A stretch of 64,000 bases of DNA from Candidatus Limnocylindrus sp. (GTDB taxonomy: Bacteria; Chloroflexota; Limnocylindria; Limnocylindrales; Limnocylindraceae). This document shows positions 1 to 64,000 of the stretch, piece after piece. The position numbers were made by a program, and so were the translations under genes. The notes below the pieces were generated by a model. That model had not been told where the DNA came from. It made no database searches and was given only the letters and a program-made list of their open reading frames with translations. The stretch lies in NCBI GenBank assembly GCA_040397215.1, contig JBBAWK010000001.1. One strand, 5' to 3'. Positions within the stretch are counted from its first letter, which is position 1, and the number at the start of each line of letters is the position of its first letter.

Positions 1-858
1 TGCATTTGCCGAGCCGACGGCTACTGCGTCGTCTGAAGCAACCGTGAAGAAGCCGATAGCTGAACCACTGGCATTCGTTGGGTTGGTATCGCTTTCAGCA
101 ACGCCCGAGAGCGCCACGCCTGCAGTAATGGAGCCAGTAGCGCCGTTCAACACGGTGCCATTGGCATCCTTACCGACGAGCGTAAGGGCCCCGTCGATCG
201 CTGCGTTTTCTCCAGCAACATACGTGTAGCCGGTCGTCAGCGAAAGATCGAGCGTCTTAAGCGCGCCGATTGCCGTGATTGAGACGGTCTTCATGCTTAC
301 CCACGAGGAGGCCGTCAGGCCAGCCTTGGAGGCGTATACGGTAATCGTGCCGTTTGCAGCAGTCGTAGACGTCTTAGCAGCTACGCACAGCTTGTAGTTT
401 CCGGCGGTTTCAGTTGTCTCGGCAACACCTTCAACGATATCGGTTGCTGCGAATGAGCCTAAAGGAGTGTCAAGCGCCGAGCAGGCAGCGGCTACTCCGT
501 CGGCTGCAGCATAGGCCCAGGCAACAACAATGTTTGAGTTGCTTGAGACTGCCTTAAGGTCTGCTAGTGCGAGTGATGTGGTGCCAGCATTAGCTGCTCC
601 AGCCACAAAGAACGTATATGTGAGGTTTGCAGTCGCAGAAGCGACAGCCACATTAGATGCGTTCGAGTAAAAACCAAAAGTGGTTGTGCTGCCCGCCTGT
701 GTAACCGCTGCGCCCTCTACTGGCGTTCCGGTGTACCTCGCAATTGGGCCTGTCGGCGCCACTGGTGGCGTCGGTCGACCCGCGGCCATCACGGACGATC
801 CAAAGATCGTCGCGAGCAAGCTCGCTGCCGTGACCGCAGTCACGAACTTATTCTTCAT
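1..858 (-). CDS. Secreted cell-surface protein, 5' part only (gene runs off the left edge; 286 codons visible)
   Basis: Absent from the ORF track because its stop lies outside the window. A hand check shows no in-phase TTA/CTA/TCA triplets from nt 1 to 858. ATG at 858-856 with GGAGGA 13 nt upstream. N-terminus MKNKFVTAVTAASLLATIFGSSVMA/AG looks like a Sec signal peptide. The rest is A/T/G/S/V-rich beta-type sequence (e.g. ALKTLDLSLTTGYTYVAGENAAIDGALTLVGKDANGTVLNG), reminiscent of Ig-fold or S-layer surface proteins. Family not identified. Confidence 0.6.
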   Translation of the reverse strand, partial: MKNKFVTAVTAASLLATIFGSSVMAAGRPTPPVAPTGPIARYTGTPVEGAAVTQAGSTTTFGFYSNASNVAVASATANLTYTFFVAGAANAGTTSLALADLKAVSSNSNIVVAWAYAAADGVAAACSALDTPLGSFAATDIVEGVAETTETAGNYKLCVAAKTSTTAANGTITVYASKAGLTASSWVSMKTVSITAIGALKTLDLSLTTGYTYVAGENAAIDGALTLVGKDANGTVLNGATGSITAGVALSGVAESDTNPTNASGSAIGFFTVASDDAVAVGSANA

Positions 859-860
859 AG

Positions 861-872
861 ACACAATTGTGT
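861..872. promoter_or_regulatory. Perfect 12-bp palindrome ACACAATTGTGT between the SD and the ATG of the surface-protein gene; possible operator or translational element
   Basis: Read directly: GGAGG-ACACAATTGTGT-CT-ATG on the minus strand. The sequence is certain; any function is unproven. Confidence 0.3.
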
Positions 873-948
873 CCTCCTAACTACAGACCCAGGGGAAATG
901 CCCCGGAGTCAATGACCGCGCCATTTCGCACGACCCACTCGACAACGG

Positions 949-974
949 CACGAAAGCCGTCGAGAAGGTGTTAC
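949..974 (-). promoter_or_regulatory. Candidate ECF-type promoter (GTAAC-N17-CGTG) upstream of the surface-protein gene
   Basis: Minus strand reads TAG-CGGTAC-GTAAC-ACCTTCTCGACGGCTTT-CGTG-CCG, directly after the stop of the 200-aa anti-sigma gene. The AAC...CGT architecture is typical of ECF promoters. A similar element lies upstream of the sigma gene (3096-3124). Confidence 0.25.
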
Positions 975-980
975 GTACCG

Positions 981-1583
981 CTACGGAGTCGTGCTCTCCG
1001 AAGCTGCCGGCGACTCATCCCCCGCCGGAGTTGGGCTGACCGGCTCCGGAGTCCGCCGAGGCAGATCCGTTGGAGCCGGTGTTGCGGTTGGCGCCTCGGT
1101 TGGCGCTGGGGTTGCCTCTGGTGTTGGTGTTGGGGCTGGGGCTGGGGTCTCTGGGGCTGGGGTTGGGGTTGGGGCCGGGGTGGCTGGCTCTGCCGTTGGG
1201 GCGGCCAGAGTCGACTCAACGATTGGGTTGACGCGCGAGACGATCGCGGCGCTCACCACCAGGGCGCCACCGGCGGCGGCGATGGTGACGAGCACCATGG
1301 CAAAGGCGGTGGCGGCGGCCGCCACGGGGCGCATGACGCGGGTAAAGAGGCTTGGGCGGACGGTTCGGCTCAGCTGAACGGCGTCGAAGGCCCGGGTGGC
1401 GAGGTGGGCTGGCAGGGCGGCTGGCTTCATGCGGGCCAGGGCGCCGGTGAGCTCGGCATAGGTGGCCGAAGCCTGGGTGCAGGGGGTGCAGCTCTCAAGG
1501 TGCTGAGCGTGCGGGGCGGCCAGGGCCACCCCCTCGGCTAGGGAGCGCTCGACCTGCTCAATAGTGCGTGCACATATGCTCAC
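981..1583 (-). CDS. Membrane-anchored anti-sigma factor (zf-HC2 type) with Pro/Thr-rich extracytoplasmic tail
   Basis: 200-aa ORF with an H-x3-C-x2-C motif (HAQHLESCTPC) near the N-terminus. One TM helix (AATAFAMVLVTIAAAGGALVVSAAIV), then the linker PAPTPTPAPETPAPAPTPTPEATPAPTEAPTATPAPT. It is the third gene downstream of an ECF sigma. Start is GTG at 1583 with no clear SD, so the 5' end is uncertain. Confidence 0.6.
   Translation of the reverse strand: MSICARTIEQVERSLAEGVALAAPHAQHLESCTPCTQASATYAELTGALARMKPAALPAHLATRAFDAVQLSRTVRPSLFTRVMRPVAAAATAFAMVLVTIAAAGGALVVSAAIVSRVNPIVESTLAAPTAEPATPAPTPTPAPETPAPAPTPTPEATPAPTEAPTATPAPTDLPRRTPEPVSPTPAGDESPAASESTTP
1120..1182. repeat. Imperfect tandem hexamer tract (GGTGTT/GGGGCT/GGGGTT/GGGGCC units) encoding the Pro-Thr/Pro-Ala linker on the minus strand
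   Basis: Read directly: ggtgtt ggtgtt ggggct ggggct ggggtc tct ggggct ggggtt ggggtt ggggcc ggggtg. This is coding low-complexity sequence, not a CRISPR or a mobile repeat. Confidence 0.8.
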
Positions 1584-1605
1584 ACCAGGTAAAGGCGTGG
1601 TGGGG

Positions 1606-1679
1606 GGTTGGGCGTTTCAGGGCCCCGCGTGGTGGCGCGCCTACCTACGGAAGGAGAGGGGCCTGGATGGGCGTTTCAG
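1606..1679. repeat. Pair of 15-nt direct repeats GG(T/A)TGGGCGTTTCAG (1606-1620 and 1665-1679), 14/15 identical, in the spacer between two anti-sigma genes
   Basis: Read directly. On the minus strand each copy reads CTGAAACGCCCA(A/T)CC and so contains TGAAAC, an ECF-type -35-like hexamer. Confidence 0.6.
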
Positions 1680-1684
1680 CCTGG

Positions 1685-2044
1685 CTAGTTGCCGAGGTGC
1701 GAGGCGGCCCAGACTCCGGCACTAAAGGTGGCAACGGTGACAGCCAAGATGATGAGGGCGGCGCGAAGGGTGGTGAGGGTGATCATCCGCACAGCCCCTC
1801 GGCGATTGGCTTTGCCGCGTCTCTGCTGCTGGTCGTCGATAACGGCACGAAGCACACGCTGGTTCAGGCCAGCGGGCGCCGATGGGGTTCGCTCGGCCAG
1901 CCCAACGAGGTCATCAAGCAGTTGCGCGCAGCTCATGCACCCCTGAACGTGGTCGGCGTGTGCTGGCGAGAGTACCCCACCCGCAGCAATGAGCTCCTCA
2001 ATGGCACTCTCAAGTTCCTTATGTTCTGGCGAGCCTAGGACCAT
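1685..2044 (-). CDS. Anti-sigma factor, zf-HC2 type, single-pass membrane protein
   Basis: 119 aa. HADHVQGCMSC fits H-x3-C-x2-C. C-terminal TM helix (ITLTTLRAALIILAVTVATFSAGVW). Shares ESAIEE..AAG and GLNQRVLRAVI-DQQ blocks with the next gene. Confidence 0.6.
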   Translation of the reverse strand: MVLGSPEHKELESAIEELIAAGGVLSPAHADHVQGCMSCAQLLDDLVGLAERTPSAPAGLNQRVLRAVIDDQQQRRGKANRRGAVRMITLTTLRAALIILAVTVATFSAGVWAASHLGN

Positions 2045-2056
2045 GAATCCTTCCCC

Positions 2057-2338
2057 CTACGCGCCGAGATTTACGTGCCAGAAGTGGCCAATTACATCGT
2101 ACCAGGTGGTCGTGATGGTTACGGTCAGGATGACTAGGGCGGCGGTACCAATTATGAACGCTGCCACTCCAGCAGCCTTTCGGCGGTTGACCTGGCTGCG
2201 CATCAACTGCTGGTCAGCGATGACGGCACGCAACACGCGCTGGTTTAAACCGTCCGGGATTGAAAGCATCTTGCCTGCAGCAAGACGCGCCTCAATGGCG
2301 CTCTCGAATTTGAAATGTGCTGAGGTTTTTTCAATCAT
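2057..2338 (-). CDS. Anti-sigma-like single-pass membrane protein lacking the zinc motif (paralogue of 1685-2044)
   Basis: 93 aa. FESAIEARLAAG and GLNQRVLRAVIADQQ align with the 119-aa neighbour, but the ~30-aa H-x3-C-x2-C segment is missing. TM helix AAFIIGTAALVILTVTITTTW. GGGAGA lies 10 nt upstream of the ATG. GC is lower than in the surroundings. Confidence 0.5.
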   Translation of the reverse strand: MIEKTSAHFKFESAIEARLAAGKMLSIPDGLNQRVLRAVIADQQLMRSQVNRRKAAGVAAFIIGTAALVILTVTITTTWYDVIGHFWHVNLGA

Positions 2339-2374
2339 CTGTGGATTCTCCCATAATGCAGCGGCGGGCTGGTC

Positions 2375-2393
2375 TGAATTTGAAAAAAATTCA
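2375..2393. promoter_or_regulatory. Perfect 7-bp inverted repeat TGAATTT-GAAAA-AAATTCA in the 64-nt sigma/anti-sigma spacer
   Basis: Read directly. It lies in an AT-rich island (about 44% GC over 2281-2420 by hand count). It is an all-A/U hairpin as RNA, so more plausibly a protein-binding operator than a terminator. Confidence 0.4.
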
Positions 2394-2402
2394 CATCGCT
2401 TG

Positions 2403-3062
2403 TCAGTTAATTAACTTCGTCTCGCCCCCTTCGGGGGACCGCTTTGAACCCCCCCCGACCACACGGAAGCGGTGGGCTCTGGTGTCGTCCCGGTCAGTGT
2501 CGCCAAGGGCTTCACGCAACTCACGAAGACCGCGCGCCGTGTGTGTTCGCACTGTTGCCTCAGGGAGTTCTAGGATCGCAGCCGCCTCGGCTACCGAGAG
2601 TCCCTCTTGAAATCGGAGGACGACCGCTGCTCGATGTTTGGTGGAGATCTTTTGCAGGGCATCCCCAAGATCCGCCTGAAGCTCATGGTCCATCGCCTGG
2701 ACCACTGGGTCATGCGCATTCGGATCGGCGAACTCACGCCCCGGCGCTTCGGCTCCACCAGGGCTCATCGTGCTACTGGTGCGCGCATGTCGCGTGGTGC
2801 GTATGTCAATCTTCTGCGCCACCCGAACAGTGATCGTCGTGATCCAAGCTTCGAGCGGTGCAAGCGGCCGCCAGCGGGCAAGGTCGCGCACTACCTGAAT
2901 GAAGGTCTCCTGGACGGCATCTTCGGCATCGGTCGCGTCACGGCAGATTCGTGCAGCAATCCGATAGACCTTAGGGCTGTAGCGCTCGATGAGCACGGCG
3001 TAAGCGCTCTCTTTGCCAGAGAGACATGCGGCGACTAACTCCTCATCACTCAACACGGGCAT
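2403..3062 (-). CDS. ECF-family RNA polymerase sigma-70 factor
   Basis: 219 aa. Region 2 (DAEDAVQETFIQVVRDLARW) and region 4 HTH (LSVAEAAAILELPEATVRTHTARGLRELREAL) are recognisable. There is an insert between the regions and a ~35-aa C-terminal tail. Confidence 0.85.
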   Translation of the reverse strand: MPVLSDEELVAACLSGKESAYAVLIERYSPKVYRIAARICRDATDAEDAVQETFIQVVRDLARWRPLAPLEAWITTITVRVAQKIDIRTTRHARTSSTMSPGGAEAPGREFADPNAHDPVVQAMDHELQADLGDALQKISTKHRAAVVLRFQEGLSVAEAAAILELPEATVRTHTARGLRELREALGDTDRDDTRAHRFRVVGGGSKRSPEGGETKLIN

Positions 3063-3095
3063 ACCGGCAGTCTAGCCGCCAAACCTGAATTTCCC

Positions 3096-3124
3096 ACACG
3101 AAAACCAGAACGGGAGCCGTTCCC
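3096..3124 (-). promoter_or_regulatory. Candidate ECF-type (auto-regulated?) promoter GGGAAC-N18-CGTG upstream of the sigma gene
   Basis: Minus strand reads CTGGGAAC-GGCTCCCGTTCTGGTTTT-CGTGTGG, about 35 nt upstream of the ATG at 3062. It overlaps the hairpin at 3108-3122, so the two interpretations compete. Confidence 0.25.
3108..3122 (-). terminator. Candidate intrinsic terminator after glnA (6-bp stem GAACGG/CCGTTC, 3-nt loop, followed by TGGTTTTCG)
   Basis: Read directly, about 50 nt downstream of the glnA stop. The stem is short and the U tract interrupted, so this would be weak. Confidence 0.3.
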
Positions 3125-3173
3125 AGCGACCCCCGCTCTGACTCTCAGTTGTCCGGGTTCGCCCCAATCTGCC

Positions 3174-4556
3174 CTAGTAGAGCTCGAGGTAGCGCTCAAC
3201 CTCCCAGTTCGAAACGTGCGTGCGGTACTCGTCCCACTCGGCCTGCTTGGCGTCCAGGAAGTGCGAGAGGATGTGCTCACCGAGGGCACCGCAGATGACT
3301 GGGTTCGACTTGAGCTCTTTGATCGCCTCGATCAGGCTACCTGGTAGCTCCTGGATCCCCTTCTGGGCGACGCGCACGGCGTCCATCTCATAGAGCGACT
3401 CCTCGACCGGGTCTGGCAGCACCATCTTCTTCTCGATGCCGTCGAGGCCCGCGGCGATCATCACCGCAAAGGCGAGATACGGGTTCGCCGATGGGTCTGG
3501 GCAGCGCAGCTCCATGCGCGTTGCCTCAACCGAGCGGCCCGCCGAAATCATCGGCACGCGAATCAGTGCCGAGCGATTCCGTCGACCCCACACCAGGTAG
3601 GTTGGCGCCTCGTATCCGGGAACGAGTCGCTTGTACGAGTTCACCGTTGGTGCCAACACCGCGATCATGGAACGCGCGTGCTTCAGAATGCCGGCCATAT
3701 ACGACTTCGCGATGGGCGAGAGGCTGTACTTATCCTTCGCGTCGTAAAAGACGTTCTTGCCAGTCTTCAGGCTGGCAAGGCTGATGTGCGTGTGCATGCC
3801 CGAACCGTTGATGCCGTAGATCGGCTTCGGCATGAAGCTTGCATACAGGCCGTGCTGCTTGGCAATCTCTTTCAACGCGTACTTAAAGGTGGTGGCGTTA
3901 TCAGCCGTGGAGAGTGAGTCCGAATACTCGAAGTCGATCTCGTGCTGACCCGGCGCCACCTCGTGGTGCGCGGTTTCAATTTTGATGCCGAGCGCCTCGA
4001 GTGCGTCGACCATGTCTTGACGGACGTCAATCCCCTGATCGCCGGTAAAGTCAAAGTAGCCCGCCTTGTCATGCGGCTTGGTGATTGGGTGCCCATCGGC
4101 GCCGTACTCAAAGAGGAAGAACTCGAGCTCTGGCCCCATGTTCACCTTGTAGCCGAGCTTCTCTGCGCGTTCGACTTGGCGGCGCAGCGCGCCACGTGGG
4201 TCACCCGCGAATGGTGAACCGTCAGGAAGGAGCACGTCGCAGATCACGCGGGCCGTGCCGGCGCCACTCTCAGCGGGCGCCCACGGCAGAATGCGCCACG
4301 TATCCATGTCGGGTCGCAGCATCTGATCGCTCTCAGCGATGCGCGTAAAGCCTTCGACCGACGAACCGTCGAACCAGGTGCCGTGCTTAATCGCGTTCGG
4401 CATCATGTGAATCGGGATCTGCACGCTCTTCGTAATGCCGTGCAGGTCAACGAACTGCAGCTGCACGGTGCGAATGCCGGCCTTCTCGGCCTTGGCTACG
4501 GTGGCGAGTGCCGCCTTGGTTTCGGCCTCGGTGCGTGCTCCATACCCCTTCGACAT
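3174..4556 (-). CDS. glnA: Glutamine synthetase, type I
   Basis: Motifs FDGSSVEGF and KPIYGINGSGMHTHISL, with the expected overall length. I prefer the ATG at 4556 (MSKGYG...) because GGTGGAGGGGGATC precedes it. The track ORF extends to 4619. Confidence 0.9.
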   Translation of the reverse strand: MSKGYGARTEAETKAALATVAKAEKAGIRTVQLQFVDLHGITKSVQIPIHMMPNAIKHGTWFDGSSVEGFTRIAESDQMLRPDMDTWRILPWAPAESGAGTARVICDVLLPDGSPFAGDPRGALRRQVERAEKLGYKVNMGPELEFFLFEYGADGHPITKPHDKAGYFDFTGDQGIDVRQDMVDALEALGIKIETAHHEVAPGQHEIDFEYSDSLSTADNATTFKYALKEIAKQHGLYASFMPKPIYGINGSGMHTHISLASLKTGKNVFYDAKDKYSLSPIAKSYMAGILKHARSMIAVLAPTVNSYKRLVPGYEAPTYLVWGRRNRSALIRVPMISAGRSVEATRMELRCPDPSANPYLAFAVMIAAGLDGIEKKMVLPDPVEESLYEMDAVRVAQKGIQELPGSLIEAIKELKSNPVICGALGEHILSHFLDAKQAEWDEYRTHVSNWEVERYLELY

Positions 4557-4570
4557 GATCCCCCTCCACC

Positions 4571-4688
4571 GGGCAGTGCCCGAATCTTGTGCGTACGGCA
4601 CAGATTTCACCCCCTGCAAGCCAGGGGAGAAGCCGTCGGAAGGAGAATACGGCCTTTCTGAAAGGCTTGGGTGCGGTTTAGGGTGCGG
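4571..4688. promoter_or_regulatory. Cluster of symmetric and repeated elements in the glnA upstream region
   Basis: Read directly. GGGCA-G-TGCCC (4571-4581). TGTGC-GTACG-GCACA (4588-4602). Perfect 7-1-7 palindrome GCCTTTC-T-GAAAGGC (4652-4666). Direct repeat GGGTGCGG-TTTA-GGGTGCGG (4669-4688). No known operator consensus recognised. Confidence 0.3.
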
Positions 4689-4727
4689 CTAGATTGTGAT
4701 CTTGCACAAGAACCGGCGGTTTTACCC

Positions 4728-7568
4728 CTACTGGAGCGTCCAGCCCTTGCCCACCGAGCCCCGCACGATCTTCTCCCGCTGCGCCAGGCGGCCGGCTGTG
4801 TAGCCGAGGCGCTCCAGAGTGACGGTGCCGGAAGAGGAGACGCTCGTGAAGAAGAGGTCGAGAATGCCGTCGCCGGTCCAGTCGCGGGCCACGAGCGTCG
4901 GCACCCTCCCTGAGGCGGCGCCCTTCCAGACCTCGAGCGGGACCCCCCAGGCGTACGTGCGAGCGCCTACTGCGAAGGTGGTGGCGGATACGTTGCTGCG
5001 CTCCACGGCGGCCCATGGGGCGCGGATGCGTACTTCGGTCCCTACCGTTGCGGTGGTGAGGTCGATCTCTGGGTTGAGCTCGGCGAGACCGGCCGCATCA
5101 ACGGTGACGCCGATGGCGGCGGCGCGCGTGGCCACGATCTCCCAGGTGTCGGCAGTTCTGAGCCAGTCAAACTCGCCAGCGAGAATGCGTACCGGCGCGT
5201 TGCGATACATCACGCTCTTGGCGGTGTACACGCAGGTCGTATCGACCGGTACGTTGACCTTCTGCCCAACGACCAACACCTTGGCTGGGTAGGCGATCTT
5301 GGAACTCTTTGGATTCATCGAACGCAAGCAGCCCTCGGTACGACCGACGCGCTTGGCGATCTTGGCGTAGGTGTCGCCCTTCTTGATGGTCTCGGTGCGT
5401 GTTGGCCCAGCATTGAGCGCGAAGAACTTCGTGTAGTTCGTGGTACCACTCTTGTAGCCGAGTCGTGCCGCAACTTTTGCAAGGGTGGTTTCGCCCTTCC
5501 CTACCTTGGTACTTTGCGATGGCGCCGTTTCAGCAGTGAAAACCAGATCAGGATTTGCGCTGAGCGGGGTTGCAAGGTCAAGGATTTCGCTCATGGAAAG
5601 GCGCACGACGTGGCCGATCCCCTTCAGGTCGCGATAGCTTAGGTAGAGCTCAGAACCTGTATCGCCTAATGCGTCGACCGCAGTGACACTCCACCCGCTG
5701 GCGATGGGCCAGAGCAGTGCGCCAGGTGCGCTCAACGTGCCGAGCGTCCAGAGGGTATTCGGCGTAAAGCTAAGCGAGCCGGCCGCTTGCGACGCCATGA
5801 GGGCCCCGTCGCTTGCGCGCCAGAGAACCGTGGCGTCTGGCACCCCGTCACCAGTGACGTCGCGCAACACCGTCACCGCGTCGGTACTGGTCGTTGTGTC
5901 AATGAGCTGCGTTGGCGAGGCGCCGGTAGTGACCTCGAAGAGGCGGAGTCGCGCTGTAGTTCTATCGGTCAGGTCTGGCGTGCGTTCAGTGATAAAGAAC
6001 TCTTGGATGATGTCGGCTGAGGTGTCGGCAACATCGAGGGCAAGGTTTGCCATTGCATCAAAGCCTGTGTAAGCATCGAGGATGGTGACCGAGGTTCCAA
6101 GGACACCGCTGGAGATTGGCGTCTTGATGAGGCTCGTTGCTCCGTCGGTTGCACGCCAGAGGCTGAGCACGGAGAGGCCCCCGTCACGCTCGGTTCGCGC
6201 GATATCACGGCCGATCAGGGTGGCGCCAGCCAATGCTGGCACCGTACCTGGAACACGATTGCGTAGGCGCCCGTTCTTCCCCACGTATTTGTCTGCGGAG
6301 ATGAACTTAATCGAACCATCAGCGCCGATTGCGGTGAAGTCGCCCTTCCCGTCTCCGGTCACATCGATGCCTGGCGAGATGATGCGGTTTGGCTCCACCC
6401 AGTTGATGCTGTACTTGTAGGCACGTGAACCTGGAACGCTGTACGAGGTCTCGCTCGTGGCGGTTGCGTCTACGGTGTACCAAACGTAGCGAATGAGCTC
6501 CTCGACCGAGAGGTCGTGCTCCTTCGCGCAGGTATCAGCGTTCATGACGAAGATGGAGACGCCGCGCCAATGCCCCGGCTGAGTGGCATGCCGAAGCGGG
6601 ATGCCGTCTTGGCCAGCCTTCGGCGGTGCAAGACAACCGGTCACAGCGCCGCCGCCGCCGTTCCAGCTGCCATAGAAACCTGGGTTTGCGAAATACCACT
6701 TGCCGTCTTCTTTGAGTCGCTGGACAGTGATCCCCCAGGTAGCGTCAACCGCGGCGTTATAACGCGCGTTACTGCGGCCTCCTGAGGTCCAACCTGGGTC
6801 ATAGATGCCGCCAGTGCGATAAATCTGATTGATGGACGGCTCATCGGTGACGTCAAAGCATGATCGCGGGGTGTCAGCAGTCACTGGCTTTCTGGCGCCA
6901 CTCTCGTCGTACTCGGCAAGCGGTGCCGTGTAATGCCCCGTCGCATCATCGCGTACCAGTCCACCAATACCGTCATTAAGTAGATCTGGACCAAGACGAA
7001 TACGCAAAGGGACTAACGTCTTAAAGTTTTCTGTAGCTCGCTGGGTATTAGTCCACTCCACCCAAACACCCTTGTCGTTCGTAGCTCCATCTCGTCCTTG
7101 CGTCCCATTAACCTTGCGGTCGTCAGCCAGATCATCACGAAGCCACTTTTCGAACGTCGCACTTTTTGGTTTGGATACGTACCACCAATCTCGCTCACCA
7201 TCAAGATGCTTCATCGTCCAAGACCAGGCGTTCTGCTTAATGGCAATCGCGCCAACACCGAGCAGGGCATCACTGTAGGGGCTCGCCTTGTACTCGGTGT
7301 AGAACTCGGCCACGTGGGTGCGGTAGACGTAGAGCTTGAAGGGGATCTCCTCGACGACGCCGGAGTTCGTGCGCAGCACGCGGATGGTGTCAGGGGGTGA
7401 GATCTCACTCTTCCAATCGGTACACGGCTTCTGCACGAAGGTGGTGGCGGCTGCAGGGGTCGGGTTAGCGCCCGCCACACCCACCACGCCAGAGAGGCAG
7501 AGGAGAGCGGCCCCTGCGAGCGCGATGGCGCGGCGGAGCGTCATACGAGATGCCGCTCTGCGTTCCAT
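4728..7568 (-). CDS. Large secreted wall-associated protein with FG-GAP/VCBS-like repeats and LysM-like modules; N-terminal region weakly SpoIID/LytB-like
   Basis: 946 aa. Signal peptide (RRAIALAGAALLCLSGVVGVAGA). Repeats: DVTGDGKGDF, DVTGDGVPD, DWTGDGILDLFF. LysM-like KGDTYAKIAKRVG...LVVGQKVNVP. The N-terminal IRVL...VAEFY...ALLGVGAIAIKQNAWSW and FDVTDEPSINQIYRTGG resemble SpoIID motifs; that link is a tentative inference. Confidence 0.75.
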   Translation of the reverse strand: MERRAASRMTLRRAIALAGAALLCLSGVVGVAGANPTPAAATTFVQKPCTDWKSEISPPDTIRVLRTNSGVVEEIPFKLYVYRTHVAEFYTEYKASPYSDALLGVGAIAIKQNAWSWTMKHLDGERDWWYVSKPKSATFEKWLRDDLADDRKVNGTQGRDGATNDKGVWVEWTNTQRATENFKTLVPLRIRLGPDLLNDGIGGLVRDDATGHYTAPLAEYDESGARKPVTADTPRSCFDVTDEPSINQIYRTGGIYDPGWTSGGRSNARYNAAVDATWGITVQRLKEDGKWYFANPGFYGSWNGGGGAVTGCLAPPKAGQDGIPLRHATQPGHWRGVSIFVMNADTCAKEHDLSVEELIRYVWYTVDATATSETSYSVPGSRAYKYSINWVEPNRIISPGIDVTGDGKGDFTAIGADGSIKFISADKYVGKNGRLRNRVPGTVPALAGATLIGRDIARTERDGGLSVLSLWRATDGATSLIKTPISSGVLGTSVTILDAYTGFDAMANLALDVADTSADIIQEFFITERTPDLTDRTTARLRLFEVTTGASPTQLIDTTTSTDAVTVLRDVTGDGVPDATVLWRASDGALMASQAAGSLSFTPNTLWTLGTLSAPGALLWPIASGWSVTAVDALGDTGSELYLSYRDLKGIGHVVRLSMSEILDLATPLSANPDLVFTAETAPSQSTKVGKGETTLAKVAARLGYKSGTTNYTKFFALNAGPTRTETIKKGDTYAKIAKRVGRTEGCLRSMNPKSSKIAYPAKVLVVGQKVNVPVDTTCVYTAKSVMYRNAPVRILAGEFDWLRTADTWEIVATRAAAIGVTVDAAGLAELNPEIDLTTATVGTEVRIRAPWAAVERSNVSATTFAVGARTYAWGVPLEVWKGAASGRVPTLVARDWTGDGILDLFFTSVSSSGTVTLERLGYTAGRLAQREKIVRGSVGKGWTLQ

Positions 7569-7625
7569 GTGCTGATACTACCGCCTATGCGAGATCAGAT
7601 CCTGTGAACTCTGAAAGGCTCAGAT

Positions 7626-9206
7626 CTACTCGCTGAGGCTCCCATCAAAGCCACCCTCGGCATCCAAGATGCGCAGCGCGAGCGAGAGGGCGAGACGAAG
7701 ATCGGGCTCGCGAAGATCCCACCCCGTTACCTCCTCGATACGCTTGAGGCGATAGGCGGTGGTGTTGCGATGCACGCCCAGTGAGCTGCTCGCTTCAGAC
7801 GAACCGGGCGCGTCGAGGATGGCGCGCACCGTGTCAATGCGCTGGCGCCAGGCGGCTGCAGTGCCGACGAGGAGTGGGCCAAGCAGCGCGAGAGCGAGTC
7901 GTCGTCCTTCGGGGATCGTCATGACCGAGCCGAGGAGCTGGTGCGCAGGGAGCAGTTCCGCGCGCACGACCTGCTCGCCGCCACTCCCTGCGCGACCGCC
8001 GATGCGGCGCTCCAATGATTCAAGCGCAGCGCGCGCCTCAGCTTCGGCGGCGGGCCGTGCCGACGCCTCAGTGAATGGCCGCGAAACCGCAACCGGGCGC
8101 TTCAGCCTCTTGGCGACCTTGCGAGCAGCGTCAGCCGCGCCAGGGTCGCCTGCGTCAGCGACGGCGACGATGCGCACCTCAAGGCTCTCGTTGCTCCCAC
8201 GCAACATGAAGCGACGCGGGCTCGCGAGGAGGCGCAGCTCGCGACGCAGTGCGGGAACGTCGGTCTCATGTGGGCGCGGCTGGCGAGCCGCGATGGCTAC
8301 CCATGGCGGCCCCTCGGCCGGAAGGGTGCGCGCCTCGCCGCGACCGGCGTTGCCGGGAAGTTCGGCAGCAACGCGCACGATCTCAAGCGCGAGAAGTGGC
8401 GCAACGCGCTCGCAGGCGATGCGGTCACGCTCGCCAACCGGCTCATCGCCAAGCAGGATGATCGAGCCTGGCCGCTCCGAACCCTCGTCGCCGAGCGGCG
8501 ACTCCTCAAGTTCTCGTTCCCCCTCTGGTGCACCTGGCACGGCGGGAAGCGGGATGCGCTGCCCGGTTGGTCGACTCTTGGAGAGGTAGTGCGAGACCGC
8601 CTTCGCCGCAGCGACGCTCGATGGCAAACCGGCTGGTGCAACAACGGCGAGTGAGACACCGCCACGCGCCTCAAGCGCCACCGCGCGACCGATGAATGCG
8701 GCCAATGCACCGATGAGCGCTTCGAGTCCTTGGCCATCAAGTGCGAGGGCGGCGATCTGCCGTTCGAGTCCCACCGCCTGACGCTCTAGTTCGGCACGAC
8801 GATTGACGACCGCACCAATCAGGCTGCGCTCGAGCTGCGCCGACTCCATCCCGTGCACTGCAAGGCATGGGAGTCCGTTCTGCTCTGCGGCCTGCGCGAG
8901 CTCAGCCCGCACCTTCGATTCGGCTGCGCTCGGATGCTCATCACCGAGGAGCAGAATGCCAGTACAGCCGTTCTCGGCAAGATACTCAGCAAGGTCGACG
9001 CGTGATTGTGCATCAGGGGCGGCTGCCGTGAGTAGCGTGAGCGGAATGAGCGCCAGATCGCCCAACTCCATGCCATCAAAGGCTGGCAGTCGCATGCGCA
9101 TCACGCGCACCCAGGTGACGTTGCGTGCCATTGACTCGTCGCGCACCTTCGCCAAGGGAACGGCGTTTGGAAGCAGTGTCTGCACAAGCTCTCGCAGTGA
9201 TGCCAT
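7626..9206 (-). CDS. PucR/CdaR-family transcriptional regulator
   Basis: 526 aa. The C-terminal HTH LGVHRNTTAYRLKRIEEVTGWDLREPDLRLALSLAL matches the PucR C-terminal HTH pattern. The ATG overlaps the upstream stop (TAATG). Confidence 0.75.
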   Translation of the reverse strand: MASLRELVQTLLPNAVPLAKVRDESMARNVTWVRVMRMRLPAFDGMELGDLALIPLTLLTAAAPDAQSRVDLAEYLAENGCTGILLLGDEHPSAAESKVRAELAQAAEQNGLPCLAVHGMESAQLERSLIGAVVNRRAELERQAVGLERQIAALALDGQGLEALIGALAAFIGRAVALEARGGVSLAVVAPAGLPSSVAAAKAVSHYLSKSRPTGQRIPLPAVPGAPEGERELEESPLGDEGSERPGSIILLGDEPVGERDRIACERVAPLLALEIVRVAAELPGNAGRGEARTLPAEGPPWVAIAARQPRPHETDVPALRRELRLLASPRRFMLRGSNESLEVRIVAVADAGDPGAADAARKVAKRLKRPVAVSRPFTEASARPAAEAEARAALESLERRIGGRAGSGGEQVVRAELLPAHQLLGSVMTIPEGRRLALALLGPLLVGTAAAWRQRIDTVRAILDAPGSSEASSSLGVHRNTTAYRLKRIEEVTGWDLREPDLRLALSLALRILDAEGGFDGSLSE

Positions 9207-10678
9207 TACGCCGCCTCTCCTGACAGCCGACGCGTAATGCGCCGAATGACGGCGCCATATTGCACTGGATCAGCGCCCCGTTCGGTAAGGAGCACGATGG
9301 GTACCGTTGCAACGCCGGGTCGGATCTGCAACCAGAGTCGCGCGCGTGGGCGACGCAGCGTCAACATGAGGCCGCCCATGATCAGCGCCGCGGCTATCCA
9401 GATTAGGAGTGAGGCCGGATCACGTCGCGCGATGATTCCCGTATACGAAGTCACCTCACGGAGATACACACTAAACCCAGCACCAGGCGCTGTAGCAGTG
9501 TCACCCACTGCGAGTACCGAAGCGAAGAGCGTCTTCAGTGGGAGTGTGCCGTCTGCAGCTGTTGTACCGCTCGGGTCTGGGGCGCTGGCCACTATAAAGA
9601 TGGCGGCAACGCCGTTCGCATCACGTCGCAACTGCATCTCGATTCCTGCGTTGCTCCCTGGGATCGGCAGCGTCGCATACGGCGCGCCATCAACCTGTGC
9701 GGCAAACGGGGCATCACCAGACCAGAGCAGGGCTCCCATGTCGTCACGAATTTCTAGTCGAGCGGCCGGGCCGAAGAAGTTTTGATGGAAGCTCCATCCG
9801 TTATAGGCGAGCGGCTCATTCACGCGCACCATCCGCCGCGCAACCTCTTCCCCGCCCACGTAGACACCGAGGTCTGTGGCGAAATCTGCAAATGCGCCCG
9901 CCGAGTTGCGCGGCGCGCTAAAGGCGTGATTCACGATCACGAGCCCGTCAGCGGTGCCGATCTTCCCCACTGGGAGCGCCTCGCCATCGGTGAGTAGAAT
10001 GCCCTGCGTGTAGCCGAAGATGCCCGAGGCGGCTGCACCGAGCAGCATGACGACCAACCCGGTGTGCATCACCAGCGTGAAACGGCCTGAGCGACGGAAG
10101 CGGTCTGCATGCAGGAGGAGCCCCCCATTGCGCTCAGAGTCATCGGCAACGCTCACCTCCCAGCCGGCACGCTTCGCTTCGGCGGCGGCAGCGTTCGCTC
10201 GGGCACCGAGTTCCGCATCCACTGGCAACGCGGTAGGGAGATCGATCACGCCGCGCCCAGGCAAGGATTCACTAAAGAACGTGTCGGGCTGTTCGGGGCG
10301 AGATCTCGCGGTGGCCGCCGCGATCTTCGGGAGGCGGTCCCAGGTGCAGACGATGATTGAGGCGGTCAGGAGCACCAGCAGCGCTGTGAACCATGGCGAG
10401 GTGAAGACCCGGAATAGGCCAAGACGCTCAAAGATTCCCACCAGTGGTCCAAGCGCAGGCTCGTATTCCGCGCGCCGCTTCGCCATCTCGTTGGCGTAAT
10501 CGCCAGCGTTCTGGAGCGCGTAATCGGGGAGCTGGCGGAGCGCGATGCCAACCGTTGCGGCGAGGGCGATCACGCCGATCTGGAGCACGGCAAATCGAAC
10601 GTTTGCCAGGAGGGCGCGCGCGAGGAGGAGTGGGCCACTTATCACCCCCTGATGGTAGCCTTCGCCCCGCTGGGCCAT
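9206..10678 (-). CDS. resB: ResB/Ccs1-like cytochrome c biogenesis membrane protein (orphan; no ccsA/resC adjacent)
   Basis: The N-terminal RFAVLQIGVIALAATVGIALRQ...LGLFRVFTSPWFTALLVLLTASIIVCTWDR is the characteristic ResB signature. Large extracytoplasmic loop and C-terminal TM (LLIWIAAALIMGGLMLTL). Start taken at MAQRGEG (10678); the track ORF runs to 10753, which would overlap the divergent asnC-type gene. Confidence 0.7.
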   Translation of the reverse strand: MAQRGEGYHQGVISGPLLLARALLANVRFAVLQIGVIALAATVGIALRQLPDYALQNAGDYANEMAKRRAEYEPALGPLVGIFERLGLFRVFTSPWFTALLVLLTASIIVCTWDRLPKIAAATARSRPEQPDTFFSESLPGRGVIDLPTALPVDAELGARANAAAAEAKRAGWEVSVADDSERNGGLLLHADRFRRSGRFTLVMHTGLVVMLLGAAASGIFGYTQGILLTDGEALPVGKIGTADGLVIVNHAFSAPRNSAGAFADFATDLGVYVGGEEVARRMVRVNEPLAYNGWSFHQNFFGPAARLEIRDDMGALLWSGDAPFAAQVDGAPYATLPIPGSNAGIEMQLRRDANGVAAIFIVASAPDPSGTTAADGTLPLKTLFASVLAVGDTATAPGAGFSVYLREVTSYTGIIARRDPASLLIWIAAALIMGGLMLTLRRPRARLWLQIRPGVATVPIVLLTERGADPVQYGAVIRRITRRLSGEAA

Positions 10679-10725
10679 CTGCCCTGCAGACGTCGTGGCG
10701 ACGTCAACGCACCACAGGGGGTGAG

Positions 10726-11202
10726 ATGGCACGAGGAAACAACCACGGAGCACTCGACGAACTCGATCGTCGCCTCATGGAGGTACTGCAGGCCGACGGC
10801 CGCAAGCCCTTCACAGAGATTGCCGCCGCATTTGGCGTTCCCGAGTCAACCATCCGCGCCCGGTACAAGGGGCTCGTTGACCGCGGCGCTCTAAAGGTCA
10901 TTGCCGTGGCCGATCCGCTCAAGGTTGGCTACCCACTGATGGCCATGATCGGCGTGCGCTGCACTCCCGCCGCACTCCTCACAACCGCCAAAGAGCTCGA
11001 GGCACTTCCGGAGGTGAGCTACTGCGTTGTGGTGGCTGGTGCGTACGACCTGCTCATTGAAGTGGTCTGTGAAGACAATGATGCGCTGCTGACGTTCCTC
11101 ACCGATCGACTGCGCTCCATCGCTGGTGTGCTCGAAACGGAGACATTCGTGTACTTGCGAATCTTGAAGCAGAACTACGAATGGGGAACGACCCCGACCT
11201 GA
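10726..11202 (+). CDS. Lrp/AsnC-family transcriptional regulator
   Basis: LDELDRRLMEVLQADGRKPFTEIAAAFGVPESTIRARYKGLV is the HTH, followed by an AsnC/RAM domain. ATG at 10726 preceded by GGGGGTGAG. The 252-aa track ORF is an over-extension. Confidence 0.85.
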   Translation: MARGNNHGALDELDRRLMEVLQADGRKPFTEIAAAFGVPESTIRARYKGLVDRGALKVIAVADPLKVGYPLMAMIGVRCTPAALLTTAKELEALPEVSYCVVVAGAYDLLIEVVCEDNDALLTFLTDRLRSIAGVLETETFVYLRILKQNYEWGTTPT

Positions 11203-11219
11203 CCGCCTGAGCGGCTCGG

Positions 11220-11233
11220 CCGGGGTCGCCCGG
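11220..11233. terminator. Candidate weak bidirectional terminator hairpin (CCGGG-GTCG-CCCGG, then TATTTCC) between convergent genes
   Basis: Read directly, 18 nt after the asnC-type stop. The stem is only 5 bp. Confidence 0.25.
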
Positions 11234-11253
11234 TATTTCCTAGTGCGCTCGAG

Positions 11254-12165
11254 TTACGCGGCGCGACGCTTCGATCGGCCGACGAGTGCCGCTGCGCCGA
11301 TCCAGGCGAGCAGTGCCGCCAAGATGAGTGCTGGCAGTGTGGTCGTCCAGCCGTTCTCTTCCTCACCCGCTCCCGCCATATCCATGGCGAAGAGTGGCAT
11401 TGCACCAACGGCGGTGCCGTCAGGCAAGAGGCAGGCTGTGAGGCCCGGATCCGTTAGGTCTACATCGGCGGCGCATGGCTCGAGTGAGGCGCGGAACTCT
11501 TCCATCCAAGTGGTGTAATTCGTGGCCCAATCGGTGCTGCCATCAACACCACCGGCCATCAGGATCGGGAAGAGCGAGCCATCTGGAAGCAGGCACGGCA
11601 GAACCGTGTCGCTCGAAACTGGCGCGTTTGGATCGGTGATCCCCTCTGGGCAGGCGCTCGCCTCACCGTTGAGTGTGCGCCAGTACGGCTCAGGGACCAT
11701 TCCGCCACTGCGACCTGTTAGTTCAACAAGCGCTGCAGGTGCATCGACCGGGAGCAGGTCACCCTGATGGCTATCAAAGGTTGCTGCGCCAGTGAGTGGA
11801 TCAACCTGGTAGACAAAGCTGTGTCCGTTGAGGCAACCTGATGCGCAGTCGTTCCATCCGTAGGTGTAGACAACGAACCAGGTGGTGTCGATACCTGCCT
11901 CGCCCTTAACGTCGTAGTACTTCGTGGCGCCAATCAGTGCGCCGTCGTTGTAGGTGAATTCGTCGAATGGCCCACCGGCGGCAAGTACCGCGGCGTGTGC
12001 ATCAGCGGGAGTGGCGATCGGAAGTGTGCCGCTGTAACTGCCGACCGAATACATCACCGCCTCAGGGGTGGCATCTGGGGATGGAGCCTCGTCAGCTGCA
12101 GCTGCGGGGGCAACAGCCACCAGCAGGAGGGCGAGCGGGAGGAAGACCTTCAGGAGTGATCGCAC
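11254..12165 (-). CDS. Secreted hypothetical protein with duplicated CLLPDG motif and a C-terminal TM anchor plus basic tail
   Basis: 303 aa. Signal peptide MRSLLKVFLPLALLLVAVAPAAAA. Two copies of (P/A)CLLPDG(S/T). C-terminus GWTTTLPALILAALLAWIGAAALVGRSKRRAA. No family recognised. Confidence 0.6.
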   Translation of the reverse strand: MRSLLKVFLPLALLLVAVAPAAAADEAPSPDATPEAVMYSVGSYSGTLPIATPADAHAAVLAAGGPFDEFTYNDGALIGATKYYDVKGEAGIDTTWFVVYTYGWNDCASGCLNGHSFVYQVDPLTGAATFDSHQGDLLPVDAPAALVELTGRSGGMVPEPYWRTLNGEASACPEGITDPNAPVSSDTVLPCLLPDGSLFPILMAGGVDGSTDWATNYTTWMEEFRASLEPCAADVDLTDPGLTACLLPDGTAVGAMPLFAMDMAGAGEEENGWTTTLPALILAALLAWIGAAALVGRSKRRAA

Positions 12166-12250
12166 GGTTCACCTCAACTTCAACTCTGTGTGGGGAGTAT
12201 CCCCATCACCATCGTAACGAGCGAGCGGGGCTGGCGGTTCCCGAGAGGGG

Positions 12251-12901
12251 TCAGCCCGCCTGGTCGAAAGGCTGTGGGAGCCACTCGCCCCCTGCGAGAG
12301 CGTGGAGCTCCCCGAGCGAGATGTCGAACCAGGCGCCGTGAAGCGTGAGGCTGCCGGCGCGCTCGCGCTCGGCAATCCAGGGGAAGGTGCGGAGATGCTC
12401 CAGTGACTGCTGCACGCTGAGATGCTCGATGAGCCGATGGCGCTCTTGCGGGACGCCTGTGGTCGAGGCTGGGGTTCGCTCATCGAGCGTTTTGAGGTCG
12501 GCAACCCATGAGCCGATGAAGTCGGAGTCAGTCAGCCGCGATGCTGGATCGAGCGCCGCCGCAACGCCGCCGCAACGCCCGTGCCCCATCACCACGATGG
12601 AGGTGACCTCAAGGCTAAGGACGGCAAACTCGAGGGCTGCACTCGCGCCATGGCTCTTGGCATCTGGTGCGTACACCGGGACAAGCGCAGCGACGTTGCG
12701 CACCACGAAGAGTTCGCCTGGGCCAGCGTCAAAGATTGTCTCTGGGGCAGAGCGGGAGTCGGAGCAGGCGACGATCATCGTGCGCGGCTTCTGGCCCTCG
12801 CGTGCAAGCTCGTCATAGCGCACGCGCTCGTCGTTGTAACGGCCGGCGCGGAAGCGACGGTATCCGGCGCTGAGGCGCTCCGAGAGGGGCTGGCTCGTCA
12901 T
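12251..12901 (-). CDS. Beta-class carbonic anhydrase
   Basis: CSDSR and GHGRCGG zinc-ligand motifs; 216 aa. Confidence 0.85.
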   Translation of the reverse strand: MTSQPLSERLSAGYRRFRAGRYNDERVRYDELAREGQKPRTMIVACSDSRSAPETIFDAGPGELFVVRNVAALVPVYAPDAKSHGASAALEFAVLSLEVTSIVVMGHGRCGGVAAALDPASRLTDSDFIGSWVADLKTLDERTPASTTGVPQERHRLIEHLSVQQSLEHLRTFPWIAERERAGSLTLHGAWFDISLGELHALAGGEWLPQPFDQAG

Positions 12902-12961
12902 GGCGTCAGTCTAAACGAGGCGGTCAAGGCGACCAGATCTGAGGGCAATAGAGGGGAGGTT

Positions 12962-13039
<78 letters not shown>

Positions 13040-13087
13040 ACATGCTCATCCTAAACGCTCCTCCCAATCGGGTGGCATCATCACCCT

Positions 13088-14662
13088 ATGCCTGCTGAAT
13101 CCACGCCCAAAACGGGCTCCCTCCGAGCCGCCGCCGCATCAGCCATCGTGCCCGGACTCGGCCAGTGGCTCGACAGACGTCGCCGCGCAGCACTCTTCTC
13201 CGCCCTCCCCCTGGTCGTCTTCCTTGTCGTGGCGCTCGGTGCCCTCCTCCTCTTCGGCGTAGTGCGCACCGCCGCCGCGATTGCCACGCCAGGCCGCCTC
13301 ACGCTGCTCTTCGCCCTCCTGCTCCTCTCAATCCCATGGCGCATCCTGGTGACCGTCGATGCTGCCCGCGGTACGAGGCGCACTCGCCGCTCGGCGATCC
13401 TGCTCGCGCTCGCCCTTTTGATCTCAATTGCGCCGCAGGCCGGTGCGGCGGCGATTGTCTACCGCGCCAAGGTCGCGGCGACCGGCGTCTTCTCGGGATT
13501 CGGCACACCAACTCCGGATGGTTCAGCTGCGGAGAGCGCCACACCAACACCGCCACCACTCGCCGATCGATTCACGATGCTGCTCATCGGCGCCGACACC
13601 ATGGGGCACCGCACCTCGTTTAACACCGACTCGATGATCATCGTCAGCTGGGATCGCATCGGCGGTTACGTTAGTACCGTCTCTATTCCTCGTGATCTGG
13701 TTAACGTACCTCTCGGCAACGGCGATATCTTCGGGCCGAAGATCAACTCGCTCTGGTCGTATGCGCTGCGCTATCCGAAGAGGTTCCCCGAGGGCCCGGC
13801 CGTTGCGCTCAGCACCGCACTGGGCAGCGCGTTCAACGTGAAGATTGATGCGACCGCCGTCGTCGTGATTCCAACCTTCGTCAAGATTATTGACCAGCTC
13901 GGCGGCGTTGACCTTACGATCCGACGCACCATTCTTGACGTCTCCTATCGAACCAACATGGACGGGGCACGACTACCCGCCGGAAACTGGCACATGAGTG
14001 GTGAGTGTGCGCTCGCCTACGCGCGCATTCGCAAGGCGCCAGGGACTGACGACATGACCCGTGGTCCACGACAGATTGAGATCCTGCTCGCCGCCCGCGA
14101 TGAGTTGGCGCGCAGCGAAAATTTTGTTGGCAATGCCCTCGCCCTTCTTGATGTGATTGGCGATGGGGTGCGCACCGACCTCAACCCAGCCCTGATTCCG
14201 CAGTTGGCTGAGGCGGCCGGATCGTTTGACACGAGCAAGATCGTGCGTGCCGTGATCCAGCCAGGGGACACGATCCTGCGTTATCGACATAAGGGCGAAT
14301 ACAGCCCCTTCGGCTCGGTCGTCTTCTTTGACGCTGCACGCATGCTGATGCTCGGAGAGCGCCTCTTCCCAACCCCTGGCACACGGCCGTGGAGTTTCCC
14401 GGCAACTGCAAGCGAGCCGAAGCTCGGCGCAGAGGCAACCTTTAGCCCCGCGCCGCTCGCGAGTGGGGCCTCCCCCACGCCAACCGCGACGCCATCACCA
14501 TCGCTGACCCATCCGTTCCCAACGCTCGCCTCGTGCGACGCTGGGCTGCCGCTGCCGCGCTACACCCCAACCCCAGACCCAACGGCGCCACCGCCGAGCG
14601 CAACGCCGAGCCCGACGCCCACAGAGTCAAGCACGCCGTCACCACTGCCATCCGCGCCGTAG
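13088..14662 (+). CDS. LytR-CpsA-Psr (LCP) family cell-envelope phosphotransferase with Pro/Thr/Ser-rich C-terminal tail
   Basis: N-terminal TM helices. LCP core [32 protein letters not shown]...KINSLWSY. C-terminal [11 protein letters not shown]...[26 protein letters not shown]. No clear SD, so the start is uncertain. Confidence 0.8.
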
Positions 14663-14671
14663 AATCCCCCC

Positions 14672-15553
14672 ATGCCTTCACTGCAGCACAACCTTTTCGG
14701 GTGGATCTTGGGAGCGATTGCGGCGCTGAAGCCGCCTCGAGACGATGCGCATGCCCGTGCGATGTTCGCGCGAATGCACAGCCAGAAGCCTGCGCTCCCG
14801 CCGAAGGGAATCCTGAAGACGGTGAGCGCAGAGGTTGATCAGACGCTTGGCTTCCCGGTGTGGACTCTTACCCCAAAGAGCGGCAGTACTGGCGTGGAGA
14901 TGGTGTATCTGCATGGCGGAGCGTATGTGGGTGATGCTTCGATCATTCACTGGAACCTGTGCGCAGAGATTGCCCGAACGAGTGGCGCCACGGTTGTACT
15001 GCCGATCTATCCACTGGCGCCTGAGGCAACATGGTCCACATCGTTTGATGCTCTCCTGACGTTGGCGCGAGGGAGCGGCGCCAGTGCCCCCGTGCTGATG
15101 GGTGATTCTGCCGGCGGTGGGCTTGCACTGGCGCTTGCGCAACGCGTCGCCGCAGGCGGTGGCTCACCGCGTGTCGCACTCATCTCGCCTTGGCTTGACG
15201 TGACCATGTCCGATCCCAAGACGCCAACATACGACCGCGCCGATCCCATTCTCAGCGCGCCATTTCTTGAGGTTGCGGGTCTCTTCTGGGCCGGCAGCGA
15301 TGATCCTCGTCGCGCTGAAGTGAGTCCGCAGTTCGGTTCGCTCCGCGGAATTGGCGAGCTGCTGCTCTTTAGTGGCTCGCGCGACGTGCTCTACCCACAA
15401 GCGCTCCGGCTGGTGGCAGATGCGAAAGCCGCCGGCGTCTCCTGCACCGCCTATCTTGAGGAGGGCCTGGTGCACGTGTATCCGCTGCTACCCATCCCCG
15501 AGGCGAAGGGGCCGCGCGCGGCGCTTAGCGCGTTTGTTCGAGCTCACTCCTAA
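14672..15553 (+). CDS. Alpha/beta-hydrolase fold-3 esterase/lipase
   Basis: HGG oxyanion motif (VYLHGGAYV), nucleophile elbow GDSAGG, distal Asp/His (SRDVLY, GLVHVY). Confidence 0.75.
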   Translation: MPSLQHNLFGWILGAIAALKPPRDDAHARAMFARMHSQKPALPPKGILKTVSAEVDQTLGFPVWTLTPKSGSTGVEMVYLHGGAYVGDASIIHWNLCAEIARTSGATVVLPIYPLAPEATWSTSFDALLTLARGSGASAPVLMGDSAGGGLALALAQRVAAGGGSPRVALISPWLDVTMSDPKTPTYDRADPILSAPFLEVAGLFWAGSDDPRRAEVSPQFGSLRGIGELLLFSGSRDVLYPQALRLVADAKAAGVSCTAYLEEGLVHVYPLLPIPEAKGPRAALSAFVRAHS

Positions 15554-16133
15554 GCGCTGCTGCAACCAAGGCGGCGGCACGGCCGCGATGGCTGAGCGCA
15601 TCCTTCTCTGCGGGTGCTCGCTCCGCCATCGTTCGTCCATCCACCTCAAAGATCGGGTCGTAGCCGAAGCCGAACTCCCCTCGCGGCGCTGTTGTGAGAG
15701 CGCCAGCGCACTCACCACGGAAGGAGCGCTCTGAGCCGTTGACGGGATCAATCAGCGCCATGGTGCAGACGAAGCGCGCCGATCGATCGGTGACTCCCGA
15801 TGTTTCGGAGAGAAGCTTCTCGTAATTCTGTTGGTCGGTGGCATCTGGCCCTGCATAGCGGCGCGTGTACACACCTGGTGCACCGTTCAGTGCCGCCACC
15901 TCAAGGCCAGAGTCGTCGGCGAGCGTCCATTCGCTCGAAGCCTCTGCGTACCAGCGAGCCTTCTGCATGGCGTTCGCTTCAAATGTTGCGCCATCTTCTG
16001 GGGCTTCGTCGGTGATACCAAGATCGCGCAGGGTCACCAGGTCAATCGGCAGATCACCGAAGAGGCGCTGTAGCTCGATCAGCTTATGTGCCGAACCGGT
16101 CGCGACGAGGAGCCGCCGTCGCGGCGCGATCAC
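15525..16133 (-). CDS. rdgB: Non-canonical purine NTP pyrophosphatase (RdgB/HAM1)
   Basis: ATGSAHK, DDSGLEV, FGYDPIF and SHRG motifs. 4-nt overlap with rph upstream. Confidence 0.87.
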
Positions 16134-16843
16134 GCGCCGGCGAGGGTGTCGCGCTGGAACTTGATGAGGTCGGCGATCCCAGCGTCGGCAAGCTTCAACA
16201 TCTCGTCAAGGGCGGTGCGGTGGAACGGATCCTGTTCAGCCGTCCCCTGCAGTTCGACATAGTGGCCAGCGTCGGTGGCGACCACGTTCAGGTCGACATC
16301 AGCACGGCTGTCCTCTTCATACGGCAGGTCGAGAACGGCCTGGCCGTCAACGATGCCGACCGAGACGGCGGCCACGTTGCGCACCAGGTGCGCCTCAAGC
16401 TTCTTCGCACGCATCGCAATGGCAAGGGCGATCCAGCCACCGGTGATGCTGGCGCAGCGGGTGCCGCCGTCGGCAACGAGCACGTCGCAATCAATGAGGA
16501 TTGAGCGCTCACCGAGTTTGGTCAGGTTGACCGACTGCCGAAGGGCGCGGCCGATCAGTCGCTGGATCTCGTGGGTGCGGCCGCCCAGCTTGCCGCGGAC
16601 CGCCTCGCGATCGGAGCGTGTGTTGGTTGCACGTGGCAGCATGCTGTACTCGGCGGTGACCCAGCCGGTCCCCTTGCCGCGAAGGTGTGGGGGCACGCGC
16701 TCTTCAATGGAGGCGGAGCAGATCACCACGGTATTGCCGATCGAAATAATGGCGGAACCCTCAGCCCACTTCTGGACACCGAGTTCAATCTTCAGATCGC
16801 GGAGTTGATCTACGGCGCGCCCATCGGCTCGTACCTTGCTCAT
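16130..16843 (-). CDS. rph: Ribonuclease PH
   Basis: RADGR...EGSA...[18 protein letters not shown]...[15 protein letters not shown] is the canonical RNase PH sequence. Confidence 0.93.
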
Positions 16844-16851
16844 CGTGCCCC

Positions 16852-18081
16852 CTATCCTTTCGCTTCGCGCTCGGCGGCCTTCGCCTCATCCCAGAGCGCA
16901 TCTAATGTGGTGAAGTCTGCATCTTTTAGCACGATCCCGCGTGAGGCGGCTCGGCGCTCGACTTCGCTGAAGCGGCGCCGGAACTTGTCGTTGCCCCCGC
17001 GAAGTGCCGCCTCGGCATCAATGCCGCTGCGGCGACCCAGGTTAACGATGACAGCGAGCACGTCGCCCAGCTCCTCTTGCGCGTGTGCCAACGCGGCAGC
17101 GCTTGATGCCTGCGTGCTGGTGATCTGGTCGGGGTGCCCAGCCTCGGCGAGTGCCTCATCGAGCTCGGCCAACTCTTCGCTGATCTTCGCCCGTACGCCG
17201 TCGAGGGTTGGCCAATCGTAGCCAACGGCACTGGCGCGGTCTTGCAGTTCGCGACTCGCCGAGAGCGCCGGGAGCCCGCGGCTCACCCCGTCAAGCGCAC
17301 CCTTGACCTTCTCGCCATCGCCAGCCGCGGCGCGCTCACCCGCCTTGATTGCCTCCCAGTTTCGCTGCACGTCGCGCGTCGTCGCCGCACTCGCGTCGCC
17401 AAAGACATGTGGGTGTCGACGAACGATCTTGCGCACGAGACCATCCTGCACATCGGCAAGATCGAAGTGGCCACGCTCCTGCGCGATTTGCGAGTGCAGC
17501 ACCACCTGAAGCAGTACGTCGCCAAGCTCCTCGGCGAGGTCGGCGATCGCTCGTGGTCGCTCGCTCTCACTCGCTGATTCAAGTGCCGCGATTGCGTCGT
17601 GCAGCTCCCATGCCTCTTCAATGAGGTGCTTCGCCAGCGAGGCGTGGGTCTGCTCGCGATCCCACGGGCAGCCATCGGGGGCTCGGAGTCGGGCGCTGAG
17701 CCAGGGCATCGTCCACGGTGTGGCGAGGGCATCAAGCGGCTCAAGCCCAGCGATATAGATGGCTTGGTCAGCGACTGCGCCACCGGATGCGCAGGAGCCA
17801 AGGGTGCTGGCACCGCCACTCGGCAGCAGCCTCACCGCTCGTTCGGCGCCGTAGAGGCGCGAAAGGAGTGCGAAACCTGAACCACTGCGGCCCGGCAACT
17901 GGTCACTCGTCGTTGCGCTGTCGAGCAGCACGATGAGTGGGCGCGCCGTGTCAATGGCAACGGCACCGCACTGACTTAGCGCAACGATGGTTATGCCGTT
18001 CGTTGGATCTAGGCTCGCATCGGCACGTTGCGCAGCTGCGATGAGGGCGTCAATCGATCCGCTGAACGCCTTCGCGGTCAC
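16852..18081 (-). CDS. mazG: MazG-family nucleoside triphosphate pyrophosphohydrolase with N-terminal (truncated methylase-like) domain, YabN-type
   Basis: Two MazG repeats ([27 protein letters not shown]; [10 protein letters not shown].. and ..[13 protein letters not shown]). Confidence 0.8.
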
Positions 18082-19817
18082 GGAGTTGGCGAAGCCCCAG
18101 CCTCCTGCACCACGGCTCCGTCAACCGCCACGCGCGCCGCGGAGCGATAGCGGTCAAGCCAAATCGAGAAGCCGCTCGCCTTGATACCTGTGATCTGATC
18201 GGCCGTCAACGCACGCATCTCCACGCCATCAACATGGACGATGAGATAGGTCTTTGAGCTTTCAACGACAGCGCTCGTTCCGCCAGCCTTTAGGCCCCAC
18301 ACTACACTGCCGAGCTCTGGGGTGACCGTGTACTTCGGCACGTAGCCTGGGCTTGCGAAGTTGAGCTCTTCAATTGTATCTGTGGCGGTGGTGGCGGCCT
18401 TTTTGAAGTCCACGCCATCGGCGGCGAGCGCCGTAGCGAGTTCGTCAAGGCGATCCTTCAGCGAAGCTCGGCGCGCGTCGAATTGAATCACGTGATAGCC
18501 GAACTGCGTCTTGATTGGCCCGAGGATGTCGTTGTGCTTCACCCCGCCGGCCCAAATGGCCACCTCGAACTCTGGAACGTAGGTGCCCTTTGGCGCCCAT
18601 GCCAAGAGTCCGCCGTTAGCCCCAGAGGTCTTATCGTCGCTCTTCTTCGCCTCACTCTGAAAACTGGAACCGTTCTTGAGGCGAGCAACCAGGTCGTTCG
18701 CCTCCTTCTCGGCGGCGGCCCAGGCCGGATCAGCTGGATCGAGGTTGCCTGCGGTATTCGGATCATCCTTTGGGCTAAAGAGGATGTGGCTCACTTGAAC
18801 CTGCTCGGCATCCTTCTCTGGAACGGTAGCCGCGACGTAGCTGACCTCGCGTTGCTCGACTGGGCCAGCGAGCAGCTGTGCCGTGATCTTGTCGCTGAGG
18901 GCGGTCTGCAACGCGCGCTCCTCGGCCATGCGCTCATAGAGGCCGCGGTCAATCCCTGCATCGCTGATCTGCTTCTCAAAGTCTGGATCAAGTTTCGAAG
19001 CCTGGGCTTTCTCAAGGCGGAAGATGACAAACTGATTCTCGGAACGTGCGATGACGTCGGTGATCGGCTGCGTAGCGCCATCTGCTGCTGGAGCGAGTGC
19101 CCAGGCAGCTGCATAAGCGAGATCCTCTGTTGGATCCTCGGCCTTCGTGGTCCAACCAACGAGCCCGCCAAGTTCAGCATATGAGTCGGTTGAATCACGC
19201 TTTGCAATTGTGGCGAAGTCGCCACCCGCCTTGATCTCGGTGAGGATCGCCTCGGCCTTCGCCTTCGCTGCTGCGCGTGTGGAGGCGGTCGGCTTCTTGA
19301 TCTTCGTGTCGTTTGCCGCGTCAATGCTGATGCGGCGGAAGAGTCGTAGCTCTGGAAGGGTTGTCTCCTTCGCCCATTCAATTGCAAACGCAGCCGGGTT
19401 AGCAGTGACCTCATTGGCGGCCGCGAGGTCGCGAATGAGAAGCGTGTCGACCATGTCGGTCGTGACCTGATTGCTAATCGCCTGCGCCTGGTCGTTGAGC
19501 GCCTTGAGGGCAGCGTCACCGGCGCTGTTCGTCATGGTGCCAGCGGCAACACGCGCACGAACACGTGAGCCCTGGAGCGCGATCTGAAAGGCCGTGACTT
19601 CGGCGCGCGCCTTGGCCTCAGCTTTGTTGATTGATGCGCTGTTGACCTCAACTGCAGGCGCCCACGTGCCCTGATAAACGGAGTATCCGGCAACTCCGAC
19701 GAGGAGGGCCCCAGCAAGGGCGATCGCAATAACAAATGAGAGGTTGGTCAGCGCCGTTTTGTCGGCGGCCTGAAATCGGGCGGCGGCTCTGGCGCGTAGG
19801 CGTGCGATTGGGTTCAT
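18078..19817 (-). CDS. Membrane-anchored parvulin-type peptidyl-prolyl isomerase (PrsA/SurA-like)
   Basis: N-terminal TM helix. Rotamase motifs VSHILFSPKDD and FGYHVIQFD. GAAGGAGGA precedes the ATG at 19817. ATGA overlap with mazG. Confidence 0.75.
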   Translation of the reverse strand: MNPIARLRARAAARFQAADKTALTNLSFVIAIALAGALLVGVAGYSVYQGTWAPAVEVNSASINKAEAKARAEVTAFQIALQGSRVRARVAAGTMTNSAGDAALKALNDQAQAISNQVTTDMVDTLLIRDLAAANEVTANPAAFAIEWAKETTLPELRLFRRISIDAANDTKIKKPTASTRAAAKAKAEAILTEIKAGGDFATIAKRDSTDSYAELGGLVGWTTKAEDPTEDLAYAAAWALAPAADGATQPITDVIARSENQFVIFRLEKAQASKLDPDFEKQISDAGIDRGLYERMAEERALQTALSDKITAQLLAGPVEQREVSYVAATVPEKDAEQVQVSHILFSPKDDPNTAGNLDPADPAWAAAEKEANDLVARLKNGSSFQSEAKKSDDKTSGANGGLLAWAPKGTYVPEFEVAIWAGGVKHNDILGPIKTQFGYHVIQFDARRASLKDRLDELATALAADGVDFKKAATTATDTIEELNFASPGYVPKYTVTPELGSVVWGLKAGGTSAVVESSKTYLIVHVDGVEMRALTADQITGIKASGFSIWLDRYRSAARVAVDGAVVQEAGASPTP

Positions 19818-19891
19818 GCTCAGTGATCCTCCTTCAGTCAGGGCCTAGTTATGGGCAGTATAGGGGGGGCGGGTGCTATTCTCGCCCTCTC

Positions 19892-20746
19892 ATGACGACC
19901 CACAGCACGGAACTGACCGTCGGCAGGCCGCGCCGGGGCAGCATTGGCACCATTCTTGAGAGCCTCGCCTCCCTTGTGGAGCGCCGCCGCCTCGTCTGGT
20001 ACCTGACGATGTCCGAGATTCGGAACAAAGGGGCAAACTCCCTGCTGGGGAACATCTGGTGGTTCCTCGACCCAGCTCTCCAGCTCTTCGTCTACTTCCT
20101 CCTGGTCAGCGTCATTTTCAATCGCAGTCAGCCGGCAATCCTCCTATTCCTCGGCTCCGCCATCCTCCCCTGGAAGTGGTTCTCCGCTGCGCTCGCCTCA
20201 GCCACGACCTCGGTTCGCGGCCGCGAGCAGGTGATGCGCCAGATCGCCTTTCCCCACATCGTTCTGCCAGCCTCTTCCGTATTTGCAAGCGTCGCGAACT
20301 TCATTTTTGCCCTCGTCCCGCTCGGAGCGCTCTATCTGCTCTACCCTGATCGCCTCAGCCCTTGGTCACTCGCTGTTCTTCCTGTCGCAGCGGTGCAGTT
20401 CCTCTGGACAGTTCCCATCGTTATTGTGCTGAGCGCGGTGGCGGTCTTCTTCCGCGATATTTCAAACTTCATCCCTCATGGCCTTCGTATCTGGTTCTAT
20501 CTCTCTCCTGCACTCTTTCCGCTTGAAAAACTCCAGGCGCTTGGTGATAAACACCCGTGGTTTGGCTTCTTTGTCGCCATCAACCCATTCACCTGGATCT
20601 TCTCCGGGTATCGCGACGCTCTCTACTATGGTCGCCCCCCTGAGTGGGGGGCGCTCGGCATCCTGGCACTCGCCTCTATTCCAGCGACCCTGCTCTCAAT
20701 TTATTTCTTCCGACGAGTCTCACCACTCTTTGTCAAGGTGCTCTAA
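19892..20746 (+). CDS. ABC-2 type polysaccharide/teichoic-acid exporter permease (Wzm/TagG-like)
   Basis: Six TM helices and an ABC-2 signature region (WWFLDPALQLFVYFLLV). Start chosen at MTTHSTE (19892); the track ORF from 19736 overlaps the divergent PPIase gene. Confidence 0.8.
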   Translation: MTTHSTELTVGRPRRGSIGTILESLASLVERRRLVWYLTMSEIRNKGANSLLGNIWWFLDPALQLFVYFLLVSVIFNRSQPAILLFLGSAILPWKWFSAALASATTSVRGREQVMRQIAFPHIVLPASSVFASVANFIFALVPLGALYLLYPDRLSPWSLAVLPVAAVQFLWTVPIVIVLSAVAVFFRDISNFIPHGLRIWFYLSPALFPLEKLQALGDKHPWFGFFVAINPFTWIFSGYRDALYYGRPPEWGALGILALASIPATLLSIYFFRRVSPLFVKVL

Positions 20747-21583
20747 GTGGCGCAGCGCAAGAGCACGCGAACGAAGGTTGCACCTCTACCAATCTTACTC
20801 ACGGGTCTTGGCGTGCAGTACGACCTGCGTCTGAGCAAAAAGCGCAAGCTCCGCGATACGGTGCTACGCGACGGCCGACACTCCCAGAGCGGCAAGTTCT
20901 GGGCACTGCGCGACGTTGACTTTCGTGTTGAGGCGGGCGAATCCGTCGCGGTGATTGGGCCCAATGGTGCAGGTAAAAGCACCATGCTGCAGGTGCTAGC
21001 CGGCATCCTGGAGCCTTCGGTCGGTAAGGTCGCCGTTCGCGGCAAGATTGCCACGCTCCTACAGCTCGGTGCCGGCTTTGACCCGGAACTGAATGCGCGC
21101 GAAAACGCGCTCCTCGTTGGTGAGTTCCTCGGGATCCCCCACAGGGAGATGGTGCGACGAGTGCCAGCGATTCTTGAATTTGCTGGACTCGGTGAATTCG
21201 CCGAGGCTGAGGTCCGCACGTACAGCACAGGAATGCGCGCACGCCTTGGGTTCAGCGTCGCCACCTCGGTTGAGCCCGACGTGCTGCTCCTTGATGAGGT
21301 CCTCTCAACTGGGGATGCCGCCTTCATCGAAAAATCGCGTGGCCGAATCACGGAGCTCATGAAGCGGGCGCGGGCCATAGTGTTCGTGACGCACGATCTC
21401 GACTCTGCAGCCACGTTCTGCACGCGCGCTGTTGAACTTGAGGGTGGCAGGATTGTGGCGGACGGACCAGCAAAAAAAGTGATCGCCGCCTATAAGAAGA
21501 AGATGGCGAAGCGTTCGGCTACGGTGTCACGCTCGGCTCAGGTAGCCCGCCGCGGTAATTCAGGATTACGAGCAACGTCCTAA
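20747..21583 (+). CDS. ABC exporter ATP-binding protein (Wzt/TagH-like) with basic C-terminal tail
   Basis: Walker A GPNGAGKSTML, signature YSTGMRARL, Walker B LLLDEV. The GTG start abuts the permease stop. Confidence 0.85.
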   Translation: MAQRKSTRTKVAPLPILLTGLGVQYDLRLSKKRKLRDTVLRDGRHSQSGKFWALRDVDFRVEAGESVAVIGPNGAGKSTMLQVLAGILEPSVGKVAVRGKIATLLQLGAGFDPELNARENALLVGEFLGIPHREMVRRVPAILEFAGLGEFAEAEVRTYSTGMRARLGFSVATSVEPDVLLLDEVLSTGDAAFIEKSRGRITELMKRARAIVFVTHDLDSAATFCTRAVELEGGRIVADGPAKKVIAAYKKKMAKRSATVSRSAQVARRGNSGLRATS

Positions 21584-22394
21584 CGGAGTCTAAGTCGAGG
21601 GTCGGCTGCACATCTGCGCTCTGCAGCACAGCCGAGGCGACGCTGTTCACGGCGACCACTCGGCCTACAGAGAGCCCTCGCGGGAAGGCTGATCGCAGTG
21701 TCGGGCCGAGCTCAATTCCAGAGGTGGTGATCTCCGCCCCAACAAGCACCTGGCGTTGTGCGTCGACATCATCGAAGGCGAGCGGGTTGGCGGCACGCCC
21801 GCGAACCTGCCCGATCGCACCGGTTGAGGCGACCTCAGAGGTGACCGAGAACTCGGGGTCGGTGAGGAGACGGACCTGGCAGCTCTGATCGGAAACCTGC
21901 ACAACGCGCCCTGCGAGTGAGGCGCCCACCCCAATGACGACGTCACCAATCTTTACGCCATCGGCGCTCCCAACATCGAGAATTATGTAGCGCCGATCAA
22001 TCGCGAAATCCCGCGCAACAACCTGAGCCGCAACCGTTGCAAACGAGGTTGTCGCACGCAGGTCGAGCGTCGCCTGGAGCTCCGCTACCTCACGCTCAAG
22101 ACTGGCAATGCGGGCGGCCTCAGAGGCGAGCTGATCGCGCTCCCGGAGCAGCGCTGCGAGGCGAGCCTGGAGACTACGAATGTCGACGAAGAGATCGCGA
22201 ACCGATACGGCCCCTCGCCCCACCGCGGCAACGGGCTCGCTGAGGGTGCGCACCACCTGTCCCACTGCACCTTGCACGGCAAGAACTGGCGCGCTGCCCG
22301 AGAGTAAGAAGAGGAGCCCGTTGAAGAGCAACACAACGCCAACGGCGACAAGGCCAGCCTGCGGATTACGCTCTCCACGATCGCGGGGGAGCAT
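21519..22394 (-). CDS. mreC: Rod shape-determining protein MreC
   Basis: N-terminal TM helix, coiled coil (LQARLAALLRERDQLASEAARIASLEREVAELQATLDL), beta-rich C-terminal domains. It directly follows mreB. Confidence 0.8.
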   Translation of the reverse strand: MLPRDRGERNPQAGLVAVGVVLLFNGLLFLLSGSAPVLAVQGAVGQVVRTLSEPVAAVGRGAVSVRDLFVDIRSLQARLAALLRERDQLASEAARIASLEREVAELQATLDLRATTSFATVAAQVVARDFAIDRRYIILDVGSADGVKIGDVVIGVGASLAGRVVQVSDQSCQVRLLTDPEFSVTSEVASTGAIGQVRGRAANPLAFDDVDAQRQVLVGAEITTSGIELGPTLRSAFPRGLSVGRVVAVNSVASAVLQSADVQPTLDLDSVRTLLVILNYRGGLPEPSVTP

Positions 22395-22400
22395 GGGTCC

Positions 22401-23453
22401 TTAGCGCAGGGGGCGCTGATAGGTTTCGGGGACGAGCATCTTCTCGAGCGCCTCAACCTCGTCAAGAATGATGCCGGTGCCGCGCACGACGCAGGTTAGC
22501 GGATCATCGGCGATGCGAACTGGCATCTTTGTTTCGGCAGAAAGGCGCACATCCATACCGAGCAGGAGTGCACCACCACCAGCAAGCACGATGCCCTGGT
22601 CCATAATGTCAGCCACGAGCTCTGGTGGTGTCTCTTCAATAGTGTCGCGCACGGCATTGATGATCTCAACGATCGAAGGCTCAATAGCCTCACGCACCTG
22701 CGGCGCCGCCACCTCTACCGCGCGAGGCAGGCCGGTGAGTAGATCACGTCCACGGAAGGTGATGCGCTGCGAGTCCCACTCGCCAGAGTGCGCCGAACCG
22801 ACCGCCATCTTGATATCTTCGGCGGTGCGCTCACCCAGGAGCAGGTTGTACTGACGTCGGGCGTAGGCAACGATGTTCTCATCCATTTCGTCGCCCGCAA
22901 TGCGAATGCTCCGCGCCGTCACGATGCCGCCGAGGCTGGTGACCGCAACCTCCGTGGTGCCGCCGCCAATGTCGACGATCATGCTGCCGTTTGGCTCACC
23001 TACGGCGAGGCCGGCTCCAATAGCCGCGGCCATCGGCTCCTCGACAAGGCGCACCCAGCGCGCGCCCGCTCGAATGGCAGCATCGCGCACGGCACGCTTC
23101 TCAACTTCGGTTACCCCTGAAGGAATGCCGATGATCATGCGCGGACGGGCAGAGAGCCATCCGCCTTGGTGCACCTTGCGTACGTAGTAGCTAATCATCT
23201 GCTCGGTGACCGCGGCGTCGGAGATCACGCCATCGCGGAGAGGTCGAATCGCCACGATATTCGCGGGGGTACGCCCGAGCATGCGCTTCGCCTCAGCGCC
23301 GATGGCGAGAACCTTGCGCGATTTGGACTCTACCGCAACGACCGAGGGCTCGCTAATGACGACACCCTTACCAGCGACGTGGACGAGCGTATTCGCCGTG
23401 CCGAGGTCAATGCCGATGTCGCGCGAGAAGAGGCTATAGATTCGGTCAAGCAT
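22401..23453 (-). CDS. mreB: Rod shape-determining actin homologue MreB
   Basis: IGIDLGTANTLV, VIGIPSGVTEVEKRA, MIVDIGGGTTEVAV, GIVLAGGGALL. Start chosen at MLDRIYSLF (23453). Confidence 0.93.
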   Translation of the reverse strand: MLDRIYSLFSRDIGIDLGTANTLVHVAGKGVVISEPSVVAVESKSRKVLAIGAEAKRMLGRTPANIVAIRPLRDGVISDAAVTEQMISYYVRKVHQGGWLSARPRMIIGIPSGVTEVEKRAVRDAAIRAGARWVRLVEEPMAAAIGAGLAVGEPNGSMIVDIGGGTTEVAVTSLGGIVTARSIRIAGDEMDENIVAYARRQYNLLLGERTAEDIKMAVGSAHSGEWDSQRITFRGRDLLTGLPRAVEVAAPQVREAIEPSIVEIINAVRDTIEETPPELVADIMDQGIVLAGGGALLLGMDVRLSAETKMPVRIADDPLTCVVRGTGIILDEVEALEKMLVPETYQRPLR

Positions 23454-23496
23454 GGCGCGATGGTAGCACCCACTCCGCGCACCCCCGCCCTCCCCC

Positions 23497-24174
23497 CTAT
23501 GGCGCCTCACCACCCCAGATCGCGGGCTGCTTCGAGCGAATGCTCACCCAGCGACCATGCCCAATGACGAGGTGGTCCAGGAACTCAATGTCGAGCAGCC
23601 GAGCGGCGGCGAGGAGTTCGCTCGTCAGCCGGAGGTCTTCGTCTGAAGGCTCTGGGTCACCGCTCGGATGGTTGTGGACGGCGGCGAAGCCGACACCATG
23701 CGCCTCAAGGACCGGACGCAGGAGCTCACCGATGCGCACACTCGTGCCCGTCGCTGTGCCCGTATAGACGTGGCGCAGGTCGAGCAGCCCGTTGCGACCA
23801 TCAACAATGGCGATGTGAAGCTGCTCCTGTGCCGACCTGCCGAAGATCGGCTGAGCGATCGCGGCGAGATCGGCCGGCGCCTGAACGCGGGTTCGCTCTG
23901 CGGGCCACCAGGCGGTGAGATCGTGCGCGGCGTTCACGGTGCGAACCACCAGTTCAGCGGCCTCGCTCCGCACGCCAGCGCGCAACAGCCTCTCGATTGG
24001 GTTCCCCTGCAAGAGCCCGCCTGGCCCTCCACTGAGTTCTACCAGGTCGTGCGCGGTGTGCGTTGAGCCGCTCTGCGCGAGCAACGCATCGAGTGCCCTA
24101 ATGAAGCGCTGATCACGATCGCGCTGCTCTAGACTCATATCGCTGGGTACAGCCGCTGCTATGGCGAGACTCAT
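23497..24174 (-). CDS. radC: RadC-family JAB/MPN domain protein
   Basis: HNHPSGDPEPSDEDLRLT JAMM motif, in the conserved radC-mreB-mreC order. Confidence 0.85.
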   Translation of the reverse strand: MSLAIAAAVPSDMSLEQRDRDQRFIRALDALLAQSGSTHTAHDLVELSGGPGGLLQGNPIERLLRAGVRSEAAELVVRTVNAAHDLTAWWPAERTRVQAPADLAAIAQPIFGRSAQEQLHIAIVDGRNGLLDLRHVYTGTATGTSVRIGELLRPVLEAHGVGFAAVHNHPSGDPEPSDEDLRLTSELLAAARLLDIEFLDHLVIGHGRWVSIRSKQPAIWGGEAP

Positions 24175-24314
24175 TGAACCTCCGCGGCGTAGACCTGGCG
24201 GCCAACATTGGCACCTTCGGCAGAACGGCGAGCCCGCCGTTTTCCCGCCGCCCTACCGAAGGCAAGCGCATCCTCTCGCGCGCCGCGTATCAGGCGCGTA
24301 TGTACCTGGTCCCG

Positions 24315-25298
24315 CTATGAGAGGGCAATGACAGCGACGATGGCAAGGTTGTACGAGGCGTGCAACGCGATCGTCGCGAGGAGCGATCGTCGGCGAATCC
24401 AGAGCCACCCAAGCGCAATCCCGAGTGGAAGCCGCACCGCGAATGTGACAGCAACAACGCTCGCAGCATCGCCGACAGATGTTCCACCAACCGTAAGTGT
24501 GTGCGCGAAGGCGAAGACGATCGCAGAGAAGAGGATCGCTCGGCGTGCAGATGATTGCCGCGCCCAGGCCTGTGCGATCACACCACGGTAGAGAAGTTCT
24601 TCACCGATCGGTGCGATCAGACCAGCGGTTAGCACGTTTGCGGCTAGGTCCAATGCACCCATCGCTGGTGGCAGGACTACTGGGGCGCTTAGCCCAGTGC
24701 CGTTCATAACGAGCGTTGCAAAGAGGCCGGCGGCACTCAGGATCGGCAGGGCAAGGGCAACGCCCCAGAAGAGATCGCCGGCGAGTCCGCCACGACGATC
24801 AGGTGGTGGTAGCGTTTTTGGTGAAGCGGCTCGTGTCGCAAAGATCAAATCTCGCCAGTGCACTGCGCCGCTGCCAACCACCACGAGGCCTATGATCAGA
24901 ACCGTCGCAGCGTTCGATGCCGCCGCCAGGGCGAGGGTTCCAAGTGGCGTACGCAGCAGCGCGAATGCCGCACCAACCGAGGTGAGCGTTGCTCCGACGA
25001 GTAGCTGTGCGAGCAGGGCCCACGGAATCGTCGTCCAGAAGATTGCGAGCGGACCAGGACCGCGCCAACCCGCAGCGGGCGTATCGACGCGCCGCTGCAG
25101 TGCGGAAGCCCCTGAGAGAGCGATGCCACCAACGCCAACCAAGACGAGGGCGAACATGACAAGCCCAACGCCTGCACCTGCGAACCCCGCGACAAGGGCA
25201 CTGGCTCCGACGACGGTAGCGAGCAGGCCAATGACGTAAAGCGCCGGCGCTTCACGCCCCGCAAGTTGTAGTGGCCCTAGGCGCGGCACCGTGCTCAT
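24315..25298 (-). CDS. CPBP (CAAX) family intramembrane glutamic endopeptidase
   Basis: Polytopic. Motifs EELLYRG, FAFAH and HASYN. Confidence 0.8.
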   Translation of the reverse strand: MSTVPRLGPLQLAGREAPALYVIGLLATVVGASALVAGFAGAGVGLVMFALVLVGVGGIALSGASALQRRVDTPAAGWRGPGPLAIFWTTIPWALLAQLLVGATLTSVGAAFALLRTPLGTLALAAASNAATVLIIGLVVVGSGAVHWRDLIFATRAASPKTLPPPDRRGGLAGDLFWGVALALPILSAAGLFATLVMNGTGLSAPVVLPPAMGALDLAANVLTAGLIAPIGEELLYRGVIAQAWARQSSARRAILFSAIVFAFAHTLTVGGTSVGDAASVVAVTFAVRLPLGIALGWLWIRRRSLLATIALHASYNLAIVAVIALS

Positions 25299-25308
25299 TC
25301 GTTCGCCG

Positions 25309-28299
25309 CTACGGCTTGGTGCTCTCCGTCAGCGCCGTCAGCTCTTTGAGAACCGCCTGCAGCTCACTGATGCGTACACCGTACGTTGCGAAGTCGCCAG
25401 CCTTCAGCGCGGTCTGGGCCTGGGTAAAGAGCGTTGAGGCCTTGGAGACGAGTCCCGCAATGTCGGTCGGGTTCGTTCCACCACCCGGATCTACGACGCC
25501 GCCGCCAACGAGGAAATTCAACGCTTCAGAGAGCGTGTTTCCCCACACCACCTTGGTCGAGGTTGCGGCGACGATCTTCTGGAACTCTGGGAACGAGCTT
25601 GACGTTGACTGCAGGTACACCGGCTGCAGGTAGACGACCGTGCCGCCAATTGGGGTCACGATGAGGTTGCCACGCGTAACGGTTGAACCAGATTGATCCC
25701 AGAGCGTTGTCTGCGCCGAGATGATTGGGTCTGCATCGATGCGGGCGCCAACCTGGCTTGGACCGAAGACCGAGGTGTCCTTCGGGAAGCGATAGCTCAC
25801 GATCTGACCGTACGAATCGCCGTCGTTGCGCGCCGCAATCCAGGCGATCATGTTCGGTCGGCTCGTCGGCACGAGCGGTTGAATCAGGGTGAACTCTGTG
25901 CCGGTCTCACCTGGCAGGCGAACCCGTACGTAGTACGACTCCCCTGGGAGTGACTGTGAGCCGGCTGCCGACTCAGGGACGGTCCACACGTCGTCCTGGC
26001 GGTAGAAGGTCTGCGGGTCGGTCACGTGGTATGTGGCGTAAACGCGCGTGGTGATGTCGAAGCCGCTCGCGCCGACCCGAAGGTGCGCACGTAGATCGGC
26101 CGGCATCGTATCGATTGGGCGAAGAAGGCCTGGGAAAACCTTCGACCACGCCTGAGCGATCGGGTCCTTGGCATCCGCCAGGTAGAGCGCGGTCTCGCCC
26201 GTATAGAGGTCGACCGTCGCCTTTACGCTGTTGCGAAGGTAGTTGACGCTGCTCCCCTCCACCGCGTTGGCGTTCGGGAAGTGATCGCTGGTGGTGTAGC
26301 CGTCCACGACGTAACTCAGTCCACCATCCGCACGAATCACGAGGTATGGATCGGAGTCCCAGGTGACGAATGGTGCGAGGGACGAGACGCGCTCGCTGAT
26401 CGTGCGGCGCCAGAGCAGCTGGCTGTCTGCAGTGATCTGGTCACTGATCAGCAGGTTCAGGTCGCCGAGTCGCGCCGCGAAGAGGAGTCGATTGAAGAAG
26501 GTGTTCAGCGAGATTCCTGAGGTGCCGCTCCACTTCGTGGTCGCATCGCCTGAGTTCCCCGAACCGTTGGCATCGTCGCCAACCGGGTAATCAAACTCGT
26601 CGGTCTTAGCGCCGACGATCACCCAGTCATCATCAAGTTCGCCAAAGTAGATGCGCGGCTCGCTCACCACCGGAGCGCCGCCGCTCGAGACTGGTGGGAT
26701 GTCGCGAATGATCAGTTGCGGAAGTCCACCGCTCGCCACACCAGCGACGGGGACCATGGCCACGCCGATACCGTGCGTAAAGGCGATGCGACGGTTCACC
26801 CAGGTGGCCGACTGGAGCGCACGCTGTGGGTTCAACTCACGCGCGGAGAGCATCACAAGTCGCTGCTTCCCATCAATCATGTAGCGGTCAACATCAACAT
26901 CCGAGAAGTTGTAGTACTGGCGGACGGTCTGGAGCTGATCGAGCGTCGCCTGCAGTGGGCGGTAGTCCCAGAGACGTGCATCAGCAAATGATTCCGAGTT
27001 ATCCGCGATGGCTGTGGTGGTGAGCTCGGCAGATCCGCCGTATTGACGCTCAGTCCAGCCATCAAGGCCGAAGGCCAACCTCGTCATGCGAATGTTGTTG
27101 GCGATGTACGGCTCCTCGAGCGCATACTCGTTCGGCGTGACCTGGAAGCGCTGCACAAACTCTGGATAGAGGCCGGTAAGCACCGCTGACGCACCGAACC
27201 AGACGGTAACGGTGAGCACGAGCGGCCACGTTGAACGCGTAACGGCGGCGCCCACCAAGAAGGCGGCGGCGAGTGCTGCAATCACGGTTAGTGCATCAAG
27301 GCCAGGGATGCGTGCCATTGCGTCGGTGTACGAGACGCCTGTTGCAACGCCGTTCTGTGAGTAGACAAGGTCAAGCTTGTCGAGCTGATAGCCGTACGCG
27401 GTGACCAGCAAGATGCCCCCAACCAGGAGGGCGAGGTGGAGGCGTGGCAGGGTGCCAATGCCGCCAAGGCCACGAGCGCCGAGTGCAGGGAGGTAGCGCA
27501 GCGCGGCAAGCGCCGTGGCGCCGCCGAGAAGAAGAATTCCAAGACCCTGCGCGAGGCGCAGGACGGGGAGACTGAAGAGGTAGAACGAAATGTCGCGCCC
27601 GAAGATTGGATCAACCGCTGAGCCATCGGCGACGTACGGTACGGCGTTCTGCCAGAGCGCAATCTGTTGCCAATTCGCCGCAACCTGTGCGCCAATGAGC
27701 AGCGCGATTACCACAGCACCGATACGCAAGGCGCCGTTGCCGATCGTGGCACCAGCACTGCGCACTGTGCCATCGCCATCCGCGCCAAGGAGTCCGCGGA
27801 GCGCATCGAGGATCCCGTCTGATTGCAGATTGCCGCGATCATCCATAAGCGGAGTGCGCGGTTCACGTGGAGTTCCGGAGTTGGTTGGTTCACCGCCGAG
27901 GCGGCGGGCGATGAGCCCTGCCACAACGAGGCTCACCATCAAGAGAACAAGTGCGGCAAGCGTTCCGCCAACAAAGAGTCCGCCCTGCAGCTGTAGTCGC
28001 TGCCAGTAGAGGACCCCTGCGCCGAGTGATTCAAACCAGCGCGCATCCGTGAGGAGCCCGACGAGGGGCCCGCCGACCAGAACGAGAGCGATGATCAGCG
28101 GCAGGAGGAGGGTGCGAAGTCCAAACTTGAATGTTGGTCGTGGTCCGCGCGGGGCAGAGCCTCCAGGGCGACGGGCACGGGTGCGCGAGGTTGGCGCGTC
28201 GGATTCAGGCTCGGGTTCAGAGGTCTCATTGGCCTTGGGGCCGCCGTTACCTCGGCGTCGCTCCAGCTCTTCAAGGAAGTCCTTAAACGGATCACTCAT
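25309..28299 (-). CDS. UPF0182-family large membrane protein
   Basis: 996 aa with about 7 N-terminal TM helices. Conserved blocks VTPNEYALEEPYIANNIRMTRLAFGLD and RQYYNFSDVDVDRY. GGAGGGGG SD before the ATG at 28299. Confidence 0.85.
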   Translation of the reverse strand: MSDPFKDFLEELERRRGNGGPKANETSEPEPESDAPTSRTRARRPGGSAPRGPRPTFKFGLRTLLLPLIIALVLVGGPLVGLLTDARWFESLGAGVLYWQRLQLQGGLFVGGTLAALVLLMVSLVVAGLIARRLGGEPTNSGTPREPRTPLMDDRGNLQSDGILDALRGLLGADGDGTVRSAGATIGNGALRIGAVVIALLIGAQVAANWQQIALWQNAVPYVADGSAVDPIFGRDISFYLFSLPVLRLAQGLGILLLGGATALAALRYLPALGARGLGGIGTLPRLHLALLVGGILLVTAYGYQLDKLDLVYSQNGVATGVSYTDAMARIPGLDALTVIAALAAAFLVGAAVTRSTWPLVLTVTVWFGASAVLTGLYPEFVQRFQVTPNEYALEEPYIANNIRMTRLAFGLDGWTERQYGGSAELTTTAIADNSESFADARLWDYRPLQATLDQLQTVRQYYNFSDVDVDRYMIDGKQRLVMLSARELNPQRALQSATWVNRRIAFTHGIGVAMVPVAGVASGGLPQLIIRDIPPVSSGGAPVVSEPRIYFGELDDDWVIVGAKTDEFDYPVGDDANGSGNSGDATTKWSGTSGISLNTFFNRLLFAARLGDLNLLISDQITADSQLLWRRTISERVSSLAPFVTWDSDPYLVIRADGGLSYVVDGYTTSDHFPNANAVEGSSVNYLRNSVKATVDLYTGETALYLADAKDPIAQAWSKVFPGLLRPIDTMPADLRAHLRVGASGFDITTRVYATYHVTDPQTFYRQDDVWTVPESAAGSQSLPGESYYVRVRLPGETGTEFTLIQPLVPTSRPNMIAWIAARNDGDSYGQIVSYRFPKDTSVFGPSQVGARIDADPIISAQTTLWDQSGSTVTRGNLIVTPIGGTVVYLQPVYLQSTSSSFPEFQKIVAATSTKVVWGNTLSEALNFLVGGGVVDPGGGTNPTDIAGLVSKASTLFTQAQTALKAGDFATYGVRISELQAVLKELTALTESTKP

Positions 28300-28326
28300 G
28301 ATCGATCCCCCTCCTGCTGCGGTGCG

Positions 28327-28701
28327 TCAGGGTCGGTGCGCGACCTCGATCGCACGGGTGAAGGCATCGAGTGCCGCCTCGGCAACCTTCGTCTCACTCA
28401 TCGTAGCGACTCGCATCGGATCCCACTTGGCCGCCACTTGGAGCACCAGCGGGCGGCGCCAGGGCTCGCTCTCGCTCGCAAGATCGCCGAGGAGGCGCAA
28501 CTTCAAGCAGGAGCGCCCCTCCTCAACGGCGAGAAGGTCGCCGAGGCCATTCGTCATTAGCTCGCCGAGGCGCTGGAGTGGGGGCGTTGGTGGGGGGCCG
28601 GCGATCGGCGCAACCTCGCGACAACTCACAACACCAGCATCATCCTCAGCCCACATCAGGCCAACCCACCAGCCGTCAGGCATGGTCGTTGGCGTACTCA
28701 T
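28327..28701 (-). CDS. Hypothetical small protein (about 124 aa; could extend to 28809)
   Basis: It fills an otherwise 500-nt gap in a tightly packed operon. About 75% GC at third codon positions over the 20 codons I checked by hand. No recognisable motif. Start uncertain (MSTPTTMPDGWW at 28701, or MGVTPG at 28809 overlapping the guaA end). Confidence 0.4.
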   Translation of the reverse strand: MSTPTTMPDGWWVGLMWAEDDAGVVSCREVAPIAGPPPTPPLQRLGELMTNGLGDLLAVEEGRSCLKLRLLGDLASESEPWRRPLVLQVAAKWDPMRVATMSETKVAEAALDAFTRAIEVAHRP

Positions 28702-28799
28702 CCCTGTATGCACTCCAGCCTCTGGTCGCCCTTCGAGGAGGATCGGCTTCACCTTTAGGTAGCTCGCCCCCGGTGAGGGGAGGCGCTCAGGTCCGGGGG

Positions 28800-30380
28800 T
28801 CACTCCCACTCGATCGTGGCGGGTGGCTTGGAGGTGACGTCGTACACGACCCGCGTCACGCCCGGCACCTCATTGACGATGCGCGCCGAGATGCGCTCAA
28901 TCAGGTCGTATGGGAGTCGCGCCCAATCTGCGGTCATCCCGTCTTCACTCGTGACCGCGCGCAGTGCGAGCACATTGCCGTAGGTGCGCCCATCGCCCAT
29001 CACGCCAACCGAGCGCATTGGCGTAAGCACGGCGAATGACTGCCAGATGCTGCGGTAAAGCCCCGCCGTCTTGATCTCGTCGACCACGATCCAATCGGCT
29101 TCGCGCAACGTGTCAAGTCGCTCCTTCGTCACGTCACCAAGAATGCGGATCGCAAGGCCGGGGCCTGGGAACGGTTGTCGCAGAACTACAGACTCGGGGA
29201 GGCCAAGTTCAAGGCCAACCGCGCGCACCTCGTCCTTGAAGAGGGCTCGCAACGGCTCAACGAGTTTGAACTTCAAGTCGTCGGGGAGGCCGCCTACATT
29301 GTGATGCGTCTTAATCTTCTGCGCGGCTTTTGTCTCTTTCGAAGTGGACTCGATCACATCTGGGTAGAGGGTCCCTTGTGCCAAGAACTTGAAGTCGCCG
29401 AGCTTCGTCGACTCCTCCTCAAAGACGCGAATGAATTCGCGACCGATGATCCTGCGCTTCTCTTCCGGGTCCTCTACTCCGCTAAGTGCGCCGAGGAAGC
29501 GCTCCTCCGCATCAACCATATGGATGGTCATGCCCAGGGTATTAGCGAAGACTTCGCGAAGAAGATTCGACTCGCGCTTGCGCATCAGACCGTGATCGAC
29601 GTAAACGCAGACGAGCCGATCACCGATCGCGCGATGAATGAGCGCTGCGGCGACGGCAGAATCAACCCCGCCTGAAAGGGCACAGAGGACACGATCGGTT
29701 GGGCCCACCTGTGCGGTGATCGCAGCGATGGCATCTTCGGCAACCCGCCCTGGTGTCCAGCTGGCCGGCGCCCTTGCAATGTCATAGACAAAGTTGCGGA
29801 GCAGGCGCTTGCCGCCAGGGGTGTGCACCACCTCAGGGTGGAACTGAATCCCCCAGAGGTTTCGCGTGACGTCGGCAAGGGCTGCAAACGGGGTGGAGTC
29901 GGTCTCGGCGATCGGCGCGAAGCCAGTTGGAGCCTTTGTGATGGAGTCGCCGTGGCTCATCCAGACGCGGGCGCTCCCACCGTCGCCCGCAACGCCAGCC
30001 AGCAGCAGATTCGACTGGTCGCCGATGCGGATGTCAGCGGGGCCGTATTCACGATGCGCCGAGGGGCCAACCTCCCCTCCGAGCTGCTGCGCCATCAGCT
30101 GAACGCCGTAGCAGATGCCCAAGATCGGCAGGCCGCTCTCCCAGAGGGCAGGATCTGGCTTTGGGCCATCAGCGTCATACACGGAACTTGGGCTGCCGCT
30201 CAAGATGACGCCCGCGGGATTGCGCGCCACGATCTCACTCAGCGGGGTGTCAAAGGCGATCAGCTCTGAGTGCACGTTCAGCTCGCGCACGCGACGCGCG
30301 ATGAGCTGCGCGAATTGGCTACCAAAGTCGAGCACGAGGATGCCCCCCTGCGTTGGGGTCACGGCGCCGTTAGCGCCCAC
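28800..30380 (-). CDS. guaA: GMP synthase (glutamine-hydrolysing)
   Basis: GATase domain ([10 protein letters not shown]), PP-loop SGGVDSAV, C-terminal PPATIEWE. Confidence 0.93.
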
Positions 30381-31515
30381 GCTGCCAGCTCTTACCTTCG
30401 GTCGCGGCAGCTGGAGCGTAGATCACCTCAACGTCGCGGAAGCCGCGCACGTTCTGCACGCCGAGTGCGGCGGCCGACTGACGCACCGCGCCCGCGAGGT
30501 TCTCGCTGCCGTCAGTGACGTGCGATGGGCCATGCAGGATCTGCTTCATGCTCGCAACCGTACCGACGTTGATGCGCGTGCCGCGCGGCAGCGTTGGTGA
30601 GGGTGCCGCCATCCCCCAGTTGAATCCACCGCCTGGAGCCTCGCTGCCACGGGCGAGTGGCGATCCGATCATGACCGCATCCGCACCAACAGCGAGCGCC
30701 TTCGCAATCTCGCCACCTTTACGAATGCCACCATCTGCAACGACGGGAACATAGCTACCGGTCGCAGCGAAGAAGGCATCACGAGCGGCGGCAACATCGC
30801 TCACGGCGGTTACCTGCGGCACGCCAATGCCGAGTACCTCACGAGTGGTGCAGGCGTTCCCTGGCCCCACGCCAACGAAGACGGCGGCGGCGCCCTGCTC
30901 CATCAGGGCATACGCGGCTTCAGCATTTGTGGTGTTGCCGATCGCTACCGGCATGCCGGCGCGCTTCACGAATGCAGAAAGCTCAAGTGGCGCGTAGCCC
31001 GAGGCAATGTGCCGTGCAGATGAGACCTGGCTTTGGATGAGCAGCAGGTCGACATCGGCGCCGATCAGTGCGTCGGCATACTTGCCAACCGCCTGTGGCG
31101 TCGCCGCAATCGCAACGGGTGCACCGGCGGCGCGCATCTCGGCAATGCGACGGGCGATCAGCTCTGGGCGAATCGGAACGGCGTAGAGTTCAGCAAAGGT
31201 AGCCTGCACCTTATCGGCGGTTGCCGCAATGATGGTGGCGTACTGGGCAGCGGGATCTTCGTAGCGAAACCAGAGTCCTTCAAGATTAATGAAGGCGAGT
31301 GAGCCGAGTCCACGAAGTAGCCCCGCCGTCGCAGGTGAGACAACGGCGTCCATCGCCGACGCAATGATCGGCTCGGTAAGCGGGATGCCGCAAAACACTT
31401 GTGTCAAATCGACGTCGGCGGGATCGATGGTGTCGGTACCAGGGGCGAGCGAGATGTCGTCGAACCCAAATGCGGGTCGTAGGGTGTCGATCTTGGAGAT
31501 AAATGGGCCGCTCAT
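30370..31515 (-). CDS. guaB3: GuaB3-type IMP dehydrogenase-family protein (no CBS insert)
   Basis: 381 aa TIM-barrel IMPDH/GMPR family ([59 protein letters not shown]). Length and lack of a CBS pair fit the GuaB3 subgroup. Confidence 0.78.
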
Positions 31516-32132
31516 TGGCGGAGTGTAGCGAGGTCAACGGCGGAGGCGATCTCATCCGCGAGCTCACCCTTCGGGCGGCGTGCATCAAACGAGCGCCAAC
31601 GCGCAGGCTCCTCGGCTGCCAGCGCGCGGAAGCCGTCGGCGACACGCGCATGGAAGGCGGCGTCGAACCCCTCTTCGAAGCGCGTGCGCCCATCACCCGA
31701 CTTGCGGGCGAGCCCCTCCTCGGCGGGAAGGTCCAAGAGCACGGTGAGGTCAGGGGCCAACCCTGCAGTGGCAAAGCTGATCGCCGCCCGCAACTCGTCC
31801 AGCGGGAGTCCGCTCCCGTAGCCCTGGTAGGCCAGGGTCGAGTCGGCGAAGCGATCGGCGATGACGGTGGCGCCGCGCGCCAGCGCAGGGCGGATCACCT
31901 CAAGAACCAGCTGCGAACGGGAGGCGTTGAAGAGGAGGGCGTCGGCACGTGGATTGATCTCCACGCTCCCACCATCGCCCAGGAGGAGAGCACGGATCCG
32001 CTCTCCGGCTGGTGTGCCGCCCGGCTCGCGCACGGTCAGCACTTCGCGACCCGCGGCGCGGAGCCGCTCGGCCAGGAGGGCGATTTGGGTGGACTTCCCC
32101 GATCCGTCTGGCCCCTCAAAGGTGATGAACAT
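31512..32132 (-). CDS. tmk: Thymidylate kinase
   Basis: MFITFEGPDGSGKSTQ P-loop, DRF motif region, 206 aa. Confidence 0.9.
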   Translation of the reverse strand: MFITFEGPDGSGKSTQIALLAERLRAAGREVLTVREPGGTPAGERIRALLLGDGGSVEINPRADALLFNASRSQLVLEVIRPALARGATVIADRFADSTLAYQGYGSGLPLDELRAAISFATAGLAPDLTVLLDLPAEEGLARKSGDGRTRFEEGFDAAFHARVADGFRALAAEEPARWRSFDARRPKGELADEIASAVDLATLRQ

Positions 32133-32138
32133 CGTGAC

Positions 32139-34076
32139 CTAGCGGCGACGGCGCGGGGTGCTCGAGGTGCGACCATGTGGCTCGAGTCGTACCCGTCGGT
32201 GTGGATCGCGGCCGCGCGAACTACTGGTGACGCCGGCGTCGCCAGCGAGCTGGTGCTGCAGCCGACGGATGTAGGCGTTCTGTGGCGAAAGCTCAACGGG
32301 ATGTTGGGTGCGCGCCACCTCTTCAATTCCCATCTTCGCCTCGCGCATCGCAATCTCACGTGGATCGTGTGGCAGCTGATAGATGTCGAGGAGTGCACGC
32401 TCCATCTGCTCGGAGGCGTTGCTTTTTAACACATGAACTGGAACCCCGCGTCGCTCAGCATCCACAATCGGCGTGCCGCGCTGCTTGAACTCATTGCGGA
32501 TCGTTACCACCGCGTCGGCCTCATCGGCGGTTCGCGCGGTTGTCGCAGGGAGCCCAAGTTCGCGGATCGCCGCTTCAAGCTTCTTGCGCGAGATGCCGTG
32601 GGCTAAGACGCGAAGCTCAGGGAGCTGACTCACTTCACGCCCGTCGTCGTCATCAGCGCTCGGTGCCTCATCCCACGCCGCTGGGACCAGTGCGCCGTCG
32701 ACCGTTCGACCGATAAGCTCGCGATCCATCTCAACGATAGTGGATGCCATTGACTCATGACTCCAGCCGCGCTCGGGTCGCCAGCTACCGCCGCCAACGG
32801 GATCACCTTCAAATGCACGAATCACTGGAGTCGCCGTGCCCCCCGGAATGGTCTCAACGTGTCGCGCCTGTTCGCGGTTTCGCCGCCAACCGCCACGCCC
32901 CTCATCGCCCCGATCGCCCCGATCACTTCGTCGGCCGCGGCGATCATCACCTGGGGTCAGCCCGCCGAATCGGCGTGACTCACCCTGCGCCGTCTGGCCA
33001 GGTCGAATGCGCGCATGTGATCGACGAACGCCACCCTCATCGCGCCAGCGCTCCTCTGGGGCTACCGCATCACCGCGCAGCAACGCGTCAACCGTTCCCG
33101 CAACATCCTCGTGCACCAATATGTGGTCGCGATCAATGATCTCCACAATCACATCAAAGGTTGGCGGCGCCTTGCGCTCCAGCACACTCTTCTGTGTGCG
33201 GCGGCGGCGTGCCTCGTCGTCACCAAGCGTCACGCTCTGAATGCCGCCAATCAGGTCGGTGAGCGTTGGGTTCAACATTAGGTTGTCGAGGCTGTTGCCG
33301 TGGGCGGTACCGATCAGCTGCACGCCGCGCTCGGCGATCGTTCGTGCGGCAATCGCCTCTGCCTCGGTGCCGATCTCGTCGATGACGATCACCTCGGGCA
33401 TGTGGTTCTCAACCGCCTCGATCATGACGAGATGCTGGCGCTCTGGCGCGCTCACCTGCATGCGTCGTGCCTTGCCGATCGCTGGATGCGGAATGTCGCC
33501 ATCGCCGGCGATCTCGTTTGAGGTGTCAACCACCACAACACGCTTGCTAAATTCTGACGCGAGGACGCGTGCCGCCTCGCGGAGCATGGTGGTCTTACCG
33601 ACACCCGGTCGCCCCATGATAAGAATCGACCGGCCCGCTTCAATATGGTCGCGCAAGATCTCAATGGTGCCAAACACCGATCGACCGACACGGCAGGTGA
33701 GGCCAACGACTCGATCAGAGCGATTGCGAATCGCAGAGATGCGGTGCAACGTTCGTTCGATCCCAGCACGGTTGTCACCACCAAAGTTGCCGATGCGCGA
33801 GATCACCCAATTCAAGTCTTCGTCAGTGATTTCGCGTTCGAGTAGCGTGACGTCGCCCGATGTGATGCGTGCCTCAGGTCTCCGGCCAAGGTCGAGAACA
33901 ATTTCAAGCAATCCATCACGGCCAGCGGCGAGATTTTCGTGAGTGGCGAGCTCACGAATTGCGGCAACGATCTCACCAGGGAGACAGTCGAGCAGTAGGT
34001 CGAGATTGTCGACGATCGCCTCGTCTTGAATTGCCGCGCGGGCTGGATCCTCGTGGGGGTCGCGAGCAATGCTCAT
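32139..34076 (-). CDS. Ycf45/SpoIIIAA-like AAA ATPase with C-terminal R3H nucleic-acid-binding domain and an Arg/Gly/Asp-rich insert
   Basis: Walker [12 protein letters not shown], Walker [30 protein letters not shown] is typical of the family. R3H-like [16 protein letters not shown]...[12 protein letters not shown]. Insert [21 protein letters not shown]. Confidence 0.75.
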
Positions 34077-34132
34077 TGGTAAATCTTAGCGTGCGCTTCG
34101 CGTGGCGTCGCGTCGTGCGGCTCTTTTGGGCG

Positions 34133-34780
34133 CTAGAGCGCGGCCGCTAACGCCTCGGTAACAAGCCAGCGGTGTACACCCGTCTCGCCAGTGATCTCGG
34201 GGTGGAAGGCGATGCCAAGGATTCGCCCCTGGCGCGCCGCGACGATCCGACCATCTTCTAGGGTGGCGACGGCACGGGCCGATGGGCCAACCTTCACGAT
34301 CTCCGGCGCACGAATGAAGACAGCCTGAATGCTGCGCGATTGCCCCTCTTTGCCGAAACCCTCCATCACAAGGCTCGTTTCAAAGGACTCAAGTTGGCGG
34401 CCGAAGGCATTGCGCCGCACCTTAATATCGAGCAGCGAAAGGACTGGCTCGTCACCATCGACAATCTTCGTTGCAAGCAGGATTGCCCCAGCGCAGGTGC
34501 CCAAGATTGGTGCGCCTCGCTTCGCCAGCGCCTTAATTGGTTTTACGAGCTCCCAGCGATGCAACAACTTGCGCATCGCGGTGCTCTCACCGCCAGGAAG
34601 GATCAGGCCGTTTACTCCATCGAGATCTGCTGGAAGTCGTACCTCGCGCGCCTCAGCGCCAAGAGATTCCAACAGGCGGATGTGTTCAGCAAAGTCACCC
34701 TGCACTGCGAGGACGCCAATGACTGGCGTAGCGTGGCGCTGCGCCACGGTGCTACCAGCCGCGATTTGAGAGGCGTTCAC
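34133..34780 (-). CDS. pdxT: Pyridoxal 5'-phosphate synthase, glutaminase subunit PdxT
   Basis: [30 protein letters not shown]. An alternative GTG start at 34747 would remove the 29-nt overlap with pdxS. Confidence 0.9.
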
Positions 34781-35651
34781 TCTCGGGGATGGTGCGCATC
34801 TCGATCCCCTTCATTGCTTCACCAAGGCCCGCCGAAACTTCGGCAAGGATGGTGGCGTTCTTCCAGTGCGTGGTCGCCTGAACGATTGCGGCCGCAGTCT
34901 TCGCTGGGTTCTCCGCCTTGAAGATGCCTGAGCCAACGAAGACTCCATCGGCGCCGAGCCACATGGAGAGCGCCGCGTCGGCCGGAGTAGCGATACCGCC
35001 CGCAACAAAGTTCACGACAGGGAGTCGACCCGCCTTGACGGTGAGCTTGACGAGCTCGTAGGGGACTCGCATCTCTTTCGCGGCGGCGCGCAAACGCTTC
35101 TCGCTCTGCCCCTTAAGCGCCGCGATCTCTTCCGTAACGGTACGAATGTGGCGCACCGCCTCAACGATGTTGCCGGTTCCCGCCTCGCCCTTGGTACGCA
35201 TCATTGCGGCGCCCTCGTTGATGCGGCGAAGCGCCTCACCAAGATTCTTGCAGCCACAGAGAAACGGCACCTTGAAGCCGTGCTTGTTGAGGTGGTAACG
35301 ATCGTCGGCGGGGGTGAGCACCTCTGACTCGTCGATGTAGTCCACATCGAGCGCCTCCAGGATTCGCGCCTCGATCTCATGGCCAATGCGTGCCTTCGCC
35401 ATCACTGGAATGGAGACGGCTGCCTGGATCCCCTTGATCATGTCGGGGTCGCTCATGCGGGCAACTCCCCCGTCGCGACGAATGTCGAACGGGACGCGCT
35501 CGAGTGCCATAACGGCAACGGCGCCAGCCTCCTGGGCGACCTTCGCCTCCGCCGGGTTAACGACGTCCATGATCACGCCGCCCTTCAGCATTTGGGCGAG
35601 GCCGCTCTTCGTGGCCCAGGTCGACGTCTTGGCGCGCTTCGGTGCTGGCAT
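34752..35651 (-). CDS. pdxS: Pyridoxal 5'-phosphate synthase, lyase subunit PdxS
   Basis: [46 protein letters not shown] is nearly invariant PdxS sequence. Confidence 0.94.
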
Positions 35652-35736
35652 GCCCCTATTCTCGCATATTGCCCCGCCCGCCGTGGGCTGAACGACGGTG
35701 CGATGGGCGCAGATCCCCTGCTACGATCGCGATCAT

Positions 35737-36270
35737 ATGAACAGTGAAGTTCTCGTTCTAAATCAGGACTACGAACCGCTCAACGTCGCCTCCTTGCCGC
35801 GTGCCTTCCGACTGGTGCTGGGCGGTAAGGCCGAGATCCTCGCCGAAGGCGACCCGATCCGCAGCGCATCGCGCAGCTGGACCGCCCCCTCGGTTGTGCG
35901 CCTCCGTCATCGAGTGCGCCGACCACGACCGCGCGCCAAGTTGAGCCGCAAGGAGATCTTCGCGCGTGACGGTCATGCCTGCCAGTACTGCGGTCGCACT
36001 GGCGTCTCTCTGACGATCGATCACATTGTGCCGAAGAGTCGCGGCGGCGATACCTGGACCTGGGAGAACCTGGTCACCGCGTGCATGGCGTGCAACCATC
36101 GTAAGGGCGACCGCCTCCCCGAAGCTGCAGGACTTGCGCTTCGACGCAAACCGTACGAGCCTCGCTGCGACGTGTACGCCGTCTTCCTCCCCTACCTGCG
36201 GCACGAAGCCTACTCAGCGTGGCGCGACTTCCTCTTTATCTCAGATAGCGCCGCGGCCAGCGGCGCGTGA
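35737..36270 (+). CDS. Stand-alone HNH endonuclease
   Basis: HACQYCG...IDHIVPKSRGGDTWTWENLVTACMACNHRKGD is an HNH motif with two Cys pairs. Start taken at MNSEVLVLNQDYEPLN. Confidence 0.8.
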   Translation: MNSEVLVLNQDYEPLNVASLPRAFRLVLGGKAEILAEGDPIRSASRSWTAPSVVRLRHRVRRPRPRAKLSRKEIFARDGHACQYCGRTGVSLTIDHIVPKSRGGDTWTWENLVTACMACNHRKGDRLPEAAGLALRRKPYEPRCDVYAVFLPYLRHEAYSAWRDFLFISDSAAASGA

Positions 36271-37607
36271 CCCCCGCGGCGGCGGTGCGCGCCGCTATCC
36301 CTCGCGACGTTGCTGATCTGCTGCGCGCGCTGCGGGCGGCAGGATTTGGCGCCTATGTTGTTGGTGGTGCCGTCCGCGATGTGATCGCTGGGCGAGCCCC
36401 AGCAGATTGGGATCTTGCCACAGAGGCCACTCCAGACCAGTTGCGTGCCCTCTTTCCCAACGCCACCTATGAGAATCGATTCGGTACCGTTGGTGTTCCA
36501 ACTGGGGACTCGGTAGTGCGCGAGATCACGACCTTTCGGGCTGACGGCGTCAGTAGTGACGCCCGCCGCCCCGATGAGGTCACCTTCCTCGCGCGAATTG
36601 AGGGTGACCTCGCGCGCAGAGACTTCACGGTCAACGCGATCGCCTACGGTCTCGCCCCCGAGGCGAGTCGCCGTGCTGATCCGGTTGCTGATGGGGCCAT
36701 CGTTGATCCACATGGTGGTGTCAATGACCTGGCCAACGGTCTACTGCGCGCTGTTGGTGATCCCGCTGAACGATTCCTTGAAGATGCGCTACGCATGCTT
36801 CGCGCGATTCGGTTTATTGCACGGTTCAACTTGTTGTTGGAGCCAGAGACCGCCTCAGCGATCAGGCGCGATGCCCCGCTCGTTGCACGCCTCTCTGGTG
36901 AACGCATCGGCGCGGAGATTGACGGGATTCTTGCCGCCGAGCGACCAGCACGTGCACTGCAATTCGCTGCGGAACTCGGCATCCTCGCCGCAATCGCGCC
37001 AGCACTTGCCACCGAATGGAGCGTAGAGGTTGGTAGGCGCGTCGAGGCGGTCGGCGGCGATACGCTCTCCGATGTGCCAGATCCCCTGGGGCGCATGAGC
37101 GAGCTCCTTCTGCCGATCGCCGATGATGATGATGTTGCAGCGCTCCTTGAATCCTGGCGCCGACCGCGTGCAACCGTTGCAGCCATTCAGCAGATTCGCG
37201 ATCTCGATCGTGCCGCCGCGGCTGCAGAGAGCGAGGCAGAGCGGGGCCACCTTGATGGGGCAGCGCTACGCATCGTGGCCGCCGCCACTACTGGTGATCC
37301 ACGAGATGCCGCGCGACAGATTCGCCGCCGTGTCGCCGCCGGTCGGGCCAGTCGCGCAGCCGCTGCACTCCTCAACGCATGCGTGCAGGCTGATAATCAG
37401 CAGGCTCCCGCCACAGCGAGCGACCTCGCCGTCGGGGGCGATCAGCTGATAGCTCACCTCGGTCGCACCCCAGGGCCGTGGGTTGCAGCGCTCCTCGCGC
37501 GACTCGTTGACGATGTTGCACATCGTCGCGTGGCGAATGCTGAAAGCGACCTCCTCAGATGGTCCGAACGCGTCGTTACAAGCGAAGGGCGTGACTCCAT
37601 CGCGTAG
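36267..37607 (+). CDS. cca: CCA-adding tRNA nucleotidyltransferase / poly(A) polymerase family protein
   Basis: VVGGAVRDVIAGRAPADWDLAT, TFRAD, and RRDFTVNA motifs. The GTG start overlaps the HNH stop (GTGA). Confidence 0.8.
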   Translation: MTPAAAVRAAIPRDVADLLRALRAAGFGAYVVGGAVRDVIAGRAPADWDLATEATPDQLRALFPNATYENRFGTVGVPTGDSVVREITTFRADGVSSDARRPDEVTFLARIEGDLARRDFTVNAIAYGLAPEASRRADPVADGAIVDPHGGVNDLANGLLRAVGDPAERFLEDALRMLRAIRFIARFNLLLEPETASAIRRDAPLVARLSGERIGAEIDGILAAERPARALQFAAELGILAAIAPALATEWSVEVGRRVEAVGGDTLSDVPDPLGRMSELLLPIADDDDVAALLESWRRPRATVAAIQQIRDLDRAAAAAESEAERGHLDGAALRIVAAATTGDPRDAARQIRRRVAAGRASRAAAALLNACVQADNQQAPATASDLAVGGDQLIAHLGRTPGPWVAALLARLVDDVAHRRVANAESDLLRWSERVVTSEGRDSIA

Positions 37608-37616
37608 ACTCTTGGT

Positions 37617-38588
37617 ATGACACTAGAGTCACGAACGATCTTGGTGACAGGTGGGGCTGGGTACATCGGTGCGGCGAGCGCGAATGCCCTGATTGCCAGG
37701 GGCCATCGTGTTGTCATCCTGGATGACCTCTCGGCGGGACACGCCGACACGATCCCAAATGAGGCCTCCTCCATTGTTGGCAGCTATGCCGACGGGGATC
37801 GCCTGCAGAGCCTGCTGCGCGACGCGCGGGTCGACACCATCCTGCACATCGGGGCGCTCAGCATCGTCGCCGAGAGCGTGGCCCAGCCAGAGCGCTACTT
37901 CAAGGCAAACCTTGTTGGCAGCATCGCCCTGCTCGACGCGGCGATCGCCGTTGGCGTGAAGCGGGTGGTCTTTTCTTCAAGTGCCGCCGTCTACGGCGCC
38001 TCATCATCGAGTGTGCTCCATGAAGATCTCCCCCTCGCGCCTGTTAACCCGTACGGGGCAACCAAGGCCGCCTTTGAGCAGGTTCTTCGCGCCTACGCCG
38101 CGGCGCATGGGCTCACGGCAATCGCGCTGCGCTACTTCAATGTTGCGGGGGCAACGGAACAGGTGACAGAGCGCCACAGCCCAGAGACACACCTGCTGCC
38201 ACGCCTCATGAACGCCGCGCGTACTGGGGAACCATTCGAGCTCTACGGGAACGACTACGCCACCCCCGACCGCACCGCCGTCCGTGACTATGTGCATGTT
38301 GCCGACGTTGCCGCAGCGCACCTTGCCGCGATCGAGAAGATTGCCGCCGAAGAGGCGCGTGGATTTAGCGCCATCAACATTGGGAGCGGCGCAGGCACGA
38401 GTATCCGCGAGGCGATCAAGGCCATCGAAAAGGCCTCTGGGGCGCGAATTGACGTACAAGAGCACCCCCGCCGTGCCGGTGATCCGCCCCGCCTCGTGGC
38501 CGACATTGGGCGGGCGCAAAGTCAATTGGGTTGGCGCCCACGCGAGAGCGACATCAATCGGATTGCGAAGAGCCTGCTCCCGAAGTAG
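37617..38588 (+). CDS. galE: UDP-glucose 4-epimerase
   Basis: VTGGAGYIG Rossmann motif, YGATKAAFE (YxxxK), 323 aa. Confidence 0.88.
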   Translation: MTLESRTILVTGGAGYIGAASANALIARGHRVVILDDLSAGHADTIPNEASSIVGSYADGDRLQSLLRDARVDTILHIGALSIVAESVAQPERYFKANLVGSIALLDAAIAVGVKRVVFSSSAAVYGASSSSVLHEDLPLAPVNPYGATKAAFEQVLRAYAAAHGLTAIALRYFNVAGATEQVTERHSPETHLLPRLMNAARTGEPFELYGNDYATPDRTAVRDYVHVADVAAAHLAAIEKIAAEEARGFSAINIGSGAGTSIREAIKAIEKASGARIDVQEHPRRAGDPPRLVADIGRAQSQLGWRPRESDINRIAKSLLPK

Positions 38589-38590
38589 CG

Positions 38591-38977
38591 CTACTGGATT
38601 CGGACGAGCACCTTTGCATCAGACCAGAGCTGTTCAAGCTTATAGAAGTCACGCTCTGGCGGCGTAAAGATATGCACGATCACGCTTCCATAATCTAGAA
38701 CGATCCAGTGCGAAGCCGCCGCACGATGGCGGTGCGCCGGAGTGATGCCATCCTCGGCCATGCCGCTGACGATGCTCTCGGTGATTGCGGCAAGTTGCGG
38801 CTCAGAGCCACCTGTGCAGATCACGAAGGCCTCAGTGACGGTGGTCAGGCCGCTCACATCTAGAACCAGAATGTCGACAGCTTTCTTATCTTCCGCGAGG
38901 AGGGCGACCTTTCGCGCAAGGTCGTGCGGCTCGATGGCAGTTTGCTGTTTGGTTGACATGCTCTCAGCGTACCGCAC
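38591..38977 (-). CDS. rsfS: Ribosomal silencing factor RsfS (Iojap)
   Basis: KKAVDILVLDVSGLTTVTEAFVICTG...WIVLDYGSVIVHIFTPPERDFYKLEQLW. An alternative ATG lies at 38959. Confidence 0.88.
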   Translation of the reverse strand: MRYAESMSTKQQTAIEPHDLARKVALLAEDKKAVDILVLDVSGLTTVTEAFVICTGGSEPQLAAITESIVSGMAEDGITPAHRHRAAASHWIVLDYGSVIVHIFTPPERDFYKLEQLWSDAKVLVRIQ

Positions 38978-38991
38978 TAACGGCTGTGCAA

Positions 38992-39669
38992 TTACGAGGC
39001 TGGATCAACGGGTACGTCTTCCACTTCGACAGGGCGCTCGAGCACCAATTCGGGTCGGTCGCGATAGAGCCCCTCACGTCGAATGAGGTCGGCAACTGCG
39101 GTAGGGACGAGATAGCGCAGCGATCGGCCACGTGCGGCCAACGCGCGCAACTCTCGGCTGGCATGAGAGAGATGAAAGCCATCGAGATAGAGGAAGCGGT
39201 CCTCACGGCCTGGAAAGTGACGAGTGAGCCAGGCGCGGTTTGGAGTTGGTGTGCCCGGCCGCGGCAGTGCTGCGACGCGCGCCAGATCAAGGATGCCCGT
39301 TGCGTCTTCCCACTCGTTGAATCCGAGGAGTGATTCAACGGAGAGGATCAGCGTGAGCTCCGGCGCAGCACCGCCTTCTCGCCTCTCCGTGGCGATAGCT
39401 TGAAGAGTATCGATCGTGTATGAGAGGCCAGGGCGATCGATCTCCATGCGACTCATCTCAAATGCTGGATTCCCGGCGATAGCAAGTTCAACCATGCGGC
39501 ACCGAACTTCAGGGTCGGTAACGCGATCGGCAACCTTATGGGGTGGCCGTGCGGCGGGAACGAAGAGCACGTGATCGAGCTTCAGCAGCTCATAGGCGGC
39601 CTGGCCGAGGGCAAGGTGACCGTCATGGATCGGGTCGAAAGTGCCACCGAGAATGCCAATGCCAGTCAC
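38992..39669 (-). CDS. nadD: Nicotinate-nucleotide adenylyltransferase
   Basis: GILGGTFDPIHDGHL. GTGA overlap with the obg stop. Confidence 0.88.
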   Translation of the reverse strand: MTGIGILGGTFDPIHDGHLALGQAAYELLKLDHVLFVPAARPPHKVADRVTDPEVRCRMVELAIAGNPAFEMSRMEIDRPGLSYTIDTLQAIATERREGGAAPELTLILSVESLLGFNEWEDATGILDLARVAALPRPGTPTPNRAWLTRHFPGREDRFLYLDGFHLSHASRELRALAARGRSLRYLVPTAVADLIRREGLYRDRPELVLERPVEVEDVPVDPAS

Positions 39670-41057
39670 CCTTCGCTCTCCCCGTCGTTGTTTGCCGCCG
39701 AAGGCAGGAGGACGCCATCAAGCTCGAGTGCCTCGGCCTCTTCGGCGGCATTGAGCAGCGACGCGTCATCAGGGTCATCCCACTCAAGTGACAGCTCGCC
39801 AATCGTCACAGTGTCGCCGCTGCGGCAGCCCGCCTTTCGCAACGCGGACTCGATCCCCTGACGGGCGAGTTCGTGCTGGAAGCGCTCCGCAGATTCTTCA
39901 CGAGCGAAGTCGGTCTGGTGGACGAGTCGCTCGATTGCCTTGCCTCGGACACGGAACCCTTCGCCCTCGCGACTGATCTCAAAGCCAATCGAGGCGATCG
40001 GATTGATGCGGTGCACCACAACACCAGCAGGCTCTGCCGGATACGAGAGCGTCTCTGCGTCAGGGAGAAGGTCTGCCAAGGCGTCGCGCAGAGCCGCGAT
40101 CCCCTCCCCTCGCTCACCGCCCACGGCAGAGATCGGCAGCACATGCAGACCCAGTTCGCGGAACGCGGCGGTGAGTTCCACCTCACGAGCCTTCGCCTCT
40201 GGGCGATCAAGTTTGTTGAGGGCAATAAGGGTTGTCTTTTGAAGCAGGGCTGGGTTGTGCGCCTCAAGCTCCGTGCGAATGATTGCGGCGTCACGTACGG
40301 GGTCGGGGGCCGACGCGTCCACCACGTGTACCAGCACGCGGGTTCGAGAGGCGTGTCGCAGGAAGGCGAAGCCGAGACCCGCCCCGATTGATGCCCCCTC
40401 GATCAGCCCTGGAAGATCGGCAACAGTCGGTCGACGGCCATCGTCAATGCCCAGCTCCAGCACCCCCAGGTTCGGCTCGAGGGTGGTGAAGGCGTAGTCG
40501 CCAATCTTTGGCTGCGCCGCAGTGATGGCGGCGAGGAGCGTTGACTTTCCTGCGTTCGGTAGCCCCACGAGGCCGACGTCGGCAATCAGCCGCAACTCAA
40601 AGCGCACCTCACGCATCTCGCCCGGCTCCCCCTTTTGCGCATGTCGCGGCGCCTGATGTGTCGCCGTGGTGAAGTGCGCATTGCCAAGGCCACCGCGACC
40701 GCCGCGCACCAGCAGCACATGCTGCTCTCGCGAAACGAGATCGGCGATGAGGTCTCCGCTCTTCGCGTCAAAGATTGCGGTGCCTGGCGGTACTCCAATC
40801 ACTAAATCATGACCAGCCTTACCGTGCGACGTCTTGTTTCCGCCTTGACTGGCATCGCCCGCAACGTATCGACGCTTCACCTCAAAGTCTCGCAGGGTGG
40901 TTTGCCCAGTATCAACTGCGACATAGATACTCCCGCCGCGACCGCCGTCGCCGCCATCAGGCCCGCCACGCGGCACATGGGACTCGCGTCGCATCGTCGA
41001 TGCACCGTCGCCGCCACGCCCAGCGGCCAAGTGGATCTCTACAATGTCAAGAAACAT
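39666..41057 (-). CDS. obg: GTPase Obg/CgtA with C-terminal OCT domain
   Basis: MFLDIVEIHLAAGRGGDGASTMRRE..GGPDGGDGGRGGSIY, G1 motif GLPNAGKSTLL, DLPGLIEGA. Start chosen at 41057; the 546-aa track ORF is an over-extension. Confidence 0.93.
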   Translation of the reverse strand: MFLDIVEIHLAAGRGGDGASTMRRESHVPRGGPDGGDGGRGGSIYVAVDTGQTTLRDFEVKRRYVAGDASQGGNKTSHGKAGHDLVIGVPPGTAIFDAKSGDLIADLVSREQHVLLVRGGRGGLGNAHFTTATHQAPRHAQKGEPGEMREVRFELRLIADVGLVGLPNAGKSTLLAAITAAQPKIGDYAFTTLEPNLGVLELGIDDGRRPTVADLPGLIEGASIGAGLGFAFLRHASRTRVLVHVVDASAPDPVRDAAIIRTELEAHNPALLQKTTLIALNKLDRPEAKAREVELTAAFRELGLHVLPISAVGGERGEGIAALRDALADLLPDAETLSYPAEPAGVVVHRINPIASIGFEISREGEGFRVRGKAIERLVHQTDFAREESAERFQHELARQGIESALRKAGCRSGDTVTIGELSLEWDDPDDASLLNAAEEAEALELDGVLLPSAANNDGESEG

Positions 41058-41062
41058 TTGTG

Positions 41063-42595
41063 CTACGGGAGGAAGCGCGCGGGGTTGTAGAGCACTGAAT
41101 CGCCCGCGAGCGGAAAGCCTCGAGAGACAGCAAAGTGCAGGTGAGGGCCGGTGGCACAGCCAGTTTGTCCAATTCTCCCAATGCGCGTTCCGCGCGTCAC
41201 CTTTTGGCCCGTCTTCACCACGACCCCAGAAAGGTGGTAGTAGCCGGAGTACAGGTTTGATCCGTGCGCGATGATGATTTGATTGCCGCCGCAGTTGTTG
41301 CGCCACCCTGTGAAGACCACAACTCCGTCGCCCGCGGCGACAACTGAGGCGCCGTATTTATTCCCAATGTCCATGCCGAGGTGGGTTCGCGTGAATCCGC
41401 GAATGTAGTAGCCACCCGGGACGGGATACCTAAACTTCACACCGCTGTACACCTTCGGCACTGGCCCTGAGTAGCCGACTGAGCCATCCGCCCGAGTAAA
41501 TTTTGGTAGTGCTGAACCACTTCCGCCAGGAAGAACAAGGACCATGCCCAGCACAAGATCTGCAGTCTTTAGCTTGTTGTAAGTACGAATAGTCATCGGT
41601 GTAACTCGATACTTTGATGCGATCGACTTGAGCGTCTCATGTTCACGCACCGTAATGACAATGCCGTGTGTGTCAGGTACTCGGAGCCGTTTCCCGCCCG
41701 CTGGGTTGTCGGCAGACTGGAGGCCATTTGACCAGATCAGCTCCATCGAGGTGATGCCAAATTTTCGGGCGATAGCGGCAAGCGTCTCTCCACGCGAGAC
41801 TACATGGATGGCAACATGATCGCGACCATCGGCCACCACAATGTCTATTGCCGCGGGGAGCTCCAGGGTTCCGTCATCAAGAAAGATTGGCCCGTCGATT
41901 GCCGTTGTCGCAACAATTGGGTCCGGGACTTTCGCAACCACCTCGGTTGCACGCATCGAGAAGGTGCTCTCTGTTGTAGTTTCTCCAATGAGTACGCCGT
42001 CACTTACAGCAAGGTTCTCGGTAGTGCCATCTGATGCGAGTCGGTCTGGGTTCTCGGTACCGCCCCACACCGTGGTGAACGTTGGCTCATACGATCCGCT
42101 CTTGCCTATGTCCACACCGCCGTCGTTCAGTGCCTGTGACCGGGTATCAACGGTTGGCCCTGGGAGCAGGCTGGCGATGATGGCCACGCTCAGGAGCCCT
42201 GCGATCACGACGGGCATTGCTCGCTCTGGCTCACGACGGAGCTTGCGCAGCTTTAAGTCGAGTGAGTGGCGACGGCGACGCAGCGACCGAAGGATGCCGC
42301 GCTCCTCAAGCGCTGGGGTGACCTTGTGGGCGATTGCGGCGACGACGATGCCGGTGGTGCGGGCCGCAAGGGTGGGATGAACGCGGATTCGTCGTGGGAG
42401 CGGGTGCCTCAGGAACTCTCCAGCGCGGAAGAGGCTCAGCCGGATGGCACGCTCACCGCTACGCTCAAGGAACGATCGGAAGGCGAGGAGTCGATGGCGG
42501 ATGGCCGCAGCGAGGCGGAAGGTTGCGCTTCCAGCTCGCACATTGCGATGCTTGGATCCGCGGGCAGACGTTTTTTGGCGCTTCACATCTGGCAT
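41063..42595 (-). CDS. LysM-domain M23 family metallopeptidase (peptidoglycan endopeptidase)
   Basis: Two LysM modules (HVVSRGETLAAIARKFGI..., VREHETLKSIASKYRV...). M23 core HLGMDIG..., GYYHLS, GCATGPHLHFAV. GGAGG lies 5 nt before the ATG. Confidence 0.8.
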   Translation of the reverse strand: MPDVKRQKTSARGSKHRNVRAGSATFRLAAAIRHRLLAFRSFLERSGERAIRLSLFRAGEFLRHPLPRRIRVHPTLAARTTGIVVAAIAHKVTPALEERGILRSLRRRRHSLDLKLRKLRREPERAMPVVIAGLLSVAIIASLLPGPTVDTRSQALNDGGVDIGKSGSYEPTFTTVWGGTENPDRLASDGTTENLAVSDGVLIGETTTESTFSMRATEVVAKVPDPIVATTAIDGPIFLDDGTLELPAAIDIVVADGRDHVAIHVVSRGETLAAIARKFGITSMELIWSNGLQSADNPAGGKRLRVPDTHGIVITVREHETLKSIASKYRVTPMTIRTYNKLKTADLVLGMVLVLPGGSGSALPKFTRADGSVGYSGPVPKVYSGVKFRYPVPGGYYIRGFTRTHLGMDIGNKYGASVVAAGDGVVVFTGWRNNCGGNQIIIAHGSNLYSGYYHLSGVVVKTGQKVTRGTRIGRIGQTGCATGPHLHFAVSRGFPLAGDSVLYNPARFLP

Positions 42596-42623
42596 TCCAG
42601 CCTCCGATCTCCGCCTTAGTCTA

Positions 42624-42670
42624 CCCCTCGGCTATGCCGCCGAGCGGGGCACCCTGGCACACGCTGTGCC
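42624..42670 (-). other. Two stem-loops in the rho/M23 spacer (GGCACA-CGC-TGTGCC at 42656-42670; 9-bp bulged stem at 42624-42649)
   Basis: Read and paired by hand. Neither is followed by a U tract, so these are not canonical intrinsic terminators. Confidence 0.3.
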
Positions 42671-42684
42671 TCGTGCGTGGGCTA

Positions 42685-44088
42685 CTAGGGGTTCGACCCC
42701 TCGGTTCCCTTGGTGAGCGAGGCGAGGAACTGTGCGTTCGACTCCGTCTTCGCGATGCGGTTCAGGAGCAACTCGATCCCCTCATTCGCGCCTACGGCGG
42801 AGAGCATGCGGCGCATTGTCCAGACCATCTTGAGGGTCCCCTCATCAAGGAGGAGTTCCTCGCGGCGGGTGCCAGAGCGCTGCACGTCGATCGCCGGGAA
42901 GATGCGCTTCTCGGCCAACTTGCGGTCAAGTACGAGTTCAGAGTTACCTGTTCCCTTGAACTCTTCGTAGATCACGTCGTCCATCTTCGAGCCTGTATCG
43001 ACCAGGCAGGTGCCGATGATGGTGAGTGAGCCGCCCTCTTCGAGCTTTCGCGCGGCACCGAAGAAGCGCTTCGGTGGGTAGAGCGCAATTGGGTCGATAC
43101 CGCCCGAGAGCGTTCGTCCGGATGGCGGAAGCGCCAGGTTGTAGGCGCGCGCCAGTCGAGTGATGGAGTCAAGCAGCACGACGACGTCGGCACCAGCCTC
43201 GGTGCGGCGCTTCGCAATCTCGAGCGCCATTTCGGCAACATGGGTGTGATTCTCGGTTGGCTCGTCGAAGGTCGACGAGATGACCTCGCCCTTGACGGAG
43301 CGTCGCATGTCGGTAACCTCTTCTGGACGCTCGCCAATAAGGCAGACCATGAGCGAGATCTCCGGGTAGTTCGCCGTGACGCCTTGGGCGATCTGCTTCA
43401 GCAGGCTCGTCTTCCCAGCCTTCGGTGGCGAGACGATGAGGGCGCGCTGCCCCTTGCCGAGTGGGTTCACGAGGTTGATCAGGCGCTGCGAGAGGTTCGA
43501 GGGAACAGTCTCAAGGTTGATCAGCTCAATCGGGTGAATCGGTGTGAGGTCGCCAAAGTGTGGACGCTGTCGCGCCGACTCTGGGTCGGTGCCGGAGACG
43601 ATCTCAATACGGAGCATCCCCCAGAACTTCTCGCCCTCGCGCGGTGCGCGAATGACGCCGCCGATCGTGTCGCCCTGGCGCAAGCCGAGTCGGCGCACCA
43701 TCGGCGACGGAACGTAGACATCGTCAGCACTTGGAAGTAGCCCATTGCGTCGGATGAAGCCGTAGCCGTCGTCGACGATTTCAAGAATTCCCTCGGCCCA
43801 GATCTGGCCCTGCTCGTCGGCCTGTGCCGTGAGGATCATCTGAATGACCGTGGTGAGCTCCTCTTGCTGCGTGGCCACTACGCCGAGCTTCTTGGCCGCG
43901 GCAATCAGTTCGGTCGCAGTCATGTTGGCGAGAGCAACAAAGGTGACGAGGCCTTCAGCGGCAAGGTCAGCCTCGGAGAGCACCTCGACGTCAGCCGGAA
44001 GCGCGCTTTGCGGCATGCGCATGGAGTTTGGGTTCGGTCCGCCGCGGCGGGGTGGTCGTCGTGGGCCGCGGTTTCGTCCGTCGTTCAT
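42685..44088 (-). CDS. rho: Transcription termination factor Rho
   Basis: Walker [18 protein letters not shown]-binding domain GFIR..., basic N-terminal leader. Start chosen at MNDGRNRG (44088), preceded by GAGGAAGG. Confidence 0.9.
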
Positions 44089-44182
44089 ATCAGTTGAATA
44101 CCTTCCTCTATCTGTGGGTGGATGCATCCCTGGTACGCGAGACTGCGCCGCGTTCGCTGTGCAGTTCGGGGGGGATGAGAGA

Positions 44183-44211
44183 ACTCTACGGCAGCCGTTG
44201 CCGCTCGTCAA
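44183..44211 (-). promoter_or_regulatory. Candidate housekeeping-sigma promoter for rho: TTGACG-N17-TAGAGT
   Basis: Minus strand reads CTC-TTGACG-AGCGGCAACGGCTGCCG-TAGAGT-TCTC, about 95 nt upstream of the rho ATG and 25 nt after the tal stop. Confidence 0.4.
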
Positions 44212-44235
44212 GAGCCCGCAGGATCGGGCCCGCGG

Positions 44236-44892
44236 CTACTTCCCGGAGGTGGCCTTCGCCCAGTCCGACTTGAAGATCGCGATCCCCTTCTCGGTGAGCG
44301 GGTGCTTCGTCATCTGCTCAAGCACCTTGAGTGGCATCGTCGCCACGTGCGCCCCCGCCAGTGCCGACTCTGTGACATGTCGTGGGTGTCGGATCGAGGC
44401 GGCGAGGATCTCGCAGTGGTCAAGCCCCTCGTAGTTCGCGAAGATCTCGGCGAGCTCCTGGATCACGATCATCCCGTCTTCATTGATGTCGTCGAGTCGG
44501 CCAACGAATGGGCTGATCAGTGAGGCGCCCGCCTTCGCCGCCATGAGCCCCTGGTTCGCGGTGAAGATCAGGGTGCAGTTTGTCTTGATCCCCTCGGCGG
44601 CGAGGCGGCTAATTGCCTCTAGCCCTGCGGTTGTGAGGGCGACCTTGACGACGATATTCGAAGCGATCTTCGCAAAGGCGAGACCCTCTTTGACCATGCC
44701 GTCGGCGTCATCGCTCATGACCTCAGCCGAGACCGGGCCCTTGGTGAGGCCGCAGATCTCCTTCAGAATCTCCTCGTACGAGCCGCCAACCTTCGCGTAG
44801 AGCGACGGGTTCGTGGTGACGCCGTCAACGACGCCCCACTTGATCCCGGTCTTGATCTCTTCAATGTCAGCGGTGTCCAAGAAGAACTTCAT
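44236..44892 (-). CDS. tal: Short-form transaldolase / fructose-6-phosphate aldolase family enzyme
   Basis: MKFFLDTADIEEIK...GVTTNPSL, 218 aa. Confidence 0.88.
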   Translation of the reverse strand: MKFFLDTADIEEIKTGIKWGVVDGVTTNPSLYAKVGGSYEEILKEICGLTKGPVSAEVMSDDADGMVKEGLAFAKIASNIVVKVALTTAGLEAISRLAAEGIKTNCTLIFTANQGLMAAKAGASLISPFVGRLDDINEDGMIVIQELAEIFANYEGLDHCEILAASIRHPRHVTESALAGAHVATMPLKVLEQMTKHPLTEKGIAIFKSDWAKATSGK

Positions 44893-44935
44893 GGTGCCCC
44901 CTCAATACTGAATGGCTTAGCCCGATGCTGGGCGA

Positions 44936-46696
<1,761 letters not shown>

Positions 46697-46741
46697 TCAA
46701 GGTGGGGCGCTCGGGGTTTCCCCGAACGAGCCTGGTGGAGT

Positions 46742-47656
46742 CTATCGCAGGCGGCGGCGGAACGGGAAGGTTGTTTGGCGCCCTGCCCAGATACCGAAGA
46801 GGATGAGTGCGCCGCCGAACGCCTGGATTGGCGCGGGGGCCTCGCTGAGCACGATGGCTGAAACGATGACGGCGAGGAACGGCACCAGTAGCTGGAAACT
46901 GGAGACGCGGGAGACGCCAACGATCGGCACTGCGGTGAAGTACAAGACGTTGGCGAGACTGCTCGATCCAAGCGTGGCGAAGACGAGGCCGAAGATTGCG
47001 GGTGGTGGCGGCGCGGCAAGACCGTCGAATTGTCCAGCGGCGATCGCAGATAAGAAGAGTGCCCCGCCGCCAAAGATCATGCTCCAGGCGGTCCAGGCAA
47101 TTGCGCCAACACGTGGGATGACGCGCGCTCCAGCCAGCAGATAGACCGCCCAGCAGACGGCGGCCCCGAGTGTCATCAACACACCAGTCGTCTCGCCCCC
47201 AAACGCGCCTGCCCCTTCTCCAAGGGCCACGGCCACAACGCCAGCAAACGCGATGATGCCGCCCACGGCGACCGCAGGCTTCAGCGGATCGATGCGTAGC
47301 AGTGAGGCGAGGATGGCGGTGAGGAACGGGGTAGCGGCAATAAGGAGCGCACTCGTTCCTGCATTAATGGTGCCGAACGCACCGGCCCAAAGGAGTTGAT
47401 AGATCCCTTGTCCGATCACACCAAAGAGTGCGGCTGCGAGCAGATCACGACGTGACATGTGGAAGTTTGCGCCGCGCATGGCGGCCCAGCCCAGCACGAG
47501 GATCCCGGCCGTAGTGATGCGAATGGCAGAAAACGGCAGTACGGGCCAGACCAACACTGCCGATTTGACGACCGTAAAGTTGATCGCCCACGTTGCCATG
47601 GCGATGAGCACGCCGATTTCGGCAACGGCTCGGACGCTCAGTGGAGCACGGCTCAC
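46742..47656 (-). CDS. EamA/DMT-family transporter
   Basis: About 10 TM helices in two EamA-like halves; 304 aa. Confidence 0.72.
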   Translation of the reverse strand: MSRAPLSVRAVAEIGVLIAMATWAINFTVVKSAVLVWPVLPFSAIRITTAGILVLGWAAMRGANFHMSRRDLLAAALFGVIGQGIYQLLWAGAFGTINAGTSALLIAATPFLTAILASLLRIDPLKPAVAVGGIIAFAGVVAVALGEGAGAFGGETTGVLMTLGAAVCWAVYLLAGARVIPRVGAIAWTAWSMIFGGGALFLSAIAAGQFDGLAAPPPPAIFGLVFATLGSSSLANVLYFTAVPIVGVSRVSSFQLLVPFLAVIVSAIVLSEAPAPIQAFGGALILFGIWAGRQTTFPFRRRLR

Positions 47657-48585
47657 GAGGCGGTATTCCGGTCGAGATACCCCTTTTCACGGGCGCGGTC
47701 GATCCCCGCCACAAAGAGGCGTGGCGAGACGAGCCAAATCACCGCGGTACCAACGGCAAGGATGAGCAGGAGCTCGTTGGTGGGCATGGTGCCGAGGATA
47801 CCTGTTGAGGTCGTACCGAGTAGCGCGCGGCGCAGCCCCTCGATCCACCAGGTGATTGGCAGTGCCGCTGCAATGTTTTGCACGGGCCCTGGGAGAACCT
47901 CGAGCGGGAAGATCGCACCGCAGAGCAGGAAGACGGTTGATGAGACGGCCTGCGGATACGACCACGCATCATTTCGTAGCTGCACGCAAACGCCACCGAG
48001 CACGATGCCGAGTCCTACAACAGAGAGGAGCCCGAGTGGCAGCACCGCCGCAAATAGCAGCAGGTCTGGCCCGCCCGCGCGCATTGGCACACCGAGCAGC
48101 ATCCCTGCGCCGATCACGATGAGGGCACTAAACCCCGCAATGCTGGCCTTCACCAACGAGCGACCAATGGAGACAGGCAGCAGCGACGATGGCGTTGCAA
48201 AGATGTAGCGAATCGTGCGGTAGCGCTCGCGGTCGTCGAGTAGCGCATGCGTTGGGCCCTCAAGTGCTGCGCTAACGATCTGGAAGACGGCCTGACCGAT
48301 CACCACAAATCCAATCGTCGCAACGTTCAGCGATCCACCAATGCTCAGGACGGCGAGAAAGAGTCCAAGAAATGCAAGCGGCCGAACGATGAGGAACGCG
48401 GCGAGATAGATCGGCTCCGCCCAGTTCCCCTCAATCGCCCACGCGAGTCGCGCCGAGGCGACAAGGGAGCGAGCGGCATCTGCAGCGCCGCCGCGCAGCG
48501 GGCCGAACCGTCGCACCTCTGGTGCGGAACCTGCGCTAATCGGCACGCGCCAACAACTTTCCACCGGCACGACCAACGCGCTCAA
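47653..48585 (-). CDS. ABC-2 type exporter permease
   Basis: Six predicted TM helices, downstream of an ABC ATPase and a paralogous permease. The start overlaps the upstream gene by 50 nt and may lie further in. Confidence 0.7.
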   Translation of the reverse strand: MSALVVPVESCWRVPISAGSAPEVRRFGPLRGGAADAARSLVASARLAWAIEGNWAEPIYLAAFLIVRPLAFLGLFLAVLSIGGSLNVATIGFVVIGQAVFQIVSAALEGPTHALLDDRERYRTIRYIFATPSSLLPVSIGRSLVKASIAGFSALIVIGAGMLLGVPMRAGGPDLLLFAAVLPLGLLSVVGLGIVLGGVCVQLRNDAWSYPQAVSSTVFLLCGAIFPLEVLPGPVQNIAAALPITWWIEGLRRALLGTTSTGILGTMPTNELLLILAVGTAVIWLVSPRLFVAGIDRAREKGYLDRNTAS

Positions 48586-49438
48586 TGTGGGCGAGCAGTA
48601 CTCGCCCGATCACACCAAAGACGATCGTCATCACCAGCAGAATCAGGAGCTCAACGCCGACAGGCAAGATTCCTGTCGCAGCGAGTTGGGGCACCGCGAC
48701 CTGGCGTAGGGCGTCAATCGCGGGGGCGAGCGGCAAGATGCCGAGTGCGACCACTCCTGCGGTACCCATTGAACGAACTGGTGCGTAGACGCCACCCAGC
48801 AGCTGCATAGGCTCGTTCAATAGGCTGCCGAGGTGATCTGCTTCGCGACCTGAAATCAAAAAGATCGAGGAGAGACAGACGCCGAGCGAATACATCGCCG
48901 CCACCCCCGCCAGAATCACCAGCGCAAGCAGGAGCGGATCAGCGACCTGATACTTCGCTCCGAAGAGGAGCACGCCCGCGGTCGTGATGATCACCGCCCG
49001 AATCACCACCCCAAGGGCGCCGCCGATCGCCATGCCGAGCGCAATCGCGCCCAGGCCAACGGGCGCGGTGATGTAGAGGAGGAGGTTCCCGGAGTCGCGC
49101 TCCCAGTGAAACTGCGCCCCCATCATCCAAACCACGGAGATCCAGAATGAGAGGAGTGCTGTCGCCAAGATCGTGGAGCCGATCCAGGCCTCATCGACGC
49201 CACGAGAGCGGAGCAGGAAGACGATGGAACACATGCCGAGAATCGGGAAGACAAGGTCGAAGAAGAGCCACGATGGCTCGCGCGCTGCACCGATCACGCG
49301 CGGATAGGCGCGTGCCAGCACTGAGGTGAAGGCGTGGCGCGTTCGGCGACCCAAGCTCCAGGTGGCCTCTTGGTGAATGCGCGAGATGAGTGCGGTGGCC
49401 TCGGCGCCGACAATGCTGTTACCCATTGCTCGTCTCAT
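48536..49438 (-). CDS. ABC-2 type exporter permease
   Basis: Six TM helices. Start chosen at MRRAMGNS (49438) or MGNS (49426), just overlapping the ATPase stop. The track ORF to 49543 is an over-extension. Confidence 0.7.
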   Translation of the reverse strand: MRRAMGNSIVGAEATALISRIHQEATWSLGRRTRHAFTSVLARAYPRVIGAAREPSWLFFDLVFPILGMCSIVFLLRSRGVDEAWIGSTILATALLSFWISVVWMMGAQFHWERDSGNLLLYITAPVGLGAIALGMAIGGALGVVIRAVIITTAGVLLFGAKYQVADPLLLALVILAGVAAMYSLGVCLSSIFLISGREADHLGSLLNEPMQLLGGVYAPVRSMGTAGVVALGILPLAPAIDALRQVAVPQLAATGILPVGVELLILLVMTIVFGVIGRVLLAHIERVGRAGGKLLARAD

Positions 49439-50453
49439 CTGATTCGCTAATGCCTCGACCGACGAGTTGCACAAAGACCTCTTCAAGTGTCGGCTCGCTC
49501 TTCGAGATCTCTCGTAGGTGCGCACCTCCTGCAGCAAGCGCACTGATCACACCGCCGAGCGCAGCATCTTCTTTCAGGCCGATCGCGAGTCGCAGCATGG
49601 GCGAACCGACGCCAGAGGCGTCGGTGCCATCGGCGTCTCGCGCCGCGACAGAGATCACGCCGGGAAGGGCACGGAGTGCATCCATGGGCATTGTTGTTGG
49701 CAGCGCATCAATGCCAACGATGAAGAGTGCATCTTTTTGCACCATGCGCTTCAACTCTGTTGGTGTCCCCTGCGCCAAGATGCGCCCATGGTCAACGATG
49801 GCGATGCGATCGCACATCTCATCCGCCTCTGCCATGTAGTGCGTTGTGAGCAGTACGGTTCGACCAGGCTGCTCCGCTTGGAAGGCTCGCACGCGATCGC
49901 GCACGTCGCGGGCGGCCGAGACGTCAAGGCCGATTGTTGGCTCATCAAGAAAGAGGATCCATGGATCGTTGAGGAACGATCGCGCAAAGTTCAGCTTCTG
50001 GCGCTGCCCGGTCGAGAGGGCGCTGATCTTGCGGTCACGAATGTCATCGATGCCGAACGCGGCGAGCTGCGCATCGACCTTCGCCATCCCCTCGCGGTAC
50101 GGCAGGCCGTAGAACTGGGCGAACATCGCCAGCTGTTCACGAACCTTCAGTAGGCCGTACCCAGAGAAGTCACCGCCGGCGACCAGGTTCATGATCCGGC
50201 GCACGCGTGCCGTTTCGGTGACGACATCAAGGCCGAAGATGGATGCGGATCCGGTGCTCGGAAGGAGAAGGGTGCTCAGGATTTTGATCAGCGTGCTCTT
50301 CCCCGCGCCATTTGGGCCGAGCACCCCGAAGAGCTCACCAGGCTCAATGCGCAGGTCGATGCCGTCCAGTGCGGTGACCGGGCCGCCCTTCGCGTGAAAG
50401 ACGCGGCCGACTCCCGTCGCGTCAACGGCTGCAGGCGAGGCCGATCCCGACAT
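49419..50453 (-). CDS. ABC exporter ATP-binding protein (DrrA/ABC-2 associated type)
   Basis: Walker A GPNGAGKSTLIKIL, signature LSTGQRQKL, Walker B LFLDEPT. Start at MSGSASP (50453), preceded by GAAGGAGGAGAG. Confidence 0.87.
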   Translation of the reverse strand: MSGSASPAAVDATGVGRVFHAKGGPVTALDGIDLRIEPGELFGVLGPNGAGKSTLIKILSTLLLPSTGSASIFGLDVVTETARVRRIMNLVAGGDFSGYGLLKVREQLAMFAQFYGLPYREGMAKVDAQLAAFGIDDIRDRKISALSTGQRQKLNFARSFLNDPWILFLDEPTIGLDVSAARDVRDRVRAFQAEQPGRTVLLTTHYMAEADEMCDRIAIVDHGRILAQGTPTELKRMVQKDALFIVGIDALPTTMPMDALRALPGVISVAARDADGTDASGVGSPMLRLAIGLKEDAALGGVISALAAGGAHLREISKSEPTLEEVFVQLVGRGISESDETSNG

Positions 50454-50519
50454 CTCTCCTCCTTCTGAAGGGTGGTGCTGCGTTGTCACTCGGTGGCAAC
50501 GGCGCGCGTGCAGTGAGTC

Positions 50520-50525
50520 TACAAT
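50520..50525 (+). promoter_or_regulatory. Candidate -10 hexamer TACAAT for the pentose-phosphate operon
   Basis: It is the only good -10-like hexamer in the 112-nt divergent spacer, and no convincing -35 was found. Confidence 0.25.
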
Positions 50526-50601
50526 CTCCCTGCAGCACCAAGGCGCACGTGAGCAGCTCCGCGCCGACGGCCTACCTGCCTATTGATGGATGGAGAGACC
50601 C

Positions 50602-52650
<2,049 letters not shown>

Positions 52651-52651
52651 G

Positions 52652-53116
52652 GTGGCACGCCGCCTTGCCGTTGCCGCCGACCATGCGGGTGCTGCCCTAA
52701 AGGCGGCGATCGTTGCCCGGATTGCTGAGATCGCCCCTGACTGGAGCGTCGCCGACCTTGGTGGCGATGGGAGTGACCCAACCGACGATTACCCCGACTC
52801 CTCACGTGCCGTGGCCGAGCGCATGATCGCCGGCCAGGCCGATCGCGGCCTGCTGATCTGTGGCTCGGGGATCGGCGTGACGATCGCCGCGAACAAGTTC
52901 CACGGCATTCGCGCCTCCATCGCGCACGATCCAGCTTCGGCCCGACAGGGGGTGGTGCACGACGACATGAATGTGCTCGCCTTCGGCGCGAACATCATCT
53001 CTCTTGATATGGCGCTCGAGACGCTCGCCGCCTTCTTGCAGGCCGAGCCGAGCAGCGAGGAGCGATACCTCCGCCGCACAGCGAAAGTTGCCGACATCGA
53101 AGAGGAGCAGTCGTGA
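52652..53116 (+). CDS. rpiB: Ribose-5-phosphate isomerase B
   Basis: LLICGSGIGVTIAANKFHGIRA. The in-frame GTG at 52652, one nt after the tkt stop, gives a normal 154-aa protein. The track ORF from 52487 overlaps tkt. Confidence 0.85.
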   Translation: MARRLAVAADHAGAALKAAIVARIAEIAPDWSVADLGGDGSDPTDDYPDSSRAVAERMIAGQADRGLLICGSGIGVTIAANKFHGIRASIAHDPASARQGVVHDDMNVLAFGANIISLDMALETLAAFLQAEPSSEERYLRRTAKVADIEEEQS

Positions 53117-54891
53117 GCGCTGAGCCACGACTCCCCTTCCGCGCTCGCATCGGACGAGCCTCAGACCTGGCAGCAATTGAGAGCACCTTTGACCGCGCCC
53201 GCACTGGCGAGTGGGCGGTACGACTTGCTGCACGCGATGCAACGCTCTGGAGCAACGACGTCGAGGTGCAGGAGAAGATCGCGAATCGTCTCGGCTGGCT
53301 CGATGCACCAGACCACTTCACCACAGAGATCCCGTCGCTCGAAGCATTCGGCGATGCGCCGGTCGCTGGCGCAACATCACGCGTGACCAACTTCGTCGTT
53401 GCTGGCATGGGCGGTTCATCGCTCGCCCCCGAAGTGCTCGCGCGTGCGTTTGCCGACATCACCGACTGGGGGAAGGCGCGTATCTGCGACTCCACCGACC
53501 CGGAGGCGGTACGCACTGCCGTCGAAGGTTTGAGCCCAGAGAGCTGCTACTACCTATTGGCGAGCAAATCTGGCACCACCACCGAGACGCTCTCCTTCGC
53601 CGCCTATGCATACGAACTCAATCAGCAACAGCTCGCTGCAACGGGCTCCACGCAGGAGCCAACGGCAAACTTCGCTGCCATCAGTGACCCGTCGCCGTGC
53701 GTTGACGGAGTCACGAAGGTAGTCAATACAAGTCGCCTCTTCTTGAATCCCGCCGACATTGGCGGTCGATACTCCGCCCTCAGCTTTGTTGGCCTCGTGC
53801 CCGCGGCGCTGCTCGGCATTGATCTTGATCCGCTCCTCGCTTCGGGGAGCGCAGCAGTGGCGCAGAGCCGTGATCCAGAGCCAGCGGGGAATCATGCCCT
53901 TGCACTCGGTTGCATCATGGGCGCGCTGGCACGCGAGGGTCGCGACAAGGCGACGCTCATCGTTGACGAACCAATTGATGGTTTCGGTGCGTGGGCTGAG
54001 CAGCTCGTTGCCGAGAGCACAGGAAAGCACGGCGTTGGTGTGGTGCCGGTTGATGGCGAGCCGCTCGGCGCCGTGAGTGTGTACGGCGACGATCGACTCT
54101 TTGTGCGCATCAAGTTGGATGGCGGCACGGCGCCACGCTGCGCCGATGGCTCCGCTGTTGAGGCACGTCTCGACGCACTCGCTGCCGCAGGGCATCCAGT
54201 GCTGGAGTGGACGCTCAACGATCGCATTGACCTTGGTGGAGAGTTCGTGCGCTGGGAGGTCGCGACCGCATTCGCTGGTGCTGTTCTCAACATCAATCCG
54301 TTCGATGAGCCGAACGTCACCGAGTCGAAGACGAATACGGCCAACGTTCTTGCCGAACTCGCGGCGAGCGATGCGCTTCCAGAACTGCCTGTGAAGTGCT
54401 CGGTCGACGGCCTGCAGCTGTGGGTCGACGATGCGCTCCCAGCCGCTCTCGCCGACGACGCAGAGCGGCTGATTGCCGGTCAGCTCGATCGACTCGGCGC
54501 GCGCGGCTACATCGGCATCCAGGCGTATATCGCCAGCACCCCGGCGCGCACCGCGGCGCTGACCAAGCTGCGCCTGGCCGTGCGTGACGCAACGGGGCGA
54601 GCCACCACGGTTGGCATTGGCCCACGCTTCCTGCACTCCACCGGGCAGCTCCATAAGGGTGGGGCGCCGATCGGCTGGTTCCTGCAGATCGTCGCTGGCC
54701 ACCCACGAGACCTCGCGATCCCAGGGCGGCCATACAGCTTCGGCCAGCTCATTGACGCTCAGGCGCTCGGCGACGTTCGGTCGCTCGCCGACCACGGGCT
54801 CCCCGTGCTGCGGGTGCACCTGGGCGACGATCCAGACGCTGGGCTCACGCGCCTTACGGCGCTCATCGAACGGGTGCTCGCAGTTCGCTAG
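53113..54891 (+). CDS. pgi: Glucose-6-phosphate isomerase (long form resembling the PGI half of bifunctional Tal-Pgi enzymes)
   Basis: SIS motifs VVAGMGGSSLAPEV and LASKSGTTTETLSF. ATGA-type overlap with rpiB. Confidence 0.75.
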   Translation: MSAEPRLPFRARIGRASDLAAIESTFDRARTGEWAVRLAARDATLWSNDVEVQEKIANRLGWLDAPDHFTTEIPSLEAFGDAPVAGATSRVTNFVVAGMGGSSLAPEVLARAFADITDWGKARICDSTDPEAVRTAVEGLSPESCYYLLASKSGTTTETLSFAAYAYELNQQQLAATGSTQEPTANFAAISDPSPCVDGVTKVVNTSRLFLNPADIGGRYSALSFVGLVPAALLGIDLDPLLASGSAAVAQSRDPEPAGNHALALGCIMGALAREGRDKATLIVDEPIDGFGAWAEQLVAESTGKHGVGVVPVDGEPLGAVSVYGDDRLFVRIKLDGGTAPRCADGSAVEARLDALAAAGHPVLEWTLNDRIDLGGEFVRWEVATAFAGAVLNINPFDEPNVTESKTNTANVLAELAASDALPELPVKCSVDGLQLWVDDALPAALADDAERLIAGQLDRLGARGYIGIQAYIASTPARTAALTKLRLAVRDATGRATTVGIGPRFLHSTGQLHKGGAPIGWFLQIVAGHPRDLAIPGRPYSFGQLIDAQALGDVRSLADHGLPVLRVHLGDDPDAGLTRLTALIERVLAVR

Positions 54892-54930
54892 CATCGGTAG
54901 GTACGAAGACCAATAGTGAAGGGGGAGAAC

Positions 54931-55830
54931 ATGCAGATCGGATTTATCGGCCTCGGCAAGATGGGCGCCAACATGGTGAGGCGACTGGTCCGAAGCGGCC
55001 ACGACGTGGCAATTTGGAACCGCTCCCGTGAGAAGACCGATGAGGTCGCAAAAGAGGGTGCCAAGCCGACCTACACCGTGAAGGAGCTGGTTGACAGCCT
55101 GACCTCCCCAAAGCGCGTCTGGGTCATGGTGCCGAGCGGTGATGCCACCGAGGCGATGATCGATGAGTTGATCCCCCTTCTCACTAAGGGCGACACCATC
55201 ATTGATGGCGGCAACTCCAACTTCCACGACACCATCCGCCGACACGAGAAGCTCGCCGGTCACGGCATTCACTTCATTGACGCTGGAACCTCTGGTGGCG
55301 TGTGGGGCCTCGAGAACGGCTACTGCATGATGGTCGGCGGCGACGCTGAGCCAGTAAAGGCGCTTGAGCCAATTTTCATCACTCTCGCGCCAAAGGACGG
55401 CTACATGCACTGCGGCGGCTCGGGCGCTGGCCACTACGTGAAGATGGTGCACAACGGTATTGAGTACGGGATGATGCAGTCGTACGCCGAGGGGTTTGAG
55501 ATCCTCGCGAAGTCGCGCTACAAGCTCGATCTCGCCAAGGTGAGCGACCTCTGGATGCAGGGCTCGGTCGTCCGCAGCTGGCTCCTTGAGCTCGCCGCGC
55601 GCGCCTTCCGCGCCGAAGGTAGCGACCTGAAGGGGATCAAGGGCTGGGTCGCCGACTCGGGCGAGGGCCGTTGGACGGTACAGGAGGCAATCGACCTTGA
55701 TGTGCCAGCCCCGCTCATCACCCTTTCACTGCTGACACGCTTCCGTTCGCGACAGGACGACTCGTACTCGGCCAAGGTGCTCGCTGCGCTGCGCAATCAG
55801 TTCGGTGGCCACTCGGTAAAGTCGGAGTGA
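54931..55830 (+). CDS. gnd: 6-phosphogluconate dehydrogenase, decarboxylating, short (about 300 aa) form
   Basis: MQIGFIGLGKMGANM Rossmann motif and GGNSNFHD. GGGGGAG SD before the ATG at 54931. Confidence 0.85.
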   Translation: MQIGFIGLGKMGANMVRRLVRSGHDVAIWNRSREKTDEVAKEGAKPTYTVKELVDSLTSPKRVWVMVPSGDATEAMIDELIPLLTKGDTIIDGGNSNFHDTIRRHEKLAGHGIHFIDAGTSGGVWGLENGYCMMVGGDAEPVKALEPIFITLAPKDGYMHCGGSGAGHYVKMVHNGIEYGMMQSYAEGFEILAKSRYKLDLAKVSDLWMQGSVVRSWLLELAARAFRAEGSDLKGIKGWVADSGEGRWTVQEAIDLDVPAPLITLSLLTRFRSRQDDSYSAKVLAALRNQFGGHSVKSE

Positions 55831-57443
55831 GTCCGCAAACTCCCGCAGATGGACACGCGACAATTCGTGATTTGCGGCTCGGCCGCAAGACGCGAAAGCC
55901 TGCGGCAAAGAGGGGTAAGAAGAACCCCCTGCGCGTCGGTCTACGCATTGAGCGTGTCCCTGATCCCCATGTGGTGGTCCTCTTCGGCGCGACGGGTGAC
56001 CTTGCACACCGAAAGGTGGTGCCCGCACTCTTCCACCTCTGGATCGGCAACCTGCTGCCAGAGCGATTCGCACTCGTCTGTTTTGGTCGACGACCGTTCA
56101 GCGATCAAGAGATTCGTACGGCGTTACGTACCTCTCTCGATAAGCATGCGCGCATCACCCCTGTAGACGATGAGCGGTGGGCGGCGTTCGCTTCGCGCAT
56201 CACCTACCACCAGGGCGGATTCGATGAACCAGATGCATACGCATCGCTGTCAACGAAACTTGCCGCCATCGACACGGAGTCCGGCACAGATGGGAATCGC
56301 CTCTACTACCTCGCCACTCCGGCCTCATCGTTCCCAGAGATCGTGCGAGGGCTTGGTGCTGCAGGGCTCGATCACGAGAAGGCCGATAGTGGCTGGCGTC
56401 GCATCGTTATTGAGAAGCCGTTCGGCCGTGACCTTGAGACGGCGGTAAAGCTCAACCGCGAGGTTGGCAAGGTGTTCCGCGAGTCGCAGGTCTATCGCAT
56501 CGACCACTACCTTGGCAAGGAGACGGTGCGCAACATCTTGATCTTCCGCTTCGGCAACCTGATCTTTGAGCCGATCTGGCATCGCCGCTATATCGACCAT
56601 GTGCAGATCACCGTGGCAGAGTCAATCGGCGTTGAGGGGCGTGGCGCCTTCTACGAGGAGACGGGCGCGCTGCGCGACATCTTGCAGAACCACCTCCTTC
56701 AGCTGCTCACCCTTGTGGCGATGGAGCCACCAGCGAATCTCGAGGCTGAAGCCCTGCGCGATGAGAAGGTGAAGGTGCTCCGTGCGATTCGGCAGATCCC
56801 AATTGAGGAGGTTGATCAATCGGTGGTTCGCGGTCAGTACGGCCCAGGTTGGGTTGGTGCCACCGAAACGCCCGGCTACCGCAGCGAGCCAGCGGTCGAC
56901 TCCGCCAGCGAAACCGAAACGTTCGTTGCCGCTCGACTTGAGATTGACGACTGGCGTTGGGCGGGCGTCCCCTTCTACCTGCGCGCCGGAAAGCGCCTCC
57001 CGAAGCGGGCCACCGAGATCGCCATCCAGTTCAAGGATGTACCGCAGCGTCTCTTTCCCACGGTTGGGGATGAGCCGGAGCCGAACCTGCTCGTCATTCG
57101 CATTCAGCCTGACGAGGGAATTCAACTCCGCTTCGCAGCGAAGGTCCCTGGCTTGGGGATCGACGTTCGCCCAGTAAACATGGACTTCGCCTACGGCTCC
57201 GCCTTCACTGTGGAGAGCCCCGACGCCTACGAGACGCTGATCCTTGACGCACTGTTGGGCGATGCGTCGCTCTTCACGCGCGCCGACGAGGTTGAGGCGG
57301 CCTGGCGGATCGTTGATCCGATCATCGATGCCTGGGTGGCCGGCCCAGAGCCAGAGATGCCGAACTACACGTCGGGGACCTGGGGTCCCGAGGCGGCAGA
57401 CGAGCTCCTTACACGAGAGGGGCGCCGCTGGCGCCGCCTCTAA
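55827..57443 (+). CDS. zwf: Glucose-6-phosphate 1-dehydrogenase
   Basis: LFGATGDLAHRK and RIDHYLGKE. About 45-aa basic N-terminal extension if the GTGA-overlapping start at 55827 is used. Confidence 0.9.
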   Translation: MSPQTPADGHATIRDLRLGRKTRKPAAKRGKKNPLRVGLRIERVPDPHVVVLFGATGDLAHRKVVPALFHLWIGNLLPERFALVCFGRRPFSDQEIRTALRTSLDKHARITPVDDERWAAFASRITYHQGGFDEPDAYASLSTKLAAIDTESGTDGNRLYYLATPASSFPEIVRGLGAAGLDHEKADSGWRRIVIEKPFGRDLETAVKLNREVGKVFRESQVYRIDHYLGKETVRNILIFRFGNLIFEPIWHRRYIDHVQITVAESIGVEGRGAFYEETGALRDILQNHLLQLLTLVAMEPPANLEAEALRDEKVKVLRAIRQIPIEEVDQSVVRGQYGPGWVGATETPGYRSEPAVDSASETETFVAARLEIDDWRWAGVPFYLRAGKRLPKRATEIAIQFKDVPQRLFPTVGDEPEPNLLVIRIQPDEGIQLRFAAKVPGLGIDVRPVNMDFAYGSAFTVESPDAYETLILDALLGDASLFTRADEVEAAWRIVDPIIDAWVAGPEPEMPNYTSGTWGPEAADELLTREGRRWRRL

Positions 57444-57464
57444 GCCGGCGGGGGCGAGACACTG

Positions 57465-58646
57465 ATGGGCCTTAACTCCATCCTCGCCTCAACACTGCGT
57501 TGGACCTCGAGCGCCACCACCGTCGCTGAAGCCGAGGAGCTCCTCGCTAAGCTCTGGGCGAGCAGCGAGGCGCGCCGCTTCCTTGTCTCTGACTCACCTG
57601 CAGATTCAACCACAGGCGAACCGCTCGCCGTGCGTACCGGTGTGATGAACCTTGCCGTGGTTGCCAGCGGTGCAGAGCGCGCTACGCACGCGGCATCCAT
57701 CATGGCGACGCTACCGCGCAACCCGTCGCGCACCCTCTTCATCGTTCCGCGCGACCCAGAGGGTCCAGCCACCTTTGCCGCCCGACTTGAGGTCTTCTGC
57801 GCCGTCACGCCGCGTGGTGACGGCACCTCCGCCTGCACCGAGCTGCTCTGGATCGATGTTGGCGGTCCCGCGGCGCATCATCTCGCCAGCATCGTGCCAC
57901 CACTCTCGCTCCATGACCTGCCGACACTTCTCTGGTGGGATGCCCCAGTAAACGCGGCAGAGAGTGATGTGCGGCAGCTCCTTCGCGGTGTTGACCGCGT
58001 CATCATTGACGGCGCCACGCAGCCAGGCGACGGACTTGCAACGATTCGTTCTCTCTCCGCGGCGGCTGAAAACGCTGGAGTTGCACTCACGGACTTTGCG
58101 CTCCTGCGCCAGGGGCGGTGGCGTGACTCTATCGCCACCATGTTTGACGACGTATCAGCCGCACCCTTCCTGAACGCCATCAACACGATCTCTATTGACT
58201 ACTCGGGAGGGAAGGGGGACAGTGCCTCCATCAACGTCGTGCGCCCTGCGTATCACGTGGCGTGGCTCGCCTCGCGGATCAAGGCCTCAATCCAGACGCC
58301 GCTGCACCTGGGCGATGACGCTGGGTGGCGTGCCAAGCTCCGCGATCCAGCGCGACAGCCAATCGCGGTTGAGTTGAACCCTGTTGATTCGGTGCTCGGT
58401 ACGGGCACAACGATCGCCGTGCGCATTGCTGCGGATCGACGTGGTGATCACTTTGATCTTGAGGTTCGTGCCGACTCAACCTCCACCCGTGCAATCGCCA
58501 AGATCAACGGAGCAGTGGTACATGAGCGAACCTTCCAGGCACCACGTTGGACCGAGTCATCCCTACTGAGTGAGTCGCTCGAGTTCGGCGAAGTGGACCC
58601 ACTCTCTCCGGCAATTCTCCGCACCATGAGCCTGCTAATCGGATGA
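57465..58646 (+). CDS. opcA: OpcA, glucose-6-phosphate dehydrogenase assembly/effector protein
   Basis: Its position between zwf and pgl and its size (393 aa) fit the actinobacterial/cyanobacterial opcA arrangement. The sequence is not strongly motif-bearing, so the call rests mainly on context. Confidence 0.75.
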   Translation: MGLNSILASTLRWTSSATTVAEAEELLAKLWASSEARRFLVSDSPADSTTGEPLAVRTGVMNLAVVASGAERATHAASIMATLPRNPSRTLFIVPRDPEGPATFAARLEVFCAVTPRGDGTSACTELLWIDVGGPAAHHLASIVPPLSLHDLPTLLWWDAPVNAAESDVRQLLRGVDRVIIDGATQPGDGLATIRSLSAAAENAGVALTDFALLRQGRWRDSIATMFDDVSAAPFLNAINTISIDYSGGKGDSASINVVRPAYHVAWLASRIKASIQTPLHLGDDAGWRAKLRDPARQPIAVELNPVDSVLGTGTTIAVRIAADRRGDHFDLEVRADSTSTRAIAKINGAVVHERTFQAPRWTESSLLSESLEFGEVDPLSPAILRTMSLLIG

Positions 58647-59413
58647 GCGGCCCGACGGTTCGTATCCTGCGCGACGCTCAGGGCGTTGCAGAGGCAGCTG
58701 CGGACCGAGTGATTGAAGCGGCAACCACTGCCGTGGCCGCGCGTGGAGTCTTCCATCTCTGTACCACTGGCGGCTCAACTCCGGCGGCGCTCTATCGCGC
58801 ACTGCGTGAGCCAGCACGAGCCGCCCGCATGCCGTGGACGCAGACGCAGATCTGGTTCGGCGATGACCGCTTTGTGCCACGTGCCGACCCGCTCTCGAAC
58901 ATCTACCCGCTCGACACCCAGATGCTGAGTGCAAGCGCCGATGGCGCTCCCTCACCGCTTTCGCCAAGCGCCGTGCACCCTTGGCCAACAAGCGCCGCTG
59001 ACGCACCAACCGCCGTGAGCGCCTACCTCGAGGAGCTGCGTGGCGCTGGGGTGCCGCATACGTCGGCGGGCTTCCCCATCTTCGATCTGGTGCTCATCGG
59101 CATTGGCGGCGACGGCCACTGCCTGAGCGTCTTCCCTGGTTCGCCCCTCGCCCTCGACGGGGCGCCGGTCGCCGCGGGTGTCCCAGCCCCCACCCACATT
59201 GAGCCACACCTGCCGCGCCTCTCCTTCTCGCTCGGCGCGATCACGGGCGCCCGTGCGGTGCTTGCCCTGGCCCCTGGCGCTGGGAAGGCCGAAGCGCTTG
59301 CGCGCATCTTCAACAGCACAACAGCAGTCATCGACGCGCCAGCGAAGGCGGCGCTGGTCCCAACGGCAATATGGCTCCTCGATACGGCCTCGGCCGCGAT
59401 CTTGCCCTCATAG
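58643..59413 (+). CDS. pgl: 6-phosphogluconolactonase
   Basis: TGGSTPAALY and IGIGGDGHCLSVFPGSP. Confidence 0.87.
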   Translation: MSGPTVRILRDAQGVAEAAADRVIEAATTAVAARGVFHLCTTGGSTPAALYRALREPARAARMPWTQTQIWFGDDRFVPRADPLSNIYPLDTQMLSASADGAPSPLSPSAVHPWPTSAADAPTAVSAYLEELRGAGVPHTSAGFPIFDLVLIGIGGDGHCLSVFPGSPLALDGAPVAAGVPAPTHIEPHLPRLSFSLGAITGARAVLALAPGAGKAEALARIFNSTTAVIDAPAKAALVPTAIWLLDTASAAILPS

Positions 59414-59427
59414 CCTTTGACGGCCCT

Positions 59428-60195
59428 TCAAGGGACGCTGATCCCCCACTTCGCACCAAGCGCGCGATGTGCCGCCTGCAGCTCACTCGGTGAAAGCGAC
59501 CGCCCCCAAATCACCACCTCCATGATGGTGCCGACGAAATACTTCGCTGTCCCCGCAACGAACATCCCGCCGATCCAGTTCATGCTCTCTGTCGTTGTGA
59601 TGTTGAAGGCCGTCTCCGCCCCACCGTTGTACTGAAAGGCGTCAGCCGCTCCTGCAGTGGTGCGCACCGTAGTGATGGTCAGTCCGGTGACAGTACGAGC
59701 AGTTGTCGCGCCAACCGATTGACCATTGCTGTACATCCGTAGCCGACCGGACTCCATGGTGATACCAGAGAAGCGAGTCCTGCTCCCCATGAGCGGATGG
59801 CTGAGCCCATCGTTGCTTTGTCGAAAGACCAGCATTACCGTCATCGGCTCTAAGGGGATGCTGGCTGGCAACTGCACCGCCGCACCGCTGAACTGCAGGC
59901 CGGTCACTCCCGCTGTCGCCGTTGGGTAGGGTTGATATGGTCCTGCGCTTACGGGCGCGTGTTGCGCTTGGCCCGACTTGTCGAACCAGTAGCGAAGGCG
60001 CGACGAGAGCGCCATGGTTCCCGCCTCTGCGGTGTCGTACCAGAGGAGGAGCCCGCTGTTGACGCCACCAGGAGCGCCCCACGCGCCAGAGGTGAGCGAT
60101 AGGTCGAGCCGAGGCGACCAGGCGGCGCCCGAGGTTGCTAGGGCGATGAGCGCGAGTGGCACGGCAACTCGCAGCCACAAACGGTGCCGACTCAC
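59428..60195 (-). CDS. Secreted LamG/concanavalin-like (laminin G 3-type) domain protein
   Basis: GTG at 60195 overlaps the upstream stop (GTGA). N-terminus VSRHRLWLRVAVPLALIALATSGAAWSP is signal-peptide-like. The C-terminal ...NWIGGMFVAGTAKYFVGTIMEVVIWGRSLSPSELQAAHRAL is typical of the LamG jelly-roll end. The track ORF to 60342 overlaps the upstream gene and is rejected. Confidence 0.6.
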   Translation of the reverse strand: MSRHRLWLRVAVPLALIALATSGAAWSPRLDLSLTSGAWGAPGGVNSGLLLWYDTAEAGTMALSSRLRYWFDKSGQAQHAPVSAGPYQPYPTATAGVTGLQFSGAAVQLPASIPLEPMTVMLVFRQSNDGLSHPLMGSRTRFSGITMESGRLRMYSNGQSVGATTARTVTGLTITTVRTTAGAADAFQYNGGAETAFNITTTESMNWIGGMFVAGTAKYFVGTIMEVVIWGRSLSPSELQAAHRALGAKWGISVP

Positions 60196-61037
60196 TCTGG
60201 CCCCCAGCGCAGCGGGAGTGAGATGGTCGCATTGGCGGCAGTGATACTCCCGAGGAGGGTTACTTGGATCTGGCACTCGCTCGCGGCGGCGCCCGCAGAG
60301 AGTGACGCGAGTCGCCCCGTTGCAAGATTCGCCGCACTCCACGCTGCAGTGAAGAGGTCAGCGGAAGCGGTCCAGGTTGTGCTGCCAACTGGGCGACAGG
60401 TGCTGGTAAGCCGCAGTGATCGGGCCATGCCACTCGTCGCGATCGGCGCGAATCGGTCCGGATCAACGCGCAGTGTATTGGTGGTGCCAGCACACTCGCC
60501 CGCCACCCCCGTTGGGCACGGCGTGAGCGTCAGCGTCCACGTTGCCCGTCCTCCAGGGAGGAGCTGGCCGTGCGCATCGGCACCCACCAACATTGGGCCG
60601 CTCATCTCCACGCGCGCCCCTAGCGCGGAGGTGATGCCCACGTTGATGCGCCTCCCGGCGCTGAACTGTGCCGCAACGAGGTCGAGCGGGAACGAGGTGA
60701 TGAGGCCGGTGGGGATGACGGCGGCGAGCCCACCTAGCACCGCCGCGTCGGAGATGCGCTCGGCGTCGGGGCTGAGGCTGGCGTCACCCTGTGTTCGACG
60801 CCACCCCGCACCCCGCTGAATGACGCGGTGTAGAAGCAACTGACCATCACTCGGTCGCTCCACCAACACCACATCGCCCACCTCACCGCCTCGCCACAGT
60901 CGCGCGGTGAGGACCAGGTCACCATCGCGAATGCTTGGCGACATTGAGTTTCCTGAAATAACGAGCATTCGCAGTCCGGCAAGCTGCGTTGCAAGGAGAA
61001 GCGTGAGCGCGGCGGCGCACCAGCGGGCTCTGCTCAC
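60192..61037 (-). CDS. SipW-type (archaeal/ER-type) signal peptidase I fused to a C-terminal TasA/camelysin-like domain
   Basis: N-terminal TM helix. Catalytic-box-like ISGNSMSPSI (Ser), LLLHRVI (His), TQGDASLSPD, GGLAAVIPTG. Residues ~122-281 (LVAAQFSAGRRINVGITS...PGGRATWTLTLT...QIQVTLLGSITAAN) align by eye with the upstream TasA-like protein. Confidence 0.7.
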   Translation of the reverse strand: MSRARWCAAALTLLLATQLAGLRMLVISGNSMSPSIRDGDLVLTARLWRGGEVGDVVLVERPSDGQLLLHRVIQRGAGWRRTQGDASLSPDAERISDAAVLGGLAAVIPTGLITSFPLDLVAAQFSAGRRINVGITSALGARVEMSGPMLVGADAHGQLLPGGRATWTLTLTPCPTGVAGECAGTTNTLRVDPDRFAPIATSGMARSLRLTSTCRPVGSTTWTASADLFTAAWSAANLATGRLASLSAGAAASECQIQVTLLGSITAANATISLPLRWGPE

Positions 61038-61651
61038 TGGGTCTTGTTGCGCGCCTCGAAGGTGAAGGTCGCAGCAACCGAAGAGTCAGCGCCTGTAGTG
61101 GCACTTGCTGGCAACGTGAAGGTGAACGTGTAGGCCGCACTCTTTGCCGTCACACCAGTCACCGCACCACCATTCTGTGAGCTCCATACCGCACCGATCG
61201 GCGCTGCAAATGAGCCGTACGCCGAGAGACCGTTCAGTGCGCCGGAATAGAGCGTCTCCGCGCCCCCACCGCCAATGCTGCGCGTGATCGTTACCTGCAG
61301 TGCAGCGCCAAGTCCAGAGGGGGCGGGTGACGTACCAGTGATATCACTCCATACCGCGATCTCGGTCAGGTTTGATGGCGTCGTCACGGTAGATTCATTC
61401 AGCACCGTGATGGTTTGCGTGAAGGTGGCGCCCGGGCCAATGTTGGTCAGCGTTGCGCCACCGAAGGTGAGCTGCTGGACGCCAACCGTACTCAACGAGA
61501 CGACTCCCGAGGTGGCTCCGCCAGTGACGGGCGTCGTCGCAGTGAATGCGGCGCTGGTTCGACCGACCGTTGCGCCAATTACGAGCGCACCCGCCACCAC
61601 CACCGCCCGCACGGCGTGACGTGACGTCAAGAGAACTCCCTGTGTTTGCAT
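61034..61651 (-). CDS. TasA/camelysin-family secreted protein with SipW-dependent-type signal peptide
   Basis: 205 aa. The signal region ...VVAGALVIGATVGRTSAAFTATT... parallels ...GGGTWAAFND... of B. subtilis TasA (recalled from memory). NIGPGATFTQTITVLNES and the C-terminal VAATFTFEARNKTQ also match family hallmarks. AGGAG lies 5 nt before the ATG. Confidence 0.65.
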   Translation of the reverse strand: MQTQGVLLTSRHAVRAVVVAGALVIGATVGRTSAAFTATTPVTGGATSGVVSLSTVGVQQLTFGGATLTNIGPGATFTQTITVLNESTVTTPSNLTEIAVWSDITGTSPAPSGLGAALQVTITRSIGGGGAETLYSGALNGLSAYGSFAAPIGAVWSSQNGGAVTGVTAKSAAYTFTFTLPASATTGADSSVAATFTFEARNKTQ

Positions 61652-61670
61652 ACCGACTCCTACGAGCGGG

Positions 61671-61699
61671 TTATTAGGCGGGCGCAGATCCTAAGCGAA
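61671..61699 (-). promoter_or_regulatory. Weak candidate promoter for the TasA/SipW module: TTCGCT-N17-TAATAA
   Basis: Read on the minus strand in the 78-nt spacer upstream of the TasA-like gene. Poor match to consensus. Confidence 0.2.
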
Positions 61700-61729
61700 T
61701 TGGTGTACCCAGTGGATAACGCCGATGAG

Positions 61730-62818
61730 CTACTCCAGCGGTAGTGCGATCCCGCTTGGTGCCCAGCTCTCGCCGATACGATCGATCTCTGCCGGTAGGT
61801 TGGCGATGGCACGCTCGAGAATGGTCTTGTTCACCGCAAGTCCGCTGATGGCAACTGTTGACACGTCAAGGACACCCTGTGGCGCCGGCCAGATGGAGGC
61901 GTTGAATTGGTCGATTGACCAGGCGAGGCTGTCGCCGAATCGATCCGTCTCACCACCCTGTTCGAAGACTGCCGCGCACTCACTCGGTTGATCTCTGCAG
62001 AAGGCGAGTCCGTCGGTGAGCCCAATCAGAATAAGCGCTGCTGCGATGCTGAAATCTTCATCTGCGATGGCGCTCTTCTCCATCCAGATCGCAAGGCCGC
62101 GAACGCCGGAAGTGTCACCGAGATTAATCACGTTGATGCCGTCAGGGCCAACGGGGAGCCCGCTCTTTCGTGAGATGAATTCTTGGGCACGTGCGAGGCC
62201 GTCGTACTGCGTCAGAAAGGCGGCGGCGTAGGTCCCGTCATAGAGCGGGGTGAGGTCAAGGGGAACAGACGAGTCCGCTGGGAATTTTGCAGTCACGTTC
62301 TCGGCACCCTCACGCGCGAGCAGAGCCAGGAGCGGCACCTCGTCGCCAACAATGCCCTGAACCAGAATCGTCGAGCCGCTCAGATCCGCCGCGGTGGCGG
62401 CTCCTGAGGCGGGGGCAACGAGCACCATTGAAGTTTTCTGCTGCAGATTGGCGATCATGACCAACGACTCGCGTGCGGTTGCAGATGCGACCACGGCATC
62501 TGGCGTGGCGATGTACAGCTGGAGACGCGACTTGGAGGCCACGAGGGGGAATGGGGCCTCGCCAGCGGTTGGAGCAACCTGGTCCAGCGTGATGCCTGCC
62601 GCAGCAATCGTTTCGGAGGCGGCGGCGTAGGCGAGTGGCGCCGTCAACACGTCTGGGGCGCCAGGCAAATGCACCGTTACGGCAATCTCTTTGGAGGGGC
62701 GAAGCTCACCGGCGATCGATGAGGCAGACGGCTCCACGCTCCCACCGACTGGGGGTCGGCACGCAACTGCGATCAGCGCGATGGAGAGAAGAGCGACGAT
62801 GCTGTGACGTTTGGTCAC
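61730..62818 (-). CDS. Lipoprotein resembling an NMT1/SsuA-type ABC substrate-binding protein
   Basis: Lipobox in [20 protein letters not shown]. Two-lobe periplasmic-binding-protein-like sequence. GTG start overlaps the pstB stop (GTGA). Family assignment made by eye only. Confidence 0.55.
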
Positions 62819-63705
62819 CCGAATCGCCCCTGAATGTAGCCTTCGGTCAGCGCCTGCTTCGGATTCGTGAACATCTCTGCGGTTGGGCCAGTCTCAACGA
62901 GGTAACCCGCTCGATCGTCGTCCATCGAGAAGAAGGCGGTCTCATCGGAGACGCGCGACGCCTGCTGCATGTTGTGCGTGACGATCACGATCGTGTACTC
63001 CGCAGCAAGATCACGGATCAGCTCCTCGATCTTGAGGGTGGCGACCGGATCAAGCGCCGAGCACGGCTCGTCCATCAACACGACACGCGGCTTCACCGCA
63101 ATGGTGCGCGCAATGCAGAGACGCTGCTGCTGCCCGCCTGAGAGGGATGTCCCAGGTTGCTTGAGCTTCTCCTTTACCTCGTCCCAGAGCGCTGCGCGGC
63201 GGAGCGAATCCTCGACGATCCCCTCAATCTCGGATTTTGACGTTCCGCCGGTCAGGCGAAGTCCACTCGAAACGTTCTCGCTAATCGACATCGTTGGGAA
63301 CGGGTTCGGCTTCTGGAAGACCATCCCCACGACCCGGCGGGCACGAACGGGATCCACGTTTGAGCTGTAGAGGTCAACGCCGTCAAGCGAGATGGAGCCA
63401 GAGACGGTTGCACCTGGGAGCGTCTCGTGCATGCGATTGATCGTACGAATCAGCGTGGACTTTCCGCAGCCCGATGGCCCGATGAGAGCGGTGACGCTCT
63501 TTGGTCGAACCGCCAACGTCACATCCTTCACAGCGCGGAACGCGCCGTACCGTGCTGAGACGTTCTCAAGGACCAGGCGGCCGGCATCAGTCTCGCTGGC
63601 GGCAGCACGGGAGGTTGCCTGCGCTGCGGGTCGTGCCGCAGCCTGGGCGAGTTCGTCTTTTGCACCCGCTGGTGAAGAATTGGTGCTTCGCTTCTCGGTT
63701 GCCAT
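62815..63705 (-). CDS. pstB: Phosphate ABC transporter ATP-binding protein PstB (with about 35-aa N-terminal extension)
   Basis: [53 protein letters not shown], with C-terminal YIQGRFG. Confidence 0.93.
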
Positions 63706-63716
63706 GTTGCCCCTCC

Positions 63717-64000
63717 TTACGCTGTTCTGCTATTGACGGTTCGGCCTCGAACCAGCACGTTAATGGTGAGTGCGATGACCATCAAGATCAGCGCCGTTGC
63801 CCACGCCTGCCCGATCAGAAGATCGCTCGCCGCGGCAGCATACTGATAGATCACAATCGGCATCGCGTTCATAGTGGTGCTGAAATCGAGCCAGTTCTCC
63901 GCGTTGGTGCCTCGGGCCGTCATCAGAAGCGGCGCCGTTTCGCCGAGGGCACGGCTAAAGGCGAGAATCACGCCGGTGAGGATGCCAGGAAGTGCAGTCC
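63717..64000 (-). CDS. pstA: Phosphate ABC transporter permease PstA, 3' part (gene continues beyond the right edge)
   Basis: ...[26 protein letters not shown]... is the PstA EAA-loop region. The frame stays open to nt 64000. Confidence 0.8.

Follow-up and report, generated by a model that had tools for sequence, protein, structure and literature searches.

A SipW-type signal peptidase of Candidatus Limnocylindrus fused to a beta-rich domain that opens with a copy of the cleavage and donor-strand motif of its putative fibre substrates

Matrices and pili made of TasA-type donor-strand fibres are widespread among bacteria and archaea. [quoted passage not shown] TasA has Phe at P2', is cut poorly by LepB and needs SipW (PMC10269814), and the aromatic residue at P2' accounts for the need of a dedicated peptidase in this operon (PMC9674648, PMC10269814, PMC4551309). 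Key residues of the donor strand are F29 in TasA and W2 in AbpX (PMC9674648; bioRxiv 10.64898/2026.01.04.697558), and TapA is a minor (1:100), cysteine-containing component which donates the first strand (PMC4551309, PMC9674648). The haloarchaeal Tafi locus encodes, for a donor-strand pilus of the TasA superfamily, the dedicated signal peptidase TafD, the tip protein TafC and a membrane-anchored beta-sandwich protein (PMC12337348). Within Chloroflexota, E8MZY1 of Anaerolinea thermophila combines signal peptidase I with an extracellular beta-sandwich in a TasA-like fibre context (bioRxiv 10.64898/2026.01.04.697558). A signal-peptidase fold dedicated to pilus assembly is also found in SipA/LepA of Streptococcus pyogenes, which has no catalytic residues and serves sortase pili as a chaperone. 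LexA, UmuD and lambda cI (S24, clan SF) have the same fold and are Ser-dyad peptidases which cut themselves in cis or trans, although they are cytoplasmic, use Ser/Lys and have the cleavage site N-terminal to the catalytic domain. We know of no self-cleaving S26 signal peptidase.

In the window, meaning the whole analysed stretch of 64,000 nucleotides, three overlapping genes encode a 205-aa secreted protein, a 281-aa peptidase fusion and a 255-aa LamG protein (Table 1). The three-gene order and the GTGA overlaps are conserved. A scan for promoters and terminators at the locus gave none beyond shuffle expectation. As in B. subtilis, an ER-type signal peptidase gene is placed beside that of a TasA-like jelly-roll subunit, the predicted mature N-terminus of the subunit reads x-Phe followed by [AT]-S-G at +13 to +15 in a donor strand, and an accessory part with a donor-strand-like N-terminus and conserved cysteines recalls TapA. 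Unlike in B. subtilis, the peptidase forms one covalent chain with the accessory-like domain and is devoid of a TM helix after the core, the gene order is subunit-peptidase-LamG, no TapA homologue is present, the host belongs to Chloroflexota (Limnocylindria), and the 205-aa protein stays under the Pfam Peptidase_M73 and NCBIfam TasA thresholds. The Tafi components are separate proteins (TafD, TafG = DUF5305, TafF and TafC) with mostly Tat-dependent secretion, whereas here the peptidase and a beta-rich domain form one chain and DUF5305 is not detected. DUF5305 itself, with its two TM helices and cytoplasmic domain, is read as an accessory subunit, while the domain found here has neither, bears no DUF5305 signature and opens with a substrate-type motif.

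Table 1. Features of the three-gene locus, in positions of the window.
Gene	Feature	Position	Strand	Remarks
1	205-aa TasA-like secreted protein	61034..61651	(-)	ORF; presumed major fibre subunit
1	Predicted signal peptide, residues 1-34	61550-61651	(-)	Predicted cleavage TSA|AF
1	Donor-strand region AFTATTPVTGGATSGVVSLS	61490-61549	(-)	
2	281-aa fusion protein	61037..60192	(-)	One ORF; GTG start overlapping gene 1 stop (GTGA)
2	N-terminal transmembrane signal-anchor, residues 3-22	60972..61031	(-)	AF2 helix 3-20 and hydropathy
2	ER/SipW-type signal peptidase I core, residues 23-110	60708..60971	(-)	
2	Catalytic residue codons	Ser31 60945-60947; His70 60828-60830; Asp85 60783-60785; Asp91 60765-60767	(-)	
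2	Linker GLITSFPLDLVAA, residues 111-123	60669..60707	(-)	Last three residues V-A-A = predicted P3-P1
2	Residues 122-281 and stop of the fusion ORF	60192-60674	(-)	
2	Donor-strand / P' motif copy QFSAGRRINVGITSALG, residues 124-140	60618..60668	(-)	Phe125 = P2'
2	C-terminal domain, 158 aa	60195..60668	(-)	16.0 kDa if released
3	255-aa Laminin_G_3 protein	59428..60195	(-)	GTG start overlapping gene 2 stop (GTGA)
3	Predicted signal peptide, residues 1-24	60124-60195	(-)	Predicted cleavage SGA|AWSP

The 205-aa protein had been taken as TasA-like in the preliminary description of this DNA, and structure comparison bears this out. The top match of its AF2 model in a Foldseek search of the PDB was TasA 5OF2 (E 2.1e-4, prob 1.0, TM 0.44-0.47 over 199 columns). 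The model has a pLDDT of 72 and a pTM of 0.70, with residues 1-47 disordered and a core pLDDT of 77-95. In the predicted site GRTSA|AFTAT, T32, A34, A35 and F36 are invariant. Residues 35-54 align gaplessly with the N-terminus of 8AUR, and in hhalign the protein stays collinear with TasA 8AUR between A35 and FEARN (E 0.07). Peptidase_M73 and TasA models gave no match for the protein and sub-threshold matches for 2 of 24 relatives (E 0.036 and 0.22), and a search with the motif HMM found no internal donor-strand repeat in it. The same motif, with Trp replacing Phe, is carried by the LamG protein, which is the third motif-bearing protein of the operon; A-x-W-[ST] followed by a strand was found in all seven LamG orthologues examined.

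Residues 1-110 of the fusion protein are, judged by their sequence signatures, an ER/SipW-type signal peptidase. The catalytic box ISGNSMSPS, which contains Ser31, is of the S-x-S-M-x-P type and lies close after the N-terminal TM, with G29, S31, M32 and P34 invariant in the 42 family sequences compared. The general base is His, as in the ER/archaeal type, and not the Lys of P-type LepB, and H70 and R71 of the segment LLLHRV are invariant in the same set. The G-D-x-x box reads GDASLSPD with G84, D85, A86, S87 and D91 invariant, so that Ser31, His70, Asp85 and Asp91 are all retained in the 42 sequences, in contrast to S. pyogenes SipA. A profile search of PDB sequences with the family matched the fusion in its peptidase part only and gave SEC11A/C as the best solved relatives (SEC11A 7P2P, E 2e-5). 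Foldseek on the fusion model returned SipA, LexA and SEC11C among the matches for the peptidase part, of which S. pyogenes SipA 4n31 was the best confident one for the N-terminal domain (prob 1.0, rank 2 by E-value). The core is short (~90 aa). The fusion misses the TIGR02228 cut-off (33.5 bits vs 51.85) and narrowly misses the Pfam cut-offs of S24 (23.1 vs 23.3 bits) and S26 (22.3 vs 22.9 bits), and some of its relatives exceed a curated family cut-off (best E 2.9e-7). Across the family the best 15-residue Kyte-Doolittle mean of the N-terminal anchor is 1.9-2.9. The C-terminal TM helix which SipW and many archaeal enzymes typically have after the core is absent in the Limnocylindria fusions, in which AF2 and hydropathy gave no TM past residue 22; such a helix is present in the peptidase-only relatives L033, L035, L047, L048, L051 and L059.

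The peptidase is indeed fused to a second extracytoplasmic domain, as had been proposed, and the sequence reported around the junction, GGLAAVIPTGLITSFPLDLV-AAQF-SAGRRINVGITSALGARV, is exact. The fusion is conserved as a single ORF in all relatives. Altogether 225 database proteins match it over the full length (281-282 aa) with 76-95% identity, seven more 50%-identity clusters at 41-46% identity show the same two-part architecture, and it is a single ORF in about 21 species-level Limnocylindria genomes. A stop codon between the halves, which had been named as the sign of a frameshift artefact, was seen neither in related proteins nor in related genomes, and the frame runs without a stop through more than 200 metagenome proteins with identity down to ~40%.

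The C-terminal domain is modelled by AF2 as all-beta with one helix, the strands lying within residues 129-280 with a pLDDT of ~80-90. The fusion model as a whole has a pTM of 0.54 and no confident packing between the domains. Cys174, 182, 214 and 255 are conserved, and the domain is probably disulfide-stabilised. It was seen only in fusion with this peptidase and only in Limnocylindria. In an exhaustive HMMER search of 1.84 billion representatives, nine clusters reached E <= 1e-10, namely seven full-length fusions, an 82-aa fragment (P0218) and a long repetitive protein (P0220); below them came a truncated fusion (P0221) at 3e-9. The search otherwise returned compositionally biased giant proteins and no stand-alone homologue of the domain among these representatives, and the domain HMM matched none of the ORFs of 30 loci in other phyla. 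No Pfam or NCBIfam model matched the domain, including Pfam on 42 family members, and DUF5305 was not found in these 42 at E <= 10. The preliminary description had called this part a second TasA-like domain, a designation which is not supported for the domain as a whole, as the similarity is not significant beyond the first ~20 residues. BLASTP against the 205-aa protein gave E 0.7. The profile alignment against the 205-aa family, which had been suggested as a check, was collinear with an hhalign E of 0.17 and a probability of 0.35%, and the secondary-structure agreement along it was 55% vs 41% for shifted controls. Against TasA 8AUR the hhalign E was 0.41, and the comparison with the LamG protein was not significant. 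TasA was absent among the best 50 Foldseek matches of the whole two-domain model, which drew generic beta-sandwiches (CBM, FimA, PHM) at low probability.

The start of the domain does contain, as was claimed, a copy of the cognate cleavage/donor-strand motif, in which P3 and P1 are small, P2' is aromatic and the strand pattern follows. A profile built from the N-termini predicted for the mature 205-aa and LamG proteins aligns gaplessly to fusion residues 120-138 (hhalign score 23.5, E 5.6e-4), a score matched by 0 of 300 column shuffles (null mean 9.8, max 17.9). The pairings of AAQFSA with AAFTAT and of ITS with ATS, which had been made by eye, fall in the same gapless register. Phe125 (P2') is present in 42 of 42 fusion sequences spanning 36-94% identity. 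In this set P3 is Ala in 23, Val in 18 and Thr in one, P1 is Ala in 37 and Thr in five, and P3' is Thr or Ser; positions P7-P4 are variable while P3, P1, P2' and P3' are constrained. As read from the alignment, the pattern at P3, P1 and P2' is the -3/-1 rule of SPase I together with the P2' aromatic of TasA. The place of the C-terminal TM is taken by a linker of 12-14 residues, which bears Arg or His in most clades, e.g. TSHIFHAMRAAA. The hydrophobic segment before AAQF had been thought to serve both as C-terminal anchor and as h-region of an internal signal peptide. It turned out to be partly the last strand of the core (AF2 100-108) and for the remainder a short, mostly charged linker, and hydropathy and charge compared across clades revealed no conserved TM or h-region ahead of the motif. 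Residues 121-126 have a pLDDT <50, and their flexibility in AF2 is as expected of a linear motif.

From sequence and gene context we infer that Ca. Limnocylindrus may possess, in these three translationally coupled genes, a minimal fibre system of the TasA type with donor-strand complementation. The major subunit would come from gene 1. Gene 3 would supply a lectin-like LamG protein whose N-terminus is a donor strand, probably the tip or nucleator like TapA or AbpB, and gene 2 the dedicated SipW/Sec11-type peptidase for the fibre substrates, which would need it because of the aromatic at P2'. The reading that we tentatively prefer, and to which we would give slightly less than an even chance, is that the C-terminal module is a tethered third substrate, cut by the enzyme and freed as a minor fibre subunit. 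The N-terminal anchor of the enzyme would export the module, the peptidase would cut Ala123|Gln124 in cis or between adjacent molecules, and the freed 16-kDa subunit would present its new N-terminus, x-Phe-Ser/Thr, as donor strand. As the module is fused to a low-abundance enzyme, the minor subunit would be made 1:1 with it. The retention of small residues at P3 and P1 argues for cleavage, since an uncut linker would have no reason to keep these positions small. Thr at P1 in five of the 42 sequences is uncommon for SPase I and counts against cleavage, cutting in cis may demand a longer linker, and with no h-region or TM before it the site would reach the catalytic centre in an unconventional way. 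The similarity to TasA being non-significant, a role as fibre subunit is suggested by the first ~20 residues and the gene context only. Self-cleavage of the fusion is plausible from its sequence. A bolder formulation is that enzyme and substrate are synthesised together as one precursor: the entire peptidase would be the leader of a 16-kDa passenger, would cut an internal A-x-A|x-F without h-region and would free a domain that primes or caps a TasA-type fibre; this we consider quite possible though short of probable. At the site, cutting is predicted to yield the semi-tryptic peptide QFSAGR, and an uncut chain the tryptic peptide ISDAAVLGGLAAVIPTGLITSFPLDLVAAQFSAGR, which spans Ala123-Gln124.

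A membrane-tethered anchor is the main rival to self-cleavage, and we regard it as possible but rather unlikely. The domain would then stay uncut on the peptidase as membrane anchor or assembly platform, held by the N-terminal helix at the cell-proximal end of the fibre. There its AxF strand would be given to the first 205-aa subunit, or else its own cis strand would make way for the donor strand of a subunit, and a single polypeptide would handle both the removal of signal peptides and the incorporation into the fibre. The proposed archaeal anchor TafF, with one TM helix and a jelly-roll, is encoded beside TafD (PMC12337348), and the fusion would have the same parts in one chain. The want of a TM or h-region ahead of the motif and the conservation of a three-gene module without another anchor gene agree with such a role. 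AF2 places residues 129-137 as a strand within the domain's own fold, giving it a self-complemented look, which fits a permanently self-complemented domain equally well and speaks against release. However, an anchor leaves the small P3 and P1 in 42 of 42 sequences unexplained, an acceptor groove in the domain would be hypothetical and a TasA-like fold of it is unsupported, and the full internal signal peptides of the Actinomycetota fusions described below imply release. A more speculative variant would make the uncut domain an usher-like platform which couples signal-peptide removal to donor-strand exchange at the membrane. The protein would exemplify either a self-processing S26 signal peptidase or a combined peptidase and anchor.

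A quite improbable reading is that the domain is an accessory or regulatory beta-sandwich which supports or gates the catalytic domain, like SPC22/23 of the eukaryotic complex or the DUF5305/TafG of archaea and Anaerolinea, and is unrelated to fibre subunits, AxF being a pseudosubstrate or linker. Anaerolinea thermophila E8MZY1 exemplifies the fusions of SPase I with DUF5305 in Chloroflexota (bioRxiv 10.64898/2026.01.04.697558), ER-type peptidases have a beta-sandwich as their luminal partner, and the lack of significant TasA similarity in the C-terminal domain is in line with this. Yet none of the 42 members has DUF5305 or another Pfam match in this domain, the TM helices and cytoplasmic module of DUF5305 are missing, the low pTM of the AF2 model (0.54) comes with no confident inter-domain packing, and a gapless, significant match to the mature N-termini of the substrates, extending 15 residues past the site, is unexpected for a structural domain. 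Chance resemblance is unlikely. A coincidental AxF[ST] in an Ala-rich protein, with the domain serving an unrelated surface function, would agree with our own estimate of ~0.2 expected occurrences of A.[FW][ST] in a protein of such composition and with the motif-HMM score of the single fusion sequence (3.4 bits, E ~2), by which its A-x-F-[ST] does not exceed chance; but with Phe125 invariant, the match position-specific across lineages at ~40% identity, no shuffle reaching the profile-profile score and the motif being the best HMM match in 12 of 15 diverse members, we hold this to be very improbable. That sequencing, assembly or a frameshift merged two genes has practically no weight, as nothing was found in its favour and the same open frame recurs from 100% to ~40% identity in hundreds of independent metagenome assemblies and 21 genomes.

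Loci with separate partners, a search for which had been proposed, do exist in other phyla (L047, L033, L035), where the equivalent partners are encoded as separate genes. Single ORFs which unite a peptidase with a LamG_3 or Ig-like protein were found in Actinomycetota (L040, L041/L042, L038, L032, L052). In L040 and in L042, which holds a Cellulomonas ORF, the passenger belongs to Laminin_G_3 like the gene 3 product. These resemble the Limnocylindria fusion in having a SipW-like peptidase and a protein with a cognate [ST]-x-A|x-[FY] site in one ORF. They differ from it in keeping two TMs, the C-terminal one of the peptidase and a further one, as well as a positively charged loop; all three are lacking in the Limnocylindria fusion, whose passenger is a different, lineage-specific domain. 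The loop, the h-region formed by the further TM and a canonical site, SSWA|AF or GTLA|YF, make up a complete internal signal peptide at the join, which would be sensible only if the passenger is cut off. Being analogous, they indicate that the joining of this enzyme to a substrate recurs, and peptidase-substrate fusions are recurrent within Actinomycetota. If release is true, the fusions of both groups would represent a general design in which a low-copy fibre initiator is made 1:1 with its processing enzyme. A peptidase joined to a substrate-like minor component offers a testable handle on the start, anchoring and stoichiometry of the fibre, and abundant planktonic freshwater Chloroflexota (Limnocylindria) carry a compact, vertically inherited putative fibre operon. 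The Actinomycetota fusions are annotated just as 'S24/S26 family peptidase' or 'hypothetical protein'.

The 281-aa protein is encoded by the middle of three tightly packed ORFs on the minus strand of the window. The preliminary description had reported a signal peptidase fused to a second domain, whose interval, 60192-60674, corresponds exactly to residues 122-281 and the stop codon; the sequence quoted there is correct. The fusion is real and conserved as a single ORF down to about 40% identity. Among 225 database relatives, the 120 matches listed show 76-95% identity, derive from many independent assemblies and are 250-282 aa long, most of them 281-282 aa. Further members at about 36-47% identity came from a profile search and from scanning a single genome of each species (loci with L-numbers). 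The scan found the fusion in 21 species-level genomes, all of Limnocylindria-type Chloroflexota, and, in a Candidatus Limnocylindrus sp. MAG (L017), a copy with 100% identity. When the C-terminal 166 residues alone were searched exhaustively with HMMER against 1.84 billion representatives, nine clusters appeared at E <= 1e-10. Seven were 250-307-aa proteins matching at their C-terminal end behind a peptidase core, one was an 82-aa fragment (P0218) and one was a long repetitive protein whose matches were all short and of low identity. The truncated fusion P0221 scored E 3e-9. A stand-alone C-terminal domain was absent from this search. In P0218 the last 50 residues of the domain follow an unrelated N-terminus, and P0221 (256 aa) is family-like to residue ~180 and then divergent, as after a frameshift; both probably reflect errors of assembly or sequencing and not split genes. 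A 95% identical copy of the fusion gene is present in the MAG record 'Thermoflexus hugenholtzii JAD2 isolate MH-08apr19-222' (L009, CAMAXG010000004.1), whose organism label looks wrong for a Limnocylindrus-like sequence. Homologues of the 205-aa protein likewise bear names that indicate Limnocylindrus/Chloroflexota.

Residues 1-110 score just under the Pfam thresholds of Peptidase_S24 and Peptidase_S26 and below the cut-off of the NCBIfam archaeal-type signal peptidase I model. The best solved relatives in a family profile search were human SEC11A/C (E 2e-5), and Foldseek of the AF2 model matched SipA, LexA and SEC11C. Ser31 (GNSMSP), His70-Arg71, Gly84-Asp85 and Asp91 are invariant in the 42 aligned sequences. 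The peptidase is thus of the Ser/His (ER/SipW) type and not of the Ser/Lys type of LepB. In other phyla, relatives consisting of the peptidase only span 165-180 aa, and their core is followed at once by a C-terminal TM helix (L033, L035, L047, L048, L051, L059), which the Limnocylindria fusion proteins lack at this position.

The start of the C-terminal domain was compared across the same 42 sequences with Phe125 set as P2'. P7-P4 are variable, P3 is Ala (23), Val (18) or Thr (1), P2 is mostly Ala or Thr, P1 is Ala (37) or Thr (5) and P1' is variable, mostly Gln. Phe at P2' and Gly at P17' occur in all 42; P3' is Thr (24), Ser (17) or Ala (1), P8', P10' and P12' are hydrophobic, P14' is Ser in 38 and P15' is Ala or Gly. 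The upstream 205-aa family matches this register with A (P1), F (P2'), T/S (P3'), V/I/L (P8'), S (P14') and G (P15'). The proposal that the domain opens with a copy of the presumed cleavage motif is borne out by a profile built, with the fusion left out, from the 205-aa and LamG families' mature N-termini. Its best alignment to the fusion family covers exactly residues 120-138 without gaps (hhalign score 23.5, E 5.6e-4), and 0/300 column-shuffled profiles matched this score (null mean 9.8, max 17.9). The 205-aa N-termini alone gave E 0.003 (0/300 shuffles), while the LamG N-termini alone gave the same placement without significance (32/300 shuffles). The signal in a single sequence is weak, the window protein scoring 3.4 bits against the motif HMM; 12 of 15 diverse fusion members have their best HMM match at the motif.

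Both neighbours carry the motif at their predicted mature N-terminus. The 205-aa protein had been called TasA-like, and the top PDB match of its AF2 model (pTM 0.70; N-terminal 47 residues disordered) is indeed B. subtilis TasA 5OF2 (Foldseek E 2.1e-4, probability 1.0). It has no Pfam or NCBIfam match, and only two of 24 relatives touched Peptidase_M73 or TasA models, both sub-threshold. In hhalign its family is collinear with TasA, whose fibre sequence was verified against 8AUR, from Ala35 to the C-terminal FEARN, which lies opposite TasA FEATQ (E 0.07). Cleavage is predicted at TSA|AF, and the mature end AFTATTPVTGGATSGVVSLS aligns gapless with TasA AFNDIKSKDATFASGTLDLS; the TasA donor strand spans residues 28-38, with key contacts by F29, I32 and F39 (PMC9674648). 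The third product is above the Pfam Laminin_G_3 threshold. A-x-W-[ST] and then an alternating hydrophobic strand come after the signal peptide in all seven orthologues examined, as at TSGA|AWSPRLDLSLTSG and SVAA|QWSAALSLSVNAG, and the LamG protein is therefore a predicted third SipW-type substrate, possibly a fibre tip or nucleator. An aromatic at mature position 2 has been described as the donor-strand 'clamp' (AbpX W2, TasA F29; bioRxiv 10.64898/2026.01.04.697558; PMC9674648), and the same aromatic makes TasA a poor LepB substrate, dependent on SipW (PMC10269814). Thus all three operon products bear the cognate-substrate signature.

AF2 modelling of the fusion on the 42-sequence alignment (pLDDT 74, pTM 0.54) gave a TM helix (3-20) ahead of the peptidase core, low confidence over the motif (121-126), and nine to ten strands with one helix in residues 129-280. 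Four cysteines are conserved in the C-terminal domain, which fits a putative extracytoplasmic, disulfide-bonded domain. Its designation as a second TasA-like domain was not sustained, as similarity past the first ~20 residues lacks statistical support (BLASTP E 0.7) and hhalign was not significant against the 205-aa family (E 0.17) or TasA (E 0.41). The best 50 Foldseek matches of the two-domain model contained no TasA, and the beta-sandwiches listed were generic and of low probability. The non-significant alignment to the 205-aa family is collinear over 129 columns and pairs LLPGGRATWTLTLT with IGPGATFTQTITVL, a 'PG' strand that in TasA lies nearly as far from the N-terminus. Of the aligned columns, 55% agree in predicted secondary structure, compared with a mean of 41% for shifted registers. 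These features are compatible with a distant TasA relationship, which is not established. The segment before the motif had been suggested as both C-terminal anchor and h-region, and neither is conserved. Moderate hydrophobicity of the stretch GGLAAVIPTGLITSFPLDLVAA is confined to the clade of the window itself, and the stretch opens with the strand that closes the peptidase core (AF2 strand 100-108). Arg or His occurs, in most other clades, in the 12-14-residue linker that follows the conserved V-I-P, and the highest hydropathy over 19 residues is there down to ~1.0-1.3. The domain must then be exported by way of the enzyme's own N-terminal anchor.

SipW-like peptidases of other phyla, also recovered by the scan, form three groups. 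Loci with peptidase and substrate as separate genes, which the preliminary description had proposed to look for, are among them (L047, L033, L035): a TasA-like gene, a 170-aa peptidase with C-terminal TM and a downstream substrate gene with a TWSA|FS-type site. Five Actinomycetota lineages have single ORFs composed of peptidase, C-terminal TM, Arg-rich loop, second TM, canonical site and passenger. Their sites are SSWA|AFASS, GTLA|YFTD, ASG|RFTAE and RSSA|AFVAT (L041/L042, L040, L038, L032, L052), in general [ST]-x-A|x-[FY]. Pfam detected Peptidase_S26 with Laminin_G_3 in L040 and L042 and with Ig-like domains in L038; the passengers are LamG_3, Ig-like or Pro/Thr-rich, and L041 and L042 have identical tails in two independent MAG assemblies. 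These ORFs look like enzyme-substrate polyproteins, and with their complete internal signal peptide, release of the passenger is strongly implied. The Chloroflexia locus L037 may be a second, independent TM-less fusion: the C-terminal extension of its peptidase has no TM and opens with TTGGWYVD. This peptidase is 490 aa long, its extension of ~230 aa begins with TTGGWYVDAHEIDMAMSSG, and two TasA-like genes lie upstream. Fusion of a SipW-like peptidase to a minor substrate is thus recurrent, and the Limnocylindria protein is its most reduced version. A SipW-like peptidase fused to a long multi-TM region in Acidimicrobiales (L031) recalls the '10-TM' dedicated signal peptidases reported beside abpX genes.

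We tentatively favour a model in which the domain is cut at Ala123|Gln124 and released as a minor subunit, on four grounds: P3 and P1 are small and conserved, P2' is always Phe, the catalytic residues are intact and Actinomycetota offer parallels. The N-terminal anchor would insert the fusion with both domains outside, and the linker would exit the core at the membrane surface, beside the active site. Cleavage, in cis or by a neighbour, would free a 16.0-kDa domain with a TasA-type donor N-terminus. This could serve as an initiator or terminator comparable to TapA, a 1:100 cysteine-containing component which supplies the first donor strand (PMC4551309, PMC9674648). Both cleavage and role are inferred. 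The main rival, in which the domain stays attached as membrane anchor or platform of the fibre, is rather unlikely, and would mirror Tafi, with its TafD peptidase and TafF (TM helix and jelly-roll; PMC12337348). An accessory domain like DUF5305 or SPC22/23, with the motif as pseudosubstrate, is improbable; such fusions occur in Anaerolinea (bioRxiv 10.64898/2026.01.04.697558), but the DUF5305 signature is absent. Chance resemblance of the motif is very unlikely, and a frameshift or assembly artefact is excluded, with a negligible probability, by a single-ORF fusion in 225 relatives, many assemblies and 21 species-level genomes. The operon type, with TasA-like subunit, dedicated ER-type peptidase and accessory proteins, is already known, and a TasA-type operon in Limnocylindria is a new occurrence. 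The covalent union of peptidase and substrate-like domain without intervening signal peptide is new; no description of it was found in the literature searched.

Positions of the features in the window and in loci of other phyla
Feature	Coordinates	Strand	Remark
Gene 1	61651..61034	-	205-aa protein
Gene 2	61037..60192	-	281-aa protein
Gene 3, listed ORF	60342..59428	-	304 aa; start revised by comparison with relatives
Gene 3, revised (LamG protein)	59428-60195	-	255 aa; GTG start at 60195
GTGA, genes 1/2	61034-61037		
GTGA, genes 2/3	60192-60195		
Regions adjoining the module	55827-59413, 61730-63971		pentose-phosphate genes (opcA-zwf-pgl) and the clade-dependent other flank
Upstream ORF	61730-62818	-	362 aa
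Actinomycetota fusion ORFs	L040:2713-4473		
	L042:2872-4236		
	L041		
	L038:2638-6339		
	L032:2839-3825		
	L052:160-1548		
Chloroflexia peptidase	L037:2698-4167		490 aa
Acidimicrobiales fusion	L031:526-3510		994 aa

At both junctions of the module a GTG start overlaps the preceding TGA stop, which points to translational coupling among the three genes. Within the locus, no promoter- or terminator-like site exceeded shuffle expectation. The triplet order (~205, ~285 and ~250 aa) is kept beside the pentose-phosphate operon on every contig examined, the most divergent included. The opcA-zwf-pgl genes always adjoin the module (also in L001, L003, L004, L006, L008), and the other flank is clade-dependent, with a pst-like phosphate ABC transporter or thymidine kinase and ornithine/DAP decarboxylase. 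Within Limnocylindria, the module seems to be inherited vertically and not to be mobile. The N-terminus of the ORF directly upstream is lipoprotein-like (LIAVAC); this ORF gives a weak NMT1/THI5-like match and overlaps the stop of a PstB-like ATPase gene.
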